Below, piece by piece: positions 1 to 64,000 of a DNA stretch of 64,000 nt. This stretch comes from a virus, in IMG/VR virus record IMGVR_UViG_3300021420_000017, positions 32,001-96,000 of that record; one strand, given 5' to 3'. The notes under the pieces are model-generated. The model worked only from the letters and a program-made list of their open reading frames with translations, searched no databases and was not told the DNA's origin. The position numbers were made by a program, and so were the translations under genes. Positions within the stretch are counted from its first letter, which is position 1, and every line of letters begins with the position of its first letter.

Positions 1-1491
1 CCCGGCCGTCCGCTGGGCGACTCGATCTCCATCAACGCTCCGGTCGATGCAGAGAAGATGCGCAAGCTCGCCGCGCGGGGGATCCGACCCAACCTCGACC
101 TGGCCACGTTCAAGATCGAGCCCCGTGAGGCCACGGCCATGTCAGCTCGTGGTGGGGCTGGTTTCATGTTGGGCTTCGATGAGTTCGCTCACGTCAACAA
201 GTCGGTGTCGGCCAGCGATGCGGATGCGATCTATGGCTCGGCCAAGCCTTCGCTCGACCAGTTCAAGAAGGACGCCTTCATCGTTGAGCCCAGCTCGCCC
301 TGGGAGATGATCGGTCAGTTCTACATCAACTGGCAGCACGCGCAGGAGATCGACCCGGAGACGGGTCTGCCGACCTACCCCGAGATGTTGCTCCTCCAGC
401 TCGCCAGTTGGGAGATCTACTACGACTGGGACACCGCCGACGAGCTGCCCTTGTTCCCGGAGGAGTTCCTTGGCGACCTGGGTGAGTACGAGACCATCGA
501 CCCGCCTTCGCTCTACACCCAGCGCAATGACGATGGGGAGCCCATCCCGCCTCCGCAGGAGTATGACGAGGCGATGAAACGGGAAGAAAAGGGTAATCCT
601 GATACTTTCGCCGTGGAACGTCTCAGTCACTGGCAAACAACTCAAGACGCCTATTTAGACCGCGAGAAGATCGCAGAGATGTTCCAACCATTCGCCGGGC
701 AGCCCGCTCTGCAGATGACCACCAGAGGGGCGCTGGGGACTTACTACCTCGGGCACGCCGACCCCAGCACGGTGAACGACAATTTCGGCCTCGCGGTAGG
801 GCACACCGAGCGAGATCCGCTGACCGGCTTTCAGTGCGTCGTCTTCGATTACCTGCATCACTGGAACCCGGCCGACTGGCCTGATCACACCATCAACTAT
901 GTCGAGATCAACAAACAGCTCTGGGATATTATTAAGGGGTTTCCGGTCGACGTCTTCACCTTCGACCAGCATCAGAGTAAGTTCTTCATCGACGAGTTGA
1001 ATATGCGAGCGCGCAAGTCTCAACTGCCGAAGACACCGCGCATCGGGCTGAACACCCAGACCGCTCCGCGCAAGCTCAAGGTCGCAGAGAACTTCAAGAT
1101 TGCGTTGAATCAAGGGTGGGTAAAATCGCCCTTTTACGAACAAGCAGAACAAGAGCTACAATTTCTACAATTCAAAAATGGCAAGGTAGTACACCAGGAG
1201 CGCGGGCCGGTACAGCACGATGACGTGGCGAGCTGCATGTTCGAGGTGGTCTATGCCCTGCTGGGTAACCAGGTTAAGAGCTGGCGCGACGGGGACAACC
1301 TGATCCCCTTGACCGGAGCCGCCTCGGGCGGGATCCGGCCCTTCATGTCGCCCGGCACTGAGAACGACAACGCGATCATCAGTCAGTTCACCGAGCTGCG
1401 GAAGAGCCGGGGACAGAGCTATTCCCCTGCCCGGGGACCGCGCCCTGACTCGATGCGCCGACCGGGCCCCTCGGGCGGATTCCGCAGGTAG
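1..1491 (+). CDS. terL: Terminase large subunit, 3' part (frame open to the left window edge)
   Basis: Walker B-like GFMLGFDE; RNase H-like nuclease motifs HADPS..DNFG, FTFDQHQS, HDDVASC; no stop in bases 1-57 in this frame. Confidence 0.85.
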   Translation, partial: PGRPLGDSISINAPVDAEKMRKLAARGIRPNLDLATFKIEPREATAMSARGGAGFMLGFDEFAHVNKSVSASDADAIYGSAKPSLDQFKKDAFIVEPSSPWEMIGQFYINWQHAQEIDPETGLPTYPEMLLLQLASWEIYYDWDTADELPLFPEEFLGDLGEYETIDPPSLYTQRNDDGEPIPPPQEYDEAMKREEKGNPDTFAVERLSHWQTTQDAYLDREKIAEMFQPFAGQPALQMTTRGALGTYYLGHADPSTVNDNFGLAVGHTERDPLTGFQCVVFDYLHHWNPADWPDHTINYVEINKQLWDIIKGFPVDVFTFDQHQSKFFIDELNMRARKSQLPKTPRIGLNTQTAPRKLKVAENFKIALNQGWVKSPFYEQAEQELQFLQFKNGKVVHQERGPVQHDDVASCMFEVVYALLGNQVKSWRDGDNLIPLTGAASGGIRPFMSPGTENDNAIISQFTELRKSRGQSYSPARGPRPDSMRRPGPSGGFRR

Positions 1492-1516
1492 AGCGATCTT
1501 AAGGGAGAATCAAGGA

Positions 1517-1744
1517 ATGAAGATCATGATGATAGTGGCACCCTCTGAGGCGGAGTATGAGGTCGGCACTCAGCGCGTTATTGAGCAGTTGGAAAATGTT
1601 CTCCCGGTGGTTGATTTGACATTAGTTAGGGCAGATTTTGCAGATATATGTAGTCGAAAATCAGTACATATCTTGCTAGATGCCCTGCTTGATGCGGCGA
1701 ATGAAGATTGCGCGCGGCGAGGACTGACCGCAGATCTGGTCTGA
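1517..1744 (+). CDS. Hypothetical protein (75 aa, low GC)
   Basis: ORF with AAGGA SD. Confidence 0.6.
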   Translation: MKIMMIVAPSEAEYEVGTQRVIEQLENVLPVVDLTLVRADFADICSRKSVHILLDALLDAANEDCARRGLTADLV

Positions 1745-1758
1745 TATTCCTGTCGCTG

Positions 1759-1791
1759 GTTACTCGACCGGCGTCTGGATAGCGTTCTGGC
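1759..1791 (+). promoter_or_regulatory. SigA-like promoter for a leaderless transcript of the 1792 gene
   Basis: TGGTTA-CTCG, 17-bp spacer, TAGCGT, ATG 6 nt downstream. Confidence 0.45.
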
Positions 1792-2262
1792 ATGGATGAC
1801 AACGAAGACATCGACTATGCCGTTGAGCTGCGCCGCCTCGGGGCCAAAGACCCACTGCGCCCGATGCGGGCTCGATGGTTTCTCGATGCAGACGGTTCGA
1901 ATCGTGCGCCCGTCCTGAACATCTACCCGCCCGATGGTGGGTCGATTGTGCGCACTCTGGGAGTCGGGGTGAACTTTCTTGGCCTGTGGAAGGAGCCGCA
2001 GGTCAACTACTATTTTGACAGCAACGAGATCGGCAAGACGTGGGAGCAGATCGCGGCGCATGCCTATGGCCAGGTGCTGCGCCAGCGAGCACTGGCCGAA
2101 CGACTAGGCCGGGTCGGAATCAGGCGCGAGCCCGAGCCCTACATCCTGGATGGCACTGAGCCCAACTCGGTCAAGCGCAGCATGGTGCTGAACTTCGATG
2201 AGCTGGATATGCTCTTGGACCTGGCCAAGGTGCCGCAGAGCGATCTCGACCTCTTGAAGTAG
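1792..2262 (+). CDS. Hypothetical protein (156 aa)
   Basis: ORF with high GC3 codon pattern. Confidence 0.75.
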   Translation: MDDNEDIDYAVELRRLGAKDPLRPMRARWFLDADGSNRAPVLNIYPPDGGSIVRTLGVGVNFLGLWKEPQVNYYFDSNEIGKTWEQIAAHAYGQVLRQRALAERLGRVGIRREPEPYILDGTEPNSVKRSMVLNFDELDMLLDLAKVPQSDLDLLK

Positions 2263-2266
2263 TGAG
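2255..2266 (+). promoter_or_regulatory. Putative late-promoter motif TGAAGTAGTGA
   Basis: Same motif at 48928 and 60849, each upstream of a virion-type gene. Confidence 0.55.
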
Positions 2267-2372
2267 AGGTCTTCCCGCGCCGGGCCGACCCCAGGACCCG
2301 ACCGCAGCGCGACCTGATCAGAGGCACCCGGCGCGGGAGCCCGTTCTGTCTAGTCCGCCCGGGAGGGATCTA

Positions 2373-5300
2373 GTGGTAAGAATCGAGCCTGCTCCGTCTC
2401 CTCAGCGAGTCCCGGGTGAGAGCACTGAGCACTTCCTCATGCGGCAAGCCAACTGGAAGCTGGATCGGGATTCCTTCCGGCGCCTGGCTGGATGGGAGGA
2501 CGAGAATGACGCTGACGACGGCCGGATGCAGCACAGACCGGCCGACCGGGATGGCACGCCGATCCACGATATGACCCATAACTTTCCATCCGATATCTAC
2601 ACACATCCGCACTACTACTCAGACATGACTGAGCCTTCCAATCAGAAGGCCCATGACGTCATTAATCGGGTGCGCGGCAATCCTGAGGCCAACGTGCACA
2701 TCTACCGGTCACTGCCCGCCGAGCATGCCCACCAGGGGTTCCGGCCAGGCGACTGGGTCTCGACCTCCAAGGACTATGCCAGGCAGCACGGCACCCACGC
2801 CAGCGACCCAAAACACGACTGGCCGGTCATCCACACCGTGGTCAAGGCCAAGGATCTGCACACCGACGGCGACGACTTCCGCGAGTTTGGCTACAACGGC
2901 GATGAGCGCAAGCCGGGCAACGTTGCCTTCAAGGGCGGCTACCACCAGGAGGTGCGTGATCATCCCGATGGTGGTGTGGTGCCGGTAGTGCATCGGGGTC
3001 CGACCCCGACGAAGGGATACACCTTCCGTAACAGCCAGCAGTCCTGGGATGGCAGCGCTGGCAGCGCTGGTCACATCACGGCCTATGCTCCCGATGAGTC
3101 CTACGCCGGGCATGCTACCTACTGGCACGGTAAGCCCGACGAGACGCACATCGACCCTGACCACCAGCATTTGGCCGATGAGCTGACCGAGCGCATGCAC
3201 AGGATGATCCCGAAGTTCCGGGAGGCATCTTTGCAGGTAGAGGCTGTCCCGGCTCCACAGAGAGCGCCTGGGGAGAGTATCGAGCACCTGCGCGCCAGGC
3301 ATGCCAACTGGCGGCTCGACCAGTGGGCGCTCCAGATGCTGGCTGGAGCGGACAAGATCGAGCACCCCTACCTGCAGGTGCTGGATCACGAACTGGAAGA
3401 TCTGGATGACGAGGGACTGTCAGCGCAGGCCGTCCAGGTGCCGCCAGCGGGCCTGAGTTTCACCCACGACGACATGGAGACTGGCGGCTCTAAGCATCCG
3501 ATCAGAACCCATCTGCGGGCGCATACGCCGGAGGACGGTCAGGTCGGCGCGCTCATCTATTACCCACCCAGGCGCCGCAATGGCGTGGTGACGATCCACA
3601 ACTTGCATGTTGAGCCAGATCAGCGGCGCCGGGGGATCGGTAGCGCGCTGATGGATGAGGTTCAGCGTCGCCACCCGGATTCGACCCTAGATCATGGAGA
3701 TAGGACCGCAAACGGGGAGGATTGGTGGGAAGGCTATACAGACGGCAAGACGGTGCGTCGGGGTCGCACGGCTTTGCTGGAGAGGGTCGAGAAGTTGGGT
3801 CCGATCATTCCGGTCGCGGGTGTTTTGGAAGGGTCAAGCACCCCCTACGACGCGACGTATCAGACCCCCGACGATCTGCATTATCTCCATCGAGATCCCC
3901 AAGGCGTGTACTCGCGCACGAAGGCTGGCCGATTGAGTGGATTTCTGAACTGGAACAGCCAGGGCGAGGTCGGATCCGTTCAGGTCCACCCGGATTACCG
4001 TCGACATGGGCTTGCGAGCGCTCTCTGGGAGCACGCCAAGATGGCCGAACCTAACTTGCACCACTCGACCACTTTGTCCAATGACGGTGCGGCCTGGGCC
4101 GAGAAGACTGCCGGGGCCGAAGGCGCTAATTACGCTAATATTCGTTTTCAGAAGGAGGATGGAGATTCTCATAACGAGTACTCTTTGTTTGCGGTGCATC
4201 CAGATCATGGGGATGTAGGGTATTTAAGGTACAGCGATGGAGGGGATCCTGCCGCTCAGGTTCAGGTTCACATGATGAGGGTGCGTCCTCAGCACCGACG
4301 CAGGGGCGTCGGTAGTGCGTTGATGGATGAGTTGCAGCGGCGATATCCCGGCGCTTCGATTGATCACGGTGACAGGACCGCCAACGGGGATGACTGGTGG
4401 GCTGGCTACTCCGACGGTAAGACGGTGCGCCGAGGTCGGACGGCTGCCGTGTCTCAGACCCACTGGCACGTCAGTGACAGTCGCAATCGGGACTCGATCG
4501 CCGAGCATGGGTTGGATCTTGCGCACAGCTCCGACGGTCAGCACATTTGGCTGCACGGAGATGAGGACGAGGCCCGCCAGTACCAGCAGATGGGCGCGAC
4601 TCGCGACATGCACGGCACTCCTGTGACCAAGGATCTCTACCGCGTCGACACCACCGGCTACCGGACTTCCAAGGAGCCGCACGGGGTCGCCGATATCGGC
4701 CAGAGGGTGGTCAAGCGATCCATCCCGCCCGAGCGCATTGAGCGCATCGAGTCGTCACTTGTTACTCGATCCCTTCTAGTGGAGAATGTTGTCTATGAGC
4801 ACCCACGGATCGATCCAGAAGTACTCCGCCGAGGATCTGGAGTCGGCTCGGTTGAACGGCATGTCGCCCGAGGAGCACGCGAAGATCCTCGACCGGATCA
4901 GCTACTTCGACACGCCGCATCCGGAGAGTGTGTGTCCTCCGCACATTTCTTCCCGGGAATGGCACGCGATGCAGCGGGCAGCCAGCAAGGCGCCACAGAG
5001 CCTCTGAGTTACGATCCACATCCGCAGATTGCCAGTGATCTTCGATTGCTGCCGGATCGGGTGCAGGATGCATTTCACGACCGCGTGGACGGGCTGCGTA
5101 GCGGCGAGCGGCATCCGTCAACTCATCCGCTTAAGGGCAAGCTTCAGGGCGGTTGGCATGGGACGTCGATCGGCGGGAATCAGTATCGGATGATCCATAG
5201 GGTGCGCGACGGGGTGTTGCAGGTGTCGGCCGCCGGTGCTCATGACGACGCTTACAACAACGCGATCAAGCGGCAGAAGGGTACTAACTCCTACTTCGGT

Positions 5301-8159
5301 AGTTGGATCGCCAGTGTCAATAGTCGATGGCGCGAGGGTCAGCGAAAGCGATGCCCCTGTGGGTTGATGGCCGAGTTCGATCCGCTTGATGGCTGGCAAC
5401 ACTTGGATGGGTCGATCAGCCACGAGGACGGTGGCGAGTCCGTCTCGCAGAGGATGTCTTGTACTGCCTGCTCCGGCACTGGCGAGCAGGGAACTGGGCA
5501 TGAGTGCTATCAATGTGATGGCACGGGGCTGCGCGAATATCAGAACCCATCAGTCGACAATGCCAATTCAGAAAATGAGCTGCTGGTGGGACGCGACGAT
5601 GGCAACGGCATCAAGCCCGTACTTGCAGCTCGATTTACTCCGGACCAAAGGGTGTTCACCCATACAGATGGCCTAGACCATCGCCTGTTCGACCAGGATG
5701 GACATCTTCGCCCCGAGGTGCGCAGCTACATCATGGGCTCGATCGAGCAGTTCTGGCGAGGTCGCTATCGTGACTGGGCGCACTGGGCGAAGGTCTACTT
5801 TGCTGGCTCAGAGGCTTCCATGTGGACGTCTCCGACACTAGAGGGCAACTCAGATTTCGATGTCCTCGTCGGCGTGGAGTATGACCGGTTCCGTGCGGCT
5901 AATCCGCAGTACGCCGATCTGAGCGACGCCGAGATCTCGGCTCAGATGAACCACGAGTTCGGGGCCGGGCTGAATAACTCCGAGACCTACATCACGGTCG
6001 ACGGAGTGTCTACGGGACCCTGGTCGCGCACGACCTACGTGAACGAAGATTCGTACGATATTAAGCGCATTAAGCCATATGCAGCCTATGATGTCGGCAA
6101 TGACCGCTGGGTCGTCAAGCCACCGGACCTGCCGCACTGGTCAGTCGATGACCTCCCCAAGCCCGTGGTGGCTGAGCTGCGTGCGGTTGAGGCCTACGCG
6201 AAGGCCGTGCTGAAGCTCCCCGAGCCAATGCGTACTCAGCAGGGTGCAGCGCTGTTCGAGCACCTGCACTCTGATCGGTCACGAGCCTTTAGCGATAGAG
6301 GAGAGGGCTGGATCGACCCCGGGAATCTCGCCGAGAAGTGGCTGGATATGGGTGGCTGGTGGGCTGAGCTGGTCGACTGTGCCCACCGAGCCAAGGAAGG
6401 GCTCGACCTCGCTCCCGCTGACTGGTCGAACACGCCGCCCGGCTATACCGCATCTGCTAGCAGTTTGCAGATCACTCATAAGTCTGAGACAAATCCTGAT
6501 GCCGATCCTGATGATGAATATGATAAAGATTGGGTGTTGCATACCATCGTTGGTCATGTGAATGGTCAACAAGTGGGGAAGTTAGAAGTTGATAAGCATC
6601 CTTCCGAGGCGCGAGGCGTCGTATCAGACATAGCTATTCATCCGGATCATCGACGCAAGGGATACGCCACTGCGCTATTGCAACATGCTCGCGAACATCT
6701 GGGTTTCCCGATCGATCATTCAGAGCGACTTACCGATGACGGTAAAGCCTGGTCGGATAAGGTCGGCCATATGGTTAAGTTGCCCAAGACCGAGACCTGT
6801 AAGTACTGCGATCAGCCCGCAACCGGGCGCGTGATCTGGGCAGAGGGTATGGCGTACATCCCAGTTTGTGACGAACATGAGCGGCGTGCGATCGACCATG
6901 TCGGCGACGACTATTGCAACACTCGGCCGATCCCGAAGACTGCGGTGCATCATCAGGCGATGCCATGGCATGAGCAGCGCGGGGGTGAGTCGGCCGAGGA
7001 GGTCGGAGCCAAGTCGGTGCGTCATGCGGGTTTCAAGGGATTTGTTGGGCCGAGTTATGACGATGAAAGCTACGGCGAGACTCACCATGATGGCGAGTTC
7101 GATGAGGATGCTTGGGATCGAGCTGCACCAGAGCCGACTTCGGCAGAGCATGCTCATTATGAACAGCATGACGAGTATCCAGATACTTATCACGAACGTC
7201 ATGAGCAGGCATATGGCCATGAGATCGACAAGAAGCGCCAGGAGGATGTGCCCGATCACGAGGACGACCACTTGCACCACTTCATCAGCGAGCACGGGGC
7301 TGAAGCCCCCGTGTGGACTAAGCACAGCAAGCAGCCAGTCCGAGTTGATCTGACCAAGGGTGTCTATGCGACCCAGAGCCATGTCGGGCAGAAACATATC
7401 GATCGATATTTGGCTGACCCGCATGATCAGGCCTGGCATTTGCAGTCGCATCCTGGCGCAGATAGTGATGGATACCTTGGTAACGGGCACCCGATGTTCG
7501 TCACCCATGAGGGGCGACTTCATGTCACAGAGGGGCATCACCGGGTCGCGGCTGCTCTCCAGCGAGGCGATTCTTCGATCGAGGGCTGGCATCACGATCT
7601 GGACAAGCACCCGATCGCGGAGAACTACCACACCCACGAGCCATGCGAGGACTGTCAGTATCACGCCAGCGGAGACGAGGAGAAGCGCCATTTTGCCTGG
7701 CGTCACATGGGGCTCAGGCGAGACGATCTTTACGGCACGGGCGACGTAGATAAGCTCTTCCACGGCAGCCCGACCACTTCGGCGCCCTTCACCCCTGCTG
7801 GCCGCTCCAAGCGCTATCACGACTATGACAAGGATCTGGTCGCGCAGGCGATCTCACACCCGGAGGATCACCACATGCAGGATGTGGATCCGCGCGAACT
7901 GCGTAGTACCCAGCCCAGCGTGATCCGGGCTGGAGTAAGCCATTACCTCACTGATAAGTACGACAAGACCGGGGAGACGTATGCAGACATGCACCATCCC
8001 GGCAATCGGCGGCCGATCGTCTATCACCGTGAGGCAGATGACAACAAGATCCTTCTGAGTGGACACCACCGTGCCGCTGCTGCTCTACTACAGGGTAAAC
8101 CACTTCAAGCGATCGTCGTGCGAGGCGGTTACGGAGAGCCGAGAGGAGGCACCTCATGA
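2373..8159 (+). CDS. Giant polyvalent protein (~1928 aa): ART, 4x GNAT, ART-like, RelE-like, Zn fingers, Pol-beta NTase, 2x ParB/Srx-like
   Basis: GGAGG SD at 2362 favours GTG 2373 over 2262. Motifs: IYR..STS..REF; HPDYRRHGLAS/QRRRGIGS/HRRRGVGS/HRRKGYAT; GSEAS..DFDV; EGHHR and SGHHR; CxxCxGxG. Confidence 0.9.
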   Translation: MVRIEPAPSPQRVPGESTEHFLMRQANWKLDRDSFRRLAGWEDENDADDGRMQHRPADRDGTPIHDMTHNFPSDIYTHPHYYSDMTEPSNQKAHDVINRVRGNPEANVHIYRSLPAEHAHQGFRPGDWVSTSKDYARQHGTHASDPKHDWPVIHTVVKAKDLHTDGDDFREFGYNGDERKPGNVAFKGGYHQEVRDHPDGGVVPVVHRGPTPTKGYTFRNSQQSWDGSAGSAGHITAYAPDESYAGHATYWHGKPDETHIDPDHQHLADELTERMHRMIPKFREASLQVEAVPAPQRAPGESIEHLRARHANWRLDQWALQMLAGADKIEHPYLQVLDHELEDLDDEGLSAQAVQVPPAGLSFTHDDMETGGSKHPIRTHLRAHTPEDGQVGALIYYPPRRRNGVVTIHNLHVEPDQRRRGIGSALMDEVQRRHPDSTLDHGDRTANGEDWWEGYTDGKTVRRGRTALLERVEKLGPIIPVAGVLEGSSTPYDATYQTPDDLHYLHRDPQGVYSRTKAGRLSGFLNWNSQGEVGSVQVHPDYRRHGLASALWEHAKMAEPNLHHSTTLSNDGAAWAEKTAGAEGANYANIRFQKEDGDSHNEYSLFAVHPDHGDVGYLRYSDGGDPAAQVQVHMMRVRPQHRRRGVGSALMDELQRRYPGASIDHGDRTANGDDWWAGYSDGKTVRRGRTAAVSQTHWHVSDSRNRDSIAEHGLDLAHSSDGQHIWLHGDEDEARQYQQMGATRDMHGTPVTKDLYRVDTTGYRTSKEPHGVADIGQRVVKRSIPPERIERIESSLVTRSLLVENVVYEHPRIDPEVLRRGSGVGSVERHVARGAREDPRPDQLLRHAASGECVSSAHFFPGMARDAAGSQQGATEPLSYDPHPQIASDLRLLPDRVQDAFHDRVDGLRSGERHPSTHPLKGKLQGGWHGTSIGGNQYRMIHRVRDGVLQVSAAGAHDDAYNNAIKRQKGTNSYFGSWIASVNSRWREGQRKRCPCGLMAEFDPLDGWQHLDGSISHEDGGESVSQRMSCTACSGTGEQGTGHECYQCDGTGLREYQNPSVDNANSENELLVGRDDGNGIKPVLAARFTPDQRVFTHTDGLDHRLFDQDGHLRPEVRSYIMGSIEQFWRGRYRDWAHWAKVYFAGSEASMWTSPTLEGNSDFDVLVGVEYDRFRAANPQYADLSDAEISAQMNHEFGAGLNNSETYITVDGVSTGPWSRTTYVNEDSYDIKRIKPYAAYDVGNDRWVVKPPDLPHWSVDDLPKPVVAELRAVEAYAKAVLKLPEPMRTQQGAALFEHLHSDRSRAFSDRGEGWIDPGNLAEKWLDMGGWWAELVDCAHRAKEGLDLAPADWSNTPPGYTASASSLQITHKSETNPDADPDDEYDKDWVLHTIVGHVNGQQVGKLEVDKHPSEARGVVSDIAIHPDHRRKGYATALLQHAREHLGFPIDHSERLTDDGKAWSDKVGHMVKLPKTETCKYCDQPATGRVIWAEGMAYIPVCDEHERRAIDHVGDDYCNTRPIPKTAVHHQAMPWHEQRGGESAEEVGAKSVRHAGFKGFVGPSYDDESYGETHHDGEFDEDAWDRAAPEPTSAEHAHYEQHDEYPDTYHERHEQAYGHEIDKKRQEDVPDHEDDHLHHFISEHGAEAPVWTKHSKQPVRVDLTKGVYATQSHVGQKHIDRYLADPHDQAWHLQSHPGADSDGYLGNGHPMFVTHEGRLHVTEGHHRVAAALQRGDSSIEGWHHDLDKHPIAENYHTHEPCEDCQYHASGDEEKRHFAWRHMGLRRDDLYGTGDVDKLFHGSPTTSAPFTPAGRSKRYHDYDKDLVAQAISHPEDHHMQDVDPRELRSTQPSVIRAGVSHYLTDKYDKTGETYADMHHPGNRRPIVYHREADDNKILLSGHHRAAAALLQGKPLQAIVVRGGYGEPRGGTS
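4795..5007 (+). CDS. Nested 70-aa ORF in the +1 frame of the giant gene; candidate antitoxin
   Basis: GGAG SD at 4781; TGA overlaps the start of the RelE-like domain; the main-frame translation here looks non-protein-like. Confidence 0.55.
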   Translation: MSTHGSIQKYSAEDLESARLNGMSPEEHAKILDRISYFDTPHPESVCPPHISSREWHAMQRAASKAPQSL

Positions 8160-8395
8160 GTACGAGCTGGTGGATCACCCCTACCCTTATGCTCGGGGCA
8201 CTCCCGGCCAAGATCTACCGCGCCAAGCGTGTGAGCAGTCCTGATGAGGCCCTGTCGGCCGTCCAGGCGGGTTATACCGCAGTGCTGCCTGACGGGGCCT
8301 GGGAGGCCGCGACGCGCGTCCTGCTCGATCTGGGGCTCTCGCGCCACGATGCCGAGGATCGGATCCGCTTCGCTCGTACCGGAGCGACCGCGTGA
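8156..8395 (+). CDS. Hypothetical protein (79 aa)
   Basis: ATGA overlap with upstream stop; GGAGG SD. Confidence 0.7.
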   Translation: MSTSWWITPTLMLGALPAKIYRAKRVSSPDEALSAVQAGYTAVLPDGAWEAATRVLLDLGLSRHDAEDRIRFARTGATA

Positions 8396-8658
8396 GAGAG
8401 TCCTGCGCGATCGTGAGCGTGCGCATTCCGGATGGCCAGATGGAGTCCGTGCGCAGACAGGCGGCCCAAGTCGGGCTCAGTGTGTCGGCCTACATCCGGG
8501 ACATGCTGGTACCCGTCGCGCCGGTGCGTACCTATCAGAATGGCTCTGTCTGGATGAGCGGCCCGTTCCTGGAGCCGCCCATGATCAATGGGGAGCCCTT
8601 GAAAGAGATTGAGTCTGTGAGAGCGGGGTTGAGATGGGGCGTGCCTATCTTGACCTAG
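8392..8658 (+). CDS. Ribbon-helix-helix (CopG-like) DNA-binding protein
   Basis: IVSVRIPD..MESVRRQAAQVGLSVSAYIRDML. Confidence 0.65.
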   Translation: MRESCAIVSVRIPDGQMESVRRQAAQVGLSVSAYIRDMLVPVAPVRTYQNGSVWMSGPFLEPPMINGEPLKEIESVRAGLRWGVPILT

Positions 8659-8837
8659 TCGATGTTTCCGAGGTCGCAGATCTGCTCGGGATGAGTCGTC
8701 AGCGCGTGCACCAGATGTGTCTCGCAGAGACCGTGCCGACCCCAGCGGGCTATGTCGGGGCTCGACGGCAACGGGTATGGTATCGCGCTGACATCCTTGC
8801 ATGGCTGGAGCGCCGAGCTGTCGATCGCGTGAGCTAG
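8634..8837 (+). CDS. AlpA/excisionase-like HTH protein
   Basis: LVDVSEVADLLGMSRQRVHQM..P.P....RVWYRADILAW. Confidence 0.75.
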   Translation: MGRAYLDLVDVSEVADLLGMSRQRVHQMCLAETVPTPAGYVGARRQRVWYRADILAWLERRAVDRVS

Positions 8838-8917
8838 AATCTTGGTTGATCGCACGCAGGCGCAAATCTGGTGCGCAGTCACTCCCTCTGTTCCCCCGAG
8901 TAGCCGGAGGCTGCCGC

Positions 8918-9331
8918 ATGTCCCCCGCCCGATTGAACCCTGAGACCGGCCGCAATGAGTACGCGGCAGCCCAGGTCCAGGCCCGCTTCTACGTCCACAA
9001 CGTGAGCCACACTGCAGTCCCGAACGGCAAGAACAATGGCCCCGTCGAGTTGTATCCCACCACGCGCGGCCGGGAGAACAAGACCTGGGCGCAGGCCACC
9101 CCGAGCGGCAACATCAAGCTCACGATCAACGGCAACGCGCTGGAGTGGTTCATGGACCGCCTCGGCAAGGACGTCGCGATCACCTTCGAGGACCGGCCGC
9201 TGATCTGCGCCAAGTGCAAGGGTGAGCTGAGCGGCGACCAGTACGGCAGCACGACCGAGCCCGTGCCCGGCACCGACGGCACGCAGTGGCAGCACCGAGC
9301 CGGATTGTGCTCAGGGAGCGGCAACGCCTGA
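8918..9331 (+). CDS. Phage hypothetical protein (137 aa)
   Basis: GGAGG SD before ATG 8918; strong GC3. Confidence 0.75.
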   Translation: MSPARLNPETGRNEYAAAQVQARFYVHNVSHTAVPNGKNNGPVELYPTTRGRENKTWAQATPSGNIKLTINGNALEWFMDRLGKDVAITFEDRPLICAKCKGELSGDQYGSTTEPVPGTDGTQWQHRAGLCSGSGNA

Positions 9332-9993
9332 TGTACCCGGCGGCGCAGACCTATTGGCTGGAACCCACCAAGACGGTCGCAGTGGGTCTGCGCCGCTACA
9401 CATCCCCTCCGTGGGCGACCGGCGAGCCCCGAGACTGTGAGCACGGTTGGCATGACGTCCTGGTCTATATCGGCCGAGATGAGGCCCAGTTCAACGAGCA
9501 TGGCTATCGCGACTCCTGGTCGGAGGCCCCGCAACATGATGATCCCCGCTGGCCAACCCGGTGCGAGCGCTGTGACTATGTCTTTACTGCTGAGGACACC
9601 TGGCAGCCGTGGTCTGAACTGATCTACCAGCAGCCCGGCACGGGCAAGGAGTACGTCATCCATTCGAACCCGGCGTGCTCAGCGCAAGCGGTGGGCGCTC
9701 CACAGGCTGCTCCAGGGGCCTGTTATGACGCCTGGTGGTATCACCGCAAGGGCCCGGATGGGATCTCGCTCGCGGTTGTCTTGCCGAATCAGAATGTCTG
9801 GCTGGTTGACTCCGAGGCCAACAACTGCACGCGCAAGGGTGAGTCACACTATTGCTGGATCCGCAAGGGCGACCCGAAGGCGGGCACGGTGACCGTGGGC
9901 AAGGACGGCAATACGTGCGCGGCCGGAGCGGGATCGATTCAATCAGGGGAATACCACGGGTTTTTGCAGAATGGTGTACTTACGGCCGGATAG
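9331..9993 (+). CDS. Cys/His-rich hypothetical protein (220 aa)
   Basis: TGATG coupling; CxxC and C-terminal YHGFLQNGVL. Confidence 0.75.
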   Translation: MYPAAQTYWLEPTKTVAVGLRRYTSPPWATGEPRDCEHGWHDVLVYIGRDEAQFNEHGYRDSWSEAPQHDDPRWPTRCERCDYVFTAEDTWQPWSELIYQQPGTGKEYVIHSNPACSAQAVGAPQAAPGACYDAWWYHRKGPDGISLAVVLPNQNVWLVDSEANNCTRKGESHYCWIRKGDPKAGTVTVGKDGNTCAAGAGSIQSGEYHGFLQNGVLTAG

Positions 9994-10033
9994 CAACAGC
10001 CCACGCCGGGAGCCATCTCGACGTGGGCTGTTG
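9994..10033. terminator. Hairpin between convergent transcription units
   Basis: CAACAGCCCACG / CGTGGGCTGTTG 12-bp stem plus inner stem. Confidence 0.7.
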
Positions 10034-10058
10034 GTCTGTGGAGTCTCGGTGTTTGAGA

Positions 10059-10211
10059 CTATTTCGAGGGTACGATCTGCACTTGGTAGCCGCCTTCGAC
10101 AGCGACCGCTTTCTCGGCTTCGGCAGTCGTGCGACCTACCCACCCGGTCCAAATCGTCCATTCCTCCTGCGCGGCTGATTCACGGATCTCGACCGTCTAG
10201 ATGCTGTCCAT
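10059..10211 (-). pseudogene. 50-codon ORF with an in-frame TAG at codon 5
   Basis: TGATG-coupled ATG, then MDSI*TVEIRESAAQEEWTIWTGW...PSK stop. Confidence 0.45.
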
Positions 10212-10798
10212 CAGTGGGATCCATGAGTTATGGCGCTCGCCAGGATGGCGTACCAGCTCGTTAGATCGATCCCCCCGCTGAGGGCTGTGCGTTGCGCCCC
10301 GTCTTCCTCACCGCGCCGATGACGCATCAAGGCATATTCGATCACCATCTGGTGCTCAGGCGAGTCGTAGCCGAAGCGCTGAGCCCGGGTCATGCCAGCC
10401 TCGACGTCGATCGCGTCCACGTTAACGCCGGGCGTAAGCGGGCTGCCGTCCGAGGTCCGGCCGCGACTTACCGAAGTTATCCGCATGAGCCACGCCTTTT
10501 CCTCGCTGGCTATTAGTTCAGCGGCCAGCGCGGCCCACGCCTCGTTGAGGGTCTCGAACAGGTCGCCGTGGCAGGCATCGCGACCTGTGTTTGTGCGCAC
10601 GTCCCAGCCGCATTCTCGATCGTGCTCGATGCCACCGGGGCAATAGCTGTGATTCGCACCAAACTTGCCCTCGCGCATTGGGTGCGGACCTTCGCAGAAT
10701 GACACCTCACGCGCCCGACCTATTGCGTAGCCACGAGGGTTCGTGACCCACTCGCCGTCCTTGAAGTCGAGCGTGAGCCCGTGTCGGGTGCGCTTCAT
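10211..10798 (-). CDS. Hypothetical protein (195 aa)
   Basis: TGATG coupling to upstream gene. Confidence 0.7.
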   Translation of the reverse strand: MKRTRHGLTLDFKDGEWVTNPRGYAIGRAREVSFCEGPHPMREGKFGANHSYCPGGIEHDRECGWDVRTNTGRDACHGDLFETLNEAWAALAAELIASEEKAWLMRITSVSRGRTSDGSPLTPGVNVDAIDVEAGMTRAQRFGYDSPEHQMVIEYALMRHRRGEEDGAQRTALSGGIDLTSWYAILASAITHGSH

Positions 10799-11346
10799 CA
10801 GCGAGCTGCGCAGACTGGCCCGAGGCCTCTAACGACTGACTCGGCTGCCTTGAGCATCCGACCGCAGTCCCCGCAGAAGCCGTAGCGTACTGCGAAGTCA
10901 TGGAAGCGGTCCTCGGTCACCTTCCAGGATGAGTCGATCTGCTCCAGGGGAAACGAGCGCCACTCGAACTTCACGAACTCGCCCGCCTTGGTGACCCGTG
11001 TCCCGCCGATCTCGACCAGCAGGCTGGCTCGCATCCCGGCCGCCGTGTTGATGACCTTATGCACCTTGTCAGTGATCGGGTGGATGTAGATACCCGTCTC
11101 AGTGGGTACGTGCAGTTTGTTGGTGTCGGCGAGTTTGGGGAGCGCCTTCAGGTCTTCGATCAGCTCGCTGGCCTGCTTGCTGTTGGCGACCGCGAAGTAA
11201 CGCTCGCGGATTCCGTCAAACTCGACGGAAGGCCGCAGGAAGCGGTCATTGATCAGGTCCACGCAGAACTTGGCCTGCCTGCGGGTCATGCTCGGGTGGT
11301 AAGGCCCGTCGGCCTCGGTTTGCCGGATTGCGCTCATGTTGCTCAT
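10798..11346 (-). CDS. DUF6011-type C-terminal Zn-finger protein
   Basis: C-terminal CGDCGRMLKAAESVVRGLGPVC; AGGAG SD before ATG 11346. Confidence 0.75.
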   Translation of the reverse strand: MSNMSAIRQTEADGPYHPSMTRRQAKFCVDLINDRFLRPSVEFDGIRERYFAVANSKQASELIEDLKALPKLADTNKLHVPTETGIYIHPITDKVHKVINTAAGMRASLLVEIGGTRVTKAGEFVKFEWRSFPLEQIDSSWKVTEDRFHDFAVRYGFCGDCGRMLKAAESVVRGLGPVCAAR

Positions 11347-11362
11347 GATGGCTCCTAGGTTG

Positions 11363-11405
11363 TTGGCGACTGAGTCCAACCTACCGGCGCGGCGATGAGT
11401 ATCAA
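11363..11405 (-). promoter_or_regulatory. Early promoter plus GTCGCCAA box
   Basis: TTGATA-CTC, 16-bp spacer, TAGGTT, then GTCGCCAA and AGGAG. Confidence 0.7.
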
Positions 11406-11489
11406 GGTCTGCGGTTCTGGCTTTCGTTTTCGATCTCTTGAGCGATATGCCAGCGGGCGGCATCAAGAGTCCAGACCTTGATCGGCTCG

Positions 11490-11702
11490 TCATCGAAGTA
11501 GTAGATCGTCCAGTCGTAGCGACCCCATCGCTTTGTGGTGGCTCGGATGACTCTGCGTTCTTCTCGATGACGCGCGTAGGGCGCGATCTCCCTTGCCGGG
11601 CTCGGGCGTGAATGTGGACTTGGCCTTCTGCCGCCGGAGTTTGCCAACGTGGTAGTTCAGGGCCCGGTAGAGCAGTTTGATGTCGTGCTCATCCAGCTCC
11701 AT
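11490..11702 (-). CDS. Hypothetical protein (70 aa)
   Basis: Coupled ORF in leftward operon. Confidence 0.55.
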   Translation of the reverse strand: MELDEHDIKLLYRALNYHVGKLRRQKAKSTFTPEPGKGDRALRASSRRTQSHPSHHKAMGSLRLDDLLLR

Positions 11703-11926
11703 CAGGCCACCTCACCCTCACTGTCGTTATACCAAGGACCGGTGATTTGGGCGCTGTGTACCACCTCGACCTCGGCGAACATTTCCAATGCCTTCCCTGT
11801 GCTCCAGAGCATCGTGATTTCGGATTCGGCCTGCCGACGGGAGTAGGCGGTATGAATGTGGTATTGATTCACGAGCATCGAATCGGGGTCGATTACTTTC
11901 ATGCGAATGCCCCAGTAGAGATCCAT
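11702..11926 (-). CDS. Hypothetical protein (74 aa)
   Basis: TGATG coupling. Confidence 0.6.
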   Translation of the reverse strand: MDLYWGIRMKVIDPDSMLVNQYHIHTAYSRRQAESEITMLWSTGKALEMFAEVEVVHSAQITGPWYNDSEGEVA

Positions 11927-12807
11927 CAGGTCACCTCCTCAGTCGGGTCCAGGCCGATGCCCGCAGCGATCGTGTTGACTGCTTTGAGCACGTTCTGGGC
12001 GGCCGCCTGCAGCACCTCGGGCTTACTGTTGGCCCAGCCTGCGACGTAGCTGATCGAGCTGGCGTCCAGGTCGAGCCCGAGCAGCCCGGCGAGCACGTAG
12101 GCAGCTGATTCGGCTTCGGTCTCGGCCAGGCCCCGGTGGGCCACGTACTCGGCCGAATCCTTGTGCAGGAGTGCGTGCGCCGCCTCGTGCAGTAGTACCG
12201 CGAGCTGGGCATCGATACCGAGCTTGTCACTCAGCGCGATGCGCTTGCCTACGTGGCTGGTGTAGCCCTCCAGGCCGCTCCGGGTCTCCTCGGTTTCGAC
12301 GATCCAGCCCTCCACGGCGAGCCAAGTCTTGAGCAGGTTCAGTTGGAATCCGTGGTCGCTGCTCTCGGGCAGGACGCAACCCTGATCGGGCAGATCATCG
12401 CCCTCTGTTTGGGAGACGTCGAAGACGCTCAGGATGGGGAAGGTTGGGATCTGTGACTCCTCGTCCTCGCCGGTGGCGGGATTGGTCTGTACTACCTTGC
12501 GGCTGGAGTAGCCCAGAATCTTGATGGCCCTCTCGCCCTTGCGGACCTGGCGACCGAACTCCTGCCACTTGCGGAATCCGGCCACGCGGGTGGCGTCCGG
12601 GCGCTGGGTGAGGATCAGCATCTGGTTGTTGAAACTGTACTTGCGGAAGGCTCTTGTGAAGTTCAGGTAGGCGATCCACTCAGCCGAGTTGGACAGGGTG
12701 GTGATCTTGCCGTTCAGGGTCTCCAGCAGCGCCTCGCGCTCGGCGCGGTGTTGCTCGGGGGTCTTGCTCGCTTTCCTGGCGGCGAGACGGGTCTTCATGG
12801 CGGTCAT
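11926..12807 (-). CDS. ardC: ArdC-like anti-restriction protein (ssDNA-binding N-terminus plus HExxH metallopeptidase-like domain)
   Basis: FRKYSFNNQMLI..Q.P.ATRVAGFRKW..GRQVRKGE; LLHEAAH; ETEAESAAY; GAGGAG SD before ATG 12807. Confidence 0.85.
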   Translation of the reverse strand: MTAMKTRLAARKASKTPEQHRAEREALLETLNGKITTLSNSAEWIAYLNFTRAFRKYSFNNQMLILTQRPDATRVAGFRKWQEFGRQVRKGERAIKILGYSSRKVVQTNPATGEDEESQIPTFPILSVFDVSQTEGDDLPDQGCVLPESSDHGFQLNLLKTWLAVEGWIVETEETRSGLEGYTSHVGKRIALSDKLGIDAQLAVLLHEAAHALLHKDSAEYVAHRGLAETEAESAAYVLAGLLGLDLDASSISYVAGWANSKPEVLQAAAQNVLKAVNTIAAGIGLDPTEEVT

Positions 12808-13031
12808 GATGGCTCCTCGGTGGTACGTGGCGACGATGCAGACGATGTGGTTCCGAACTTGTGCAGCCAGATCTCTTGCTCGATGTAGGCGCGGGTGGCC
12901 CCGCCGGTCTTGGTGTCGAAGTGCCCGCACGAGCAGGTGGCGTCATAGCCCCACTGCCCGCGCATCCTGGTTGTATGTCTGATGCGCTCGCTCCCGGCGT
13001 AGACCCACCAGCGGATGTTGTGGGCGGCCAT
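12804..13031 (-). CDS. Hypothetical protein (75 aa)
   Basis: TGATG-coupled start MAAHNIRWW. Confidence 0.6.
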   Translation of the reverse strand: MAAHNIRWWVYAGSERIRHTTRMRGQWGYDATCSCGHFDTKTGGATRAYIEQEIWLHKFGTTSSASSPRTTEEPS

Positions 13032-13279
13032 CAGTAGTGCATCGGTCCGGAGCATAGCCACGCAGCCATACCATGCTCGCAGGTGGCCTCGGTCATGGCC
13101 ATGAGTTCGGCCAGATCGGCAGTGCCTATGCCTGGGCAGCGGTAGTAGTTGGTGTTGAGTGCCCGGTAGATGTGGGGGTCGTGGGCCTCGTAGGTATCGC
13201 AGAAGGCGTCCGGCCGGGGCTGGTCCATCTCTGGGATGAAGGTGTCGTAGTCCTCTTCGTACTCGGCGATCTCGCTCAT
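13031..13279 (-). CDS. Cys/His-containing hypothetical protein (82 aa)
   Basis: AGGAG SD before ATG 13279. Confidence 0.65.
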   Translation of the reverse strand: MSEIAEYEEDYDTFIPEMDQPRPDAFCDTYEAHDPHIYRALNTNYYRCPGIGTADLAELMAMTEATCEHGMAAWLCSGPMHY

Positions 13280-13295
13280 GATGGCTCCTATTCGT

Positions 13296-13414
13296 TTGGC
13301 GACTGAGGACAACTCTACCGGACGGTGATCGAGTAACAAGTGTGCTCTGTGATGATCGACAGTGAGCGAGTCGTTCGCTTGTTACTCGATCATGGTTGGG
13401 TAATGTATGACCTG
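13296..13414. promoter_or_regulatory. Back-to-back promoters sharing a perfect 15-bp inverted repeat
   Basis: TGATCGAGTAACAAG (13326-13340) / CTTGTTACTCGATCA (13378-13392); each TTGTTA has a 16-bp spacer to TAGAGT or TAATGT. Confidence 0.75.
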
Positions 13415-13440
13415 TAGCCAAACACGCAGGGAGTCACCTC

Positions 13441-13653
13441 ATGGACAGCACTGAGATTGACAAGACAGCAGACGGAGTAGAGATCCAACCGGGACTGGTC
13501 GTGTGGACCAATGATTATGTCCAGGCTCGCGTGGTTGGTCCACAGACCTACCGCAACCCGAATGAGCGCCAGTGGTACGACATGGAGACCTTAGATGGCA
13601 AGCATTCGGCCATGATGGATGGTCCTCGCATGAGCGTACGCAAGCCTTTCTAG
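13441..13653 (+). CDS. Hypothetical protein (70 aa)
   Basis: GGGAG SD; first gene after rightward promoter. Confidence 0.65.
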   Translation: MDSTEIDKTADGVEIQPGLVVWTNDYVQARVVGPQTYRNPNERQWYDMETLDGKHSAMMDGPRMSVRKPF

Positions 13654-13678
13654 TTACTGCGATCACATTGGAGTCTTG

Positions 13679-13906
13679 ATGAGTCAACTGAAAGTATCGC
13701 CTAGCACTCGCATCGGGATGAAACGGGGATCGCAGATCGCGTTCCCCGCTCTGCACGTAGTCACCGGCATTCGTGACTGGCACTCAGGGATACTTGGCAG
13801 GTCCGAGTGCGGGCTCCTCTGCAACGTGCTCGAAGCCGTCGCCGACGACAGCAAGGTGCAACTGTGCGAGAGATGCCGCCGTTCGCTCGGTTGGGATCGT
13901 GCTTGA
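13679..13906 (+). CDS. Hypothetical Cys-containing protein (75 aa)
   Basis: GGAG SD. Confidence 0.55.
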   Translation: MSQLKVSPSTRIGMKRGSQIAFPALHVVTGIRDWHSGILGRSECGLLCNVLEAVADDSKVQLCERCRRSLGWDRA

Positions 13907-13945
13907 TACTCGTCGCTGCATCGATAGATTGATCTCAGTCGCCAA
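13903..13945 (+). promoter_or_regulatory. Early promoter plus GTCGCCAA box
   Basis: TTGATA-CTC, 16-bp spacer, TAGATT; box at 13938. Confidence 0.7.
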
Positions 13946-13964
13946 GCACACGAGGAGCCAAATC

Positions 13965-14621
13965 ATGATCAGCACGCAGACCGAGATGGCTGCCCACGAT
14001 AAGGTCACTTGGGAGTTCTACATCGAGGCCGTCCGCGCCGGTGCGATGCGCATGGCGGCCGACGCGACGGTGGCGAGCTACTACGAGTCGCTCAACTCCA
14101 AGAAGTCCTGGGAACGCATGAGCGTGTCGAGCTGGGACATCGAGTCGATGAAGGACCGTGCCGCGCAAGCGTTGGCAACTGAGTCGCAGTGGCAGGCGCG
14201 CCTAGAGGCTCACGAGAAGGCCTACACCGGCTGGAGCCGCTTCTGGTGCGTGCCGAACGGCCACATCCACTCCTCGCGCAACTGCTCGACCTGCAACAAG
14301 ATGGGCAAGCCCACCGAGTTCTACCTTGCCCACGAGGTCAGCGGGATGGATGAGGCCGCTGCGGTCGCCGCCCAGGGCCCGGTACTGTGCACCACCTGCT
14401 TCCCGACCGCCCCGCTGGACTGGACCAATGGTCTCGATGAGGCGGCCAAGGCCAAGAAGGCGGCCGAGTGCCCCGGCTCACGCACGTACGACTATGACAC
14501 CCAGACGGCCCGTATGGGCTACTACGCCGGTAACGCGGGTACCTGCAATCACTGCGGCGGTCGGATCACTCTGACTTCCGCCAACAAGCTCCGTGGCCAT
14601 AAGCCCGAGAAGAAGGATTGA
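13965..14621 (+). CDS. Zn-binding hypothetical protein (218 aa)
   Basis: HIHSSRNCSTC, LCTTCFP, CNHCGG; GAGGAG SD. Confidence 0.8.
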   Translation: MISTQTEMAAHDKVTWEFYIEAVRAGAMRMAADATVASYYESLNSKKSWERMSVSSWDIESMKDRAAQALATESQWQARLEAHEKAYTGWSRFWCVPNGHIHSSRNCSTCNKMGKPTEFYLAHEVSGMDEAAAVAAQGPVLCTTCFPTAPLDWTNGLDEAAKAKKAAECPGSRTYDYDTQTARMGYYAGNAGTCNHCGGRITLTSANKLRGHKPEKKD

Positions 14622-14624
14622 GAT

Positions 14625-15056
14625 ATGCCTCCTCGCAAGCGATTTAACGTGTGGTCCTACGACGCGCGGAGTACGCGCTGGATGGTGGTATTTGAGAATG
14701 TTCCTGAGGATGAAGCGCTCGCTGATGTCGCGAGGAAGACCAGCTCGGCGGCGCGGTTCGGAATAGAAGGCCACTGGGTCGTCAAGCCGATGGGCCAAGA
14801 GCCCACTCTGATAGACCGGTCCAGGGTGACCGAGGCTCCGGTTGAGGAGAAGGCCGCCGCGTTCGATCCGACTGCGTTGCCTGATGGGTCGGTGATCTCG
14901 TTCGGAGTGGATCTGATCCTCATCCGCAACCATCCGACCAAGTGGAGCGCTTGGTGCGCGACTAACGGTTCAAACTGGAGCGATGACGTGCTGCGCGCCG
15001 AATCGAAGAGGTCATGCGCTCCTGTAGTCCAGGTACTGCGCCGGGGATGGGAATGA
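14625..15056 (+). CDS. Hypothetical protein (143 aa)
   Basis: ORF in operon. Confidence 0.65.
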   Translation: MPPRKRFNVWSYDARSTRWMVVFENVPEDEALADVARKTSSAARFGIEGHWVVKPMGQEPTLIDRSRVTEAPVEEKAAAFDPTALPDGSVISFGVDLILIRNHPTKWSAWCATNGSNWSDDVLRAESKRSCAPVVQVLRRGWE

Positions 15057-15526
15057 TCAAGACCTTGATCGAGGCTGTCGGCGGCGTGATCTATGTCGGT
15101 GTTGGTCTTAAAGTACTGAGTCTGAACTACCGGCGCGGGGGCCACGAGGCATCTCGATTGCATCAGAAAGCTATCGAGGTGGAGAAAAGCCGCTGGCCGA
15201 ACGGGATCGATGATGAGTATTCGCGGGCTGCGATCAGGGCTCGCGAGCGGCTCTACCGAGTGGGTCTGTACTCGGGGATCTACTGGCGCGCGCTGCTTTG
15301 GCCCCTGCTGATCCCTGTCGGGACGGTGTCGTTCGGTCTCAAGTTCCTCGTGGGGCGCCTGAGAGCCAACTGGAGCGAGGGATATCGACTAGGGCAGGTC
15401 GAGGTCGAGCTTGCGCGTGTACGTGAGCGTGAGCGAGTCGAGCAGGAGGCCATCTTTGTCTCCGATCCCGAGCTGCGGCAGGCGCGGGAGGTCGTTGCTC
15501 GCGACTCGCTCGGGAGAGGCGCTTGA
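15053..15526 (+). CDS. Probable membrane protein (157 aa)
   Basis: Two hydrophobic segments; ATGA overlap. Confidence 0.65.
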   Translation: MIKTLIEAVGGVIYVGVGLKVLSLNYRRGGHEASRLHQKAIEVEKSRWPNGIDDEYSRAAIRARERLYRVGLYSGIYWRALLWPLLIPVGTVSFGLKFLVGRLRANWSEGYRLGQVEVELARVRERERVEQEAIFVSDPELRQAREVVARDSLGRGA

Positions 15527-15577
15527 TTTACTTGTAGGGATGCAAGTACTATATGTAAAGTTCGAATATGTCGCCAA
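15523..15577 (+). promoter_or_regulatory. Promoter plus GTCGCCAA box
   Basis: TTGATT, 18-bp spacer containing the TACTTG/CAAGTA inverted repeat, TACTAT; box at 15570. Confidence 0.65.
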
Positions 15578-15595
15578 ACAAGTAGGAGTCTCAAC

Positions 15596-15709
15596 ATGCT
15601 AGGAAGATTGACAGACAGAGGGCGGTTTGTCTTCATTGTGATCCCCTCTGTGTCTGTGCTCGCCTTCGTTCTGACCCTGGCGGTCATCGCTGTGATCGGG
15701 CCGCGTTGA
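15596..15709 (+). CDS. 37-aa single-TM microprotein (not in ORF track)
   Basis: AGGAG SD; MLGRLTDRGRFVFIVIPSVSVLAFVLTLAVIAVIGPR; TGATG coupling to next gene. Confidence 0.65.
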   Translation: MLGRLTDRGRFVFIVIPSVSVLAFVLTLAVIAVIGPR

Positions 15710-15924
15710 TGGCCACGCAGAGCGCCGGGGAGAACGAGGCCGACCCCTGGGTCACTAGGGAGGATGCGTCCAGCGCATGGTTGATGTTCATCGAGCTGAA
15801 TGCTCATGATCTCGGTCGTGAAGGTCTGGAGGCCATGCTCGCGGGGGTGACGGGGCCCAGTGTCTACGCTCAGCTACTCGATGATCTGGGCGACCCGTTC
15901 CGCCCGATGGAGGAGGCAGCATGA
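15709..15924 (+). CDS. Hypothetical protein (71 aa)
   Basis: Coupled ORF. Confidence 0.6.
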   Translation: MATQSAGENEADPWVTREDASSAWLMFIELNAHDLGREGLEAMLAGVTGPSVYAQLLDDLGDPFRPMEEAA

Positions 15925-16328
15925 TCACGCAGGGATATGTGAGCTTGAGCCTGATAGCTCTCGGAACCGTGATGGCGGTGCTGATCTCGCGGCACAGAAG
16001 GTTGGGCCTTGTCGATGACACAGAGGCTATGCGTTATTGGGGGCGTCTGCGTGAGTCCGAGGGGCGTCGGGGGAGTGAGATGCGCCCGGGGATCGTTCGT
16101 GCGACTAGCCATGTCGTCGCTTCATGCGGTACAACTGACACCACTACCCCCGCATCCGAGGAGCTAGTTGATGCTGACAGCGAGCGATCTTTCGCCCTCG
16201 GGGCTTACGTCGCGCAGCTACGATCTGCCCGACGGTACCTATCAGCTCATGCAACTTCCCAGCGGGATGTGGGCAGTGCGTACGCCGGACGACACAGACT
16301 GGTCCGAGAAGTTCAGCTCGCGGCGTGA
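15921..16328 (+). CDS. Hypothetical protein with N-terminal TM; 3' half overlaps another ORF
   Basis: GGAGG SD; hydrophobic N-terminus. Confidence 0.5.
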   Translation: MITQGYVSLSLIALGTVMAVLISRHRRLGLVDDTEAMRYWGRLRESEGRRGSEMRPGIVRATSHVVASCGTTDTTTPASEELVDADSERSFALGAYVAQLRSARRYLSAHATSQRDVGSAYAGRHRLVREVQLAA

Positions 16329-16365
16329 AGCGAATCTCGCGATTGCCTCCGGCGCGTTGCGCTAG
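16171..16365 (+). CDS. Hypothetical protein (64 aa), overlapping the previous ORF
   Basis: GAGGAG SD; protein-like DGTYQLMQLPSGMWAVR..FSSRREA. Confidence 0.55.
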   Translation: MLTASDLSPSGLTSRSYDLPDGTYQLMQLPSGMWAVRTPDDTDWSEKFSSRREANLAIASGALR

Positions 16366-16413
16366 TCACGCAATCCTCGACTGCGATAGCGGTAGTGTTC
16401 GGCTCGATCGCTG

Positions 16414-16803
16414 ATGCCGCAGCTCAAGGCGCGCTTTCACAAGGGCCTCACAGCGAGGTTGCGCTCAGTCATGAGGATGAGTGGCATTGCCTTCGATGAG
16501 GAGCTAGCTCAGTTCGCCCTTGCGGGGAAGCGGATGTTGAGCGAGCCAGAACTCGGTGTTCTTGATCGCGCCAAACATGATGTTCATCAGCACCGTTTCG
16601 AATTGATGCGCCTATGGGAAGGCAAACATCCAGGACAGAAGCCTTTCGCACCATCCTTCCCTCAGCGAATCCTGGATGAGATGAAGAAAATCTACGACTC
16701 GGTAGACGAGGGCGAAGTATCCGCTCTGGAAATACGCATGATGCTCGATAACATCATCACGATGTGTAAGAGTGAGCTAGATGACGATGACGACAAAGAC
16801 TAA
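16414..16803 (+). CDS. Hypothetical protein (129 aa)
   Basis: ORF. Confidence 0.65.
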   Translation: MPQLKARFHKGLTARLRSVMRMSGIAFDEELAQFALAGKRMLSEPELGVLDRAKHDVHQHRFELMRLWEGKHPGQKPFAPSFPQRILDEMKKIYDSVDEGEVSALEIRMMLDNIITMCKSELDDDDDKD

Positions 16804-16821
16804 CCTCGATCAAGGAGCAGA

Positions 16822-17430
16822 ATGCCCGCATCACAGAACCTGAGTGTCTACCTCTCGCAGGAGATGGCTGACGAAGTGGCCGAGGCGAAGGAAGCCGGGC
16901 TCATCGACCCCAAGGAGGTCGTCAAGGCCGCGCTGCTTGTCGCTCTGCATCCCGAGCAAGTCCAAGACACTGTCAGCACGCAGGGCGAGGACCACGAGCA
17001 TGTCGTTCTCCTGTCTGGCCTCGTGACACAGGCTGCTGCTGCCAAGGATCAGCTTTCCGAGATCCTGACGCTCGACAGCCCTGATGGGGTCGAGTGGGCC
17101 GAGGTGACCGCCAAGGTCAAGCTGCTCATGGCCGAGTACCGCCGACTGCGCGCGCTGGAGCTGGAGGCGAGTCAGACGGATGAGCCTCAGCCCGATGTGA
17201 ATACGTCCAACTTCATCAGCGCCCGGGCCCAGGATGAGTATGTGAACGAGCCCGTGACAGGGCGGGGTCACAGTGGTGTGCCTATTGTTTACGAACTGAC
17301 TTTCGCCAACACTGTCGATGAGTTCAATGGTCGGCTGGAGGTCATTCAGGCCAATAATGGTTGGATCCAGTCACACTCCGAGAACCCGGATGGCAGCTTC
17401 AGTCTGCTCGTCGCGTGGCCGCAATCATGA
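16822..17430 (+). CDS. Hypothetical protein (202 aa)
   Basis: AAGGAG SD. Confidence 0.75.
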   Translation: MPASQNLSVYLSQEMADEVAEAKEAGLIDPKEVVKAALLVALHPEQVQDTVSTQGEDHEHVVLLSGLVTQAAAAKDQLSEILTLDSPDGVEWAEVTAKVKLLMAEYRRLRALELEASQTDEPQPDVNTSNFISARAQDEYVNEPVTGRGHSGVPIVYELTFANTVDEFNGRLEVIQANNGWIQSHSENPDGSFSLLVAWPQS

Positions 17431-17477
17431 CCTGGGCGCCCGCGTGGCCACCCAGGCGTGGCCTGCGGTAGTTCGGC

Positions 17478-17963
17478 ATGACTGTGTGCCGGGCTCACCA
17501 CCCGGAGTACTCCACGGTGATGTGCAATAAGAGCGCCAGTCATCAGCAGCACAGTGGCTATCTGGATCAGCATGGCTATATCGACTGGGTCAATGAGGAG
17601 TACGTGCCGCCGCCTGCAAAGCCCGGCGCCCATGGTGCGCTCCTCAAGCAGTTAACTGCCCAAGTGCCGCGCCCGATGGTGCGCAAGGACGATCCGCCGA
17701 CCGCGCACCAGGCGATCAGCAGTTACCAGCCCAACCTCAAGACCCGCAAGGGCGCAGTCGCGCAGTATCTGATTAGGCACCTGGGACAGTGGATCGACGC
17801 CCCTACCTTCGCCCATGAGGATGTCGGCGGCTTCGCTGGGACTCGCAGGCTCAGGGAGCTGCGCGAGGATCACGGTTGGCCAATCAGCACCCGGGAGAAG
17901 CCGGGTCATCCGAATCTCTGGCAGCACCGGCTCGATGAGATGCCTGAGGCAGGAGATCGGTGA
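17478..17963 (+). CDS. Probable winged-HTH DNA-binding protein
   Basis: VAQYLIRHLGQWI...GTRRLRELREDHGWPI. Confidence 0.6.
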   Translation: MTVCRAHHPEYSTVMCNKSASHQQHSGYLDQHGYIDWVNEEYVPPPAKPGAHGALLKQLTAQVPRPMVRKDDPPTAHQAISSYQPNLKTRKGAVAQYLIRHLGQWIDAPTFAHEDVGGFAGTRRLRELREDHGWPISTREKPGHPNLWQHRLDEMPEAGDR

Positions 17964-18271
17964 TGAGAGAATCAATACACATTTGTAGATGGATGTTTGC
18001 TCGATTGTTGATGCGCACTCTGCCTGGAGTGATTCACCAGCACTTCGTTGATAGCGAAGTTGATTCACGTTTGAGTTACGCTACTGCATGGCCCGTGAAT
18101 GGGATTCAACATCTCACCTATCAACCCACGCCATTGGGCAATATAACGTTTTGTGGAAAGTTCGTCGCCACTGTATCGAGTGTCCCGCAGAACACTGCGC
18201 TGGGCTATCAATGTCGAACCTGCGTCCGTCGTGGCCAGCGTTACGCCCGAGTGAGGAAAGAGAGTCGATGA
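17960..18271 (+). CDS. Hypothetical protein (103 aa)
   Basis: Overlap-coupled ORF. Confidence 0.5.
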   Translation: MMRESIHICRWMFARLLMRTLPGVIHQHFVDSEVDSRLSYATAWPVNGIQHLTYQPTPLGNITFCGKFVATVSSVPQNTALGYQCRTCVRRGQRYARVRKESR

Positions 18272-18340
18272 GTAGCGCCAACGAGGCGGGGTCCCGATGC
18301 ACTAGGGCCAATGGTGGCACGAGAGGCAGGCGGTTCACCG

Positions 18341-18562
18341 ATGACCAGCACTGATGACCTTGCCGAGCTGATCACAAACTTCTACTCGCCACCGCCTTCG
18401 CATCCCGCTGACCTGGCTGAGATCGCTCAGCTAGCTGATCATGTCGTGCGGTCGGACTGGTTCAAGGCAGAGATAGCTACCGAGTACAAGATGGGCTACG
18501 ACCAGGGCTTCGAGGACGGTTACGAGAGTGGCAGCGCGCCCGCACTAGGGAGGTCATCATGA
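18341..18562 (+). CDS. Hypothetical protein (73 aa) with GYxxG repeats
   Basis: YKMGYDQGFEDGYESG. Confidence 0.55.
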   Translation: MTSTDDLAELITNFYSPPPSHPADLAEIAQLADHVVRSDWFKAEIATEYKMGYDQGFEDGYESGSAPALGRSS

Positions 18563-19371
18563 CTAGCCCTGATGACGAGCTACAAGTGCACGCCAAACGG
18601 CTTCGGGAGCACCGAGGGATGGACGCTGCACAGCTCCGTAGGCAGTACGACGACATGGGAGCCGTGAACTACCCGGACGATGCTGTCGTCGTACTGCTCG
18701 CTGAGGTCGCTGCTGCCGAACAACGAGGAGCCGAGAAGGCTCAAATCGCGATCTGGGCGATAGCTCGCGAGTACCTGCCAGCAGCGATCGGCTTCAACAC
18801 GTTGCCGGAGATCATGCGCGGTATCGCTCGGCAGCGTGACGCCCAGCGCGAGATCAAAGACCATCTGGCCGATACTGCACGCAAGCTCACGGAACGAGTT
18901 GAGGCGGCAGAGGTAGCTCTTGCCGCCGAGTATCAGCGGGGACGGCGAGACGCACTGATCGGCGCCCACCGCGAGCTGCGTGAGCAAGCATTGAACGACT
19001 GGGGTGACCCGAGCTATCGGCACGCCATCGAGTGGGCGGCCGAGCATCTAGGGGCTCAGGCCAGGGAAGCTATTTCGACTGGCGGTTCCACTCAGACTAT
19101 CTGGGATGAGGTGGCCGCTGAGCGCGCCCGGGCGCACGCGAAGCATGGCGACAGGTCGATGGAGTCGGCTGACCCATCTGACCCGACGGGGCATCGGTAT
19201 CGGATTCTCTGTGAGGAGATAGGAGAGGTCGCCAAAGAGTTTAACGACGCTGCGAATGACGAGCGCTCGGTCGACTTGGATGCACTGCGCAAAGAGCTAA
19301 TCCAGGTGTCCGCTATGGCGGGCGCGTGGGCCGACGCCATCCCGGTTCATGCTGGGGAGGTTGACCAGTGA
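18559..19371 (+). CDS. Protein with C-terminal MazG-like NTP pyrophosphohydrolase domain
   Basis: LCEEIGEVAKE...LRKELIQVSAMAGAW. Confidence 0.75.
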   Translation: MTSPDDELQVHAKRLREHRGMDAAQLRRQYDDMGAVNYPDDAVVVLLAEVAAAEQRGAEKAQIAIWAIAREYLPAAIGFNTLPEIMRGIARQRDAQREIKDHLADTARKLTERVEAAEVALAAEYQRGRRDALIGAHRELREQALNDWGDPSYRHAIEWAAEHLGAQAREAISTGGSTQTIWDEVAAERARAHAKHGDRSMESADPSDPTGHRYRILCEEIGEVAKEFNDAANDERSVDLDALRKELIQVSAMAGAWADAIPVHAGEVDQ

Positions 19372-19634
19372 GTACGAACTATCTGCGTGAACTGGACGAG
19401 GAGTCCTACGCCCTGCTGCCGGACTGTCGCATCCTCATCGAGCGGGCAGCGTTCGAGTCGATCAGCGACTACACCCGCTCGCAGCCGACCAGTCCGAGCG
19501 CCGGTCGCGTTTACCGCAAGAATCTTAGTTGGCATCCGGACTGTTCGGATATCTGGTTCGTCTACATCGTGCGGAGTGACCCATACCAGCATTGCCTGTA
19601 CAAAGTGGAGATCGTTGGGGAGGTTGACCAGTGA
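19368..19634 (+). CDS. Hypothetical protein (88 aa)
   Basis: GTGA overlap; GGAGG SD. Confidence 0.65.
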   Translation: MSTNYLRELDEESYALLPDCRILIERAAFESISDYTRSQPTSPSAGRVYRKNLSWHPDCSDIWFVYIVRSDPYQHCLYKVEIVGEVDQ

Positions 19635-19996
19635 GTGAGATGGAATCACTATTTGATCTCGACAACGGTCGGCCGATGTATGTCTACGCGGGCACCGGCC
19701 TTGCTGATGCGGCGATCATTGAAGCCGTCACTGAGTCGATGTATGAAGAGCCGGATGGTCTGATCGGCTATCGCTTGGAGATCAGGGAAGGAAACTGGGG
19801 CTGGTCGCCTCGGATGAAACACTGCTCGAATCATGACTCCGGCTGGGGTTGTGACCAGGAAGGCGATTGGCACCAGCATTTCAGCTCGAACTACAGCGGC
19901 GATCCGGTGACCGTGGTGACTGTCTTTTCTCCTACTTGGAATCCATCGCCGCACCCAGATGCACGGCTCGTTCTGGTTGGGGAGGTTGTTCAGTGA
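19631..19996 (+). CDS. Hypothetical protein (121 aa)
   Basis: GTGA overlap; GGAGG SD. Confidence 0.65.
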   Translation: MSEMESLFDLDNGRPMYVYAGTGLADAAIIEAVTESMYEEPDGLIGYRLEIREGNWGWSPRMKHCSNHDSGWGCDQEGDWHQHFSSNYSGDPVTVVTVFSPTWNPSPHPDARLVLVGEVVQ

Positions 19997-20409
19997 AATG
20001 TCGCACTAGGCTCGTTGAGACTGAGTACATGCAGTGGGAGATTGGCAACTCGCCGCAGGGCGAGATGGGCAGTCAGATACAGGCTGTGGAGATCGCCGCC
20101 TGGGTCAACACACACGGCGGCTGGGCGCGGTATGAGCCAGAGCACTACGACATGCCGGACTTCGCTGGCGAGAGCACCTGGCATCCCGCGCGCATTGCCA
20201 TCAGCGGGCGGGATCACCTGGTCTCCGCCAAGCCCGGCGACTACATAGTGATGGGTGCTGCGCACTGGTGCATGGGTTGCGGCCACTCGGTGACAAGGAG
20301 TGGCGAACACATTGAGTGCCAGTGTCAGTGTCTTGGGACGGCTGATCTGCGTGAGTTTCAGGTGCTCACTCGGGATGAGTTCGAGCGCGACTGGGAGGCC
20401 ATCCAGTGA
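19993..20409 (+). CDS. Hypothetical protein (138 aa)
   Basis: GTGA overlap; GGAGG SD. Confidence 0.65.
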   Translation: MKCRTRLVETEYMQWEIGNSPQGEMGSQIQAVEIAAWVNTHGGWARYEPEHYDMPDFAGESTWHPARIAISGRDHLVSAKPGDYIVMGAAHWCMGCGHSVTRSGEHIECQCQCLGTADLREFQVLTRDEFERDWEAIQ

Positions 20410-20630
20410 GCACTGCGTCGATCCTCGGGATGCCGGTCACAACCGACTGCAACGTACCGATCGGCAAGTTCCTCATTGTCGATCGCCGGATCCATACGTC
20501 GATGACGCTCGATCAACTAATGGTCAAGCTTTGGGTGGGCGATGCGCTCAAGAAGGCGCGCACGCATCTCGCCGGGCTTGTGGAGGCCGTTGAGCTGCGC
20601 TTGTTTGGAGAGGGAGTTACCCATGGCTGA
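20406..20630 (+). CDS. Hypothetical protein (74 aa)
   Basis: GTGA overlap. Confidence 0.55.
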   Translation: MSTASILGMPVTTDCNVPIGKFLIVDRRIHTSMTLDQLMVKLWVGDALKKARTHLAGLVEAVELRLFGEGVTHG

Positions 20631-20964
20631 CAAGGTGCGTATCCATGAGCTGAAGGTCGTCCCGCCGTACTTCGATTCGCTTATCGCGGGCAGCAAGATG
20701 TTCGAGGTCCGGCGAAACGATCGTGCTTATCAGCGCGGCGACATTCTGCGGTTCCGCGAGTGGCACCCCGAGCACACCAACAGTGCGCGCCCGTGCGTGC
20801 ATAGCGACTGCGGGTACTGGAGTCATGCGTTCGGTCACTGGGCCGGGCGGGCGGAGCGATTCGAATGTGTTATCACGTTTGTCTACTCCGGGGATCCGAG
20901 GCTTGACGGCATCGAGCCTGGGTATGTCGTCCTCGGGCTAGGGGAGGTTGATACCGATGGGTGA
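20623..20964 (+). CDS. ASCH/DUF3850-family protein
   Basis: IHELKVVPPYFDSLIAGSKMFEVRRNDRAYQRGDIL. Confidence 0.85.
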   Translation: MADKVRIHELKVVPPYFDSLIAGSKMFEVRRNDRAYQRGDILRFREWHPEHTNSARPCVHSDCGYWSHAFGHWAGRAERFECVITFVYSGDPRLDGIEPGYVVLGLGEVDTDG

Positions 20965-21139
20965 TCGCCAAACCGAGGGCCCGAGCATAGACGAGGTCAA
21001 ATGGGTGCTGAAGGAGATGGACCGCCACGGCCCTAATCGTGGCTGGGTCTTGTGCGCGGCGCTGTGGCGTGCCGTTGAGGGCACCCCAATCGCCCCTCCT
21101 GAGGCGCTGGAGCGCATGCGCAGAGAGGCCGGTCGGTGA
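20957..21139 (+). CDS. Hypothetical protein (60 aa)
   Basis: GGAGG SD. Confidence 0.5.
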   Translation: MGDRQTEGPSIDEVKWVLKEMDRHGPNRGWVLCAALWRAVEGTPIAPPEALERMRREAGR

Positions 21140-21414
21140 TTGACCCCCAGATTGACCTCCGGGTTGATGACCTTAAGCGCCGTATCCGCGAAGCTTCCAG
21201 ACTGCACACCAAGACGTCCACTCGGTACCAGGGCTTGACACCAGCCGGGCTGGCGCACCTTGAGGCAGGCGGAGAGATCGGACCCGACGGCATGCCTATC
21301 TCGGAAGCGATGAACCCCACCGCGATCTGCGCGAAGTGCGGTGAACCAGCACCATGTGAAACCTATCGGATACTGTTGAGCGAAGAGATCACCGAGGAGG
21401 GAGATAGAGGATGA
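21136..21414 (+). CDS. Hypothetical protein (92 aa)
   Basis: CAKCGEPAPCET. Confidence 0.6.
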   Translation: MIDPQIDLRVDDLKRRIREASRLHTKTSTRYQGLTPAGLAHLEAGGEIGPDGMPISEAMNPTAICAKCGEPAPCETYRILLSEEITEEGDRG

Positions 21415-21824
21415 CGTTCAAATCAAAGTTTTTGGGCACAGTGGTGATTAGGCCCTTCGTCATCAGCGGTGTCGATCGTCATAGTCCACCCCCGGAGATG
21501 TGGGGCTCATATTATACTGGTGCGCAAGGGTGGCATCGTAGGATCTGTATTGAGATATCCGTTGACGGAGAGAGTGTCGAGTCAGTGCGTGCTGCATTAA
21601 AAGATGCCGCTGATGCGATGGAAGATGCATTCTTAGATTTAACATTTGTGGATAACTATGGTGATCCAGATGTGAAGATTACAGCGAGAGGGCATCGTAA
21701 AGCCACCAGCGAAGAGATTGTATTCATCGAACAGCAGCAAGAGGCTGAGAAGAGGAAGCAGCAGTTCGATGACGAAGATGACATCGAGAGATTCAAGAAG
21801 AGACACCCCGGGCTTCTTAAATGA
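21411..21824 (+). CDS. Hypothetical protein (137 aa, low GC)
   Basis: ATGA overlap. Confidence 0.6.
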   Translation: MTFKSKFLGTVVIRPFVISGVDRHSPPPEMWGSYYTGAQGWHRRICIEISVDGESVESVRAALKDAADAMEDAFLDLTFVDNYGDPDVKITARGHRKATSEEIVFIEQQQEAEKRKQQFDDEDDIERFKKRHPGLLK

Positions 21825-22354
21825 CATGGACTACTGATGTGCTCTCGCAAGATCTTGCAGAGTGGCTGCTTGGCTGTGTCGCCGAGGATGAGAAAGCAGC
21901 CCGGAAGATGGATGCTGTTTACCCGTCTCCATGGGAACTTATTGATCGCGGCTGGGTGGCATATATCAAGGCTGGCGCCCCACATTTTCGTGAAGTGGTG
22001 CGCCTCGACCAGGACGTTGAGATAGAAGCGGAATGGCTCGGCGACGTTCTCAGCCATGTGCTCAAGCATGAGCCGATCCGGGTGCTAGCCGACTGTGCGG
22101 CCAAGCGCGAGCTGATCAAGCTGGCTCGGACCATCGACCCCCTCCTCTGCCCCTCAGTCGGCCCCTGGGCGCACAGGCCCTTGCGCCTTGAAATGCTGCG
22201 CCCCCTTCTCATGTCCTACAGCGATCGCCTCGGCGCGCTCGAACTGCTGCAGAGGATAGATTCCCACGGCCCGGGCGTGGCCTACCTGATGCCGCCCGGG
22301 CGCGAGCCGCAAGACGCGCTGATCGAGGCCAAGCAGCAACCAGAGACAGACTGA
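21821..22354 (+). CDS. DUF6221-like actinophage protein
   Basis: EWLLGCVAEDE..A...EPIRVLADCAAKRELI..LRPLLMSYSDR. Confidence 0.65.
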   Translation: MTWTTDVLSQDLAEWLLGCVAEDEKAARKMDAVYPSPWELIDRGWVAYIKAGAPHFREVVRLDQDVEIEAEWLGDVLSHVLKHEPIRVLADCAAKRELIKLARTIDPLLCPSVGPWAHRPLRLEMLRPLLMSYSDRLGALELLQRIDSHGPGVAYLMPPGREPQDALIEAKQQPETD

Positions 22355-22355
22355 G

Positions 22356-22925
22356 ATGACGTGGTACGAGGCGCTCCCCCTCACGATTATTCCGTTGATT
22401 CTTGCTCTCAGGTTCCACCGTCGAGCGTGGCTACGGCGCCAACTCCAAGAAGCCGAGTATAGGGCGCGGGTCAATAAGGCAGTTCGCGTTCCGCTCTCGG
22501 TGAAGAGATCAGAGTCGGCACTCGACCAGGTGATGGACGACTATGGAGTCCGCGCTGTAGACGTCCAAGAATCCTGGCTCGGCTACCCGTATGGTCAAGA
22601 TCAAGTCGAGAGTTGGCTTCGAATCATCAGACTCGAAGCCAAGGAGTGGGCATATCGATGCGAGCGTGAGCGCATGCTTGGGCCCAAGTGGGCGCAGTGC
22701 GAGGGAGCCGGGGTCGCCAAAGCCAGAGCGCGCCTACTCGACAGCGGCGGGAGCACGGTTCGAGCGATCTTCCAGTATCAAGCCAAGGGACTCATCCCCG
22801 ACGACCAGGCCCGGGAGTATGTGCAGATGGTGCGCGCCCTCATGCCCGCCTTCGAGGTCGGCGACCGTGTCATCCTCGTGCCCCCGATTCGCTCGACTCG
22901 CTCACAGTGGGAAGGAACCCCATGA
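22356..22925 (+). CDS. Hypothetical protein with N-terminal TM (189 aa)
   Basis: Hydrophobic N-terminus. Confidence 0.65.
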   Translation: MTWYEALPLTIIPLILALRFHRRAWLRRQLQEAEYRARVNKAVRVPLSVKRSESALDQVMDDYGVRAVDVQESWLGYPYGQDQVESWLRIIRLEAKEWAYRCERERMLGPKWAQCEGAGVAKARARLLDSGGSTVRAIFQYQAKGLIPDDQAREYVQMVRALMPAFEVGDRVILVPPIRSTRSQWEGTP

Positions 22926-23335
22926 TCGACCCCGTGCCGGGCCCCTACGTCTCACTCCCTCGCTGCCGCAAGTGCGGGGAGTACGGAGCTAGCGCCGAGT
23001 GGATGCCGACCCTCAGGTCGGCCTGTTTTAAGGGTGACGCCAAGCAGTACTACCCCGACTGTGATCCCGACACGGAGGTGCTACGGCGCCGCTGTGATCA
23101 CTGCGGCTTCAAGTGGGTCGAACTGCCTCTTGATGCAGACCCGGCTCTCTCCGCCAGCCAGGGGCCCGCTGAGGCCGATCCAGAAGATGCTCCCGGGATA
23201 CTCTTGAATGTCGGGGACGTGCTGATGAACCTCGGCGACCCGTATGAGATCGAGAAAATCGACTTCACTGAGAGAGTTGGTTTCATCGTCGCCAAGAACG
23301 TGGTCGGTATGAATCTCGTCCTGCGCAGGCTCTGA
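22922..23335 (+). CDS. Zn-ribbon hypothetical protein (137 aa)
   Basis: CRKCG...CDHCG. Confidence 0.6.
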   Translation: MIDPVPGPYVSLPRCRKCGEYGASAEWMPTLRSACFKGDAKQYYPDCDPDTEVLRRRCDHCGFKWVELPLDADPALSASQGPAEADPEDAPGILLNVGDVLMNLGDPYEIEKIDFTERVGFIVAKNVVGMNLVLRRL

Positions 23336-23336
23336 A

Positions 23337-23759
23337 ATGCCGCCCGAGCCGTCCAGGGTGGTCGCGCCGCCTCTGGAGTGGCACCCGGCCTATGAGGATC
23401 GCCCCTGGCTGATGGACTGGCTCAACGGGCAAGGTCCGTCCGGTCGGCATCCCGTGATCAAGCTGTCCATGATGCGCGGGCTGGAATGGGGCCACATGGA
23501 TAGGCACCGCAGTTCGTCGCTATCCGGGACCAGACTCCTACGGAGACAGCAGTGCTGGGCTCTAGCGCCCTACGTGGGTCGCGAGTTCGTCTACATCTGG
23601 TCGGTCGCGGTAGATGAGCTGGGACGGGCCATCGCGGGTGAGGCCGGGATCCAGTATCTGCGCCCGGAGGAGGCACCGGATGCGCATCCGGTGAGAGGAG
23701 CAGAGAGGGGCACTGAGGGGTCGAGAGGTCCGTTGAGGCGTCTGTCCAGCAGAGTCTGA
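23337..23759 (+). CDS. Hypothetical protein (140 aa)
   Basis: ORF in operon. Confidence 0.55.
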   Translation: MPPEPSRVVAPPLEWHPAYEDRPWLMDWLNGQGPSGRHPVIKLSMMRGLEWGHMDRHRSSSLSGTRLLRRQQCWALAPYVGREFVYIWSVAVDELGRAIAGEAGIQYLRPEEAPDAHPVRGAERGTEGSRGPLRRLSSRV

Positions 23760-23792
23760 TATGTCTGAGTACAAGTAGCTCATTACCGAAGT

Positions 23793-23860
23793 TTGATACT
23801 CGATTGCTAGATGATTAGTATTTATGCAAGTCGTGAGTTGTACAACGTCAAAGTCGCCAA
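23793..23860 (+). promoter_or_regulatory. Promoter plus GTCGCCAA box
   Basis: TTGATA-CTC, 17-bp spacer, TAGTAT; box at 23853. Confidence 0.65.
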
Positions 23861-23878
23861 ACATAGGAGCCCACTATC

Positions 23879-24316
23879 ATGACGGACTTCGATGTCGAGA
23901 TGGACAAGCTAGAAGCCAGGAGGGCCCAGCAGTCGAGGAGGGACATCGCCATGAGCCATAGATACGGGGAAGACGTGGAGCGAGAAGTGAAGAAGGCCCG
24001 AGCCCAGCAGGTAAGCGCGGGGAAGCAGGACGAGCCAGGTCAGCCAGGTCAGCCAGATCAGCCAGATCAGCCAGGAGAAGCCACGAGCCAGACCTACCTG
24101 GACTTCTCTGAGCGTGTGCCCGGCGCGGAGCTATTGTCCTTTGTCGAGCTGCGCGGGCAGAAGCCACAAGAGGCTAGCGACCTGCCCACACTGGAGATCC
24201 GCGTTGACGATGGGCTGGAGGATCTCGCCATCGTGCTCGGGAGCTATGGCATCCGCCGGTTGCGCCTCTTCCTGGAGCACTATGAGCGACTGATCGAGAA
24301 GGCGGCCCAGTCATGA
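23879..24316 (+). CDS. Hypothetical protein (145 aa)
   Basis: AGGAG SD. Confidence 0.75.
   Translation: MTDFDVEMDKLEARRAQQSRRDIAMSHRYGEDVEREVKKARAQQVSAGKQDEPGQPGQPDQPDQPGEATSQTYLDFSERVPGAELLSFVELRGQKPQEASDLPTLEIRVDDGLEDLAIVLGSYGIRRLRLFLEHYERLIEKAAQS
24032..24076 (+). repeat. 9-bp tandem repeat x5, (C/G)AGCCAG(G/A)(T/A), encoding EPGQPGQPDQPDQPG
   Basis: Read directly. Confidence 0.9.
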
Positions 24317-24395
24317 CGTCGGCCCCGATCCGTCGCGGTACCTGTCCGGTGTGTGGTCGCAGCATCGGGCTGATGAAGGACGGCGAGACTCCGTC

Positions 24396-24641
24396 GTGAG
24401 CTACATCAAAGTCACCTACTCTGCGCATGTCTATGTCGGCGGTCGAGAGGTGAAAGTTCCTCTGCGAGTCAGCACGCTAGCCGAAGCGCAGCTAGAAGCG
24501 AAGAGATTGAGCAAGACCAACTGGTGCATCGCAGGTGAGGCGGTGCGACCGGTCCAGGTGAGGAAGACAGAAGAGACGCTCATGGCGACCTACGTCAATG
24601 GCAAGCGCGAGAGTATCAGAGAGGATAAGTCACGATCATGA
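24396..24641 (+). CDS. Hypothetical protein (81 aa)
   Basis: GTGA overlap with a preceding 28-aa ORF (24313-24399). Confidence 0.55.
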   Translation: MSYIKVTYSAHVYVGGREVKVPLRVSTLAEAQLEAKRLSKTNWCIAGEAVRPVQVRKTEETLMATYVNGKRESIREDKSRS

Positions 24642-25213
24642 CCGAAAACCTAGGAGGACGGCTCGGTGAGTGGTCGCAGCGATTCGATCATCTCTCGGGG
24701 TTCAGTGGGCCCGGTGCGGATGACAACAATGCTGACTTGGTAGCCCATTTGATGGATGAGCATGGAATCTATCCGGTCGACTGCAACGGACTGTCTCTAG
24801 GTGGGTTGAGGACATTGCATGTCCATCTCCATCCAGAAGGGCATGCCGTCGTGCACAACGTTGCGCGCCCCGTTTATGCGAGCAGCAGGACATTGATTGA
24901 GCGCACGCACTACATCTTGGTGCGGGTGATTGAGGATGAGCGCAACGCTCCCGGCCGGGTCAACCTCGCGCTGACGGCTCCCGCACAGCCCTACGGCGTC
25001 ATGACTGCGTTCTCCTCCAGAAGCTGGCATGGCGACCAGGCGGGAGACGAGGAAGGCGAGGACAGTACGGCTGACTACGCGAAGCTGGCCGACATCATGA
25101 ACCGTCGAGATGGGACGGCAAGTAGCGCGGAGATGCGCGCTCGGCATCAACGGGAGTTACTGGAGCTAGAGGCGCAACAGGCCGCTGAGCGCAAGGATGC
25201 AGGTTTGACCTGA
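24638..25213 (+). CDS. Hypothetical protein (191 aa)
   Basis: ATGA overlap. Confidence 0.65.
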   Translation: MTENLGGRLGEWSQRFDHLSGFSGPGADDNNADLVAHLMDEHGIYPVDCNGLSLGGLRTLHVHLHPEGHAVVHNVARPVYASSRTLIERTHYILVRVIEDERNAPGRVNLALTAPAQPYGVMTAFSSRSWHGDQAGDEEGEDSTADYAKLADIMNRRDGTASSAEMRARHQRELLELEAQQAAERKDAGLT

Positions 25214-25278
25214 CCTGTATGATACTCTGTACTCTGTACTCTGTCGCCAATCGATTACCCAAATAATAGGAGTCGGTC

Positions 25279-25512
25279 ATGACCTACTTTTCGGCAACTA
25301 ACACCAGGACCATTGTGTCGATGACCCGGCTCAAGAACAGCCCCAGTGGCAACCCGCGCTATAACGTCCTGCTGCATGGCGCGCTGGCTCCGATCTCCAC
25401 CAAGCCCGACGCGGCGTTCGTTTATGGTCTGCGCTCAGATTTGACGGGGCCCGCAGAAGTGACGTTCGAGGGCGGCTACATCACCAACATCGTGCCGCTG
25501 GAGGAGTCGTGA
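25279..25512 (+). CDS. Hypothetical protein (77 aa)
   Basis: GTCGCCAA box at 25243; AGGAG SD. Confidence 0.7.
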   Translation: MTYFSATNTRTIVSMTRLKNSPSGNPRYNVLLHGALAPISTKPDAAFVYGLRSDLTGPAEVTFEGGYITNIVPLEES

Positions 25513-25676
25513 GTATGTCCAAGGCGCTGATGAAGCGCGAGTTCTGGGCTCAGGTGCTTTTCGATCTCCTCGGCGAGGAGATCGAGCGCGCCGAAGAGGA
25601 ACTCGCCGAGATCACGATTGAGCTGCGCAGGAAATGTCACAGTGCCACAGGTTGGAGACGACATGATGGCGCCTAG
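25509..25676 (+). CDS. Small helical hypothetical protein (55 aa, not in ORF track)
   Basis: GAGGAG SD; GTGA overlap; MSKALMKREFWAQVLFDLLGEEIERAEEEL. Confidence 0.5.
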   Translation: MSMSKALMKREFWAQVLFDLLGEEIERAEEELAEITIELRRKCHSATGWRRHDGA

Positions 25677-25922
25677 ACGGGACAACGTACTCGCGGCGAG
25701 CGGTATGCACTCGTGCTCCAAGTGCGGGGCGTGGCCCAACGACCCGTGCCGTACGCCGATCGGTCGCGCGCCGAGCGCGTGGCTGAGCTGCTGCGCAACA
25801 GCTCAGCCACGCATATCCACGTGCATACCTCAGCGCTGAAGAAGTATGAGGATGAGCCGCCCGGCATGTGGGAGCGCGCTGACTATGAGGGCGGTCGAGA
25901 TGATGGAGAAGTTGGTGGGTAG
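25663..25922 (+). pseudogene. Zn-finger gene apparently split by a frameshift near 25758
   Basis: CSKCGAWPNDPCRTP in one frame; RSRAERVAELLRNSSATHIHVH in another. Confidence 0.4.
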
Positions 25923-25940
25923 CGGATCGTTCGGAATAGG

Positions 25941-26165
25941 GGCCCCGTGAGTGCTATCTTTGGGCATGTCCGCCGAAGCTAGCTTTTGCTGACGTGGATA
26001 GCGCAACGGCGTACAACGTTGCGCGCCCCGCGAAGGTCGCAGTCGAATGACGGAGAGCTACATCGCGCCAGGGCAAATCTGCACAATTTATGCTCTGCGG
26101 GCTAACTCCAAGCTACGGCTAGTCACCGCTGGTTCCGATCTCGTGGATGTGTAAGACGCGATACC
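25941..26165 (+). ncRNA. Candidate structured non-coding RNA, unassigned
   Basis: No credible ORF; several stems including a UACG tetraloop; followed by a terminator. Confidence 0.35.
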
Positions 26166-26203
26166 AACTATGCCCCGTCCCCCACAGGCGGGGCATAGTT
26201 TTT
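26166..26203 (+). terminator. Intrinsic terminator
   Basis: AACTATGCCCCG / CGGGGCATAGTT stem plus T run. Confidence 0.8.
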
Positions 26204-26286
26204 CCGGTGCCGGATCGAGCTGTGCTGCTGTTGAGTGTGATCATGATCTGATAGTCTGCAGTCTCGAACAAGGAGATCTGTCGCCA

Positions 26287-26631
26287 ATGAGTGAATCAAC
26301 TGAGCTAGCGCTGAACCCGTTCGTTGAGGTTCAAGCTACGCAGCGCGTCCTGAATAGCGGAGTGCAGTATGAGTTCAAGTTCCGCAACGGTTGGGGCGCG
26401 AGTGTCGTGCGCCATGAGGGTAGCTACGGGCATGAGGCTGGTCTCTGGGAGCTTGCGGTCCTGGATCGCGCGGGCAATATCAACTACTCCACGCCGGTCA
26501 CTAACGACGTGATCGACTGGCTGGATGTCGAGGGCGTGCGCGCCACATTGTTGCAAATCGCAGAGCTACCTCCCTGCTTGCTGACGCCGATCGCAGAGCT
26601 GCCTCCCTCTGAGCTGGAGTCCGGGTGGTGA
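26287..26631 (+). CDS. Phage hypothetical protein (114 aa)
   Basis: F.NGWGASVV....SYG...GLWELAVL; AAGGAG SD. Confidence 0.75.
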   Translation: MSESTELALNPFVEVQATQRVLNSGVQYEFKFRNGWGASVVRHEGSYGHEAGLWELAVLDRAGNINYSTPVTNDVIDWLDVEGVRATLLQIAELPPCLLTPIAELPPSELESGW

Positions 26632-26819
26632 TCGTTCACTTCCACGGAGGCCCACTGAGCGGGAAAGAGATGGATATCGAACGACCGACTAGTCCGATCC
26701 TTATTCTGCGACCGGACTGGGTTCCTAGCATGGACTGGCGCCAGCACTACCATCCCGGCTCTTACCGCCGGGATCCCGATAGTGCTGGCGGGCGCTGCTA
26801 CGACTGGAGAGAACGCTGA
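26625..26819 (+). CDS. Small FxGGPxxG-motif hypothetical protein
   Basis: FHGGPLSG; similar motif in the ORF ending at 39367. Confidence 0.55.
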   Translation: MVIVHFHGGPLSGKEMDIERPTSPILILRPDWVPSMDWRQHYHPGSYRRDPDSAGGRCYDWRER

Positions 26820-27193
26820 TGACCGCCGTGCGATGTGCCGGGCTCGATGAGCTACACAGAATCGCTGGCTTGGCGGTAAAAGGGGAAGAAGCCGAGATCA
26901 GGATCGCTGAGTTGCGGGCCGAGATCGCTAGCCTGCAGCGTCAGCTAGCGGCTCTGAAGAGGAGCGCGCCGATCACCTTGAAGGGCTATCTCATGCTGGC
27001 TCTCGCGGCGCAGGATCGGCCAATGGGGATCCCCGAGATCCGGTCTGCGATGGTCGACTTGGGGTGGATCTCAACGAGCTATAGCCCGCGCAAGATCATA
27101 CGCGAGCAGTTGGGCAAGTGTGAGAGGGCAGGGCTGATTGAGCGCACTGAGCGTGGTTACTACCGACTTGCAGGACGAGAGGATCAGCGGTGA
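26819..27193 (+). CDS. Coiled-coil plus winged-HTH protein
   Basis: PMGIPEIRSAM..LG...GLIERTERGYYRL. Confidence 0.65.
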   Translation: MTAVRCAGLDELHRIAGLAVKGEEAEIRIAELRAEIASLQRQLAALKRSAPITLKGYLMLALAAQDRPMGIPEIRSAMVDLGWISTSYSPRKIIREQLGKCERAGLIERTERGYYRLAGREDQR

Positions 27194-27405
27194 AGCTCCG
27201 GCGTAAGACCTTAGTGCGAACCCTGCAGTGCTTCGATTCGGTCGAGGTAGATGGTGTGAAGTACATCGTTGCGCGAGTATCTATTGATTACTCCAACGGT
27301 TCGGCGATGATCGATCTGCTCACTGAAGAGCAATGGAATCGACAGCATCGTTTGGGGATGCAGCGCACTGCGAGTCAGGCCCGGGATGAGGAGAAGATCG
27401 GCTGA
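27190..27405 (+). CDS. Hypothetical protein (71 aa)
   Basis: GTGA overlap. Confidence 0.55.
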   Translation: MKLRRKTLVRTLQCFDSVEVDGVKYIVARVSIDYSNGSAMIDLLTEEQWNRQHRLGMQRTASQARDEEKIG

Positions 27406-27953
27406 TGCCCATCCACGCGGCGATCTATCGCAGTAGTCACCCTGAGGTGCAGTTGGCTTGGGAGAAACAGCGCGCACATGCCACGGGATGGCGCGACGAC
27501 CTGCAGGACTTCTGCACGAAGTGGGGCATGGATCCCGACACGGCGCGCTCGATGATCCAACCTGATCGGGCTCTCCTCATGGGCTTCCGGTTGCCTCGCT
27601 CCCAGTCTCCAGCCGACGGTTGGCGGTGGGATAGCGCTTCACGTAACTGGGTCCCGGCGTTGCGCACCGAGCTGGGCAAGCAGATCAACTCTGACCTGAA
27701 GACGCTCGGCCCGGAGTTCGGGATCCGCTACTACCTGGATCGGGTGGGTATGCCCTCCAGCTTTTCGGGCGGAGGGGCGCGGCGCTGGAGTGGCGTGAAG
27801 CAAATCCTCGACACGACCTGGGTCCAGTGGAACTGGGAGATCGACATTGATGATCCGCGCTGGGAGCGGGTGAAGCTCTCCGACTACTGCCTGATGGTGG
27901 AGTCGGGCGAAGACCCATTATTCTTCGATGAGGAGAATGAAGACGATGACTAG
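27405..27953 (+). CDS. Hypothetical protein (182 aa)
   Basis: TGATG coupling. Confidence 0.7.
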   Translation: MPIHAAIYRSSHPEVQLAWEKQRAHATGWRDDLQDFCTKWGMDPDTARSMIQPDRALLMGFRLPRSQSPADGWRWDSASRNWVPALRTELGKQINSDLKTLGPEFGIRYYLDRVGMPSSFSGGGARRWSGVKQILDTTWVQWNWEIDIDDPRWERVKLSDYCLMVESGEDPLFFDEENEDDD

Positions 27954-28302
27954 CTTCTTGTTGGCTGATTACCAGCCCCAGGATGGCCGCAGGCTGGCGA
28001 TCATCGCCCCGAACCATGCTGAGGGCCAGTATTGGTTCAGCGAGGTCGAGAGCCATCTTCAGTGCCCGCTAGGGCCGCATGAGTACGTGCTGGTGACTGA
28101 GGCGAGCGACTTCCATGGCCTGGGCAATGTCGCGCTGCTGTGGTGCCCCGGTTGGTATCGCGGCAAGCACGGCCGAGGTGTCGATATCGCGCATACGGTC
28201 GCCAAGCTGAAGCTACGCGGCGAGGTCGAGGAGTTCTTTGTGGACGAGCTGCCCAGCGATCGCGCCGTCTTGGAGACGAGTATCCCGGAGCGCCGCGAGT
28301 GA
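27946..28302 (+). CDS. Hypothetical protein (118 aa)
   Basis: GAGGAG SD. Confidence 0.6.
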   Translation: MTSFLLADYQPQDGRRLAIIAPNHAEGQYWFSEVESHLQCPLGPHEYVLVTEASDFHGLGNVALLWCPGWYRGKHGRGVDIAHTVAKLKLRGEVEEFFVDELPSDRAVLETSIPERRE

Positions 28303-28598
28303 GTACGAGATGGGGGTTCGTCTGTGTGAGTCATGATCCTGAGTTGGGTGATCATGACATGGTCGGTGGCTCCGGTGATTATGGCAAGAACATCCTCATG
28401 GATCTGTGGAGTGTGCGCGCGACGTACGCTGCGCTCAATGACGATATCTTCCAGGATGCGGCTAACGGTTCGACCTATACTAGTGCTGTCTACTTTTTAC
28501 GTCAGCATCCTCGCTGCGTGCTCGTGATCGAGAGCGAATACGGCGACCGCTATGATCCAGTGAGCGGTCTCTATACGCAGAGTGAGAGGCGCACATGA
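28299..28598 (+). CDS. Hypothetical protein (99 aa)
   Basis: GTGA overlap. Confidence 0.6.
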   Translation: MSTRWGFVCVSHDPELGDHDMVGGSGDYGKNILMDLWSVRATYAALNDDIFQDAANGSTYTSAVYFLRQHPRCVLVIESEYGDRYDPVSGLYTQSERRT

Positions 28599-28963
28599 TC
28601 CTGCTGTTGCTCACTGCGATCGGGCTGACGAACGGCTCAGGCCGCTGGTATCTGTGGTGGTCGGGCTTTTTCGCTGACCTGACCATCTTCACCCTCGCCT
28701 ACGCGAACTGGAAGAAGCACAACTGCCACGATCATTGGTGCGCGCGGATCGGTCGGCACCCTGTGCTCGATGGCAAGTACCTGGTCTGTCGACGGCACCT
28801 CAACCAGATCCTGGGCCTCCCGAAGAGGCATCGGCTCAGCGTGCATCACATCAGAGACGAGCACAGAGTCAACACCACTGACGGGGCCTTCAAGGACCAC
28901 GTTGTCGCTGGCGAGATCATTACCACCGGAGCAGAGGGGCCGGACGGGTCGCATGTTGCTTAA
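28595..28963 (+). CDS. Membrane protein (122 aa)
   Basis: Hydrophobic N-terminus; HNCHDHWCARIGRH. Confidence 0.65.
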   Translation: MILLLLTAIGLTNGSGRWYLWWSGFFADLTIFTLAYANWKKHNCHDHWCARIGRHPVLDGKYLVCRRHLNQILGLPKRHRLSVHHIRDEHRVNTTDGAFKDHVVAGEIITTGAEGPDGSHVA

Positions 28964-29558
28964 CGACGGAGACATCCTCCATGCCTTGAAAGATCAGTCG
29001 CTCAGCATTGAGCCGTTCGATTTGAGTCAGATCCAGCCCTCCAGTGTCGATCTACACCTGGGCAACGAGTTCGCCATTGTGAACGACAACGACGGCAAGA
29101 CTATGTACCTGAAGCATGACAATTCTGAGCGTCTTATCCGAATGTCTGTTCCGGCTGGAGATTACTTCGTTCTCCAGCCGGAACATTTCGTGCTGGCTAC
29201 CACCGTTGAACGGGTGCGCCTCGGCAACACCTTGGCCGCGCGGGTGGAGGGTAAGAGCAGCCTGGGGCGCCTCGGCTTGGTGGTTCATTCGACCGCTGGG
29301 TTCATCGATCCGGGTTTCGAGGGCCAGGTCACCTTGGAGCTGGCAAATCTCCTCCAGGTGCCGATCGCGCTTTACCCGGGCATGCCGGTGTGTCAGCTTG
29401 CGATCTTCATGCTCAGCAGTGCTGCTCTGACTCCGTATCGGGGCAAGTATCAGCATCAGACCGGGCCTCAAGGCAGCCAGTATCACCGCAATTTCGAGCC
29501 CGCAATGAAGCGTGAGTTCAAGACGCTGCTGCGAGAAGTAGTGGACGGATCAGAATGA
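28953..29558 (+). CDS. dcd: dCTP deaminase
   Basis: QIQPSSVDLHLG; ARVEGKSSLGRLGL; AGFIDPGFEGQVTLEL; YRGKYQHQ. Confidence 0.95.
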   Translation: MLLNDGDILHALKDQSLSIEPFDLSQIQPSSVDLHLGNEFAIVNDNDGKTMYLKHDNSERLIRMSVPAGDYFVLQPEHFVLATTVERVRLGNTLAARVEGKSSLGRLGLVVHSTAGFIDPGFEGQVTLELANLLQVPIALYPGMPVCQLAIFMLSSAALTPYRGKYQHQTGPQGSQYHRNFEPAMKREFKTLLREVVDGSE

Positions 29559-29806
29559 CCGACGGGCATAGGGCGGCTGAACCCGAGAAGGGCCTCCAGC
29601 GGATGTTCCGGGAGGCGCGAGAGCGAGATACCCGGCGCTCGCCGTTCTCCTACTGTGTCACGATTGAGGACGGCTTGGATGGTTTCGCGATCCACCATGC
29701 CGACTGCCCGAGCGCCGGTGAGGCGTGGCACAGCGGTTCAACTTGCATCGGCGGGGCCGCTCGACGCTACAGCGGGCCGTCGCAGCCGTGGGAGGCGCTG
29801 GGATGA
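29555..29806 (+). CDS. Hypothetical protein (83 aa)
   Basis: ATGA overlap. Confidence 0.55.
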   Translation: MTDGHRAAEPEKGLQRMFREARERDTRRSPFSYCVTIEDGLDGFAIHHADCPSAGEAWHSGSTCIGGAARRYSGPSQPWEALG

Positions 29807-30102
29807 CTAGCCCAGATCGCCCGCTCCACGGGGCTGTGGTGACCTACCTGGGCAGCTATTGGACTTTCGATGGCGTTTATGGTTACTGGCACGGTCGTGG
29901 CTCTGCTGATCAGCGAAGTGGGGCCTTCGGTGTCGCGCGTGAAGGCGGTAGCTTTGCCGATACGCTGCTAGCGAAGTGGGTGGCCCACCTCGATAAGGAC
30001 TTAGAATGGGGGGCGGGCAATGATCGAGTGGATCGTCAATGTGTGTCGCATCGCGTGGGTCAACATGTTGGTGTCGCATCGACTGTGGACACCCAGAAGT
30101 AA
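29803..30102 (+). CDS. Hypothetical protein (99 aa)
   Basis: ATGA overlap; GGAGG SD. Confidence 0.5.
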   Translation: MTSPDRPLHGAVVTYLGSYWTFDGVYGYWHGRGSADQRSGAFGVAREGGSFADTLLAKWVAHLDKDLEWGAGNDRVDRQCVSHRVGQHVGVASTVDTQK

Positions 30103-30413
30103 GAGGCGATCGGACATCACGCCGGAGATGTTGTTCGCTAAGCCGATCATGAGTTGCGCCTACTGTCATCACCGATTCCCGAGTCCCATCAGACCCAGTG
30201 AGCTGGTCTTTCATATCCGAGATGAGTGTCCGTGAGGAGCCCGGAGGAGGCGCGCGAGATCGCTTCTCTGAGTGGTTTCAGGCGCGAGTTGTATGAGTGG
30301 CTTCGCTTACGACGCAAGACCCATAGTGACGCTTTTCGGGCCGCCAGTCTCCGCTGCTGCAATCCTGAGACTGGCTCCGGCCACACCGAGGAATGTCGGG
30401 CGAGTTGGTCCTT

Positions 30414-30740
30414 GTGAGCACTGACAGCATGTTCGATATCCAGATGGGCATCTACCGCCACTACAAGGGACCGCTCTACCAGGTGATCGGGCTGGCCCAT
30501 GACGCGAACGCGATGGACCTGTTCGTGAGTGAGGCCAGCAAGTTTGGGTGCGGCCAGCACTGCTACCTCGGTGAGCGCACGGTGGTGGTCTACATGCCGC
30601 TCCAGCTCGACGGCGCGCACCCGGGGCCGAGAATGGCCGTCCGGACGCTAGAAGACTTCGTGGCTCGCGTCGGGCCGAGGAAGATGACCAAGCGGTTCGA
30701 GTACCTCGGCCCCGTTCTGATTGCCGAGATGCTCCAATGA
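30414..30740 (+). CDS. DUF1653-family protein
   Basis: GIYRHYKGPLYQVIGLAHD...VVVYMPL...MAVRTLEDF. Confidence 0.8.
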   Translation: MSTDSMFDIQMGIYRHYKGPLYQVIGLAHDANAMDLFVSEASKFGCGQHCYLGERTVVVYMPLQLDGAHPGPRMAVRTLEDFVARVGPRKMTKRFEYLGPVLIAEMLQ

Positions 30741-30917
30741 CGCGCAGGCGAGCGCCCCGGTGAGTCAGGAGCGCCTTTCGATTTTCAATGCGGATCGCTG
30801 TGCGTGTCAGTTAGGGTTCTGCCAGAACAGGGCGACAGTAGATTGCTTGTGTGACAGTTGCTGGCTAGAGTACTCAGCGATGCGAAACATGTACTTAACC
30901 TCTGAGGAGTGGCACTG

Positions 30918-31268
30918 ATGAGCCAGACTGATCCTGATGAAGCAAAAGAGGATGAGCCGATCAACTACATGGATATCAAGGAGTTCCGTGAGTTAGGATT
31001 CCTGCAAGAGGTGAATCGACTCTTCTTTCATCCCCTAGGTCTAGCACTAGAGGTGGTAGTAGAAGAGGACGGAGATGAACACCTAGGCGGCATCTGGGAC
31101 TACCGCGATGATCCTGAGGGCATAATATTTCTCGGTGGAGCAATCGATGAGAGCAAGGCAGTTCGAGTGATCGAGGAGCGGGCACGACACGCTCCAGCCC
31201 GCATGAAGATGTTCGGTCAAGTCATTCAGCCAGGCGATCTGGGCGACCGCGCTGAGAGTTCTCCGTGA
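30918..31268 (+). CDS. Phage hypothetical protein (116 aa)
   Basis: IKEFRELGFLQEVNRLFFHPLGLALEV; GAGGAG SD. Confidence 0.75.
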   Translation: MSQTDPDEAKEDEPINYMDIKEFRELGFLQEVNRLFFHPLGLALEVVVEEDGDEHLGGIWDYRDDPEGIIFLGGAIDESKAVRVIEERARHAPARMKMFGQVIQPGDLGDRAESSP

Positions 31269-31687
31269 TCTTCTGGGATCATGGACGGGTGTTGATCGAT
31301 ATTGGCATTGGAGCCGGATTCGGTTCGTTCAATTGGTGGCGGCGCAACTCGATGGCGCAGATGCAGTTCGTCACCCTTGCCTGCGCTGCGCTTCTGGCGA
31401 TATGCGCAGTCTTGGTCGTGGTGTGGACCAATGTGTTCCCGTACGGTTGTTCTATCCAGGTAATCGTGTTTCTTGCTATCTATTGGCGTAACGGGCCGCG
31501 TGGTCGGAAGAGGATCGCCAAGCTGATCGGTGCGAAGGCCAAGGCCGAAGTCGTCCCCAGTCCGTTCTCCGGTGAGCGCATGATGCGCTGTGCGATCTGT
31601 GGAGGACGGGTGTGGTTTGCGTGGCTGTGGAGATCGAGGTTCCACCAGATATGCGCCGACATCTATCTGCGTGATCGATTGCGCTAG
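31265..31687 (+). CDS. Membrane protein (140 aa)
   Basis: Two to three hydrophobic segments. Confidence 0.6.
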   Translation: MIFWDHGRVLIDIGIGAGFGSFNWWRRNSMAQMQFVTLACAALLAICAVLVVVWTNVFPYGCSIQVIVFLAIYWRNGPRGRKRIAKLIGAKAKAEVVPSPFSGERMMRCAICGGRVWFAWLWRSRFHQICADIYLRDRLR

Positions 31688-31688
31688 C

Positions 31689-31868
31689 ATGGGCGCCATG
31701 ATGATCGAACCTGATTCCCAGACACCCGAAGACGACACATCCTTCTGGGAGTCCCAGCCCGGCGTGCACGAGGACATCGACTCCGGTCGAGCAGCAGCAC
31801 CTGACGAGCTGTACGACGAATCGGCAGTGCGGCGACGCTACGGTGTTGCAACCCCCGACGGGCAATGA
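31689..31868 (+). CDS. Small acidic protein (59 aa)
   Basis: Last ORF before the convergent operon. Confidence 0.45.
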   Translation: MGAMMIEPDSQTPEDDTSFWESQPGVHEDIDSGRAAAPDELYDESAVRRRYGVATPDGQ

Positions 31869-31874
31869 GCAGAC

Positions 31875-32150
31875 CTAGTCCACAGGGACTAGTAGTTCTG
31901 TCACGGGGCGGACCTCAGCAACACTGCCTATTTCGCATCGAAAGATAGTGCGTGACGTCTCGTCTCTCTGGTAAGACTCCACCGCCTTGTTCTGGTGGGG
32001 CGTGATCAGTTCTACGGCGAAGTCACCCGGGCCTAGTGTTTTGAGCACTACGTAGACACGGTTGCTTATAGCGTTGCGAGCGTCTCCGGGAGTGGCTTTC
32101 CTTGATGTCATCACTGAGGTTCGATTCCAATCGTTGGGTTTCATTCTCAT
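31875..32150 (-). CDS. Hypothetical protein (91 aa), last gene of the NAD operon
   Basis: ATGA overlap with the nrtR-like stop. Confidence 0.5.
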   Translation of the reverse strand: MRMKPNDWNRTSVMTSRKATPGDARNAISNRVYVVLKTLGPGDFAVELITPHQNKAVESYQRDETSRTIFRCEIGSVAEVRPVTELLVPVD

Positions 32151-32794
32151 GGCGTGAAACGCCACCATGCTTGAGGGCGCCCAGGCTGGCCTGAGACCCG
32201 GATAGATGATGGCTCGATCCTCTCTAGGAACGGCGTTCTCGTGAGCAGGCGATGGATGGTGGAGCGGCGCTGCTTCTCTCCATAGACAGCATCCACCAGG
32301 CGGGTCATCTGCCCGGTGCTGAACTCGGCTCCCAGTAGCGCTTCCAGCGCGTACCGATCGGCCCAGACCAGCTCGCGGAGCTTGAGTAGCGCACTGGCGA
32401 TGATGGCGTTGTGGTCGAAGGGCAGCTCGGGGAGCGCGTCGGCATTGAGGGCGAGCCAGGTACAGGGCCAGTGAAAGAAGTGCCCTCGCTGATGAATAAT
32501 GGCGATGCAAGAGATAGCGACCGTTGGGCCTCTCACATCGCGCTTGGGAGTGTCATGCACCTGATTGACGATCAGGTAGTCGGTTTCATGCAGGGTGACT
32601 CTCAGTTTGATATCTAGGGCTCTCGTAGCAGCTTCTAGAACGGTCTCGTCCTGGAACATTAGGACTCCGGGCAGCGCTAGTTCGCCCCAGTGCGGCTCGT
32701 TGGCCCTGAGGTTAAGCCCGATGCTTAGCCCCCGGTCGGCGTGGTAGCGCAGGGCCACCACGTCGACCGAGAGCATGGGGTTGGATTCAGTCAC
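32147..32794 (-). CDS. nrtR: NrtR-like regulator (degenerate Nudix plus wHTH)
   Basis: SVDVVAL..R..EP..G.LALPG...ET...A.RAL; LPFDH..II; C-terminal GRP wing. Confidence 0.75.
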   Translation of the reverse strand: MTESNPMLSVDVVALRYHADRGLSIGLNLRANEPHWGELALPGVLMFQDETVLEAATRALDIKLRVTLHETDYLIVNQVHDTPKRDVRGPTVAISCIAIIHQRGHFFHWPCTWLALNADALPELPFDHNAIIASALLKLRELVWADRYALEALLGAEFSTGQMTRLVDAVYGEKQRRSTIHRLLTRTPFLERIEPSSIRVSGQPGRPQAWWRFTP

Positions 32795-34321
32795 TTAGTT
32801 GCGCCAGGCTTCGTAGTCGGCTGTCCCTGCGCGCAGGGTGGCCCTCACGCTGGCGAAGCTCTGTGACCAGATGAACTGCCCGTCCTCCCAAACCGGTCGC
32901 AGCAGGCTCTGGGATTCTTGAGCTGGGCTCGCGCACTCATCGAGGTAGTAGCCAGCCTTGTCGTAGCCCGCGCGGACCGCCAGACGCCCCGTGGCGGACT
33001 TCTTGATGCCGTCGTCGGTGATCGGGTCCTTGAACAGGTTGTGGCCCTCTCCGTCGATCTCAGCCCAGGTCGCCTTCATCGCGAAGCCGAAGGTGTCGCG
33101 GGTCACGTGCTGGTAGGAGAAGGAGCCCACGCCCAGGACGATGTTGGTCGAGGCGAAGCCCTTGGCAGCCAGCCGCTCGGTCATCTGCTGCGCCCGGTCG
33201 TAGTTGATCGAGTCGCCGTAGATCATGCCGATGTGGGGGTCCAGCTCTTTGTAGCCCGCCTCGTTGACCGGGCCGCCGAAGGTCTCCCACAGCAGCTCGG
33301 CGACGCCCTTCTCGGCGGGGGTGCGATCATCGGTGACGATCTGGTTGGGGCTGCCCCACGGATCTTCTTGGGGTGCAAATTTGGTCCCACAGATGATGTC
33401 GACCGGGTTCCCACTGTCGGGCCTGATGACGAGCTTGCCGTCGCGGGCCATGATGCGGTCCTTGAGCTTGGGCAGGATCTCGGTTAATACTTTCCAGAGA
33501 TCCCAGGTATCTGAAACAACCGAGACGATACCGCTTGGGTAGAGGTCGAGCAGGCGCTCGAAGGTGGCAAGCTCGTCTTCCTTGCTTCCGGCACACATGA
33601 CCGAATGCTCCGTTGCAGCCACACTTCCACCTACGAGTCCGTTATCGCCGGGGTAGAAGTTCTCGACGTACTCCAGCGCGGGGATGGAGTCAGTGCCCGT
33701 GAAGCTGAGCAGGTGGCCCGCGCCTGAGGCAGCAGCGGCCTCTATGCTGGCCATCCCGCGCAGGCTGAAGTCGTGGCCCTGCCAATCCACTGCGGCAGCC
33801 GGAGCACCCGTCTCCCGGGCGCGCCAGTCGAGCAGACGACGCAGGTGCCAAGCCGTGGTGGCCGAGGTGCAGGGCATCCAGATCTGGGCTGATAGGACGG
33901 ACTCGATGTAGTTGACCAGCCAGAAGAAGTCCGGGTGGGTGTTCTCGACCGTGAACATCGGCACCCGCAGTGGGGTGAGCGTGCCCTCGGGCAGGGCGCA
34001 GAAGCGCAGTGGCAGGTAACCCAACCGGTGCAGCGCGCGGATGTGCTCGGTGCCGATGTCGTTGGGCCCGAGCACTGCTGTGGTCATGGCCTCGTACTCG
34101 CGCGCCACGTCGGCCTCCTCGCGGCTGAACCACCGCTCGAACTGGTCGATGCAGTAGTCCTGCAGGAAGGCCTGTAGGCCGAAGAAGACGACCCGATCCA
34201 CGCCCTCGACCCGGCTGGAACGAGGGGTGAAGTTGGAGTAGACCCGTGTAGTCTTGTCCGGGTATTGGCGCCTATGATCGAGCTTGTACGCATCTATCGC
34301 TTGCATCGGGTTGAACTGCAT
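32795..34321 (-). CDS. nadV: Nicotinamide phosphoribosyltransferase family (NadV/Namat-like)
   Basis: DAYKLDH..QYP; DFSLRG; ATEHSVMC; VSDTWD; IRPDSG; YGDSI; GVGSF; KDPITD. Confidence 0.95.
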   Translation of the reverse strand: MQFNPMQAIDAYKLDHRRQYPDKTTRVYSNFTPRSSRVEGVDRVVFFGLQAFLQDYCIDQFERWFSREEADVAREYEAMTTAVLGPNDIGTEHIRALHRLGYLPLRFCALPEGTLTPLRVPMFTVENTHPDFFWLVNYIESVLSAQIWMPCTSATTAWHLRRLLDWRARETGAPAAAVDWQGHDFSLRGMASIEAAAASGAGHLLSFTGTDSIPALEYVENFYPGDNGLVGGSVAATEHSVMCAGSKEDELATFERLLDLYPSGIVSVVSDTWDLWKVLTEILPKLKDRIMARDGKLVIRPDSGNPVDIICGTKFAPQEDPWGSPNQIVTDDRTPAEKGVAELLWETFGGPVNEAGYKELDPHIGMIYGDSINYDRAQQMTERLAAKGFASTNIVLGVGSFSYQHVTRDTFGFAMKATWAEIDGEGHNLFKDPITDDGIKKSATGRLAVRAGYDKAGYYLDECASPAQESQSLLRPVWEDGQFIWSQSFASVRATLRAGTADYEAWRN

Positions 34322-35193
34322 CAGGACTCCTGGAGAGTGATGTGGTTGATGAGGGTGCCGAAGAGCGACTTGACTAGTGCCGGGTAGGTATGCGAATCGG
34401 AGCCAGGATGGGAGTCGGTGGTGTGGATCGCGCCGTAGTTGGCACTGAGCTTCTCGAAGCCAGCGGAGAAGATCCCGTGGCTGACCCAGAGTGCTAGTTG
34501 CTCGCGCGGAACGTTGATGGCTTCGGCGAGGCCCAGGAAGGTTCCCCCGCCATCGCAGATGTCATCCACGACGAGGAACGACACGCCTTCGGGTAGGGGT
34601 TCACAGGTGAAGCCCGAGAGCTTGCCGGTGACGAAGTCGCGGTGCTTCATGGCCTGGTAGACGGGAACGTCGAGCTGATTTGCGACCAGTTCTGCGCGCT
34701 TGCGTGCGCCTACGTCCGGGCAGATCACTCCAGCGAACGGCTCATCGTAGGGATCCAGGGAGTACGCCAGACTGTGCCAGAACTCGCTGCTGAGATTGTT
34801 AAGCCCCACCACGGTCAGGTTGTTGATCAGAGCGGGCATGACATCGGAGTGGGGATCGAAGCAGATGATCTGCTCCAGCCCTAGTGAGTTGAGGAAGTCC
34901 GCGTAGACCTTGGCTCCGAGTGGGATCCCACGGTCCTGACGCGCGCCGGGCAGGTAGGGGATCAGTGCGATCCGCTTGTGTCCGACCCGCCTCATTGCAT
35001 CGGCCCACATGGCGAGCTTCATCAGGTCGTCGCCTGAGGCTCCGCGCAGGTAGGCGACCTGGATGGGCCAATCACTGGCTCCTGCCGCTGGAAGGTGGGC
35101 TTCTCCGCCCGGGAATTGGATAAAGCGATGATGTGCTTCGCGGATCGGCCTCCCGGCTTGGTCGTGGGGGGTCTCGTACAGGTCGATTGACAT
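34321..35193 (-). CDS. prs: Ribose-phosphate pyrophosphokinase family (Prs/Adps-like)
   Basis: FPGGE; PYLPGARQDR; DPHS; PDVGA; VVDDICDGGGTF; HGIFS. Confidence 0.92.
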   Translation of the reverse strand: MSIDLYETPHDQAGRPIREAHHRFIQFPGGEAHLPAAGASDWPIQVAYLRGASGDDLMKLAMWADAMRRVGHKRIALIPYLPGARQDRGIPLGAKVYADFLNSLGLEQIICFDPHSDVMPALINNLTVVGLNNLSSEFWHSLAYSLDPYDEPFAGVICPDVGARKRAELVANQLDVPVYQAMKHRDFVTGKLSGFTCEPLPEGVSFLVVDDICDGGGTFLGLAEAINVPREQLALWVSHGIFSAGFEKLSANYGAIHTTDSHPGSDSHTYPALVKSLFGTLINHITLQES

Positions 35194-35231
35194 GGGCCGA
35201 ACCGTAGCAGATAAAACTCACGGTGAGTCAA
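35194..35231 (-). promoter_or_regulatory. Leaderless promoter of the prs operon with a palindrome between -35 and -10
   Basis: TTGACT...TACGGT, 7 nt to ATG; ACTCAC-G-GTGAGT at 35216-35228. Confidence 0.5.
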
Positions 35232-35263
35232 ACTGCGTGGTAGGACACATAGTTGCGTTCCGC

Positions 35264-35312
35264 TTTGTACTCAGCGCAAGTCACGATATGTTCTCATGCA
35301 AATCGTCGCCAA
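35264..35312 (+). promoter_or_regulatory. Promoter plus GTCGCCAA box
   Basis: TTTGTA-CTC, 17-bp spacer, TATGTT; box at 35305. Confidence 0.6.
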
Positions 35313-35339
35313 TCCAGACTTCACATAGGAGTGAGCGCA

Positions 35340-35531
35340 GTGGTCTCTACCGGCGTGCTGCCCGATTATCTGATCTGGGCCGGGGTCGCGGGTCTCATGT
35401 TCGTGATCGGAGGCGGGCTGGTCGCTGCTCTATCTGATCACGATCACGCAGACCCTCTTCATGTTGAAGAGGGTGCTCAGGCGCAGTCGAGGGTACAAGG
35501 TTTGATACTCATGATCGAACCGCTAGGCTGA
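35340..35531 (+). CDS. 63-aa single-TM protein
   Basis: AGGAG SD; LIWAGVAGLMFVIGGGLVAAL. Confidence 0.6.
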   Translation: MVSTGVLPDYLIWAGVAGLMFVIGGGLVAALSDHDHADPLHVEEGAQAQSRVQGLILMIEPLG

Positions 35532-35543
35532 TCGCATCGCCAA
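35502..35543 (+). promoter_or_regulatory. Promoter plus variant ATCGCCAA box
   Basis: TTGATA-CTC, 16-bp spacer, TAGGCT. Confidence 0.65.
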
Positions 35544-35563
35544 CCGAGGAATGAGACGAACTG

Positions 35564-36367
35564 ATGAGTAAGCCAAACCCCAACGCTCGACCGGTAGTCG
35601 AGCCCGTGGTCGAGGGTCGCTACGAGACGCATCCTGCCTTCGGTCACATCTACGTCAATCGGGTGTCCTCCAACCCCGGTGCGGTGCTGTTCGACTCCGA
35701 CATCAAGCACCAGCACTACATGACCCTCCGGCTCTCCACCGCTGAACGGAAGCGGGACCTCAGCCAGGACTGGATCAACCCGCGAGAGCGCCTGTTTGAG
35801 GTGGCGATGAGCGAGGCGCAGTGGGCCAGTTTCGTCAGCTCTGTTGGCTCCTCCGGCGTGCCGTGCACGATCGTGTCCACGCCGGATCAACACCGCGTGC
35901 CGGGGCTGCCATTCGCGCCTCGGACGGCTGAGTCGATGGCCGAGGTGCGGGGAGCGGCGGACAAGGCATACGGGAAGATCAAGGCTGCGCTGACGCAGTA
36001 CGAGAACACGCCGAGCGTGCCCAAGAAGGCCAAGGACGCTGCGTTGAGCAATCTGCACTTAGCGATCCACCACGCCACGGCTGACGTCGCCTTTGTGGGC
36101 AAAAGCCTGGTCGAGCACACCGAGAACGTGGTCCAGTGCGCCCGCGCGGACATCGAGGCGATGGTCGTCCAGCACGCTCAGCAGATCGGGATCGACCCGG
36201 CGAATGTCACCGCGCCGCTGATCTTGGAGTCGGGCAATGATGCCAACCTGGCAGAGCGCACACAGCACACGCCATGGCGTGTCGATTCCCGTCTGGTCGA
36301 CCGAGATGGTCTGGTGTTGCCGGACGTCAATACTGTTCGGGTCGACTTCCCGGATTCGATTGTCTGA
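35564..36367 (+). CDS. Phage hypothetical protein (267 aa)
   Basis: Long ORF with strong GC3. Confidence 0.8.
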   Translation: MSKPNPNARPVVEPVVEGRYETHPAFGHIYVNRVSSNPGAVLFDSDIKHQHYMTLRLSTAERKRDLSQDWINPRERLFEVAMSEAQWASFVSSVGSSGVPCTIVSTPDQHRVPGLPFAPRTAESMAEVRGAADKAYGKIKAALTQYENTPSVPKKAKDAALSNLHLAIHHATADVAFVGKSLVEHTENVVQCARADIEAMVVQHAQQIGIDPANVTAPLILESGNDANLAERTQHTPWRVDSRLVDRDGLVLPDVNTVRVDFPDSIV

Positions 36368-36576
36368 TGGAGATTACTTTCGAGCTGCCGGATAGATCGT
36401 GTCGAACTATGGAGATGCCGCTTGGTTTGCGTACTCCCTGCATAGGGGAGTATGTGGCTGGTATCCCCCGCACGGCACCCGGGACGAACTTCATCGTCGT
36501 TGATGTAGTTCAGGATTTCGGCCGAATGTATGAGGGCAGAGATGAAGAGCCTTTCGTTTATGTGAAGTTGCATTGA
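36367..36576 (+). CDS. Hypothetical protein (69 aa)
   Basis: TGATG coupling. Confidence 0.55.
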   Translation: MEITFELPDRSCRTMEMPLGLRTPCIGEYVAGIPRTAPGTNFIVVDVVQDFGRMYEGRDEEPFVYVKLH

Positions 36577-36586
36577 TCCGTGCTAC

Positions 36587-36631
36587 TTTTTACTCGCTGA
36601 CTGATCCGATACCCTTAGTCTGAGTCGCCAA
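36587..36631 (+). promoter_or_regulatory. Promoter plus GTCGCCAA box
   Basis: TTTTTA-CTCG, 17-bp spacer, TACCCT; box at 36624. Confidence 0.55.
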
Positions 36632-36650
36632 ACGATACAAAGGAGAACTG

Positions 36651-37346
36651 ATGACCCTGAACACCCGCATCGCGGTCCTGCAGCCTGTCCCAGTCAAAGA
36701 ACTGTTCGATTGGGTCAACACCAATCTGCTCAAGGCCGAGAACCCGATGACCTATGACGAGCAGGAACACGCACATGACTACGCCGCGTGGAAGGCGGCC
36801 GGTGGCGGGAAGGCAGATCTCCGGCAGTTCCAGATCCCGATCGAGGGCGCCCACTGGACCATGGGAAATCAGATGGGCCAAGGTTTCGCTGCGATCTTCG
36901 AGATCGAGTACCGCCCGGATGGTCCGCTCTACGCCGAAGATGAGTATTACTACGACGAGGATCGTTTCCCCGACCTGGCCGAGGCCAAGGGCTGGGATGC
37001 TTACCCGGCCTCGCAGATCCCCGAGGGTCAGCGAGGTCGGCTCGCTCACCCGGCCATGGCCATGCAGATCGTCTTCGACACTGGTTACAGCTACCAGCAC
37101 GAGACCATGGGTTTCGGTTGCGGCACGCTGCATGCGATCTACATCAACCTGATCGGGAGCTGGCTCGCTGAGCGCGGGGTGGGTTATCGCTGGTACAACG
37201 AGTTCAATGGAACCTGGAATGATGCTGGGACCGAGCAGAACCTGATCGGCGGCGGTGATGAGGCAAAAGCCTGGTTCGAGCGCGTGGTCAAGCCCGCGAT
37301 CATTGCCCGGGCTGTTCAGGACGGCGCGATGGCGAAGTTCCTCTGA
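36651..37346 (+). CDS. Hypothetical protein (231 aa)
   Basis: AAGGAG SD. Confidence 0.8.
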   Translation: MTLNTRIAVLQPVPVKELFDWVNTNLLKAENPMTYDEQEHAHDYAAWKAAGGGKADLRQFQIPIEGAHWTMGNQMGQGFAAIFEIEYRPDGPLYAEDEYYYDEDRFPDLAEAKGWDAYPASQIPEGQRGRLAHPAMAMQIVFDTGYSYQHETMGFGCGTLHAIYINLIGSWLAERGVGYRWYNEFNGTWNDAGTEQNLIGGGDEAKAWFERVVKPAIIARAVQDGAMAKFL

Positions 37347-38071
37347 TGGGTACCGATATCACTCTCTTCGTTGAGGTGCGCAAGAGCAAGGATGAGCCGT
37401 GGCAGAAGTTAGGGAAGCAGTTCCCGTATCCCTACTACAAACCCGAGCAAGAGTCTCTTACTGATCCCGATGGCTATGAATGGAATCCGCAGTTTAGCGA
37501 TCAGCCGTATCACGGGCACAACTATGATTTGTTCGCGGTGCTGGCTGATGTGCGTAACGGCCGTGGATTCGCCGGGGCGGTGACCGGCGAGCGAATCAAG
37601 CCGATCTCTGAGCCGCGCGGCATGCCGGACGACCTCTCGCCAGAGATGCGGAAGATCGCGGAGGAAGAGTTTTATCACAGCAGCTCATGGCTGATGCTGC
37701 GGGAGGTCTTGGATTACAACTGGGATGTGCCCAAGGTCAATACTGGCGTGCTACGAGCTGGTCAGTACGAAGCACTCAAGCGAGGCGTGAATCCTCAGTA
37801 TTGGTCTAGTGCAGTGAGCGGCCCAGGCAGCACGACCTACAGCGCAGTGGAGTACGAGGCCGGTCTTGCTGATGGCTCGATCGTCGTGGTCGAGGAGAAG
37901 TCGAAGGGTGACGTGCTGTTCGTGCGGTCCAACACCTACGTGCATACCAATTGGCTCCAAGAGGGCGGCCTGCGGGCGAGCATCGATGATGAGTGGTTCC
38001 GGATGACCTCGGGGCTCGCTGATGCCTATGGGCCGGACAACTGCCGTCTCGTGTTCGGGTTCGACTCCTGA
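37346..38071 (+). CDS. Conserved-type phage hypothetical protein (241 aa)
   Basis: MGTDI..VE...YDLFAVLADVRNG...PRGMPDD...RLVFGFDS. Confidence 0.8.
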   Translation: MGTDITLFVEVRKSKDEPWQKLGKQFPYPYYKPEQESLTDPDGYEWNPQFSDQPYHGHNYDLFAVLADVRNGRGFAGAVTGERIKPISEPRGMPDDLSPEMRKIAEEEFYHSSSWLMLREVLDYNWDVPKVNTGVLRAGQYEALKRGVNPQYWSSAVSGPGSTTYSAVEYEAGLADGSIVVVEEKSKGDVLFVRSNTYVHTNWLQEGGLRASIDDEWFRMTSGLADAYGPDNCRLVFGFDS

Positions 38072-38466
38072 TGGCCCGGGATGAGCCGGGCGGTATCACT
38101 GTCGAGGACATCCGGGCGATTGCTGCGCGCCTGAACGACTGGTGCGATGAGCAGAGTCCCGATCCGGGCGCGGTGACTGCGCTGGGTTCGATCGCAGGTG
38201 AGCTGACTGCGATGGTTCGCGCCTCGGCTGCGCGCGGTGAGTTCCGCAAGTCAGGACCTCCTGCGGTGCCTGAGTATTTCGATCCCGAGAGAGACATGCC
38301 GCCTGATGGAGCGGAGCTGCGTCGAGGGCGTTCGGTGATTCGTTACGAAGAATCACATTCGTGGTGGCAGGTTAGTCTGGGCGGCTTTATAGCGGGGCCT
38401 GTTGCGAGAACTTTCTCTCCCGAAGGTATCGAGATCGCCAAGCGCTGGGCGGCGCAACATGACTAG
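38071..38466 (+). CDS. Hypothetical protein (131 aa)
   Basis: TGATG coupling. Confidence 0.65.
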   Translation: MARDEPGGITVEDIRAIAARLNDWCDEQSPDPGAVTALGSIAGELTAMVRASAARGEFRKSGPPAVPEYFDPERDMPPDGAELRRGRSVIRYEESHSWWQVSLGGFIAGPVARTFSPEGIEIAKRWAAQHD

Positions 38467-38914
38467 ACAGCCTCTTCGGCCCATGCAGGATCTGATGATG
38501 GAGGTGCTGGCAGCCCGGCATAGGTTGGGTGAGCCCTTCTGGCCGATTGCCCAGTCCCCGGCCCACACGCTGACACTCAAGCAGCTCAAGAGCCTTGGGC
38601 TCGTGGAGTATGAGCATGGGCGCGCCTCGGGCTTCTGGGAGGCTCAGTTAACGCCCAGGGGACGCAGGGAGTACATGACTGGCTCCTACCGGTCGCCTGC
38701 TGCGACGATGATCTACGCGGTGAGTCGTCACACTCGCATCGGATCTCGCGAGCTTGAGGGGGTCTATTCCAACGTGGAGGCGGCGCAGGCAGCCTTTCCC
38801 AATGCAGTGTGGAATCACCACATTGGATATAAGCAGAGACAGGAGTGGACATGGGAGGTCGGCGACATGATCGATTCCGTTGTCCACATCAGAGAAGGAG
38901 TACTGCGGGGATGA
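38459..38914 (+). CDS. Hypothetical protein, N-terminal wHTH-like (151 aa)
   Basis: TLKQLKSLGLVEY...AQLTPRGR. Confidence 0.6.
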   Translation: MTRQPLRPMQDLMMEVLAARHRLGEPFWPIAQSPAHTLTLKQLKSLGLVEYEHGRASGFWEAQLTPRGRREYMTGSYRSPAATMIYAVSRHTRIGSRELEGVYSNVEAAQAAFPNAVWNHHIGYKQRQEWTWEVGDMIDSVVHIREGVLRG

Positions 38915-39201
38915 CCAAACCGACATGGGGCGATATGCGAGCCCAGAGAGATCCCGAATGGGACGCTGAGCAAGTAGCGAGGGTCGATCCCGAGGAGCCG
39001 GTAGAGGGGACGGTACTGCGCTTCACCAAGGCTCGCTGGGGCAAGCCCTATAGCTACGCGGCGATCAGGGCGGTGGATGTGTGGTATCTGACCAACGGTC
39101 AGCATTACCTCTGGCGCGAGCTGCTCGACTTCATCCAGAAGGGTGAGGATGTCGAGGTTGTGGTGGAGAAGTTCTTGCCTCATGCCCCGTCCGGAGATTG
39201 A
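38911..39201 (+). CDS. Actinophage hypothetical protein (96 aa)
   Basis: GTVLRFTK....YSYAAIR....WYLT. Confidence 0.65.
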   Translation: MTKPTWGDMRAQRDPEWDAEQVARVDPEEPVEGTVLRFTKARWGKPYSYAAIRAVDVWYLTNGQHYLWRELLDFIQKGEDVEVVVEKFLPHAPSGD

Positions 39202-39363
39202 GCGAAGTAAGGCTCAGATCGTCTTCTCCGGCGGCCCGTTGGATGGCTGCGAGGGAAAGGTGATGGGCTGGATGGAACATGCCGGGGTGATCGACTGCCA
39301 CCGGGCGGGACGCTACGTGCGCGACGGTTCTTATTGGGAATGGTTTTCAGATAGGAGCGATGA

Positions 39364-39789
39364 GTGACGGAACCTCGCTGCGGTTCGGTGATTGATCACG
39401 CACCGCACATGTTCATGATGATGCCTGGGCGCAAGTTCTCAACGTGTCCGGGCTCGGGGGAGGTCGCTCTCAGTCAGGTTGAGACGCCCCAGATCGCTCC
39501 TCTGGCCCAGTTGGAAGAGGCAGTGCGCTCAGTGCACATCGAGCATGCTCAGATGGCTCGCCTGCTGGTGACCTGTACCTGCCCGGAGCAGGCGGCCAAC
39601 GTGGAAGATTGTCCGGTCCACGGGGCCGTGAGGGCCTTCGATTCGCTGGCCGGGATTCTCAACGCCGCTCCCCGGCAACTGCGGGAGATCTTGGAGGACT
39701 ACGACCCCGATGAGGGATCGGTCGAGCTAGTGATCGAGCGTTTCGCTCAGTGGTTGGAGATAGCTGTGTCGCAAGCCCTGATCTACTAA
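39364..39789 (+). CDS. Hypothetical protein (141 aa)
   Basis: AGGAG SD; CTC..CPVHG. Confidence 0.65.
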   Translation: MTEPRCGSVIDHAPHMFMMMPGRKFSTCPGSGEVALSQVETPQIAPLAQLEEAVRSVHIEHAQMARLLVTCTCPEQAANVEDCPVHGAVRAFDSLAGILNAAPRQLREILEDYDPDEGSVELVIERFAQWLEIAVSQALIY

Positions 39790-39809
39790 CGGATAGGTAA
39801 GATACGAGG

Positions 39810-40049
39810 ATGGGTGAAGTCAAGATCATGGCAGAAGGAGACTCAGCACTTCTGGCGAAGCTCAAGGACACCTTCGAGCCCGCCAATGTTGAGTGGTTAA
39901 AGACAGAGTGCTGTCGTCGGTGTCGGCATACGACGCTCAAGGTGCCGAAGTTCAGCACTGACGGCAAGCTCATGATGATGGGCTGTCCTGAGTGCCAGTA
40001 CGTCAACATCGAAGACGTGCCTCGTGCGATTGTGAGAAAGACGACATGA
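39810..40049 (+). CDS. Zn-ribbon protein (79 aa)
   Basis: CCRRCRH...CPECQY. Confidence 0.6.
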   Translation: MGEVKIMAEGDSALLAKLKDTFEPANVEWLKTECCRRCRHTTLKVPKFSTDGKLMMMGCPECQYVNIEDVPRAIVRKTT

Positions 40050-40408
40050 CCGAAGCGGGATTGGATGCGGCGGCTTGGATTCAGTTGGCTGTAGGCGAGC
40101 TGGACTACCAGATCGATAACAAATGGCCTCCCCTCCGGAGAATGGCTTTCACGCAGAGCAACGCCAGAATGCGGAACTATCTCTCTAGCGCGAAAAGCGC
40201 CATCGAGGCCGAACAGGTGCAGGACGCAGGCGCGAAGTCTTCTCAGCAAGTCGCAGATACTGCGCTGCTCACCCGCGTGGCTGAATGCGTCGATCTGCTG
40301 GAACAGGCGATACAGCAAGGGGTCTATGCCAGCGGTGGTATCGAGAAGATGGTCGGAGAGGATACACTCCGACCGATCATTGAGAAGCTGCGCAGCAACC
40401 CGGAATGA
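40046..40408 (+). CDS. Hypothetical protein (120 aa)
   Basis: ATGA overlap. Confidence 0.6.
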   Translation: MTEAGLDAAAWIQLAVGELDYQIDNKWPPLRRMAFTQSNARMRNYLSSAKSAIEAEQVQDAGAKSSQQVADTALLTRVAECVDLLEQAIQQGVYASGGIEKMVGEDTLRPIIEKLRSNPE

Positions 40409-40620
40409 GCGTCGAGCACCTGCTGGACCAGGCCCAGAACGCAAGTAGGGCGATCGAGTTCTATGAGCAGATGATGCGCAACGCTGCTGAGGATCGGCGC
40501 GTGGCGATCCGCTCTCTGTGCACGCAACTGGGCATACGAGAGTCGTCTGAGTTACTGGGAGTATCAGTCGCCAGAGTGCGCAAGCTCATGGGCGAAGCGA
40601 GGATCGATCAGCTAATCTGA
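40405..40620 (+). CDS. HTH DNA-binding protein (71 aa)
   Basis: LGIRESSELLGVSVARVRKL. Confidence 0.7.
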   Translation: MSVEHLLDQAQNASRAIEFYEQMMRNAAEDRRVAIRSLCTQLGIRESSELLGVSVARVRKLMGEARIDQLI

Positions 40621-40673
40621 CAATGATCATTTGAAGTGATACGGTACGACCACCTACCCGAAGGAGAACAGAA

Positions 40674-41012
40674 GTGGCTTCAGTCAAGGTTCATGAACTC
40701 AAGTTCGGCGAGCTTCCTCGGATGCGAGACACAGCCGACAAGTGGGGCGGTCATGAGGACATCGCCGCCGCGCTCAAGGCCAACAAGGATGTCTGGACCT
40801 TGGTGGAACTCAAGGTCAAGACCGGGAAGGCAGTCCGGATCGCCACCCTGATCAAGACGGGTGTTGCTCCGGGATTTGCCGCTGACGAGATGGGTGAGTT
40901 TCAGGCATCTACTCGTCGGAGCAAGATCGAACCAGGCGCTGAAGGCACTGAAGAGGGGAAGTACTACGACGTCTACGCCCGGTATCACTTCACTGGGCCG
41001 ATCGTCAAGTAG
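40674..41012 (+). CDS. Hypothetical protein (112 aa)
   Basis: AAGGAG SD; YDVYARY. Confidence 0.7.
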   Translation: MASVKVHELKFGELPRMRDTADKWGGHEDIAAALKANKDVWTLVELKVKTGKAVRIATLIKTGVAPGFAADEMGEFQASTRRSKIEPGAEGTEEGKYYDVYARYHFTGPIVK

Positions 41013-41078
41013 GTAGGTACTGCTTCTCTTAGTCGGATCAGCCCGCAGAGGTATGGGCCAGCCGCTGAGAGAATAAAG

Positions 41079-41136
41079 GCGCGTTCCGTCCGGGTGCAGG
41101 ATGGTCGGGGGATCCCCGCCCCCGGGCGGAACGCGC
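41079..41136 (+). promoter_or_regulatory. Long RNA stem in an intergenic leader
   Basis: 16-bp stem GCGCGTTCCGTCCGGG / CCCGGGCGGAACGCGC with an internal CGGGG/CCCCG hairpin; GTCGCCAA at 41148. Confidence 0.6.
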
Positions 41137-41177
41137 GTTGTGTTTCCGTCGCCAAAACCCTTAAGGAGATACTCATC

Positions 41178-41627
41178 ATGACCGTGAGCCACCGTAGAGC
41201 GCGGCATTCCGCGATGCGCAAGATGCCGCTGGAGTTCCTATACTGCCGGGATCGCAGCATCGGCCACGACTGGGATGTGGGCCACCCCGAGACGACGTTC
41301 CAGTTCGGCGTGGTGACCAACCGCAAGGGCATGCAGGAGATCCTGCGCAAGTCCCGGTGCGAGCGCTGCCAGATGCTCCGAGAGGAGCACTTCAGCCACA
41401 TCGGGCCCAATGGCCGGGCCGTGAAGACGCACACCGTCTACACCGCCCCAGAGGGCTACAGCCTGCCCCAGGATCCGGATCTCGGGCCCGTGCGCTCAGC
41501 TGACGTCTGGGCCGAGCAGATGCGCCGGGCCAAGGTCAAGTTCGACCCGGCGAAGGTGACGGTCGCCCTAGGGGAAGAGACCGCCGCGCCGGTGCGCAAG
41601 ATTCGGCTCAAGAGTGTGAGCGCATGA
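41178..41627 (+). CDS. Hypothetical Zn-binding protein (149 aa)
   Basis: CRDRSIGHDW...CERCQ; TAAGGAG SD. Confidence 0.75.
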   Translation: MTVSHRRARHSAMRKMPLEFLYCRDRSIGHDWDVGHPETTFQFGVVTNRKGMQEILRKSRCERCQMLREEHFSHIGPNGRAVKTHTVYTAPEGYSLPQDPDLGPVRSADVWAEQMRRAKVKFDPAKVTVALGEETAAPVRKIRLKSVSA

Positions 41628-41761
41628 GCGCCAGGATCACCCTTCTTGCTGCCACCAAGTTCTATGAGCCCCCGGCGCACATACCGTGGTCGCCGGACTC
41701 CTCGGCCACTGGCGGGGAGGCATTGGCGGAGTTTGCCGGAAGAGCCTGTTCAACGAAATGA
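41624..41761 (+). pseudogene. thyX: Orphan 5' fragment of thyX (42 thyX codons, then STK-stop)
   Basis: MSARITLLAATKFYEPPAHIPWSPDSSATGGEALAEFAGRAC, matching the actinobacterial ThyX N-terminus. Confidence 0.85.
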
Positions 41762-42330
41762 GTTTGGGAACAGTAGTCTCGCCCATCCCCAATAAAACCT
41801 TGGCCGAACGTCTCAAGCGACGTTTGATCCGACAGCCGAACGGGTGCCTGGAGTGGGCCGGATACATCTGCTCCCAGACGGGGTATGGAAAGATAGCGAA
41901 TACTCCAGGGGCACCTATTTCAGTTCATGTAGCCGTATGGATCGTGCAGGTTGGCCCTGTACCTGCGGGGCTCGTAGTCAGGCACAAGTGCGACAACAGA
42001 GCGTGTGGTGATATAGACCACCTCCTGGTCGGTACTCAGGCAGATAATGTTCGAGACATGGTTAGTAGAGGACGTACTAATAACTATGTAGAAAACAAGG
42101 TGTGCCCTGCTGGTCATAAATATGATGAGCAAGACAGCGAAGGTTTCAGAGGTTGTTCGGTATGTAGATTACGGAGAGCCAGGAAAGCTTCATTACAGCG
42201 GAGGATCGCTAGAGGTAAGGTGCCGCTTGGTTCTTACTGTCATGGCTGTTGGTTTCTCTCTACGAGGTGTCAGTGCAGGACTCTGTTGTTAGGCAATCAT
42301 CTATTAGGGATAGAGAGTCACACCACATGA
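41758..42330 (+). mobile_element. Free-standing HNH homing endonuclease gene (190 aa)
   Basis: GCLEWAG...GYGKI...VHVAVW...VRHKCDNRAC..IDHL..GTQADN; low GC; ATGA-coupled at both ends. Confidence 0.9.
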
Positions 42331-43079
42331 AAGTAACTTTGATAGCGAAGACAGAACTACTGCTAGATGCGGTAGCGGATTCAATGCAGGGTTTTCGGCC
42401 GGATCGTGGAGGGGGCGAAGGATTAGCTGAGGCCGCAGGAAGGTCCTGCTACCAGTCCTGGGATAGGCCCAACCCAGCCACCGCGACCAATGCGGGCTAC
42501 CTGGCTCACATCCTCGACGTGGCTCACCTCAGCGTGCTGGAGCACGGGAGCGCGAGCTACTACATCGAGGGCATCAGTCGGTCATTGAGCCACGAACTGG
42601 TACGACACAGACATTTTAGTTACAGCCAGCTTTCGCAGAGATATGTCGATAGTAACGACGTTCAGTTTGTAATGCCTCCCGAGGTAGTAGGGAACCAGGA
42701 GATAGAGAACATTTTTCAGGCCAGCTTCGCGGGTCAGATGGACGATTACAGCGATCTCATGGAATACCTGGCGGACATGCTCATAGACGAGCCGGGCAGC
42801 AAGACCGAGAAGCGCAAGCGGGCCCGTCAGACTGCCCGCGCGGTGCTGGGCAACTTCACCGAGACCAAGATCGTGGTCACCGGCAACTACCGGGCCTGGC
42901 GGCACTTCGTGCACATGCGGGCCACCGCTGGGGCGGATACCGAGATCCGCGCGCTGGCCATTCAGATCCTGCGCTCACTGCAGACCGTGGTTGCGCCGAA
43001 CGTGTTCAGCGACTTCGTGATCGAGCCTTACCTGGACACTGAGATCGCCACGTCGAGCAAGGGCGCCGAGTTCGAGTGA
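42327..43079 (+). CDS. thyX: Flavin-dependent thymidylate synthase ThyX (250 aa)
   Basis: GRSCYQSW; SVLEH; SRSLSHELVRHRHFSYSQLSQRYV; TGNYRAWRHF; EIR. Confidence 0.95.
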   Translation: MKVTLIAKTELLLDAVADSMQGFRPDRGGGEGLAEAAGRSCYQSWDRPNPATATNAGYLAHILDVAHLSVLEHGSASYYIEGISRSLSHELVRHRHFSYSQLSQRYVDSNDVQFVMPPEVVGNQEIENIFQASFAGQMDDYSDLMEYLADMLIDEPGSKTEKRKRARQTARAVLGNFTETKIVVTGNYRAWRHFVHMRATAGADTEIRALAIQILRSLQTVVAPNVFSDFVIEPYLDTEIATSSKGAEFE

Positions 43080-44116
43080 AGACTGCCATGATTGGGCACG
43101 CCCATGAGGGCAAGCCGCTGATGGTGCTCACCAAAGACACCGACCTCACACTCGATGAGGCACTGGCTGGCCGGATCTTGCAGACCGAGGTCGGCTCGAC
43201 CCTGTACGGCGTGAGTGTCGAAGGCACCGACGATCGAGACGAGATGGGTATCTGCGTCGAGCCGCCTGATTACGTGGTCGGGCTGAAGCGCTTCGAGCAC
43301 TTGATCGTGCGCACCCAGCCAGACGGTGCGCGCTCGGGACCGGGCGATCTGGATCTGACCCTTTACAGCCTGCGCAAGTGGATGAAGCTCGCACTGGCGG
43401 GCAATCCGACCGTGCTCATGCCCCTGTTCGCGCCGGAGCCGAACTCGGTGATGGTCAACTCCGATGCGGGTCGAGCCCTGCGGGCCAATGCTCACCGCTT
43501 CGTCTCGGAGAGGGCCGCAGGATCCTTCCTGGGCTACATGACCAGTCAGCGAGCACAGCTCACTGGCGAGCGCCCGAGGAAGCATACCAATAGGCCTGAA
43601 CTGATCGAAAAGTATGGGTATGACACAAAGTTTGCATACCATACCATTCGTATAGGTCTTCAGGGTATTGAGTTCCTGAAGACCGGGCATATCACTCTCC
43701 CTATCCCCGAGTCGTCTCGCGAGAGACTATTGGATCTGCGCATGGGAGCTTTCGACCTGGAAGTCGCTCTGACCTGGATGCGAGCCGTCGAGGTGGGGCT
43801 GGTGAATGCCGCTGAGGGAGTGGCTGGCCAGCGAGCCGACCACGAGTGGGCCGACGAGTTCTTGACAACGCTTGGGGCTGGTGACATGACTGATCAGAAT
43901 GGAACCTACGATCCAGACGCGATTCTGTCCGATCCGAACTCGCTCCAGGTGCATCGGATGTATGCCGAGATCAATGTCGGCATACGGGATCGAGGCGAGC
44001 AGTGGAGTAAGTGCGCGAACTGCGGTGAGCCGTATCAGTGGACTGAGGACTGGAGCGAGTCGACAGTGTGCTCCCAGCGCTGCTTCGATGAGTTCTCCGC
44101 GTCTCTGTTTGAATGA
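43076..44116 (+). CDS. Pol-beta-superfamily nucleotidyltransferase (RlaP/NrdC.11-like) with a fused C-terminal Zn domain
   Basis: GSTLYG....DDRDEMG; YSLRKW..LAL.GNP; YDTKFAYH.IR. Confidence 0.85.
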   Translation: MKTAMIGHAHEGKPLMVLTKDTDLTLDEALAGRILQTEVGSTLYGVSVEGTDDRDEMGICVEPPDYVVGLKRFEHLIVRTQPDGARSGPGDLDLTLYSLRKWMKLALAGNPTVLMPLFAPEPNSVMVNSDAGRALRANAHRFVSERAAGSFLGYMTSQRAQLTGERPRKHTNRPELIEKYGYDTKFAYHTIRIGLQGIEFLKTGHITLPIPESSRERLLDLRMGAFDLEVALTWMRAVEVGLVNAAEGVAGQRADHEWADEFLTTLGAGDMTDQNGTYDPDAILSDPNSLQVHRMYAEINVGIRDRGEQWSKCANCGEPYQWTEDWSESTVCSQRCFDEFSASLFE

Positions 44117-44400
44117 GCGGCATGACGGACTCTGATCTTCCGGATTGGGTGGTCTTTCGCTTCAGCGACGATATGCCCGTGTCTCATCGGCCGCCGGACC
44201 TAGATGGGCTCTGGATCGATCGAAATGACGTGCCTTCGACGCAGTCCATCGAGGCCGCGCGTCGAGCCAGCGAGCAGGGGCGCCGCTATCTTGTAGGAGA
44301 GGCGGTTGCACATCCGACCGAGCGGCTGGAAGTCAGCGAGGACGGTCGGGTCGCGCAGGTCTGGGAGATCCGACCGCTCTGGAAGAGTGACGAGCAGTAG
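44113..44400 (+). CDS. Hypothetical protein (95 aa)
   Basis: ATGA overlap. Confidence 0.6.
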   Translation: MSGMTDSDLPDWVVFRFSDDMPVSHRPPDLDGLWIDRNDVPSTQSIEAARRASEQGRRYLVGEAVAHPTERLEVSEDGRVAQVWEIRPLWKSDEQ

Positions 44401-44407
44401 GAGATTT

Positions 44408-44989
44408 GTGAGCGGGCTTCAGGATGGTTTCGGTGACGGGCTCACTGTCACCGAGCGGATCGAGCAGTTGGACCGGCTCAATCGCATCAGGGCGGCCGAG
44501 CACGCTCATCCCCAGGCCGAGTCTGATGATCTGACTCAAGAGGGCCGCATTGTGGTCTGGGAGGTCGCGAGCAAGCGTCCTGAGTCGACGCGGGAGTACC
44601 TGAGCGCCGCTGCCGCGATGCGGATCCGGGAGGTCGCCAACCGCCAGACCTGGACGGGTCACACCCGGGCTCATGGCCAGCCCACCGATCCGCTGCGCAA
44701 CCGGGCGAAGGAGAGCCTGGATGATCCGGACTACACCCTGATCGAGGCCCTGCAGGCGCCTGCGTGGCTGGCGGCGGCCGAGCTGGCCTACCACCACGGG
44801 GAGATCCTGGACGCAATCAACGCTCTGCCCCCGGCTCACCGAGATTATGTCTACCTGCGCTTCTGGGGCGGCTATTCCAACCCCGAGATCGCACCCCTGA
44901 TCCAACGCGACGCGGGCAACCTAGCCCGGATGTGGACTCACTCGATCGCGCCCGCGCTGGCCGCTCAGTTGGCCCATCTCGCCGGATAA
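44408..44989 (+). CDS. Phage sigma-70/ECF-like sigma factor (193 aa)
   Basis: Region 2 DDLTQEGRIVVWE; region 4 ALPPAHRDYVYLRFWGGYSNPEIA; AGGAG SD. Confidence 0.8.
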   Translation: MSGLQDGFGDGLTVTERIEQLDRLNRIRAAEHAHPQAESDDLTQEGRIVVWEVASKRPESTREYLSAAAAMRIREVANRQTWTGHTRAHGQPTDPLRNRAKESLDDPDYTLIEALQAPAWLAAAELAYHHGEILDAINALPPAHRDYVYLRFWGGYSNPEIAPLIQRDAGNLARMWTHSIAPALAAQLAHLAG

Positions 44990-45067
44990 AGAGAAACTTC
45001 AACTGGTTAATATTTCATATTGGCATTACCATTCTGACTTATCAGCCTCGATCGAGATGAGATTCCC

Positions 45068-45721
45068 ATGCCGAAGAAGGTTTCCGAAGAGGGTCCCCCG
45101 AGTGCGCCCGAGCCGGATAAGCCGAGGATACGGATGCGGAGATCGGGGCAGATGGTTCCCGTGGGGATCGAAACTTTGACGATGGATGAGGTGTGGAAAA
45201 CAGTAGCAGCGGCCCCATTGATTGATCCAAAGATCAGCGAAAGAGAACGAGTCCCAATCAATGATGTGAGGATCGGATTGTTCCTTATCAACAAGAATGC
45301 GGAAGAGCATTGTCTCGCGGAGGAAAGAGCTGAAGCAAGTCGTCGTAACATAGGCAAGAACAGTAATCGCGCTACAATAAGCGTAGTCGATGATCTTGCC
45401 ATAGATGAAGACATCGCTATTGCAGCGATTGCTCAGAGCGTTCTTGATCAGATGAGCAAGATCAGTTCTCGTGAACGTATCTATCGGGCGGCGCTGGACC
45501 AGGCCCGGGATGACATTGACTCTTTTCTAACTCAGATAAAGAACAAGTCCAGCAAGAGACTCGAATCTGTGCGCATCAAGGCTATGAAGTTGTTCAAGTC
45601 GAGAAAGAAGGACCCAGGACAGGTTGGGACCGACAGGGTCTCTCAATCGGTTAATGCTTCTCTGGATGACGTGGTCTTCCTCGATCTTCTGGATGACGCG
45701 GTCTTCCTCGATCTTGAATGA
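45068..45721 (+). CDS. Hypothetical protein (217 aa, low GC)
   Basis: Long ORF. Confidence 0.6.
   Translation: MPKKVSEEGPPSAPEPDKPRIRMRRSGQMVPVGIETLTMDEVWKTVAAAPLIDPKISERERVPINDVRIGLFLINKNAEEHCLAEERAEASRRNIGKNSNRATISVVDDLAIDEDIAIAAIAQSVLDQMSKISSRERIYRAALDQARDDIDSFLTQIKNKSSKRLESVRIKAMKLFKSRKKDPGQVGTDRVSQSVNASLDDVVFLDLLDDAVFLDLE
45662..45715 (+). repeat. 27-bp tandem duplication (LDDVVFLDL/LDDAVFLDL)
   Basis: Read directly; one mismatch. Confidence 0.9.
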
Positions 45722-45779
45722 TGACTTGATCGGCAAGCCCGGCTACCGTTTGAGGTAGCCGATCCCCTATGCTATCCGC

Positions 45780-46568
45780 GTGACCTCCCTGTCCTACCAA
45801 GAGCGGCTACTGATCGATAAGATCGCTGAGGGAATCTCCTCGCTCCTGAACTCCCCGCACGCCGAGCGTGAGTCTCTACGTGTACTTCACCGAAAAGTAG
45901 ATCGACTACTCCACCCCATCATCATTCGTATTCGGGTCGGCCTTGTCCGGGGTCAAGATGGCTCCCTGCCGACCACTCAGCCAGAAGGGCCCACAATGCA
46001 GCTCACCGACACCCAGCAGGTCGACTACACCATCGAGGTCGATGACACCAAGGGGTATGCGGTTCCCGGCGCCGCGCTCGCAGCCTCGGTGGACAACCCC
46101 GCCGTGGCGACTGTCACCCAGACTGGTTCGACCTTCACCGTCGTCGCTGGTCAGCCTGGCAGTGCGGTCGTCACTTTCACCGTCGGGGGACTGACCGCCA
46201 CCGAGGCGATCGACGTCGTCGCCGGTGGAGTGGCCACCATCAAGGTGACTGCTGGCACTCCGGTGGATCAGCCCGTTGCCGTTCCGGTCGTTCCCGCCGC
46301 GACCGCCGTGGTTGCCTCACCCGTCACTCCGCCCGAGCCGGTCGTGTCCTCGGATCTCACAGCGACCTCGCCGGTTCCGACGCCTTCCATTGCCACTCCG
46401 GTAGATCCCACTGTGACCTCGCCGACGGCAGTCCCGGCTACGGATGCCACTCCCCCGGCAGCTCCGGTCGTCGCTCCCGATCCGGTAGATGTTCCTGCTC
46501 CGGTTGTTCCGGCTTCTGTTATCGCGGCCGACCCCACCGTGGCTCCGCAGACAGACACCACGGCCTAA
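45780..46568 (+). CDS. Ig-like-domain protein with a Pro/Thr/Val/Ala-rich tail (alternative start at ATG 45996)
   Basis: SVDNPAVATV....TFTVVAGQPGSAVVTFT (Big_2-like). Confidence 0.75.
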   Translation: MTSLSYQERLLIDKIAEGISSLLNSPHAERESLRVLHRKVDRLLHPIIIRIRVGLVRGQDGSLPTTQPEGPTMQLTDTQQVDYTIEVDDTKGYAVPGAALAASVDNPAVATVTQTGSTFTVVAGQPGSAVVTFTVGGLTATEAIDVVAGGVATIKVTAGTPVDQPVAVPVVPAATAVVASPVTPPEPVVSSDLTATSPVPTPSIATPVDPTVTSPTAVPATDATPPAAPVVAPDPVDVPAPVVPASVIAADPTVAPQTDTTA

Positions 46569-46616
46569 CCCCTGGACCCCCGGCGGGTGCTGGCCCCCGC
46601 TTCGCCAGTCGGGTTA

Positions 46617-46659
46617 GCGAAGCCCCACTCGATTTCGGTCGGGTGGGGCTTCGTGTTTT
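46617..46659 (+). terminator. Intrinsic terminator
   Basis: CGAAGCCCCAC / GTGGGGCTTCG stem plus TTTT. Confidence 0.8.
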
Positions 46660-46898
46660 AAGCGAATGGTGTAAGGTCATCCACGCCTGCTCGTCTCCTC
46701 GTAGCAGCCGCGCCTGTTGTGTTCGGACCCGCGCCTCGTGCAAGACGCCGTCGAAGGTAGAGACACCTCGGCGAATGTCTGGGTCCGAACACTGCAGAAG
46801 TCGCTCAGTTCATGAATGGCAGAAGCCGATCCGAGGACCAGTTACCGGGTCCTCGGATCGGCTTCTGCGTAGGGCACCAGTTCGCAGCCTCGTATCCG

Positions 46899-47276
46899 TC
46901 ACCAATAGTGCCACATGGCGGCTCCTCGTGGGCGGTAGGGTGCGATATCTTCCTCCCCCGTGCGGAGAGCCATCCGAACTCGCTGGCGCTCGGCGCGGTG
47001 CATCCTGTTGGCTTCCCAACGGACCCCCTTGGGCCGCCAGTACCAGTTGCTGTCGTAATAGGCCCGATAGGGCTGCTCATCATCACAGCGGGGCTTGATG
47101 GCCCAGGTGAAGGTATGGCGGAACCGGGGTGAGTACGCGCGTTCCCGGGGCCACCAGGAGCGGTGGTGATTGTTCCGGGGCCGGTAGTCGCACTCGCCAT
47201 GGGTGTGGTCGTGGGACTCGTGACCGTAGCGGTTGAGTTTGACCCACTCGGGGTCGGTCTTGTCGGTGCGGGACAT
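46899..47276 (-). CDS. Basic hypothetical protein (125 aa)
   Basis: MSRTDKTDPEWV; GAAGG SD. Confidence 0.65.
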   Translation of the reverse strand: MSRTDKTDPEWVKLNRYGHESHDHTHGECDYRPRNNHHRSWWPRERAYSPRFRHTFTWAIKPRCDDEQPYRAYYDSNWYWRPKGVRWEANRMHRAERQRVRMALRTGEEDIAPYRPRGAAMWHYW

Positions 47277-47331
47277 CGATGCCTTCCCGCTGACACGGTG
47301 TCAGCTCTATAACGACATCGCGCACCTCCTA

Positions 47332-47583
47332 CTACCAGTCATCGTTGATCTCGCATTGATCCCAGGCCAGGTCGGCCACGTGCTTCTCGCCGTAGGTTTT
47401 GCGCACCAAGTCCTTGGCGAACTCGATCCACTCTTCTTGGTCATCGGTGTAGGGGTGAGTGAACTCGAACTTGCGCTGGGATCCCCGGTACTGCTCCTCG
47501 CCGTCCTGAAGGATCTCCACGGTGTGTCCGCAGCAGCCGGTCTCGCAGCCGTAGCTGTCGTGGTAGACGATCACCTTGGCCAC
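47332..47583 (-). CDS. Hypothetical protein (83 aa)
   Basis: YHDSYGCETGCCGH. Confidence 0.7.
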   Translation of the reverse strand: MAKVIVYHDSYGCETGCCGHTVEILQDGEEQYRGSQRKFEFTHPYTDDQEEWIEFAKDLVRKTYGEKHVADLAWDQCEINDDW

Positions 47584-47655
47584 GTTCGGGCTCCGATCAT
47601 TTCAGGTGGGCAGCCGAGCACAATAACAGATCTTGGTTGGGAGTAGTGAAAGCTC

Positions 47656-47919
47656 TTATTCGGTGCTTGTGGGCTTAGAAACAGGAGTCTCCCCCAGCCG
47701 CTCCAAGAGCTTGATCAGTGAGTCGATCTGGTGCGGCCAGACCGCGAGGGTTCCGGTGCCCATGTTGGATCCACCGACGCGCCAGTAGTGACTCTCCCCG
47801 GCTTCGTCGTATGGGACTGCAGTCGCCCGGATGGTCTCGCTGAAGGCCGGGTCGTCTTCGTCTGGGATTGTGATCTCTACTACCGGGGTCAGATAGGTGA
47901 CGGTCTCAGTTGTAGTCAT
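47656..47919 (-). CDS. Hypothetical protein (87 aa)
   Basis: AAGGAG SD before ATG 47919. Confidence 0.65.
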   Translation of the reverse strand: MTTTETVTYLTPVVEITIPDEDDPAFSETIRATAVPYDEAGESHYWRVGGSNMGTGTLAVWPHQIDSLIKLLERLGETPVSKPTSTE

Positions 47920-48257
47920 AGCGCTCCTTCGATCGGGCAACTGATCAGAATAGCAGAGCTGCGAGGCGAGAGAGTTCTAGCCTATGACTTGGTAGAGCCC
48001 ATGCTGAGCTGCAACGAGTTGGATCGCATCGTGAGACGCAGGGTCACGCAGCGCAAGAGACTCAAGGTCAGATTGAGCATTGCGGTAAGACTTGATGTTG
48101 AGGCCGAACCCAATGATGACTTTGTGCGGTCGCTGGGTGAGCATGATGCCAAACTCGTTGATCCGGACATGACGGCTGTGCCGGTCTGAACGTGGGCATT
48201 CGGGAAACGATTTGCACATCAGCGCTCTTCCGCTCTGTTCTGCGTTGATGATTGGTT

Positions 48258-48399
48258 GCGCTCCAGGAGTCCGACAGAGTTCCCCGCCCCTGGGGAAGGT
48301 TCCATAGGGGCTCGGTCCTCGCAGCAAGGACATCGGAGTTGCGCAACTCCGGAGTCATGACCGAGCTGGAGCACCTCGGTCATCCGCAGAACCCTCTGT
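48258..48399 (-). ncRNA. Highly structured RNA domain 3' of the tRNA-like gene, with a predicted pseudoknot
   Basis: Six nested stems plus 9-nt loop-to-tail complementarity. Confidence 0.55.
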
Positions 48400-48407
48400 G
48401 TTTCTCG

Positions 48408-48479
48408 TCGGGGTGACTGGATTCGAACCAGTGACTTTCCGGTTCACGCCGGATGCTCTGTCCGCTGAGCTACGCCCCA
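48408..48479 (-). tRNA. Atypical tRNA (6-nt anticodon loop CGUGAA; His-like GUG); no encoded CCA
   Basis: D arm GCTC/GAGC; anticodon stem TCCGG/CCGGA; T arm ACTGG-TTCGAAT-CCAGT; acceptor stem with U1-G72 and a C6-A67 mismatch. Confidence 0.75.
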
Positions 48480-48497
48480 GTGTTGTGATGCAGGGCG

Positions 48498-48525
48498 ATA
48501 CTAGCAGCCATCGTGATCGTTTCAA
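48498..48525 (-). promoter_or_regulatory. SigA-like promoter for the tRNA/ncRNA unit
   Basis: TTGAAA, 16-bp spacer, TAGTAT. Confidence 0.7.
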
Positions 48526-48579
48526 ACGGTTGCTAGGGTGCTCGTTGCACCCCGACCGCAACTGACCCCTGGAGATCGT

Positions 48580-48861
48580 ATGTCTGAGAGCACTGTCGTG
48601 TCGCAACCGGAACGCGCTGGACGCGAGGGCGATAGTCAAGGGTTGCCCACTCCGAACAACGAGATCGATACGCAGTCTATAGCGATACGGTTGATCTCGG
48701 ATCGACGTGATATTGGAATTAAGCGATATGGAACTGCGCTGCAGCCGAACAATAATCGTGACTCTCTGTGGGATGCGATAGAAGAGTCCTTGGATATGTT
48801 CGTCTATCTGCTTAACTACTGGCGCGAACAGAATCCGGGAGCCTCGATACCAGGACTCTGA
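48580..48861 (+). CDS. All-alpha NTP-pyrophosphatase-like (MazG-type) small protein
   Basis: RRDIGIKRYGTALQPNN.RDSL.DAIEESLDMFVYL. Confidence 0.6.
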   Translation: MSESTVVSQPERAGREGDSQGLPTPNNEIDTQSIAIRLISDRRDIGIKRYGTALQPNNNRDSLWDAIEESLDMFVYLLNYWREQNPGASIPGL

Positions 48862-48927
48862 AGCCGGTATCTCTGAGGCCATCAGCGAATCCGCCGCTGT
48901 TCATGCCCGAGGGTGAATCCGCCCACC

Positions 48928-48939
48928 TGAAGTAGTGAG
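48928..48939 (+). promoter_or_regulatory. Putative late-promoter motif
   Basis: CACCTGAAGTAGTGA, 15 bp identical to the copy at 60845-60859. Confidence 0.6.
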
Positions 48940-48968
48940 GGCAAGTTTTCCTACGAAAGGTGTGTGCG

Positions 48969-50732
48969 GTGGCGGGACGCGACGTGCACGAGGTCGTACG
49001 CCAGTACGAGCATGCGCCCAGTCAGGAACCGATGCATGGCCAACTAGGCCAGATCCGGCGAGCCCCCTCCACCGATCAGAAGAAGACACGGCGCGAGCTG
49101 CAACGCAAGGCCGACCTGGAGGACTCCATCGTGACCCAGCCACAGTCCCGCACGGCGGCTATCGCCGATCTGCTGGGCCGAGCCAGCGTGGCTCGCACTC
49201 AGCCCGAGCGAGAGAGCCTGATGCTGCAGGTGGAGAGCCTGCGCACTGAGGCCGCCGCCGAGCACGAGGCCGAGTACGGCTTTCAGGTCGGAGCGGCGAA
49301 GGTCCGTGACACCCTGGTGCCCGGTCATGGCTACGAGCGGATGAGCGAAGAGACAGACTGGATCATCGGTCTGACGTCGACCGCCAGCCTCACCGAGGCC
49401 AGCCAGGAGATGGTGGCTCAGGCCACGATGTGGTTCGACCGGGTGCCGGTCATGGTCAAGGAGTATCCCGAGGAGTTCGGCGAGCAGGCCCGCAACATGG
49501 GCCGCCGCCTGGCTGGTCAGTTCGGCGAGCAGGCTGAGGCCGCTGAGCAGGCCTTCCTCACCGAGGCCGGGCGCCTGCACACCCAGGCAGTGCGCAACGG
49601 GGCGTTCGCCATCGCAAAGGAGGCTGAGCTGGACGCCGCCCTCGGTGGTTTCTCCTACGACGCGAACAGCGAACAGATCACTGACCCCACGACCCCCAAG
49701 CGCAGTCATGCCGCGCTCCTGGCGGACATGATGCTGCAGGCCCAGGCCGCCAGCTCGCTGCCCCAGGTGGCCGACGGCACCAACCCGGCCCCTGGGGACA
49801 CCTTCTCCACCCTCAATGGCGGGGGCGGCGTGCCTCCTGAGGCGACCGACTCCAACCGGGCACCCGCCTTGCAGGAGATCCAGAACTACACCGGCTGGGA
49901 CGGTTCCTCGGTCGTGCCGCCCAATGACAACCACGCAGACATCGACAATCACGCTGGCGGCCCCGTCAATGCCGCTAGTCCCCAGCCCGGCTTCCCGGTC
50001 GGCGCTTCACTGCAGCACACCGTTCACAAGGAGAGTCACATGGCCCAGGTGCACGTCGCGTGCCCGACCTGCGGCGGCCACGGCAAGGTGGCTACCCGCG
50101 CGCACGATCCCAAGACGGCCTACTCGGGCCTGCCTCAGATCGATCAGATCGTCAACGCCGATGACAGCCCCGGGGAGAGCCCATTCCCGGAGCAGGTCGC
50201 TTTCCCGGTGGTCTGGAACCCGAATACAGTGCCCGGCACTATCAACCAGGCCGAGCAGCAGATCGCCCAGCGCAACCAGCAGTCCCCGATTGCCTCCGGC
50301 GGGACGGGTCGCCCCTCGTCCGCCACGTCGAGTCGGCATGAGGCCAACGGCCGGGACAACTCCGGCTGGATCGGCGACATGGGCGCCAAGGGAACCGACT
50401 ACCCGGGCTATTCGACCCCCAACTACGGTGGACCTGGCAACCTCGGCCAGCCGGACCCGGTCTATGGCGAGGGCGGCGACAACGGCAACCAGCCGCTCAA
50501 GCCCTACGGTGCGCAGGAGGCCAACGACTACACGAATAACCCGGGCCAGAACTGGCAGCCTGGCCAACCGACGGCCGATGACCAGGCCTCCTCGACCGTG
50601 ACCCCCGCCGTCAACACAGGCGCGGGCATGACGGGTACCGCGAGTCGCAATCCCTACATCGCCGCCGCGCAGCAGGAGATCTTGCGTCAGCAGTCCATCA
50701 TCCGCGCCCAGATGGCTTCGCAGGGTCGCTGA
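48969..50732 (+). CDS. Probable virion head-associated protein (~587 aa)
   Basis: First gene of the head block; low-complexity G/N/P/Q regions; CPTCGGHG. Confidence 0.75.
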   Translation: MAGRDVHEVVRQYEHAPSQEPMHGQLGQIRRAPSTDQKKTRRELQRKADLEDSIVTQPQSRTAAIADLLGRASVARTQPERESLMLQVESLRTEAAAEHEAEYGFQVGAAKVRDTLVPGHGYERMSEETDWIIGLTSTASLTEASQEMVAQATMWFDRVPVMVKEYPEEFGEQARNMGRRLAGQFGEQAEAAEQAFLTEAGRLHTQAVRNGAFAIAKEAELDAALGGFSYDANSEQITDPTTPKRSHAALLADMMLQAQAASSLPQVADGTNPAPGDTFSTLNGGGGVPPEATDSNRAPALQEIQNYTGWDGSSVVPPNDNHADIDNHAGGPVNAASPQPGFPVGASLQHTVHKESHMAQVHVACPTCGGHGKVATRAHDPKTAYSGLPQIDQIVNADDSPGESPFPEQVAFPVVWNPNTVPGTINQAEQQIAQRNQQSPIASGGTGRPSSATSSRHEANGRDNSGWIGDMGAKGTDYPGYSTPNYGGPGNLGQPDPVYGEGGDNGNQPLKPYGAQEANDYTNNPGQNWQPGQPTADDQASSTVTPAVNTGAGMTGTASRNPYIAAAQQEILRQQSIIRAQMASQGR

Positions 50733-50737
50733 CCGTA

Positions 50738-51019
50738 GTGAACTTCCGGCTGGCAGTCAAAAGGATCGAAGCCGATCTGGACCCGGATCGTGCAACATCT
50801 GTGCCATGGCCGACAAATAGGCCAGTGGTGCATCAGCCGTTGCCCAGCACGGATGGTCTCGACCCGGCTGCTCCCGGTGGGCCCTCTCCCTTCAACTCGG
50901 GGGCGGGGCCCTACGGGGAGCCGGTGGCAACAGATCCTCTGCGAGATACCCCTATCGCCCAGGGTATGCCGATTCCTCACAAATTGGGCCCGGACCTTGA
51001 CCAAACGACACTTCAGTAG
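50738..51019 (+). CDS. Pro-rich hypothetical protein (93 aa)
   Basis: In head operon. Confidence 0.6.
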   Translation: MNFRLAVKRIEADLDPDRATSVPWPTNRPVVHQPLPSTDGLDPAAPGGPSPFNSGAGPYGEPVATDPLRDTPIAQGMPIPHKLGPDLDQTTLQ

Positions 51020-51030
51020 AGGAAAACGGG

Positions 51031-53634
51031 ATGACTGACTCATTTGCCATCAATGCCCTGTGGGATGGGGTCACCCGTGACTTCGACGCTGAGCAGGCTC
51101 ACGAGCGCTTCGTGCGGGGCAAGGTCGCGGTTGCCAGTCACTGGCCCTTCCTCGCGGTCGCGCAGAGCCCCGAGGAGTTCGATCAGCGGATGGCTCTCGC
51201 TCTGCCCGCGATCGAGGCCAAGCTCGACCCGGCGGTGGCGCAGCAGGTCATCGACTCCCTGGTTGAGGACTGGCAGATCATGCGCGAGGCACACCTAGCA
51301 GCGATGCCCAGTATTGAGGTCCAGGGGCGTCACCGCGCGGTCGTGGAGGTCGGGGAGCAGTTCTTCCACGCCGCCTCCCAGAAGTGGCTCACCGTGGTCG
51401 CTGGACCCGATGGAGAGCCCATCGCGGTCGAGCCGCATGTTGCCCACCTGGCCTACATCGACCCCAGTGATGCCCAGCGTTACTCGACCTACCCCAATCT
51501 CAACCCGCCGGTGAACAACGGCGGCATGCCGGTCGACCCGGATGGCTTCGTGGCCAGTCCAGATCCCGACCAGGCGGGCAAGAGCGATGCGGTCATCCAG
51601 CAGCGCCAGCTCACCCCGGGAGCCTGGACCGTCACCCCGGGCAGTGAATACCCGCAGCACGTCATGCCCCAGTCCGAGCAGTACGGCTACCAGTCCACTG
51701 GCTCTTACAAAGATATTGACAAGAATGGTTGTCCTGACTGTGGGACTAAGTGGGTAGACGGAAAGCTTCAGCACAAGAAAGATTGCCCCACTCTCAAGGA
51801 GTTTGACCCGCATCACGAGTCTTCGCGCCACACAAGCGGAGTCGTCACCACTGGCTGGACGCAGGCTTCGCTCGATCAGTTGCTGGCGGGGATGGGTCAG
51901 TTCGACAAGCTCGCGGGCGATCGATACCACGTGATTGAGGGACGTGGCGAGGCCGAGTTCCCTTCCGATCCCGATGGTTATCAGGATGGTCTGCGCGACG
52001 CGCATTACCATCACTCGCGTGGTGGTTACGACTTCCGCAATGACCCCGAGTTCGCCGACCAGTCCGACGGCTATCAGACTGGCTATCACAAGGGCAAAGC
52101 AGAAGCTACTGATGGTTACCCTCATCGGGCCGTCCGGCACATAGCAGGCGAAGGCGTCGTGCCCACGCCAGGCCCAAACCCGAACTACTTCAGTCAGGGC
52201 ACCAATGGGCTCATGGGCGACATGGGCTACCCGACTGATCCAGGCCCGGAACCGCTAACCCACAATCAAGTAGATGACTTCTACGGCGCGGTTCCACCGC
52301 TGGTCAGCTCAGGCACGGATGGCTCCCAGAACGGCCCCTATAGTCTGCAGGACCCGCAGGCGATGGCTCCGACCGCGAGCCGCCGCCCTTTAGCTGAGCG
52401 CACGGCAGCCACTGATCGTCGGTGGGATGATTTGGCGACTTACAAGGCCGATCCGGATCGACAGGGCCCGTCGCCTAAGCATTATCATGATGGTTTTCTC
52501 GATGGCGTACTCGGGCGGGATGGTACTCACCACAAACACCCGAAAGCTGAAGAGAGCTATCAGCTCGGTCACGGGCACGGGCGATCTGTGCCAAATGATT
52601 TGCGCTCTTGGGTTGCTGATGGCGGAGATATCAAGCAGTCTGTTTTAGTGACGGCAGCCTTCAATGACAGTCACGTGAGTGATTACGTCAACTGGGCTCA
52701 AGGGGAAGGTCATGATCCGGATCATCCCAAGACGCTGAAGCGGTATGAGCAGCGCCCGGGTATCGGAAAGGCACACACCAACTTCCTGGCAGATCAGCTC
52801 TATATCGGTAGCGGTGATCAGGACTGGCGCAAGAGCGCAATGACCGACGGTCGGATCGTCGGTCATTGCGATCACTGTTCGAAGCCCGTCCGTCTGCACA
52901 CCGAGAACGGTGAGCACGAGCTGCGTCACCTGCATAGCGGCTCGAACTGGTGCGCGCCCAAGGCCACCGATTCGCTCTCGGTGGCGAAGGTGTCTTCACA
53001 GTTTTTCGATCCCACCGACCCGAGTGTGCGCACTGCGGCCATCGGCGACCCGCAGGACATGAGCGGCCAAGGTGTGGACCCGATGCCAGGTGGCCAGGGT
53101 CTCACCCAAGACTCTTCTGGGACCGCTGATGCCAATGTGCCGGTGCCTGATCCGATGAGCAGCACCGGCAGCCTCCAGGCCTGGGCGAATCAGTACATCA
53201 AGCGGCAGGGCGACTCCTGGGTCATCACTCAGAAGGGGACCGGCAAGGTTCTCTCCCACCATGACAGTCAGGAAGAGGCCGAGGCCAGCTTCCGGGCGAT
53301 GATGGAGTCCAAGCACGGGGTTTCTCTGCGCGCTCAGGCCGACGGAGTCAGCATCGAGCGTCCTACAGCAGAAAACCCGACTGGGCGAGGCTCGGATGAG
53401 TTCCAGGCCACACATTGGGACAACATAGTGCAACAGCGACCAATGCAGGCGCCTGATGGCAGCGGTGGTCGCAATATCAACTCGCCCGTCTTGCCTGCCG
53501 CTCCGATCCGCACGATTGACACGAATCGGCCTGGCGGTCGGAATCCGCAGCAGGACGAGGTCGGAGAGAACCAGAACGAGGATTCGCGTGAGGCCTCGTT
53601 GCGCACCCTGGCGCAGATCATGGAGGCCGACTAA
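51031..53634 (+). CDS. Large modular probable virion protein (867 aa)
   Basis: YIKRQGDSWVITQKGTGKVLSHHDS module; Zn fingers; YxxGxxxG repeats. Confidence 0.8.
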   Translation: MTDSFAINALWDGVTRDFDAEQAHERFVRGKVAVASHWPFLAVAQSPEEFDQRMALALPAIEAKLDPAVAQQVIDSLVEDWQIMREAHLAAMPSIEVQGRHRAVVEVGEQFFHAASQKWLTVVAGPDGEPIAVEPHVAHLAYIDPSDAQRYSTYPNLNPPVNNGGMPVDPDGFVASPDPDQAGKSDAVIQQRQLTPGAWTVTPGSEYPQHVMPQSEQYGYQSTGSYKDIDKNGCPDCGTKWVDGKLQHKKDCPTLKEFDPHHESSRHTSGVVTTGWTQASLDQLLAGMGQFDKLAGDRYHVIEGRGEAEFPSDPDGYQDGLRDAHYHHSRGGYDFRNDPEFADQSDGYQTGYHKGKAEATDGYPHRAVRHIAGEGVVPTPGPNPNYFSQGTNGLMGDMGYPTDPGPEPLTHNQVDDFYGAVPPLVSSGTDGSQNGPYSLQDPQAMAPTASRRPLAERTAATDRRWDDLATYKADPDRQGPSPKHYHDGFLDGVLGRDGTHHKHPKAEESYQLGHGHGRSVPNDLRSWVADGGDIKQSVLVTAAFNDSHVSDYVNWAQGEGHDPDHPKTLKRYEQRPGIGKAHTNFLADQLYIGSGDQDWRKSAMTDGRIVGHCDHCSKPVRLHTENGEHELRHLHSGSNWCAPKATDSLSVAKVSSQFFDPTDPSVRTAAIGDPQDMSGQGVDPMPGGQGLTQDSSGTADANVPVPDPMSSTGSLQAWANQYIKRQGDSWVITQKGTGKVLSHHDSQEEAEASFRAMMESKHGVSLRAQADGVSIERPTAENPTGRGSDEFQATHWDNIVQQRPMQAPDGSGGRNINSPVLPAAPIRTIDTNRPGGRNPQQDEVGENQNEDSREASLRTLAQIMEAD

Positions 53635-54795
53635 ATGAGTAGCGCAGTTCAGATCTTCTGCGGCAACTGCGGAGCGCAGGGGGCGGTCAACAAGGTCACT
53701 GCGAGCTTGCAGTGTGTGTGTGGCTCGACCGACCTGGGTCTCGTCGGGGTCGATACCCCCAAGGTGGTGACCGCCAGCGACTATGGCCACGAGGAAGAAG
53801 ACTTCGATCTGGGCTTCGAGCACGGGGCGAACGGTCATCCCAAGTCCGGCGCGAGTGAGGCCTATCATTTCGGTCACGATCGCGGTGTCAGCTACGCCCA
53901 CTCCACGGGCCGCTTCCGCACCGACCACGAGAACTATGGCAAGGAAGCCGCTCAACACGTCGCCTACCCGCAAGGGCCGGGTACGGGCTGGGGTAAGCCG
54001 CAGGATCTGACTCGGGGCTGGAGCGAGTACCAGGGCCCCCTTCCCGGGGGCAACCCGCAGTCCTCGGCGCCGGTCAGTGATAACGCCGTCTGCCCGGCCT
54101 GTCATGGGGCGGGCTGGGATCCGATGGACTCCACCGTCACCTGCCGGGAGTGCAATGGCACGGGTCAGGTCAACGCGCCCACCTCCAAGCCGCCGGTGGA
54201 AAGCTATGACGCCACCACTTCAGGGCCGCCGGTGGGCGGTGCTCGTTGGGCTAGCACTCGCACGGCGGGGCGCACTTCCACCGACGTTCTGGGCAGTCCG
54301 GAGCAGCACATCCGTGCCACCACCCCGGGCTACAGCGAGCGGGGCGGCTACCGGCCTGAGGGAGAGGTCGATCCGAACAACGCAGCGACCTTCTACCCCA
54401 AGGCCGACACGTATTCGCCGTTGATCCAGAGCCGGGAGCAGCCAGCCTACGAGCATGGCAACAAGCCCTACCAGATGGACTCTTCCTCCTGCCCGAACTG
54501 CGACCACAGCCCGACCGAGCTGCGCAAGGACAAGAACGAGGACGCCTGGGCCGTCTGCCCGCACTGCGGGCCGCTGGCCAACATCGACAAGCACCCCGAG
54601 ATCAATCCCTACGCATGGCCCCATGGCTTCACCCCGGACCGCTCGATGAAGACCTCGGCCCTGCTCGGGCGCAACAAGCGCACCGGCAAGCTGTTGCGCA
54701 TCGTGGCCACCGTGGCGAGTACGAACCCGGGCCTGCATCCGGGAGAAGTCGTCCGCCTGGCGCGCATGAGCGTTGCCTCGTTCGCGGAGAAGTAG
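53635..54795 (+). CDS. Multi-Zn-ribbon probable virion protein (386 aa)
   Basis: CGNCG, CPACHGAG..CRECNGTG, CPNC..CPHCG. Confidence 0.75.
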   Translation: MSSAVQIFCGNCGAQGAVNKVTASLQCVCGSTDLGLVGVDTPKVVTASDYGHEEEDFDLGFEHGANGHPKSGASEAYHFGHDRGVSYAHSTGRFRTDHENYGKEAAQHVAYPQGPGTGWGKPQDLTRGWSEYQGPLPGGNPQSSAPVSDNAVCPACHGAGWDPMDSTVTCRECNGTGQVNAPTSKPPVESYDATTSGPPVGGARWASTRTAGRTSTDVLGSPEQHIRATTPGYSERGGYRPEGEVDPNNAATFYPKADTYSPLIQSREQPAYEHGNKPYQMDSSSCPNCDHSPTELRKDKNEDAWAVCPHCGPLANIDKHPEINPYAWPHGFTPDRSMKTSALLGRNKRTGKLLRIVATVASTNPGLHPGEVVRLARMSVASFAEK

Positions 54796-54808
54796 GACCG
54801 ACCCGGAG

Positions 54809-55276
54809 ATGATCTCTCTCTACGAAGGGGACGCCGTCAGCTATGTCGGCGCGGCAATGCCGCCTGCGCACGGCAAATTGCTTTTTTTCGCCTCCGAGCA
54901 GGCCGCGCATGTGAAGTGGTCTGATGGACCCTTCGAGGGCAAGATCGCGATCGTTGATATCTGGGACCTGATGCCGGTCGAGTCCGCCCAGGTCCTGGCC
55001 AGCCTCGACCCGAACAGCCCCAACGCGCTGCGCCGAGTGATGGCTTCCCAGGGCGAAAGCGGGGCGGTGAACTTCCTAGTTAGCGCGAATCAGGTGGAGG
55101 GCTGGACCGGGATCGCTCGTGAAACGCTGAACTTTGTGCAGGCCAAACTGCGCAGTGATGCCTCTATGGATATGGCTTACGAACAACTTTCGGCCGCCGA
55201 GATTGATTCACTGATCGCTTTCTCTAGCCGTGTTTTGCTTAAAGATGCCTTCGGCGAACTGAACGAGGCGGACTAA
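54809..55276 (+). CDS. Hypothetical protein (155 aa)
   Basis: GGAG SD. Confidence 0.7.
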   Translation: MISLYEGDAVSYVGAAMPPAHGKLLFFASEQAAHVKWSDGPFEGKIAIVDIWDLMPVESAQVLASLDPNSPNALRRVMASQGESGAVNFLVSANQVEGWTGIARETLNFVQAKLRSDASMDMAYEQLSAAEIDSLIAFSSRVLLKDAFGELNEAD

Positions 55277-55278
55277 TC

Positions 55279-55965
55279 ATGTCTGTTAGCAACGGATGGG
55301 AATCAAGCATGGAGCACGGCATCCGTTACGTTCACCACCAGGGCTACTCCGGTGCAACCGCTCAAGTCTTAGTGGAACCCCCCAAACTCACGGTGCTGGC
55401 GCACGTCTCCGGAAACAGCATCGACTGTCTGCATTGTCCGTTTTGTGGCAGTGGTGCTATAGTAGCGAGAAGTGACGGAACGATTGAATGTTCCTTTTGC
55501 ACCTCTTGCTTTACTGTTCAGGTCCAGCCGCAGTTCCCGGCTTTCCCGATGACGACCCAGGGCCAGCCCTACCCGTGGCCGGGCCAGCCTGATCCCGCCT
55601 CCGTGGTGGCTCCTGGGAGTGCTCCGATGGCTCCTGGTGACCCGCTCGGCGGAGGTATCGGGGGAGCCCCGGAAGACATCAACGCGGTTGATCCCAACGA
55701 CCCGGATGCTGATGGGGCGGATGAGAGCGGGGACGATAGCGACGCTCCTCCCTGGCTCAAGGGCAAGAGTGGCGATTCCGATGCCGGAGACGATAAGAAG
55801 GCCCAGGTGGGGGGCAAGAGCGCTCCTCCATTCGTCAAGAAGAAGTCCTATCTCACCGTCACCGGCGCGCAGTTGTCCGAGCAGGACTACATCCGCCACC
55901 TGGCCATCGCTCACGCCCAGGACAAGAGACGAGTTGCCAGCCTGGTGAAGGCGAGCCGCACGTGA
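55279..55965 (+). CDS. Zn-ribbon protein (228 aa)
   Basis: HCPFCGSG..ARSDGTIECSFC. Confidence 0.75.
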   Translation: MSVSNGWESSMEHGIRYVHHQGYSGATAQVLVEPPKLTVLAHVSGNSIDCLHCPFCGSGAIVARSDGTIECSFCTSCFTVQVQPQFPAFPMTTQGQPYPWPGQPDPASVVAPGSAPMAPGDPLGGGIGGAPEDINAVDPNDPDADGADESGDDSDAPPWLKGKSGDSDAGDDKKAQVGGKSAPPFVKKKSYLTVTGAQLSEQDYIRHLAIAHAQDKRRVASLVKASRT

Positions 55966-56282
55966 GCGGCAGCATCACCATCAACGCAGCATTGGCGCAG
56001 GCGGGCGTCCCGGACGAGACATTTGCGATAGCCATCGGCCATCCCTGCATGGGGGCGAAGTTCCACAGCCCTCGACCGTTGGTTACTCGGCGATTCTTTG
56101 ATGTGGATTACGTATTCGTCAATGAGGTGTGGCTCTGTCCCACTTGTTACGAAAACCTCAAAGTCCTCCTTCACTTAGCGGGCAAAGTCGAAGCATTGGA
56201 GTGGACCATTCTCCGCGAGTTCGGCAATCAGCTACGCGCACTGGGCATGACCATCGCGCAGAACCGCAGGCAGGAAGACTGA
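55962..56282 (+). CDS. Hypothetical protein (106 aa)
   Basis: GTGA overlap; LCPTCYENL. Confidence 0.65.
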   Translation: MSGSITINAALAQAGVPDETFAIAIGHPCMGAKFHSPRPLVTRRFFDVDYVFVNEVWLCPTCYENLKVLLHLAGKVEALEWTILREFGNQLRALGMTIAQNRRQED

Positions 56283-59023
56283 TGGCGGACTTTGCAATCA
56301 ACGACCGGCGAGGTAAGGGCACCGGTCGGAGCAATGACGACCTGTCGCACTCGCGCCTGACCCGCAATGGAATGAATGTGCGCCGGGCCGTGGATGAGCA
56401 GGCGGCCAAGTCGAACATGTTCGGCGCTCCTCGGATGAACCGCGACAAAGAGACCCTCGATCACCTGAGCCGGGCCAAGATGTCGATGAGCCGCCGCGCC
56501 AGTCAGGGCACCGGGGTGAACAACGCGCCCAGTATGCAGATGGCTTCGGGTCGCCCACGCGACCCGATGTGGTACTGGAAGCAAAACAACATTCCGTTCA
56601 ACTTCACTGAACCAGCCGAGATGCAACGGATTAGGGAGTTTTGCAATACTCCCGACGCGCCGGTGACAATGGCCGATGGCACCACCAAGCCGCTCGGGCA
56701 GATCGTAGCCGGGGACAAGGTCAAGGGCTGGGACTACCTCGTGCACGCCACCAACCCGTGGGCCGGTGGCGGCTGGAGTTACGGCGGCAACGGGGGCAAG
56801 GTTCGTGAGTACGTCAGTGCCACTGTGCTAGCCACCAGCACCCGCACGGCTCCGTCGGTGGTCCGGCTGACGATGGCCTCCGGAGCGCAGATCACCTGCA
56901 CTCCGGATCACCTGTGGGCCAATCCTTACTACGGCCAGCAGGTGCAGTACAACGGCCCCTTCCCTCCCAACATGGCCAGCTCGACTGCGCTGATGAGCAC
57001 CGAGTACGCCCCGGCTCAGGTGGGGACCGAACTGCTTAATGTCGGGGCCGCCACGATGGACAAGGTCATCTCGATCGAGGATCTGGGCCCTGGCACAGTG
57101 GTCTCGATGCAGACCACCACGGGCAACTACATCGTCTGGGGAATGGCTTCTAAAAACTGCCGTCTGCTCTATGTTACTCACCCCATCATTGCGGCATGCG
57201 TAGACATCTTCGCTAAGTTTCCGCTGCAAGGATTACACTTTGAATCGAAAGACGATCAGCTTACTGATTTCTATAGCGAACTATTCTTTGATCAGTTGCA
57301 CTATGAAGACCACCTACTTGATATAGGTACTGAATACTGGAACTGCGGCGAGACGTTCTCTTTAGGGGCATGGAACGACACACTGGGTATCTGGGAGGGC
57401 GATCAGCTCATCAATCCGGATGACGTTGAGATTGAAAACGCGCTCTTCCTCAACGAGCCCCGCTTCCTTATGCGCCTGCCAGCGAGCCTGCGCAAGATCC
57501 TTACTACTCGAACTCCGCGTTATGCCTATGAGCAGATCGTGCGTAGCTTCCCCGAGCTGCTGCAGTATGTCGGCCAGGACGACCTCATGCCGGTCTCCAG
57601 CGTCATCCTCAAGCAGTTGCGGTTCAAGGCCGACCGGTTCAGCAACCGGGGCATCCCGATCCTCATGCGTGGCTTCCGGGCCATCATGCAGGAGGAAATG
57701 CTCAACAGCGCGCTGGACTCCATCGCCGACCGTCTCTATACCCCGCTCATCCTGACCAAGTTGGGAGCCACGGCGGCTGACCTGGGCACCACGGTTCCCT
57801 GGATCCCGGACCAGGACGAGATGGAAGAGTTCAACGTCGCGTTGGATGCCGCTCTGGCGGCCGACTTCCGGGCCCTGACCTACCACTGGGCTATCGACAT
57901 GCAGCCCGTCTTTGGCCGAGAGAATGTGCCTGATCTTTCCAACGACTTCGATCGGCTCACCGAGCGGCTTCTGATGGTATTCGGACTAAGTCAGACAATG
58001 CTCACAGGAGCCTCAGCAGGGGAAACTTACGCCGCTGATGCCCTAAACAGGGATGTAGTAACACAACTCCTCAGTCATTATCAGCGCAGCCTTGGTCAGT
58101 TCTATACAGATCGAGCACTCATCGTCGCTGAGGCGCAGGAGCATTATGACTACGAAGTGCGCGGGGGCAAGCGTTATCTGATTACCGAAGAGATCTATGA
58201 GATCGATGAGGAAAGCGGAGAGGAACGCATTGTCGAACAGCCGAAGCTCCTGGTCCCCGAACTCAAGTTCAAAATCCTCAACCTCACTGATGAGGATGCG
58301 GAACGGCAATTCATGGAATCACTGGCCGAGGCGGGTGTGCCCGTCCCCTACCGTGCGCGTATCTCCACGACCGGCCTGGATTTCAACGAGATGGTCGAAC
58401 AGCGGTCGAGGGAACAGGTCGCTCTAGCCGTCGCAGAGCAGGAGACGCGCAAGAAGACCTTCCTTGCACTGCGGGCCGCCGGGTTGCCCGTGCCCAGCGA
58501 TCTGATGGATGACTTCAGCCCCAAGGCGATCCCCGCCGACGGTACCAATCCGCCACTGGGGTCCATGGGAGATGAGGTTATCCCGGGGCTCGGTCAGCAG
58601 CCACTTGGTCTTCCGGCTCTGTCGCCCACGCCGGACGATCTGGCTCAGGCTGATCCGAATGCTGATCCCAATGCGGTGCCCAGCGACCAGGACGCGAACA
58701 TGGATGGCATTCCGGACTCCGAGCAGAATCCCGACCTGCAGCAACCCGGAGATGACGTGCCGCCTGAGTCGAATGAGGAGAAGGCCGACATGCCCAAGTC
58801 GGCCCAGCTCCAGAAGACCGCAGCGCTGCCTAAGTTCGGTATCAAGCAGATCACGAAGGACTATTACGTCCCGATCGACAACTCGGAGGAAGAGTCAACC
58901 AGGGACCACCGGCCGGACGGGATGTTCGGGACACCGAAGCATGTGGGCCTGAGACGCCACCTCGCGCCCCTCATCCCGGACGACATCAAGTTGAGTCATC
59001 TAGCCCCGGACGGGGATGAGTAA
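56282..59023 (+). CDS. Portal protein (913-aa precursor with intein)
   Basis: CRLLYVTHPIIAACVDIF.KFP; RGIPILMRGF; PLILTKLG; position in head block; TGATG coupling. Confidence 0.75.
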   Translation: MADFAINDRRGKGTGRSNDDLSHSRLTRNGMNVRRAVDEQAAKSNMFGAPRMNRDKETLDHLSRAKMSMSRRASQGTGVNNAPSMQMASGRPRDPMWYWKQNNIPFNFTEPAEMQRIREFCNTPDAPVTMADGTTKPLGQIVAGDKVKGWDYLVHATNPWAGGGWSYGGNGGKVREYVSATVLATSTRTAPSVVRLTMASGAQITCTPDHLWANPYYGQQVQYNGPFPPNMASSTALMSTEYAPAQVGTELLNVGAATMDKVISIEDLGPGTVVSMQTTTGNYIVWGMASKNCRLLYVTHPIIAACVDIFAKFPLQGLHFESKDDQLTDFYSELFFDQLHYEDHLLDIGTEYWNCGETFSLGAWNDTLGIWEGDQLINPDDVEIENALFLNEPRFLMRLPASLRKILTTRTPRYAYEQIVRSFPELLQYVGQDDLMPVSSVILKQLRFKADRFSNRGIPILMRGFRAIMQEEMLNSALDSIADRLYTPLILTKLGATAADLGTTVPWIPDQDEMEEFNVALDAALAADFRALTYHWAIDMQPVFGRENVPDLSNDFDRLTERLLMVFGLSQTMLTGASAGETYAADALNRDVVTQLLSHYQRSLGQFYTDRALIVAEAQEHYDYEVRGGKRYLITEEIYEIDEESGEERIVEQPKLLVPELKFKILNLTDEDAERQFMESLAEAGVPVPYRARISTTGLDFNEMVEQRSREQVALAVAEQETRKKTFLALRAAGLPVPSDLMDDFSPKAIPADGTNPPLGSMGDEVIPGLGQQPLGLPALSPTPDDLAQADPNADPNAVPSDQDANMDGIPDSEQNPDLQQPGDDVPPESNEEKADMPKSAQLQKTAALPKFGIKQITKDYYVPIDNSEEESTRDHRPDGMFGTPKHVGLRRHLAPLIPDDIKLSHLAPDGDE
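56642..57157 (+). mobile_element. Mini-intein (172 aa, no endonuclease) in portal
   Basis: F|CNTPDAPVTMADG...CTPDHLW...VVSMQTTTGNYIVWGMASKN|C. Confidence 0.9.
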
Positions 59024-59069
59024 TCGGACCGTTTAAAGTGACTGTCTGATTTGATCTTGGAACGGATAC

Positions 59070-59078
59070 AAGTAGTGA
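59070..59078 (+). promoter_or_regulatory. Partial late-promoter motif AAGTAGTGA
   Basis: Intergenic, upstream of the membrane-protein genes. Confidence 0.4.
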
Positions 59079-59164
59079 CAGATCAATAACTGCGCGCAGA
59101 AGGTCGAGCCTCCGATGACGTGGTTGCCCGTAACCTTCATCCATAACGACGGGATGGCTCGTGC

Positions 59165-59488
59165 GTGAGCAGCAGCAATGTACTCAGCATAATTGAGGTG
59201 CTCTCCGCGATGTCTGTTCCTCTAGGAACTGGAGCGGTTGCTTATGTCCGATGGCGTAAGAACGCGGAAGAGGCACGGCATCAGCGGGAGCAAGCTGCTA
59301 CGACAGCAGCTAATCGGGCTGCAGCAGATGCAAGAACAGAAGAAAAAGCCATGCGCGATCAGTTGCTGAAGGCGAAAGATGACGAGATCGCTCGAATCAA
59401 TCTGATGCTGCAGCAGGAGCAGGCAGAGAACTCGCGGCTACAGGGGATGTTCCTAAATAGACCGCCCAATGGAGAAGGTGGGTCATGA
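59165..59488 (+). CDS. Single-TM coiled-coil protein (107 aa)
   Basis: N-terminal TM followed by heptads. Confidence 0.65.
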   Translation: MSSSNVLSIIEVLSAMSVPLGTGAVAYVRWRKNAEEARHQREQAATTAANRAAADARTEEKAMRDQLLKAKDDEIARINLMLQQEQAENSRLQGMFLNRPPNGEGGS

Positions 59489-59982
59489 ACCATGAGTTCA
59501 AAGATTCCCCTGAATCGTTAGACCCTGTAGTGGCTCCCGCTGTTAAGTCAGCGATGCTGGAGACAGACCCTCCGGCTGTTCGTCGCAGACTTACTTTCTT
59601 CGTTCTATTGATCTTGGGTCTGCTCATCGTGATTTCTACGGGGGCCGCTGTAGTGGTGGTAGTCGACACCATCAAACTAGATACTTATACCTACTGCCAG
59701 GCGCATGTGAATAATTTAAATCGGTTGGTGGCAGATGACGACCGCAAAGTGAATGATGATCTCGCGCAAGCCAACAATGCATTGAACGAAGCCGACGCCG
59801 CCTTGTTTAAGGCTATTTTGGGCGCGCAGTCTCCACTCTCTCGCGAAGACTTCATTGCAGCATACGCGAGGTATACTCAAGCATATGCTGCATACCAATC
59901 AGAGTTGAGTATCTATACAACCGAGCGAGCTAACAATGATCGCATCCGTACTGCTAATCAGCTAACCAGCGGAAAGTGCTGA
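59485..59982 (+). CDS. Single-TM helical protein (165 aa)
   Basis: LTFFVLLILGLLIVISTGAAVVVVV. Confidence 0.7.
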   Translation: MNHEFKDSPESLDPVVAPAVKSAMLETDPPAVRRRLTFFVLLILGLLIVISTGAAVVVVVDTIKLDTYTYCQAHVNNLNRLVADDDRKVNDDLAQANNALNEADAALFKAILGAQSPLSREDFIAAYARYTQAYAAYQSELSIYTTERANNDRIRTANQLTSGKC

Positions 59983-59983
59983 G

Positions 59984-60820
59984 ATGGGTAATCACACCCC
60001 GGGAAACGATAACCTCTTCGGATTAGACGATGAGTCGCATCAGGATCCGGTAGTGCAGCCAGCGGTTACTGAGGCGATGCAGACGTCGAGAAGCGTATCC
60101 CACCGAAACGGAGGGCTGCGCGCGGCGATCATCGTTTTTATCGCGACCGCGCTGTTGATGTTCGGGGGCTATCTGCTTCTGCATGAGCAGACAGACTCGG
60201 TCAAGAGCGATCTCGCCTCCACTGAGCTACAGCTTGCGCAAACCCAGCAACAGCAGCAGGAAGACCACAAGGTCGCCGAGCAACTGGGTACCCAGCTACA
60301 GCAGCATGGGATTGCCCCCAGCGTCACCCCGAGCCCCGCCCCCACGCAGGTGGTGACCGGCGAGCGAGGGCCGGGCCCCACGACAGACCAGGTGGCCAAC
60401 GCCGTCTCGCTCTACTGCGCGGCTAACAGCAACTGCACCCCGCCAGCGGTGACACAGGCCCAGGTGGCGGCAGCGATCAATACCTACTGCGAAGCCAACG
60501 GGAAGTGCCAGGGGCCTGCCGGGGTCGTCGGCTCGCCCGGTCCGCAAGGGACACCCGGCCCGCAAGGCAATACCGGACCTGGGCCCAGTCCTACTCAAGT
60601 CGCGACTGCGGTGAGCGCCTACTGCGCGGCCAATAACGGTTGTGTTGGCCCCGTCGGCTCGACCGGACCTACGGGACCTCCTGGCCCCAGCGGAGTGACT
60701 GGGCCGCCTCCCAAGCAGTACACCGTGCGGGTCCCGGGAGTGTTGAGCACTCCCACTGAGACATGTAACCCCAATCCGTCCCCAGCCCCCTCAAATCAGC
60801 CCGCTTATACTTGTTCATAG
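59984..60820 (+). CDS. TM protein with collagen-like Gly-X-Y repeats (278 aa)
   Basis: GPAGVVGSPGPQGTPGPQGNTGPG; repeated AVSxYCAANxxC. Confidence 0.8.
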   Translation: MGNHTPGNDNLFGLDDESHQDPVVQPAVTEAMQTSRSVSHRNGGLRAAIIVFIATALLMFGGYLLLHEQTDSVKSDLASTELQLAQTQQQQQEDHKVAEQLGTQLQQHGIAPSVTPSPAPTQVVTGERGPGPTTDQVANAVSLYCAANSNCTPPAVTQAQVAAAINTYCEANGKCQGPAGVVGSPGPQGTPGPQGNTGPGPSPTQVATAVSAYCAANNGCVGPVGSTGPTGPPGPSGVTGPPPKQYTVRVPGVLSTPTETCNPNPSPAPSNQPAYTCS

Positions 60821-60848
60821 CCGCTGCCTCGTCTGTCCTCAGAGCACC

Positions 60849-60860
60849 TGAAGTAGTGAA
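60849..60860 (+). promoter_or_regulatory. Putative late-promoter motif
   Basis: TGAAGTAGTGAA, 25 nt before GTG 60885. Confidence 0.6.
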
Positions 60861-60884
60861 GAGCCCATCGGAAGAGGAGACGGC

Positions 60885-63800
60885 GTGATCCGCAAGCTGT
60901 CGCATGAGACATTGGGCTATCAGCGGCTTGCCCAGATCGGTGAAGTGTATCGCGCCTTCGGCCCGGGCGATGCGGTCATGACGATCGATGGACTGCCGGG
61001 CGAGATCACCGCCGTGCTCGACGGACCATTCCCGCAGACCGAGGAGTACGAGGTCGCCCTCAATGGCGGTGCCGGTGGTGGGCGATACACCGCTGGGCAG
61101 CTCCGGGCACTCGGCAGTCTGACTGGCTTGAGTGCGCTCGCGCTCGCCGTGGACTCCGACGATGAGCAGACCGGCTCGGGCGACACCAGTGACGACCTGA
61201 ACCCCTACGAGGCTACGGTCGGGCTGCACACCGCTGACCTGGATTACGCCGAGCTGCACGACATCCTGCACGAGCGGCGCCCGAACGAGAACATCCGGAT
61301 CTTCGCCTCGCGCACGGCCGCGCTGAACGAGCCCTTCGATGAGGAGTCTGACCCCAACGAGGCAATGGGCGAGACCAATGCCGACGGGGCCGAGCTGAAC
61401 AGGCTGGATCGCGCCGAGCAGCAGGGCAGTCAGCATCCGGCGGTCGAGGACATCGGCCAGCCCGATTCCTGCAGCTACTGCGGCAGTCCGGAGTTCGATG
61501 AGTTCACCAACACCGGGCGGGGCACGCGAGCCCGGTGTGCCCAGTGCGGGGCCACCATGACGAGCTGGGGCGGCCAGTGGCAGCCCGATCCGCCTAACTC
61601 GCCGGAGAATGCTGCCAGTCGTCAGGGCGACCCTCGGGCCACGATCAATGACCTCGGCGCGGTGAGGGGAACTCTTCAGGCCGACTTCGCCGCGCAAGTG
61701 ATGGCTCGGTATGAACTCCTGAGCACGGGTGATCCGGCCTTGTGTGCCATTGCGGCCAACCCGCATGCCGATGCGGTCGCGGCACTGCTGGGTATCCAGC
61801 ATACCGGTGATGGCCAGTTCCGGACCTTCACCCCCGATGAGCGTGAGCAGTTCTTCCAGACCCGGCAGGCTAATCTTGCTGATCCGGACCTGAACTTTCA
61901 CATGACCGCATCGTGGCGCGACGTGCGCGAGAAAGCCAAGCGAATCAAGGATTCAGGTGGAGTCCGCATCTTGGCTGCGAATAACTCCACGGTCGTGGGT
62001 GAGGTGCAGGGCGATACCGCACTGTACGAAAGTTCGTTGAACTATGTCCCTGGGACAAAGAAGATCGCCTACTGGGGATGTGGTTGCAAATGGGCTTCGT
62101 ATAGTTGGGGAAGAAGTCCTGCGTATCGTAGGTTTGAGGGCAGACAATGCTTCTTGCCCGGGACTCAGGTATCTCTGGCTGATGGCACCCGTAAGCCGAT
62201 TGAGCAGATAGCACCTGGCGACCGGGTGCTAACTCATGATGGAGTCGGTACGGTCCACAATCTATGGGAAAACGATTACTCCGGCGTGATCGTTGGGATT
62301 ACCAGGGCCGGGTCTCCTGATGTTGTGTGGGCTACTGAAGACCATGGTGTGCTCGCTAATATTGCTCCTCGTTTGTACCTAAATGATCTGGCTTCAACAC
62401 GTACCTACCGAAATCGGAAGGTACTTAACGACAAGTCACAGTGGAAGCGTACTGAGGCAGGACATCTCCAGGCTGGCGATTGGTTGATGGGTACCTATAC
62501 AGCCGAGACAACCACAGATTTAAGGGACTGGTCAGCAGCCTCATTGCACTCTGATCTTCAGGTACAAGGAGACCGTGTCGTCTTTGTCAGCTCTCCCCGG
62601 GCACTTCACCAGATAGGCAGAACTTACAATCGAGGCAGTGTTCCACTGAATCTGCAGTCTTCGGCCTTTGCCACCCTGTTGGGCTGGTATTTAGCGGAAG
62701 GTAGTGTGGCCGACTTTGACCGTAATGGCATCCCAAAGATCATCGAATGGACTTTGCATGCCGATGAGACTGAGTATGCCGATGAGATTCGAGCATCGCT
62801 ACGTGATCTGGGATGCGGAGAGCCGCGTTGGTACGGTCCTACCAAGAAGATTCAGAAGCAGACAATAAAGGTCAGCAATACAGCTCTCGCGTTAGTCCTT
62901 AGTCATTTGGCGGGAGTTGCTGCTCCAATCAAGCGACTCGATCAGAAGATCATGACGACAGAAGTGGCATTCCAGCAGGATCTGATGATTGCTTATCTAA
63001 AGGGCGATGGGTGGGAGTCTAAAGCTGGGACAGCCTCGCATGCTTTAGCCAAGCAACTTGTTACGCTAGGCGCAAGAACCTCCTCGTTCATTCCCAGGAT
63101 GTCGGTTCAGATCAATAATCGTGGTCCCCAGAATCGAGCGCCGGGTAACCCGTTCTACTCCGTTGAGACATCTGGGCTGTTCATGCAGGGGCGAGAACGA
63201 CTACAGGACAACTACTATGCAACGCGCATAAGCGCGGTCGAGCGCAGACAGTACTGCGGACCCGTCTACAATCTCAATGTTGATTACCAACACACTTACG
63301 CGGTAGATGACTTGGTTGTGTTTAACTGCAGTCATGTTACTGCATTGCAGTATGAAGCACAGAGTCGTGGTATGTTCGGGCGCGCCATCGACCATGACGA
63401 GGAGCGCCTGCCCGGGCAATATCAGCGCAGTCCCGTCACGGTGGAGTACGACCGGTCCCGGGAGAAGAACCTCAACCGGCGCTCGGTGCCGCCGGGAAAC
63501 ATGCGCCGGACGTTCGGCTCGCACCTGGTCACAGCGGCGCTGAGTTTCACCCACCACGGCGACCCGGTGGATGCCGACCAGCATGGCGACCTGATGAACC
63601 GCGAGGGCACCCAGGGTCGCATCACCGCCCATGACGAGGATGGCAACGAGGTCGGCGAGATCCACTATGCGCTGCACCCGCACCACGACCAGGAGGGTGG
63701 GCTCATTCGCTCTGAGGTCACCGGTGGCCACGGCCCGCATCTGTTCTCCGCGCTGGAGGACCACCTGCGCGAGCGGGGTCTGGCGCAGGGTATCTGGAGC

Positions 63801-64000
63801 CACGACGACGAGGGCCATGATCAGGCTCATCAGATGGGCCTGACGCCGCACTACGCGATGCTGACTCCGCTGTCTCCGATCCAGGTCTTCGCTATGGTGA
63901 TGGTCGAGTCGCAGGACGAGCCCGAGGCCATCTTCAGCATGCTCGCGGGCTATGGCGTCACCGGTGAGCCTGCTCTGAGCCTGGTCTCCCAGGCTGCGGC
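60885..64000 (+). CDS. Large head-region protein (>1038 aa, runs off the window; absent from ORF track) with Zn ribbon, SWIM finger, intein and degenerate GNAT-like module
   Basis: Hand translation shows no stop from GTG 60885 to 64000; GAGGAG SD; WGCGCKW...GRQ|CSH. Confidence 0.85.
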   Translation, partial: MIRKLSHETLGYQRLAQIGEVYRAFGPGDAVMTIDGLPGEITAVLDGPFPQTEEYEVALNGGAGGGRYTAGQLRALGSLTGLSALALAVDSDDEQTGSGDTSDDLNPYEATVGLHTADLDYAELHDILHERRPNENIRIFASRTAALNEPFDEESDPNEAMGETNADGAELNRLDRAEQQGSQHPAVEDIGQPDSCSYCGSPEFDEFTNTGRGTRARCAQCGATMTSWGGQWQPDPPNSPENAASRQGDPRATINDLGAVRGTLQADFAAQVMARYELLSTGDPALCAIAANPHADAVAALLGIQHTGDGQFRTFTPDEREQFFQTRQANLADPDLNFHMTASWRDVREKAKRIKDSGGVRILAANNSTVVGEVQGDTALYESSLNYVPGTKKIAYWGCGCKWASYSWGRSPAYRRFEGRQCFLPGTQVSLADGTRKPIEQIAPGDRVLTHDGVGTVHNLWENDYSGVIVGITRAGSPDVVWATEDHGVLANIAPRLYLNDLASTRTYRNRKVLNDKSQWKRTEAGHLQAGDWLMGTYTAETTTDLRDWSAASLHSDLQVQGDRVVFVSSPRALHQIGRTYNRGSVPLNLQSSAFATLLGWYLAEGSVADFDRNGIPKIIEWTLHADETEYADEIRASLRDLGCGEPRWYGPTKKIQKQTIKVSNTALALVLSHLAGVAAPIKRLDQKIMTTEVAFQQDLMIAYLKGDGWESKAGTASHALAKQLVTLGARTSSFIPRMSVQINNRGPQNRAPGNPFYSVETSGLFMQGRERLQDNYYATRISAVERRQYCGPVYNLNVDYQHTYAVDDLVVFNCSHVTALQYEAQSRGMFGRAIDHDEERLPGQYQRSPVTVEYDRSREKNLNRRSVPPGNMRRTFGSHLVTAALSFTHHGDPVDADQHGDLMNREGTQGRITAHDEDGNEVGEIHYALHPHHDQEGGLIRSEVTGGHGPHLFSALEDHLRERGLAQGIWSHDDEGHDQAHQMGLTPHYAMLTPLSPIQVFAMVMVESQDEPEAIFSMLAGYGVTGEPALSLVSQAA
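62148..63326 (+). mobile_element. Intein with LAGLIDADG homing endonuclease (393 aa)
   Basis: Q|CFLPGTQVSLADG; LLGWYLAEGS; IAYLKGDG; PVYNLNVDYQHTYAVDDLVVFN|CSH; low GC. Confidence 0.92.

Follow-up and report, generated by a model that had tools for sequence, protein, structure and literature searches.

The giant gene and its surroundings

The DNA analysed here (the window) is a stretch of 64,000 nucleotides, positions 32,001 to 96,000 of the virus record IMGVR_UViG_3300021420_000017, which is a soil phage genome of 146,650 bp with a CheckV completeness of 94%; coordinates are those of the window. The large subunit of terminase is encoded at 58-1491, and two small ORFs separate its gene from a giant ORF that is free of stop codons throughout and encodes 1965 aa (Table 1). 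Domain searches divide the giant product into a phrog_2579 'ParB C-terminal' region, four GNAT domains, one unassigned domain, a linker, a RelE-like domain, a CxxC finger, an NTase-like region and a ParB-like C-terminus, and the NTase-like and ParB-like parts are found in relatives as well. At least two unrelated effector domains are thus united in one phage polypeptide, which is what defines a polyvalent protein. A zincin-like peptidase domain is not among the Pfam matches of the giant ORF, and the segment 4455-4750, formerly taken for a second ART-like domain, has no sequence match in Pfam, NCBIfam, PADLOC or PDB. Upstream, ORF 1792-2262 abuts the giant ORF and would, judging from the spacing, start leaderless from the promoter-like site of the operon. 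An assembly frameshift in this region is unlikely, because 2200-8200 is covered at a depth of 17 by another assembly of what are probably the source reads, with zero differences and zero gaps.

Table 1. Features of the giant gene, the nested gene and the associated promoter-like sequences
Feature	Position	Strand	Basis or description
Promoter-like site of the operon with the giant gene	1757..1794	+	TGGTTACTCG, 17 nt, TAGCGT, 6 nt, ATG 1792
Giant polyvalent ORF	2262..8159	+	Domain searches
Perfect 7-bp inverted repeat ATCGAGT-N11-ACTCGAT	4746..4770	.	Overlaps the 14-mer
14-mer CTTGTTACTCGATC, extended -35 (TTGTTA 4759-4764)	4758..4771	+	Matches both arms at 13327-13391
Main-frame linker, read-through of the nested gene	4772..5003	+	About 77 aa, R/G/A/P-rich, non-coding-like codons, -10 bits
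GGAG, Shine-Dalgarno-like	4781..4784	+	10 nt before ATG 4795
Weak -10 candidate GAGAAT	4782..4787	+	17 nt after TTGTTA, 7 nt before ATG 4795
Nested +1-frame gene, 70 codons + TGA	4795..5007	+	Codon usage, predicted binding, similarity to L002/L003
Junction CTGA	5004..5007	+	Main-frame CTG overlaps nested TGA; relatives: GTAG
RelE/ParE-like (BECR-type) domain of the polyvalent protein	5004..5273	+	Weak family matches, conserved residues
Divergent promoter region	13327..13391	.	Two inverted exact 14-mers, each then N16 + TANNNT hexamer

A nested gene in the +1 frame

Just before the RelE-like domain, the giant frame passes through the linker, whose translation the preliminary description had called gibberish, and this impression is borne out by composition as well as by codon usage: in the main frame, the whole ORF has a GC of 0.68/0.45/0.67 by codon position, but 4737-5036 about 0.8/0.5/0.45. 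The +1 frame of the same DNA holds the 70-aa ORF that had been pointed out there, from ATG at 4795 to TGA at 5005-5007, and the GGAG assigned to it is also present. A TAG in the same frame (4777-4779) bounds this ORF upstream, and an alternative, earlier ATG lies at 4786. Codon usage was scored as log-odds with a model trained on 77 other long ORFs of the same genome. Along the giant ORF, only one of 55 windows of 70 codons (4782-4991) favours the +1 frame, with +21.4 bits as compared with -6.1 for the main frame, and when the 70 codons of the nested ORF are scored as such, the values become +23.9 and -10.0 bits. A +1 score of this size is reached by 0.13% of off-frame windows in real genes. 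The codon signal switches frame exactly at 4795 and extends to about 4930, the last third of the nested ORF (4933-5004) gives no clear signal for either frame, and elsewhere the codon usage is that of the giant frame. These scores support the view that the sequence from 4795 to about 4930 was shaped by coding in the +1 ORF. Off-frame stretches of 75 codons without a stop occur in about 9.5% of windows; the main frame could thus be open across the small gene by chance, and its read-through need not have been selected.

Two other sources of the signal were considered and rejected. One is an antisense gene, as all three minus frames score negative, and the other is programmed +1 frameshifting, since a slippery or stop-stimulated site is absent, the same-frame TAG precedes the ORF at 4777, and the relatives carry a Shine-Dalgarno sequence and ATG of their own. 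RNA structure at the nested start shows nothing notable (z = 0.38).

The nested gene ends where the RelE-like domain begins. CTG at 5004 encodes the first residue of that domain and, as had been noted before, is overlapped by the nested TGA, with a geometry like the ATGA or GTGA of start/stop overlaps. The same CTG aligns with the N-terminus of homologous domains, one of which (in protein P0017) begins there.

Promoter-like sequences around the nested gene

The 14-mer upstream of the nested gene is, as first reported, identical to 13378-13391 on the plus strand; it also occurs at 13327-13340 on the minus strand, and these three are the only exact copies in the whole 146,650-bp genome. Likeness to the copy at 13378 continues upstream of the 14-mer (TGAGCG, AGTCGT). 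The 14-mer at 4758 is a member of a promoter family found also in front of the operon with the giant gene, and the perfect inverted repeat that overlaps it is a possible operator. The preliminary caveat of a poor -10 sequence still stands: the best candidate, GAGAAT, lacks the first T of TANNNT, and a consensus promoter scan of 4400-5400 called none. Metatranscriptome contigs (run X2) cover 2835-3079 and 4326-4476 in this region and do not reach 4758-5270.

The RelE/ParE-like domain

The domain that follows the junction has no RelE-family match at a curated cut-off, and its proposed identity comes from several weak lines. PADLOC CARF_RelE matches it through the RelE part of that model with E=3.6e-4, TIGR02385 is aligned over its positions 11-87 of 88 with E=0.084 and 13.4 bits (cut-off 27.9), and the RelE structure 9g12 of the PDB gives E=0.57. 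Pfam is empty for the copy of this phage, and one homologue matches PF05016 with E=0.019. The nearest ESM Atlas clusters are ParE_toxin (0.93-0.94). The fold of the superfamily is an N-terminal strand and a helical hairpin followed by an antiparallel sheet of 3-4 strands; the single-sequence AF2 model of the domain has a helix and then four strands, with a poor pLDDT of 58, and this low-pLDDT model gave no clear match by Foldseek and VIA-align, RelE chains appearing only at E>0.1. Seven residues, H43, R64, H67, R68, H82, Y86 and R92 (numbering from 4998), are invariant in four homologues, and this set of His, Arg and Tyr is compatible with an active site of the RelE type, the branch of the superfamily with ribosome-dependent mRNA cleavage. 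Taken as sequence evidence, these lines suggest that the domain belongs to the RelE/ParE superfamily, in which case its probable role is that of a toxin that would cut mRNA in the next host.

The small protein and its predicted binding

The nested gene would encode a protein of 70 aa with helices predicted at residues 12-21, 25-39 and 53-64. Its supposed identity as an antitoxin found no counterpart in the databases, as searches of Pfam, PHROGs, NCBIfam, PADLOC, PDB and the ESM Atlas returned no antitoxin family, whether RelB, ParD/RHH, Phd/YefM, HigA/HTH or PaaA2, and profile searches of the PDB with homologue alignments yielded nothing further. A DNA-binding domain is not evident in it. By Foldseek, its model reached ribbon-helix-helix antitoxins only at E>=2.5, and Arc repressor was also non-significant; a ribbon-helix-helix identity was rejected on account of these values and of the relatives' versions, which are too short. 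Also set aside as spurious are the phmmer matches among 1.84 billion representatives, which are repeat proteins adding up 8-25 weak repeats each.

When the small protein was modelled together with the RelE-like domain, an ipSAE of 0.80 was obtained in all three runs, while the best control gave 0.45; the partner had a pLDDT of 82, and 88-96 contacts were formed with at least 91% agreement among the runs. Of 78 solved complexes, 51 attained this ipSAE mark, as did two of 108 mismatched pairs. With no known family detectable for the small protein, it is less likely that the model reproduces a solved complex. The modelled interface takes in most of the small protein, which is thus predicted to bind the RelE-like domain.

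Relatives of the nested gene

Relatives with DNA are two Streptomyces elements of about 155 kb, namely the plasmid pRLB1-9.1 (L002) and a Streptomyces contig (L003), and three more, P0010, P0017 and P0021, are known from protein sequence alone. Inside an annotated CDS of 828 aa, L002 has a +1 ORF of 48 codons with a GGAGG site, and this ORF ends, through GTAG, at the first of two RelE-like domains; only at the nested ORF does GC3 of the main frame drop, from 0.93-1.0 to 0.42. L003 has a like layout with a nested ORF of 38 codons. When the two are compared, the similarity z is 13.3 for the nested frame, 3.5 for the main frame and 0.05 for the third frame, and dN/dS over 38 codons is 0.56, 0.92 and 1.48, respectively. 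Conservation that follows the +1 frame, for which the preliminary description had suggested looking, is therefore favoured in this pair.

The small protein of the phage resembles that of L002 (39% over 46 aa, with a pairwise E of 0.006 and a p of 0.0015 by shuffling), while the main frame across the nested ORF has a z of 0.4 in the same comparison, and the main-frame linker shows no similarity to the relatives' proteins. Similarity to the small protein of L003 is not significant (p 0.17). The nested proteins of the two elements may thus be said to resemble that of the phage weakly. In all three, the first codon of the toxin domain is a non-start codon (CTG in the phage, GTA in both L002 and L003), and therefore the RelE-like domain can be made only within the long protein. 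In P0010, P0017 and P0021, on the other hand, the called polyvalent protein begins with the RelE-like domain. Reverse translation of the N-terminal extension of P0010 gave, for overlap with a homologue of the small ORF, p = 0.11 (+1) and 0.055 (+2).

Other searches added no relatives: neither blastn with 4300-5700 nor tblastn with the RelE-like domain found any among phages, and the same holds for searches of viral contigs (queried with the giant protein, the small ORF, the RelE domain, P0021 and two alignments), of metagenome contigs and, with one of the alignments, of genome contigs, and for a word-based search for proteins of a length like that of the RelE domain. Among plasmids, tblastn of the domain reached only annotated HigB/RelE genes at E of about 0.5. 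A second copy of the cassette was not found elsewhere in the phage genome.

A probable toxin and antidote in two frames of one gene

To our knowledge, it has not been explained so far how a producing cell survives while it makes toxic polyvalent domains, and a partner gene placed out of frame within the effector gene is one possible answer. We favour, with a probability of about 0.6, the view that the locus is a conserved toxin-antidote cassette built into the gene of a phage effector polyprotein. Ribosomes on the giant ORF would cross 4772-5003 to make a floppy linker and then the RelE/ParE-type domain, and reading in the +1 frame from ATG 4795 would give a separately started, helical protein of 70 aa. 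Ribosomes might use this start on the long mRNA through the GGAG, or the small protein might be expressed from an internal promoter-like site that belongs to the motif family of the operon's promoter. Once bound to the RelE-like domain, the small protein would keep it inactive during polyprotein synthesis in the producing cell, and the nested product is probably a built-in antidote. Expression, toxicity, neutralisation, virion delivery and release of the toxin from the antidote are steps that we infer.

The strongest alternative, although we consider it unlikely, accepts that the nested protein is real and binds the domain, and makes it a chaperone for folding or packaging, or a regulator, in place of an antidote. 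It draws on the lack of any antitoxin-family match and on the toxin activity of the RelE-like domain, which is a prediction; also in its favour are the shared 14-mer, the 7-bp inverted repeat over the -35 and the weak, non-significant fold matches to ribbon-helix-helix antitoxins and Arc repressor, and a regulator that uses the 14-mer or the repeat could couple the effector's expression with the promoters at 13.3 kb. However, relatives' ORFs of 38-48 aa are too small for a DNA-binding domain together with a binding tail, the position and the stop/start overlap follow the pattern of a type II antitoxin gene, and the modelled interface leaves little of the small protein free.

The next alternative, which we regard as improbable, is that the fusion has no designed function. 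An ancestor would have carried an upstream polyvalent gene with its stop, then the small gene, and then a polyvalent gene headed by the RelE-like domain; the stop was lost in this lineage, and the small gene would be an antitoxin gene of the ordinary upstream kind, or else a relic that is still intact. The N-terminal position of the domain in P0010, P0017 and P0021 agrees with such an arrangement, as do the chance of about 9.5% for an open off-frame and the unadapted codon usage of the main-frame linker. What speaks against it is that two diverged Streptomyces elements likewise read through the nested ORF within long ORFs, and that the toxin domain starts with a non-start codon in all three.

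As to the history of the cassette that we favour, the preliminary description had proposed that a type II toxin-antitoxin operon was captured as a whole; the overlap of the small gene's stop with the first codon of the toxin domain upholds the likeness to such an operon, while the capture is one possible history. As the RelE-like domain is N-terminal in the three proteins, an equally good history is that a small gene followed by a RelE-headed polyvalent gene was later joined by read-through to the upstream polyvalent part.

The two remaining alternatives are very improbable. If two compensating frameshifts had scrambled an antitoxin-like domain that was formerly in frame, the +1 ORF would be a ghost of the old frame; in-frame antitoxin-toxin fusions do exist in the RelE/ParE superfamily (PMC11980606) and the codon signal of an old frame would linger for a while, but the segment opens with a ribosome-binding site and ATG directly after a same-frame TAG and ends on the first codon of the toxin, the same boundaries are found in L002 and L003, and in none of the relatives is the small-protein sequence in frame. 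An open frame that arose by chance in a GC-rich gene would account for the mere length of the ORF, stop-free stretches of 75 codons occurring in about 9.5% of off-frame windows, but not for a codon score found in 0.13% of off-frame windows where the main frame is negative, for a product modelled as helical and bound to the adjoining domain, or for a positional homologue kept in relatives.

Comparison with known systems

In type II toxin-antitoxin operons, such as relBE, yefM-yoeB, dinJ-yafQ and parDE, a small gene lies directly upstream of the toxin gene, as it does here; likewise, the stop of the small gene overlaps the first codon of the toxin in another frame, an inverted repeat covers a promoter-like site, and the small helical product is predicted by the complex model to wrap the toxin. 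Unlike in those operons, the toxin sits as an internal domain in a protein of 1965 aa and lacks a start codon, with CTG in its place, the antitoxin gene is overlapped as a whole by the reading frame of the long protein, and the small protein matches no known antitoxin family, shows no evident DNA-binding domain and is only 38-48 aa long in the relatives. Phage lambda has, in Rz/Rz1, a small gene embedded entirely in the +1 frame of a larger one, and the two products cooperate; they form a lysis spanin and are not a toxin and its inhibitor. Toxin and antidote are encoded in one gene also in the fused antitoxin-toxin genes of the RelE/ParE superfamily (PMC11980606), but those are in-frame fusions that yield one polypeptide, whereas two frames with two predicted products occur here. 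In the Rpn 'genes within genes' (Zhong et al., 2023; bioRxiv 10.1101/2023.05.02.539157 / PNAS; commentary PMC10400984), an antidote lies within the gene for the toxic protein and has its own translation from an internal start, as is proposed here; RpnS, however, is the in-frame C-terminal part and serves host defence, while the present small protein is in a different frame, is unrelated in sequence and accompanies a phage effector.

The polyvalent proteins of phages and conjugative elements, including those with RNase domains of the BECR fold, were described by Iyer et al. (2017; PMC5512222). In the part of that paper considered here, they are giant multidomain proteins encoded beside packaging genes, with GNAT, NTase, ParB-like and BECR-type RNase-like domains that are shuffled among relatives, as in this phage; the same part describes the PBECR families and does not mention an immunity or antidote gene for them. 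Compared with those families as described there, the present domain appears nearer to the classical RelE/ParE toxins and has a nested partner gene. An antidote nested in this manner was not found in the literature searched.

A possible role in delivery, and gene finding

The cassette might further be a conserved 'self-arming' device, in which a nested antidote and a read-through linker are combined, the antidote is shed on the way, and the RNase becomes live only on arrival. We hold this extension only tentatively and think it more doubtful than the cassette itself. Antidote and toxin domain would be translated next to each other from one mRNA, and the antidote would hold the domain inactive in the producing cell until processing of the polyprotein, its packaging or its threading into the next host removes the antidote. 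Having lost a start codon of its own (CTG/GTA), the toxin would exist solely as cargo, and the exact 14-mer, common in this phage to the antidote's promoter-like site, the operon promoter family and the divergent promoters at 13.3 kb, would couple antidote supply to the programme of the phage. If this is true, it would be a general answer to how phages make injected toxins safely.

Apart from such a role, the locus is a clean natural example of coding in two frames, where a functional protein would be read from one and a linker that is tolerated from the other, and it defines a new family of small proteins which would be partners of RelE-like domains. Such a nested gene escapes gene callers, as the RefSeq CDS in pRLB1-9.1 and the database protein of 1906 aa for this phage read straight through it, and standard annotation overlooks it in the phage and in both Streptomyces elements. 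A rule for finding others is suggested, namely to scan giant phage genes for places where GC3 or the codon signal shifts locally right before a toxin domain.

A small gene in the +1 frame of a giant gene

The preliminary description proposed that a whole toxin-antitoxin (TA) operon had been captured in such a way that the toxin became one domain of a giant protein, while the antitoxin is still made separately from an alternative frame. All the sequence features it described are present at their positions (see the table), and its interpretation is partly supported. The analysis bears out the two-frame layout, the coding signal of the +1 frame, the conservation of the nested frame in relatives and the identity of an upstream motif, and it adds a predicted protein interface. 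The remark about gibberish in the main frame over the nested ORF can be put into numbers by GC content per codon position and by codon log-odds scores. In 4737-5036 the three main-frame codon positions have a GC of about 0.8/0.5/0.45, compared with 0.68/0.45/0.67 for the whole giant ORF. A codon log-odds model, for which 77 further long ORFs of this genome served as training set, was run along the giant ORF in 55 windows of 70 codons; a single window, 4782-4991, favours the +1 frame (+21.4 bits, the main frame scoring -6.1), and a +1 score as high as this occurs in 0.13% of windows in the real genes of this genome. The exact nested ORF scores +23.9 in its own frame, -10.0 in the main frame and -54.7 in the third; no antisense coding signal is seen across it, all three minus-strand frames scoring negative. 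When the region is divided into segments, the coding frame switches at 4795. Two compensating assembly errors are an unlikely cause, because a Logan contig of depth 17 from the probable source run spans 2200-8200 with zero differences and zero gaps.

Features of the giant gene, its nested ORF and the signals upstream (window positions; log-odds per segment)
Feature	Position	Detail
Terminase large subunit	58-1491	just upstream of the giant ORF
Promoter-like site	1757-1794	TGGTTACTCG, 17 nt, TAGCGT, 6 nt, ATG 1792
Giant ORF	2262-8159	1965 aa
Promoter-like site	4758	14-mer, 17 nt, GAGAAT, 7 nt, ATG 4795
14-mer	4758-4771	
Same-frame stop before nested ORF	4777-4779	TAG
Shine-Dalgarno-like GGAG	4781-4784	
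Nested ORF start	4795	ATG; further ATG at 4786
Nested ORF stop	5005-5007	TGA
Codon log-odds	4735-4794	main +3.7, nested -12.5
Codon log-odds	4795-4860	nested +12.6, main -5.3
Codon log-odds	4861-4932	nested +12.6, main -7.0
Codon log-odds	4933-5004	ambiguous

The same layout in Streptomyces elements

Most scans of sequence collections for relatives were negative, and a search of plasmids by tblastn with P0010, a related polyvalent protein, led to pRLB1-9.1 of Streptomyces sp. RLB1-9 (154 kb; L002). An annotated 828-aa CDS on it contains a tandem pair of RelE-like domains (E=3.5e-13 with P0017 and 1.6e-14 with P0021, two further relatives). Directly upstream of the first lies an unannotated 48-codon +1 ORF with GGAGG five nt before its ATG; the TAG of this ORF overlaps the GTA with which that domain begins in the main frame. 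Main-frame GC3 of this CDS is 0.93-1.0 throughout except in 10299-10478, where it falls to 0.42 and GC at position 1 climbs to 0.82-1.0. Streptomyces sp. NPDC021080 has a matching layout, with a 38-codon ORF inside a 1191-aa ORF, on a contig of 155.7 kb (L003). If the +1 ORF is a gene, codon-position conservation is expected to follow its frame, and between L002 and L003 it does so: protein similarity gives z=13.3 for the nested frame, 3.5 for the main and 0.05 for the third, and Nei-Gojobori dN/dS, over 38 codons only, is 0.56, 0.92 and 1.48, respectively. From Met23 on, the small protein of the phage resembles the L002 nested protein, with 39% over 46 aa at a pairwise E of 0.006 and a shuffle test giving z=4.4 and p=0.0015. 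The main-frame peptides of the same two elements do not align (z=0.4), and the similarity of the small protein to the L003 nested protein is not significant. M23, P25, E26, A29, I31, R34, T40 and P41 are among the residues invariant in all three nested proteins. Elsewhere on L002, no gene is listed for the 312 nt (6763-7074) that separate two large genes of one array; the PLSDB gene table is incomplete, and another small unannotated gene could lie there.

The RelE-like domain and its predicted partner

Several matches, each of them weak, agree in suggesting that the RelE-like domain belongs to the RelE/ParE superfamily: PADLOC CARF_RelE (E=3.6e-4, on the RelE part of the model), TIGR02385 RelE_StbE (E=0.084, positions 11-87 of 88), PDB RelE 9g12 (E=0.57, 66 residues), ParE_toxin families as the closest ESM-Atlas clusters (0.93-0.94), and PF05016, which matches one homologue (E=0.019). 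Homologous domains are present in P0010 (60% identity) and in P0021 and P0017 (about 35%), and H43, R64, H67, R68, H82 and Y86 are among the residues invariant in all four, a set that fits a RelE-type active site without being proof of one. The fold modelled from the sequence alone is poor (pLDDT 58), and fold searches with it were uninformative. The nested stop overlaps the main-frame CTG at 5004-5006. In the homologue alignment P0017 begins two codons past this CTG, and thus a free-standing toxin gene would start at 5004; the junction, CTGA, is arranged like the common ATGA/GTGA start/stop overlap, except that its first base makes it a non-start.

The 70-aa product matches no family in Pfam, PHROGs, NCBIfam, PADLOC or ESM Atlas. 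Structure prediction gives three helices for it alone (pLDDT 70) and an interface with the RelE-like domain. HMMER matches among 1.84 billion representatives were repeat proteins only, with scores that are sums of many weak repeat matches, and were judged spurious. The complex reaches ipSAE 0.80 in all three runs (best control 0.45), with partner pLDDT 82, 88-96 contacts and agreement between runs of at least 91%. Among solved complexes 51 of 78 reach this mark, and among mismatched pairs 2 of 108. The modelling supports binding of the small protein to the RelE-like domain rather than demonstrating it; since RelE-antitoxin complexes are in the training data, resemblance to these may account for part of the pass.

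Type II antitoxin genes lie just upstream of the toxin gene, often overlapping it, and their products bind the toxin. The small protein would be made separately from the giant protein and would silence the RelE-like domain during production of the polyprotein, and the toxin might then become active after delivery, once its partner is lost or degraded. The nested arrangement may be seen as a variant of the type II TA module, of the polyvalent protein and of the nested phage gene. Full-text searches (polyvalent with RelE, overlapping or embedded, and intragenic antitoxins) found no description of a natural out-of-frame antitoxin in a polyvalent gene. The precedents that they returned are the "genes within genes" of Rpn systems and TA fusions (PMC11980606), both of which are in-frame whereas the nested ORF here is out-of-frame, and a synthetic relE entangled in ilvA.

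How may the small protein be expressed?

The 14-mer has three exact copies in the genome, at 4758(+), 13327(-) and 13378(+), the latter two in a divergent intergenic region (13327-13391), each with a TANNNT hexamer 16 nt further on. Looser copies occur at genome position 9687 (about 22.3 kb before the window start, window ~-22313) and at window 1757. The sites at window 1757-1794, genome 9687 and window 13327-13391 look like members of one small family of promoters, in which the extended -35 reads (C)T[TG]GTTACTCG and is followed, after N16-17, by TANNNT. At 1757 the -10 is TAGCGT, 6 nt ahead of ATG 1792, which points to a leaderless mRNA for the ORF starting there and abutting the giant gene. 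The copies at 4758 and 13378 are alike also upstream of the 14-mer, and a perfect inverted repeat of 7 bp lies across the -35 at 4758, so that the motif before the nested ORF is real and well placed. The earlier caveat about the -10 holds: the candidate GAGAAT is without the first T of TANNNT, and a consensus promoter scan called no promoter at this site. Translation starting at the GGAG on a long mRNA is an alternative route to the small protein. The 14-mer region recurs in degenerate, inverted form 34 nt downstream, within the nested ORF (4807-4822, 12/16 complementary), which may be chance.

Origin of the nested arrangement

In P0010, P0017 and P0021 the RelE-like domain stands at or near the N-terminus of the polyvalent protein. 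Two other relatives, P0014 and P0016, are colinear with the giant protein at both ends and are without aa 508-1117, a block of two GNATs, the domain at 4455-4750, the nested region, the RelE-like domain and a CxxC finger; this difference is a cassette-sized insertion or deletion, and domains have clearly been shuffled within this polyvalent family. The nested state could have come from the joining of an upstream polyvalent part to a small gene followed by a RelE-headed gene, or from insertion of the whole cassette into an existing gene. The main frame would be open across the nested ORF by chance in about 9.5% of cases, as estimated by synonymous resampling and from off-frame windows. It is open in three diverged elements, all with a non-start codon at the beginning of the toxin, which argues that the read-through has been kept rather than being accidental.

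The giant gene and its surroundings

The virus record (146,650 bp, of which the window is bases 32001-96000) has a GC content of 0.60 and a CheckV completeness of 94%, and its closest database matches are phages of actinobacteria. The giant protein has four GNAT domains (Pfam) and a "ParB C-terminal" family at aa 80-219 (PHROGs); its NTase-like region and ParB-like C-terminus are common to its relatives. The giant ORF and its neighbourhood match the polyvalent proteins of Iyer et al. (2017; PMC5512222), which join GNAT, NTase, ParB and BECR-fold RNase domains; such proteins are proposed to enter the next host together with the DNA. The domain before the nested ORF (4455-4750, aa ~732-830) had been called ART/Tpt1-like. 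It has no match in Pfam, NCBIfam, PADLOC or the sequences of the PDB, and among the relatives found it is nearly missing, P0016 alone extending to aa 795. Near the divergent promoter region lies an ArdC-like anti-restriction gene at 11926-12807 (-) (phrog_7245, E=9e-16; a weak metalloprotease match). A leader-like segment, ..PQR.PGES.EH....ANW.LD...LAG, is present twice in the giant protein (2400-2500 and 3250-3350; aa ~46-80 and ~330-365) and may delimit the units of a polyprotein that is processed. Two RNA-library contigs of a soil metatranscriptome from a different study are identical to parts of the giant gene (2835-3079 and 4326-4476). A second sample therefore contains the phage or transcripts from it, although carried-over DNA is a possible source.

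Follow-up and report, generated by a model that had tools for sequence, protein, structure and literature searches.

A predicted 157-nt RNA fold behind a non-decoding tRNA-like gene of a soil phage, tentatively read as the structured leader of a leftward operon

What is encoded, if anything, by the approximately 180 non-coding bases that lie directly behind the only tRNA-type gene of a densely coding phage genome? This question is raised by a soil phage represented by IMG/VR virus record IMGVR_UViG_3300021420_000017 (146,650 bp, 60% G+C, estimated completeness 94%, coding density 91%), of which bases 32001-96000 were analysed here as a single window of 64,000 nt; positions refer to this window, unless genome positions are specified. 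The tRNA-like gene and the stretch behind it occupy a 360-nt gap between divergent genes (Table 1). A sequence-only reading of this DNA had proposed a promoter, an aberrant tRNA and, behind it, a compact multi-stem RNA with a 9-bp pseudoknot, representing an undescribed tRNA-associated ncRNA or ribozyme. In the present analysis, the stretch is tentatively interpreted, with a probability of roughly 40%, as the structured leader of a leftward operon that is driven by a host-type promoter and comprises the tRNA-like gene, the folded leader, four small genes and a terminator. A fold that arose fortuitously in a non-coding spacer was judged to be nearly as likely.

Table 1. Features of the tRNA-like gene locus and of the predicted RNA structures, with window positions
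Feature	Position	Strand	Remarks
Sigma70-like promoter candidate	48498-48525	-	TTGAAA (-35), 16-nt spacer, TG-extended TAGTAT (-10); 9/12 matches
tRNA-like gene	48408-48479	-	Cloverleaf; ARAGORN 'tRNA-?(His|Ser)(tg)'; Rfam RF00005, 49.6 bits
Spacer, 15 nt	48393-48407	-	Single-stranded in nested model; contains ACAGAG of the earlier closing stem
Predicted folded domain, 157 nt	48236-48392	-	MFE -75.2 kcal/mol
P1, 13 bp, AA bulge	48392-48380 / 48251-48237	-	Pair probability 0.97-1.00
P2, 9 bp (the earlier 'pseudoknot' helix)	48374-48366 / 48266-48258	-	Pair probability 0.97-1.00
P3, 8 bp, one bulge	48362-48354 / 48275-48268	-	Pair probability 0.97-1.00
Cap, three hairpins	48351-48334 (palindrome), 48331-48315, 48311-48286	-	Predicted fold
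Earlier closing stem, ACAGAG/CTCTGT	48399-48394 / 48279-48274	-	Sequence check
Stem GGTTC/GAACC	48393-48389 / 48302-48298	-	Sequence check
Local hairpin H1, ATGACCGAG / CTCGGTCAT	48383-48375 / 48357-48365 (span 48357-48383)	-	9 bp, 9-nt loop
16-bp palindrome	48350-48335	-	Perfect
Loop-tail helix, GTGCUCCAG with CTGGAGCGC	48374-48366 / 48266-48258	-	8 Watson-Crick pairs and 1 G-U
Plus-strand gene, 93 aa	start 48580	+	PHROG hits
First downstream ORF (ORF80), 80 aa, ORFan	47977-48219	-	GGAAGAG 5 nt before ATG; reality as a gene uncertain
Small leftward genes (n=3)	47656-47919, 47332-47583, 46899-47276	-	Coding scores
21-bp perfect-stem hairpin	46818-46868	.	-47 kcal/mol; likely terminator of the leftward unit

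The tRNA-like gene was recognised as a cloverleaf (49.6 bits in Rfam against a threshold of 29), and both ARAGORN and Rfam confirmed that it is aberrant. Its anticodon loop (CGUGAA) comprises 6 nt, for which ARAGORN reported a two-base 'anticodon', and a 7-nt loop with U33 and a readable anticodon is absent. The gene furthermore exhibits a U1-G72 wobble pair, a C6xA67 mismatch and a discriminator A (A48408) without an encoded CCA, and a CCA-adding enzyme was not found in the phage. Many tRNA-Pro genes in IMG/VR have exactly the same T arm and 3' acceptor strand, with a tRNA-Pro(CGG) representing the best full-length match (79% identity). The 5' strand of the tRNA-like gene is two transitions away from the canonical CGGGGTG. 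ARAGORN found no tmRNA at this locus, and this candidate was rejected.

Exact copies of the 22-nt T-arm/acceptor end (48408-48429) were identified in 69 IMG/VR contigs (loci L149-L217), mostly within tRNA-Pro genes, and in many cases just the 3' part of the gene is present, at the end of a contig or prophage, as is typical of att sites in tRNA-Pro. An attP role for the gene studied here is unlikely, as the genome does not encode a tyrosine integrase. Upstream of the -35 box, the sequence GTCGGGGTG (48548-48556) represents a perfect 9-nt complement of the acceptor 3' end (48407-48415) and also equals the canonical tRNA-Pro 5' strand (CGGGGTG); this match may be meaningless, since chance alone would give ~0.4 such 9-mers in the 471-nt region.

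The proposed TTGAAA-16-TAGTAT promoter was retrieved as a promoter-like site with an additional TG extension, located 19 nt upstream of the tRNA-like gene, from which transcription would be expected to start near position 48491. Among 47 comparable sigma70-like hits across the genome (146.6 kb), this is the only site that is both TG-extended and intergenic. Elsewhere in the window, the motif TGAAGTAGTGA was found in three exact copies (plus-strand positions 2255, 48928 and 60849; 0.36 expected), each directly before a gene block. This late-type motif is missing from the tRNA gap, its nearest copy being that at 48928, ahead of the head genes, which suggests that the leftward unit uses a different promoter. 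The presence of a unique host-type site combined with the lack of the late-type motif favours the interpretation as a leader.

To assess coding potential, a codon-usage score trained on the long genes of the same genome was applied. Each of the six frames of region 48220-48400 scored negatively, with values of -0.11 to -0.39 bits per codon versus +0.30 (sd 0.17) for real genes, by which a coding function was rejected; this result is in favour of a leader. The same score backed the three minus-strand ORFs further downstream (47656-47919, 47332-47583 and 46899-47276). The 83-aa, Cys/His-rich product of the second of these has 36 homologues with the invariant motif VYH..YGC..GCCGH and is a conserved phage protein. 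The reality of these downstream genes likewise argues for a leader. Conversely, ORF80, whose ATG is positioned 17 nt past the end of the folded domain, weakens this reading as an ORFan of doubtful reality: its sole match among 1.84 billion representatives was itself, called from residue 39 of a 118-aa frame. The G+C content of the gap (0.59) is also ordinary, being equal to the median of the gaps in this genome, and is a further point against the leader.

The distal end of the leftward unit is marked by the hairpin at 46818-46868, which attained the best SVM z of the genome (-10.6) and is probably a two-way terminator. It is situated in a convergent gap, with a plus-strand gene ending at 46568 and a minus-strand gene ending at 46899, forms part of a 170-nt structured stretch (-101.7 kcal/mol) and represents the strongest predicted structure genome-wide (46707-46917). 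Similar long hairpins without a U tract are present at other gene ends, for example at 26739-26789, 9987-10039 and 50870-50922. No terminator-like site was detected on the minus strand of 48220-48400, and the hairpins of the domain were rejected as intrinsic terminators, as they are not of the canonical type and their stems of at most 9 bp compare with the 20-22-bp perfect stems without a U tract that the phage itself uses. The finding that a phage-type terminator (20-bp perfect hairpin) is absent between the tRNA-like gene and the ORFs, and present after the last gene, is in favour of a leader that is transcribed together with these genes.

The structural elements named in the sequence-only reading were all retrieved. 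Each stem segment occurs once, at the minus-strand position that had been assigned to it; the closing stem begins 8 nt past discriminator A48408, the TTCCCC/GGGGAA stem is present, and the GTCCTT/GAGGAC stem consists of five Watson-Crick pairs and one G-U pair. As an overall structure, the earlier nested fold was not the best one. It is predicted to be less stable (-48.9 kcal/mol) than the MFE structure over 48406-48250 (-66.3 kcal/mol), and it misses a predicted 13-bp long-range helix beyond its 3' end, which extends the better model by a further 22 nt.

Folding of 48491-48200 showed this additional helix, P1, to be formed by GUUCUGCGGAUGA (48392-48380) and UCAUC-AA-CGCAGAAC (48251-48237). 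With P1 included, the loop-tail helix that had been taken for a pseudoknot becomes a plain nested helix (P2). The nested fold contains 53 pairs, four of which are G-U, its centroid is near-identical to the MFE structure, and in folding of the full transcript the cloverleaf and the domain were predicted to fold independently. Hairpin H1 is dissolved in this model (probability 0.01-0.03), being incompatible with P1b and P3, while its loop provides the 5' strand of P2. When H1 was forced and combined with the pseudoknot duplex, ~-81.6 kcal/mol was obtained versus -75.2 kcal/mol for the nested fold, a value that excludes the pseudoknot penalty and the strain of a fully paired 9-nt loop. The calculated energies are unable to choose between the nested and the H1-plus-pseudoknot models, which have the 9-bp helix in common. 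The predicted domain is probably nested and longer than had been proposed, and a pseudoknot is not needed.

The pseudoknot was further evaluated across 94 perfect hairpins of at least 8 bp identified genome-wide, for each of which the longest helix that the loop can form with either 150-nt flank was recorded and compared with that obtained after shuffling of the flanks. The loop-tail helix (9 bp) was the longest among the 94 hairpins. Shuffled flanks yielded 0.58 helices of at least 9 bp per genome, with at least one such helix in 46% of shuffles, and the pseudoknot taken alone consequently provides no evidence. The two strands of the helix are present as originally described; its length is at chance level, and it is an ordinary nested helix in the better fold.

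In terms of thermodynamic significance, the domain attained a z of -3.59 (0/200 shuffles equally good) and an SVM z of -4.76. A scan with RNALfold and SVM z-scores placed it at approximately rank 25 among distinct local structures of at least 120 nt, with several better ones inside genes, and in 150-nt windows, which are too short to hold the whole domain, it ranked 280/9768. The plus strand folds nearly as well as the minus strand (z -2.98), the four G-U pairs conferring a slight preference for the latter. A well-defined fold, independent of the cloverleaf and with G-U pairs that slightly favour the transcribed strand, is consistent with a leader; the approximately 25 long local structures that score as well or better, and the nearly equal folding of the plus strand, weaken that interpretation.

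Based on these observations, we infer co-transcription, processing and a function of the fold as follows. Host RNA polymerase would start near 48491 and generate one transcript carrying the tRNA-like module, which is unable to decode, then the domain (48392-48236), the four small genes and the 21-bp hairpin (46868-46818). The cloverleaf may be recognised by host RNase P and, on the 3' side, by a tRNA-processing nuclease such as RNase Z or RNase E, which would excise the tRNA-like module. The domain would then become the 5' end of the mRNA and could contribute to its stability or processing, or serve as the leader for translation of ORF80. During transcription, H1 would be expected to form first, and the long-range helices may subsequently displace it, beginning at P2, the helix common to both models. 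A point against such a leader is that the 15-nt single-stranded spacer would remain 5' of the domain after tRNA processing, indicative of poor 5'-end protection. If the domain is functional, the locus would be a rare phage example of a host-type promoter driving both a tRNA-like module that does not decode and a structured RNA, and would bear on why phages keep odd tRNAs and on the borrowing of tRNA-processing enzymes for other RNAs.

Nearly as likely as this leader is a fortuitous fold, in which the stretch is a G+C-rich non-coding spacer, perhaps left over from a tRNA array or gene that has decayed, with inverted repeats under no selection, and the tRNA-like gene is a decaying pseudogene. 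The chance-level pseudoknot helix, the modest ranks among long local structures (~25th) and 150-nt windows (280/9768) and the roughly equal folding of both strands are all in line with this explanation, as are the three defects of the tRNA-like gene (the 6-nt loop, C6xA67 and U1-G72). A shrunken array would also fit the genomic context of the 83-aa neighbour in other phages: in two of 26 IMG/VR loci encoding this protein (L131:3001-3246 and L134:3001-3213), its gene is found inside same-strand tRNA arrays, with 19 and 12 tRNAs within 6 kb, respectively. However, none of 200 shuffles folded as well as the domain (z -3.59), the ensemble is well defined, and a genome with 91% coding density has retained 180 bases of presumably transcribed, non-coding DNA behind its best host-type promoter candidate. 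Furthermore, a second decayed tRNA was sought on the same strand by Rfam cmscan (E<=10) and relaxed ARAGORN and was rejected, as neither showed a trace of one.

Sequence comparisons, as the source of the covariation that would be decisive, retrieved no relative of the domain. A blastn search against 50,697 phage records matched the tRNA part and not the domain, and megablast of 9 kb gave no match. Hairpin 1 and the aberrant anticodon arm, used as exact patterns, had no hits in IMG/VR. When metagenomes and GTDB genomes were scanned for the anticodon stem closing a loop of 6 or 7 nt, only ordinary tRNA-Met, -Lys, -Asn and similar genes were returned, plus chance hits in coding sequence. A covariance model built from the single sequence (R1) found no match in ~0.9 Mb of loci and three related records, and the 26 loci encoding the 83-aa protein exhibited no similarity in DNA or to the other proteins of the cassette. 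Two related phages (L003 and L004) were identified through the 590-aa neighbour and share the 93-aa, the 590-aa and later genes at 30-79% identity. These two phages have no tRNA, no similar DNA and no such gap, the position of the gap being occupied by coding sequence in one of them, and their only blast match falls by chance within the gene of a conserved protein. Closer relatives of the 590-aa protein (P0002-P0007) were retrieved at 66-49% identity. These genes are also present on a second contig (244.6 kb), whose proteins are identical and for that reason offer no variation. The domain is a single-genome prediction with moderate thermodynamic support. The fact that no relative carries the domain is as expected for a fortuitous fold; for the structured leader, the lack of a homologue, and hence of covariation or conservation, and the lack of the tRNA and gap in L003 and L004 are points against it.

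Comparison with known RNA families bore out the earlier impression that the stretch resembles the core of none of them. With Rfam 15 at gathering thresholds, RF00005 (tRNA) at 48479-48408 was the only match in the whole window, and GOLLD, ROOL, YrlA, HEARO, tmRNA, riboswitches, T-box and small ribozymes did not reach these thresholds. At E<=10, cmscan of 48150-48620 again yielded the tRNA alone, with no HDV-like or other ribozyme model. YrlA and other Y RNA-like RNAs, GOLLD, ROOL and tmRNA are large structured RNAs that often occur in or near phage tRNA regions; the present stretch differs from these in that cmscan matched only tRNA and ARAGORN found no tmRNA. An undescribed tRNA-linked RNA, as proposed in the sequence-only reading, would be consistent with several features of the stretch: it is non-coding, it shares its strand with the tRNA-like gene and follows the genome's best candidate for a host-type promoter, it has no Rfam match, and its fold beats the shuffles. 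Support was withheld on account of the ~25th rank, a pseudoknot that is at chance level and unneeded, the lack of any sign of catalysis and the lack of a homologue for covariation. A new ncRNA or ribozyme, as had been inferred, is neither supported nor excluded.

A free-standing, stable ncRNA of ~160-185 nt, which tRNA-processing enzymes would free from the tRNA-like 'handle' and which would act in trans, is considered unlikely here. Its target, as a decoy or sponge, could for instance be a host factor or a defence nuclease. The order of promoter, cloverleaf and compact domain would suit such an RNA, as would the host-type promoter and the missing late-type motif. Precedents for RNAs linked to tRNAs include the species 1 and species 2 RNAs encoded in the tRNA cluster of phage T4, which are stable, structured non-tRNAs co-transcribed with tRNAs and whose function is still unknown, and the tRNA-miRNA units of MHV68. 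As in T4, a phage would here encode a structured (in our case predicted) RNA together with a tRNA gene; T4 possesses eight working tRNAs, whereas a single defective tRNA-like gene is found here, without a link in sequence or through Rfam. A tRNA-linked spacer with such a function is the 3'ETS-leuZ of E. coli, a short, Hfq-binding sponge RNA with known sRNA partners (10.1101/2021.04.25.441314). In both cases, the segment is positioned directly behind a tRNA and would be made from the promoter of that tRNA, and tRNA-processing nucleases could free it for a role of its own. In contrast to 3'ETS-leuZ, the domain studied here is 157 nt long and highly paired, is followed by ORFs and has no known partner, and its processing is conjectural. 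A free-standing RNA is further disfavoured by the absence of a 3' end signal between the domain and the next ORF, and by the lack of conservation, of an Rfam family and of an identifiable target.

A still less probable elaboration is that of an early transcript in which a decoding-dead, tRNA-Pro-derived cloverleaf serves purely as an RNase P/RNase Z handle, the released new 157-nt RNA (a three-helix rod capped by three hairpins, refolding from a local hairpin via the loop-tail helix) acting in trans; defence nucleases that target tRNAs are an example of what it might decoy. The MHV68 tRNA-miRNA units and MALAT1/mascRNA, which are eukaryotic or herpesviral, offer an analogy, in that a non-aminoacylated tRNA-like module may be the cutting handle for a neighbouring structured RNA. 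To our knowledge, no equivalent of these units has been shown for phages; if true, the phage transcript would be a bacterial-virus counterpart of the herpesviral tRNA-miRNA units.

An element acting at the DNA level, either as operator palindromes for divergent promoters or as a replication or termination site at a change in GC skew, is improbable. The perfect 16-bp palindrome, the other inverted repeats and the equally 'structured' nature of both strands would agree with such an element, as would the peak of whole-genome cumulative GC skew at 78-81 kb, which coincides with the locus. Its motifs, however, are not repeated elsewhere in the genome, iterons and an AT-rich unwinding element are absent, and the palindromes are located downstream of the promoter, within the part that would be transcribed. 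Across the genome, cumulative GC skew rises steadily to this single maximum (window 46000-49000) and is flat to negative beyond it, although plus-strand genes flank it to the left and to the right. The turning point coincides with the leftward cassette.

A new class of self-cleaving ribozyme, with trimming of the tRNA trailer as its role, is highly improbable: its position behind a CCA-less tRNA, as seen for theta ribozymes (PMC10879173), and a possible pseudoknot topology are outweighed by the absence of an Rfam ribozyme family at E<=10, the absence of a P1 that starts no more than 5 nt from the tRNA end and pairs inside a compact fold, the chance level of the pseudoknot and a length of 157 nt, far above the minimal size of an HDV-like motif. 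Theta ribozymes are compact and HDV-like, occur mostly in gut phages of Bacteroidota and cleave within +/-5 nt of the tRNA 3' end, 77% of them within 1 nt; their cleavage site is the first base of P1, which closes within a compact nested double pseudoknot (PMC10879173). At the present locus, no 6-7-bp P1 starting at 48413-48400 with a partner within 60 nt was found, the nearest candidates starting at 48399 or beyond or having their partner 65-135 nt away, and a theta ribozyme was rejected. An HDV-like fold in which the catalytic C at the start of J4/2 could be placed is likewise absent. Like theta ribozymes, the present fold follows a phage tRNA that lacks an encoded CCA; it differs in that it starts 15 nt from the tRNA, has no fitting P1 and has no HDV-like Rfam match. 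At present, the locus is mainly of value as a defined test case for in vitro processing, probing and cleavage, and the architecture suggested earlier is also revised here.

Several additional observations were made on the 83-aa neighbour and on tRNA genes of other contigs. The protein has no informative Pfam or PHROG hits, the Atlas returned viral hypothetical proteins only, and its AlphaFold model (pLDDT 76) gave no significant PDB match. Both of the tRNA arrays that contain the 83-aa gene carry a tRNA with anticodon CUA, labelled 'Pyl' by ARAGORN (L131:2233-2305 and L134:3249-3321), which in L134 adjoins the 83-aa gene. This tRNA is possibly an amber suppressor, hinting at stop-codon suppression or recoding in these two phages. 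Furthermore, a tRNA with a CAU anticodon was observed in two versions of one backbone, with the loops CCCAUAA (C33 for U) and CUCAUAA, in metagenome and genome loci (L015, L036, L052, L068, L069, L099, L100 and L103). In gut-associated contigs, the two versions share one conserved trailer.
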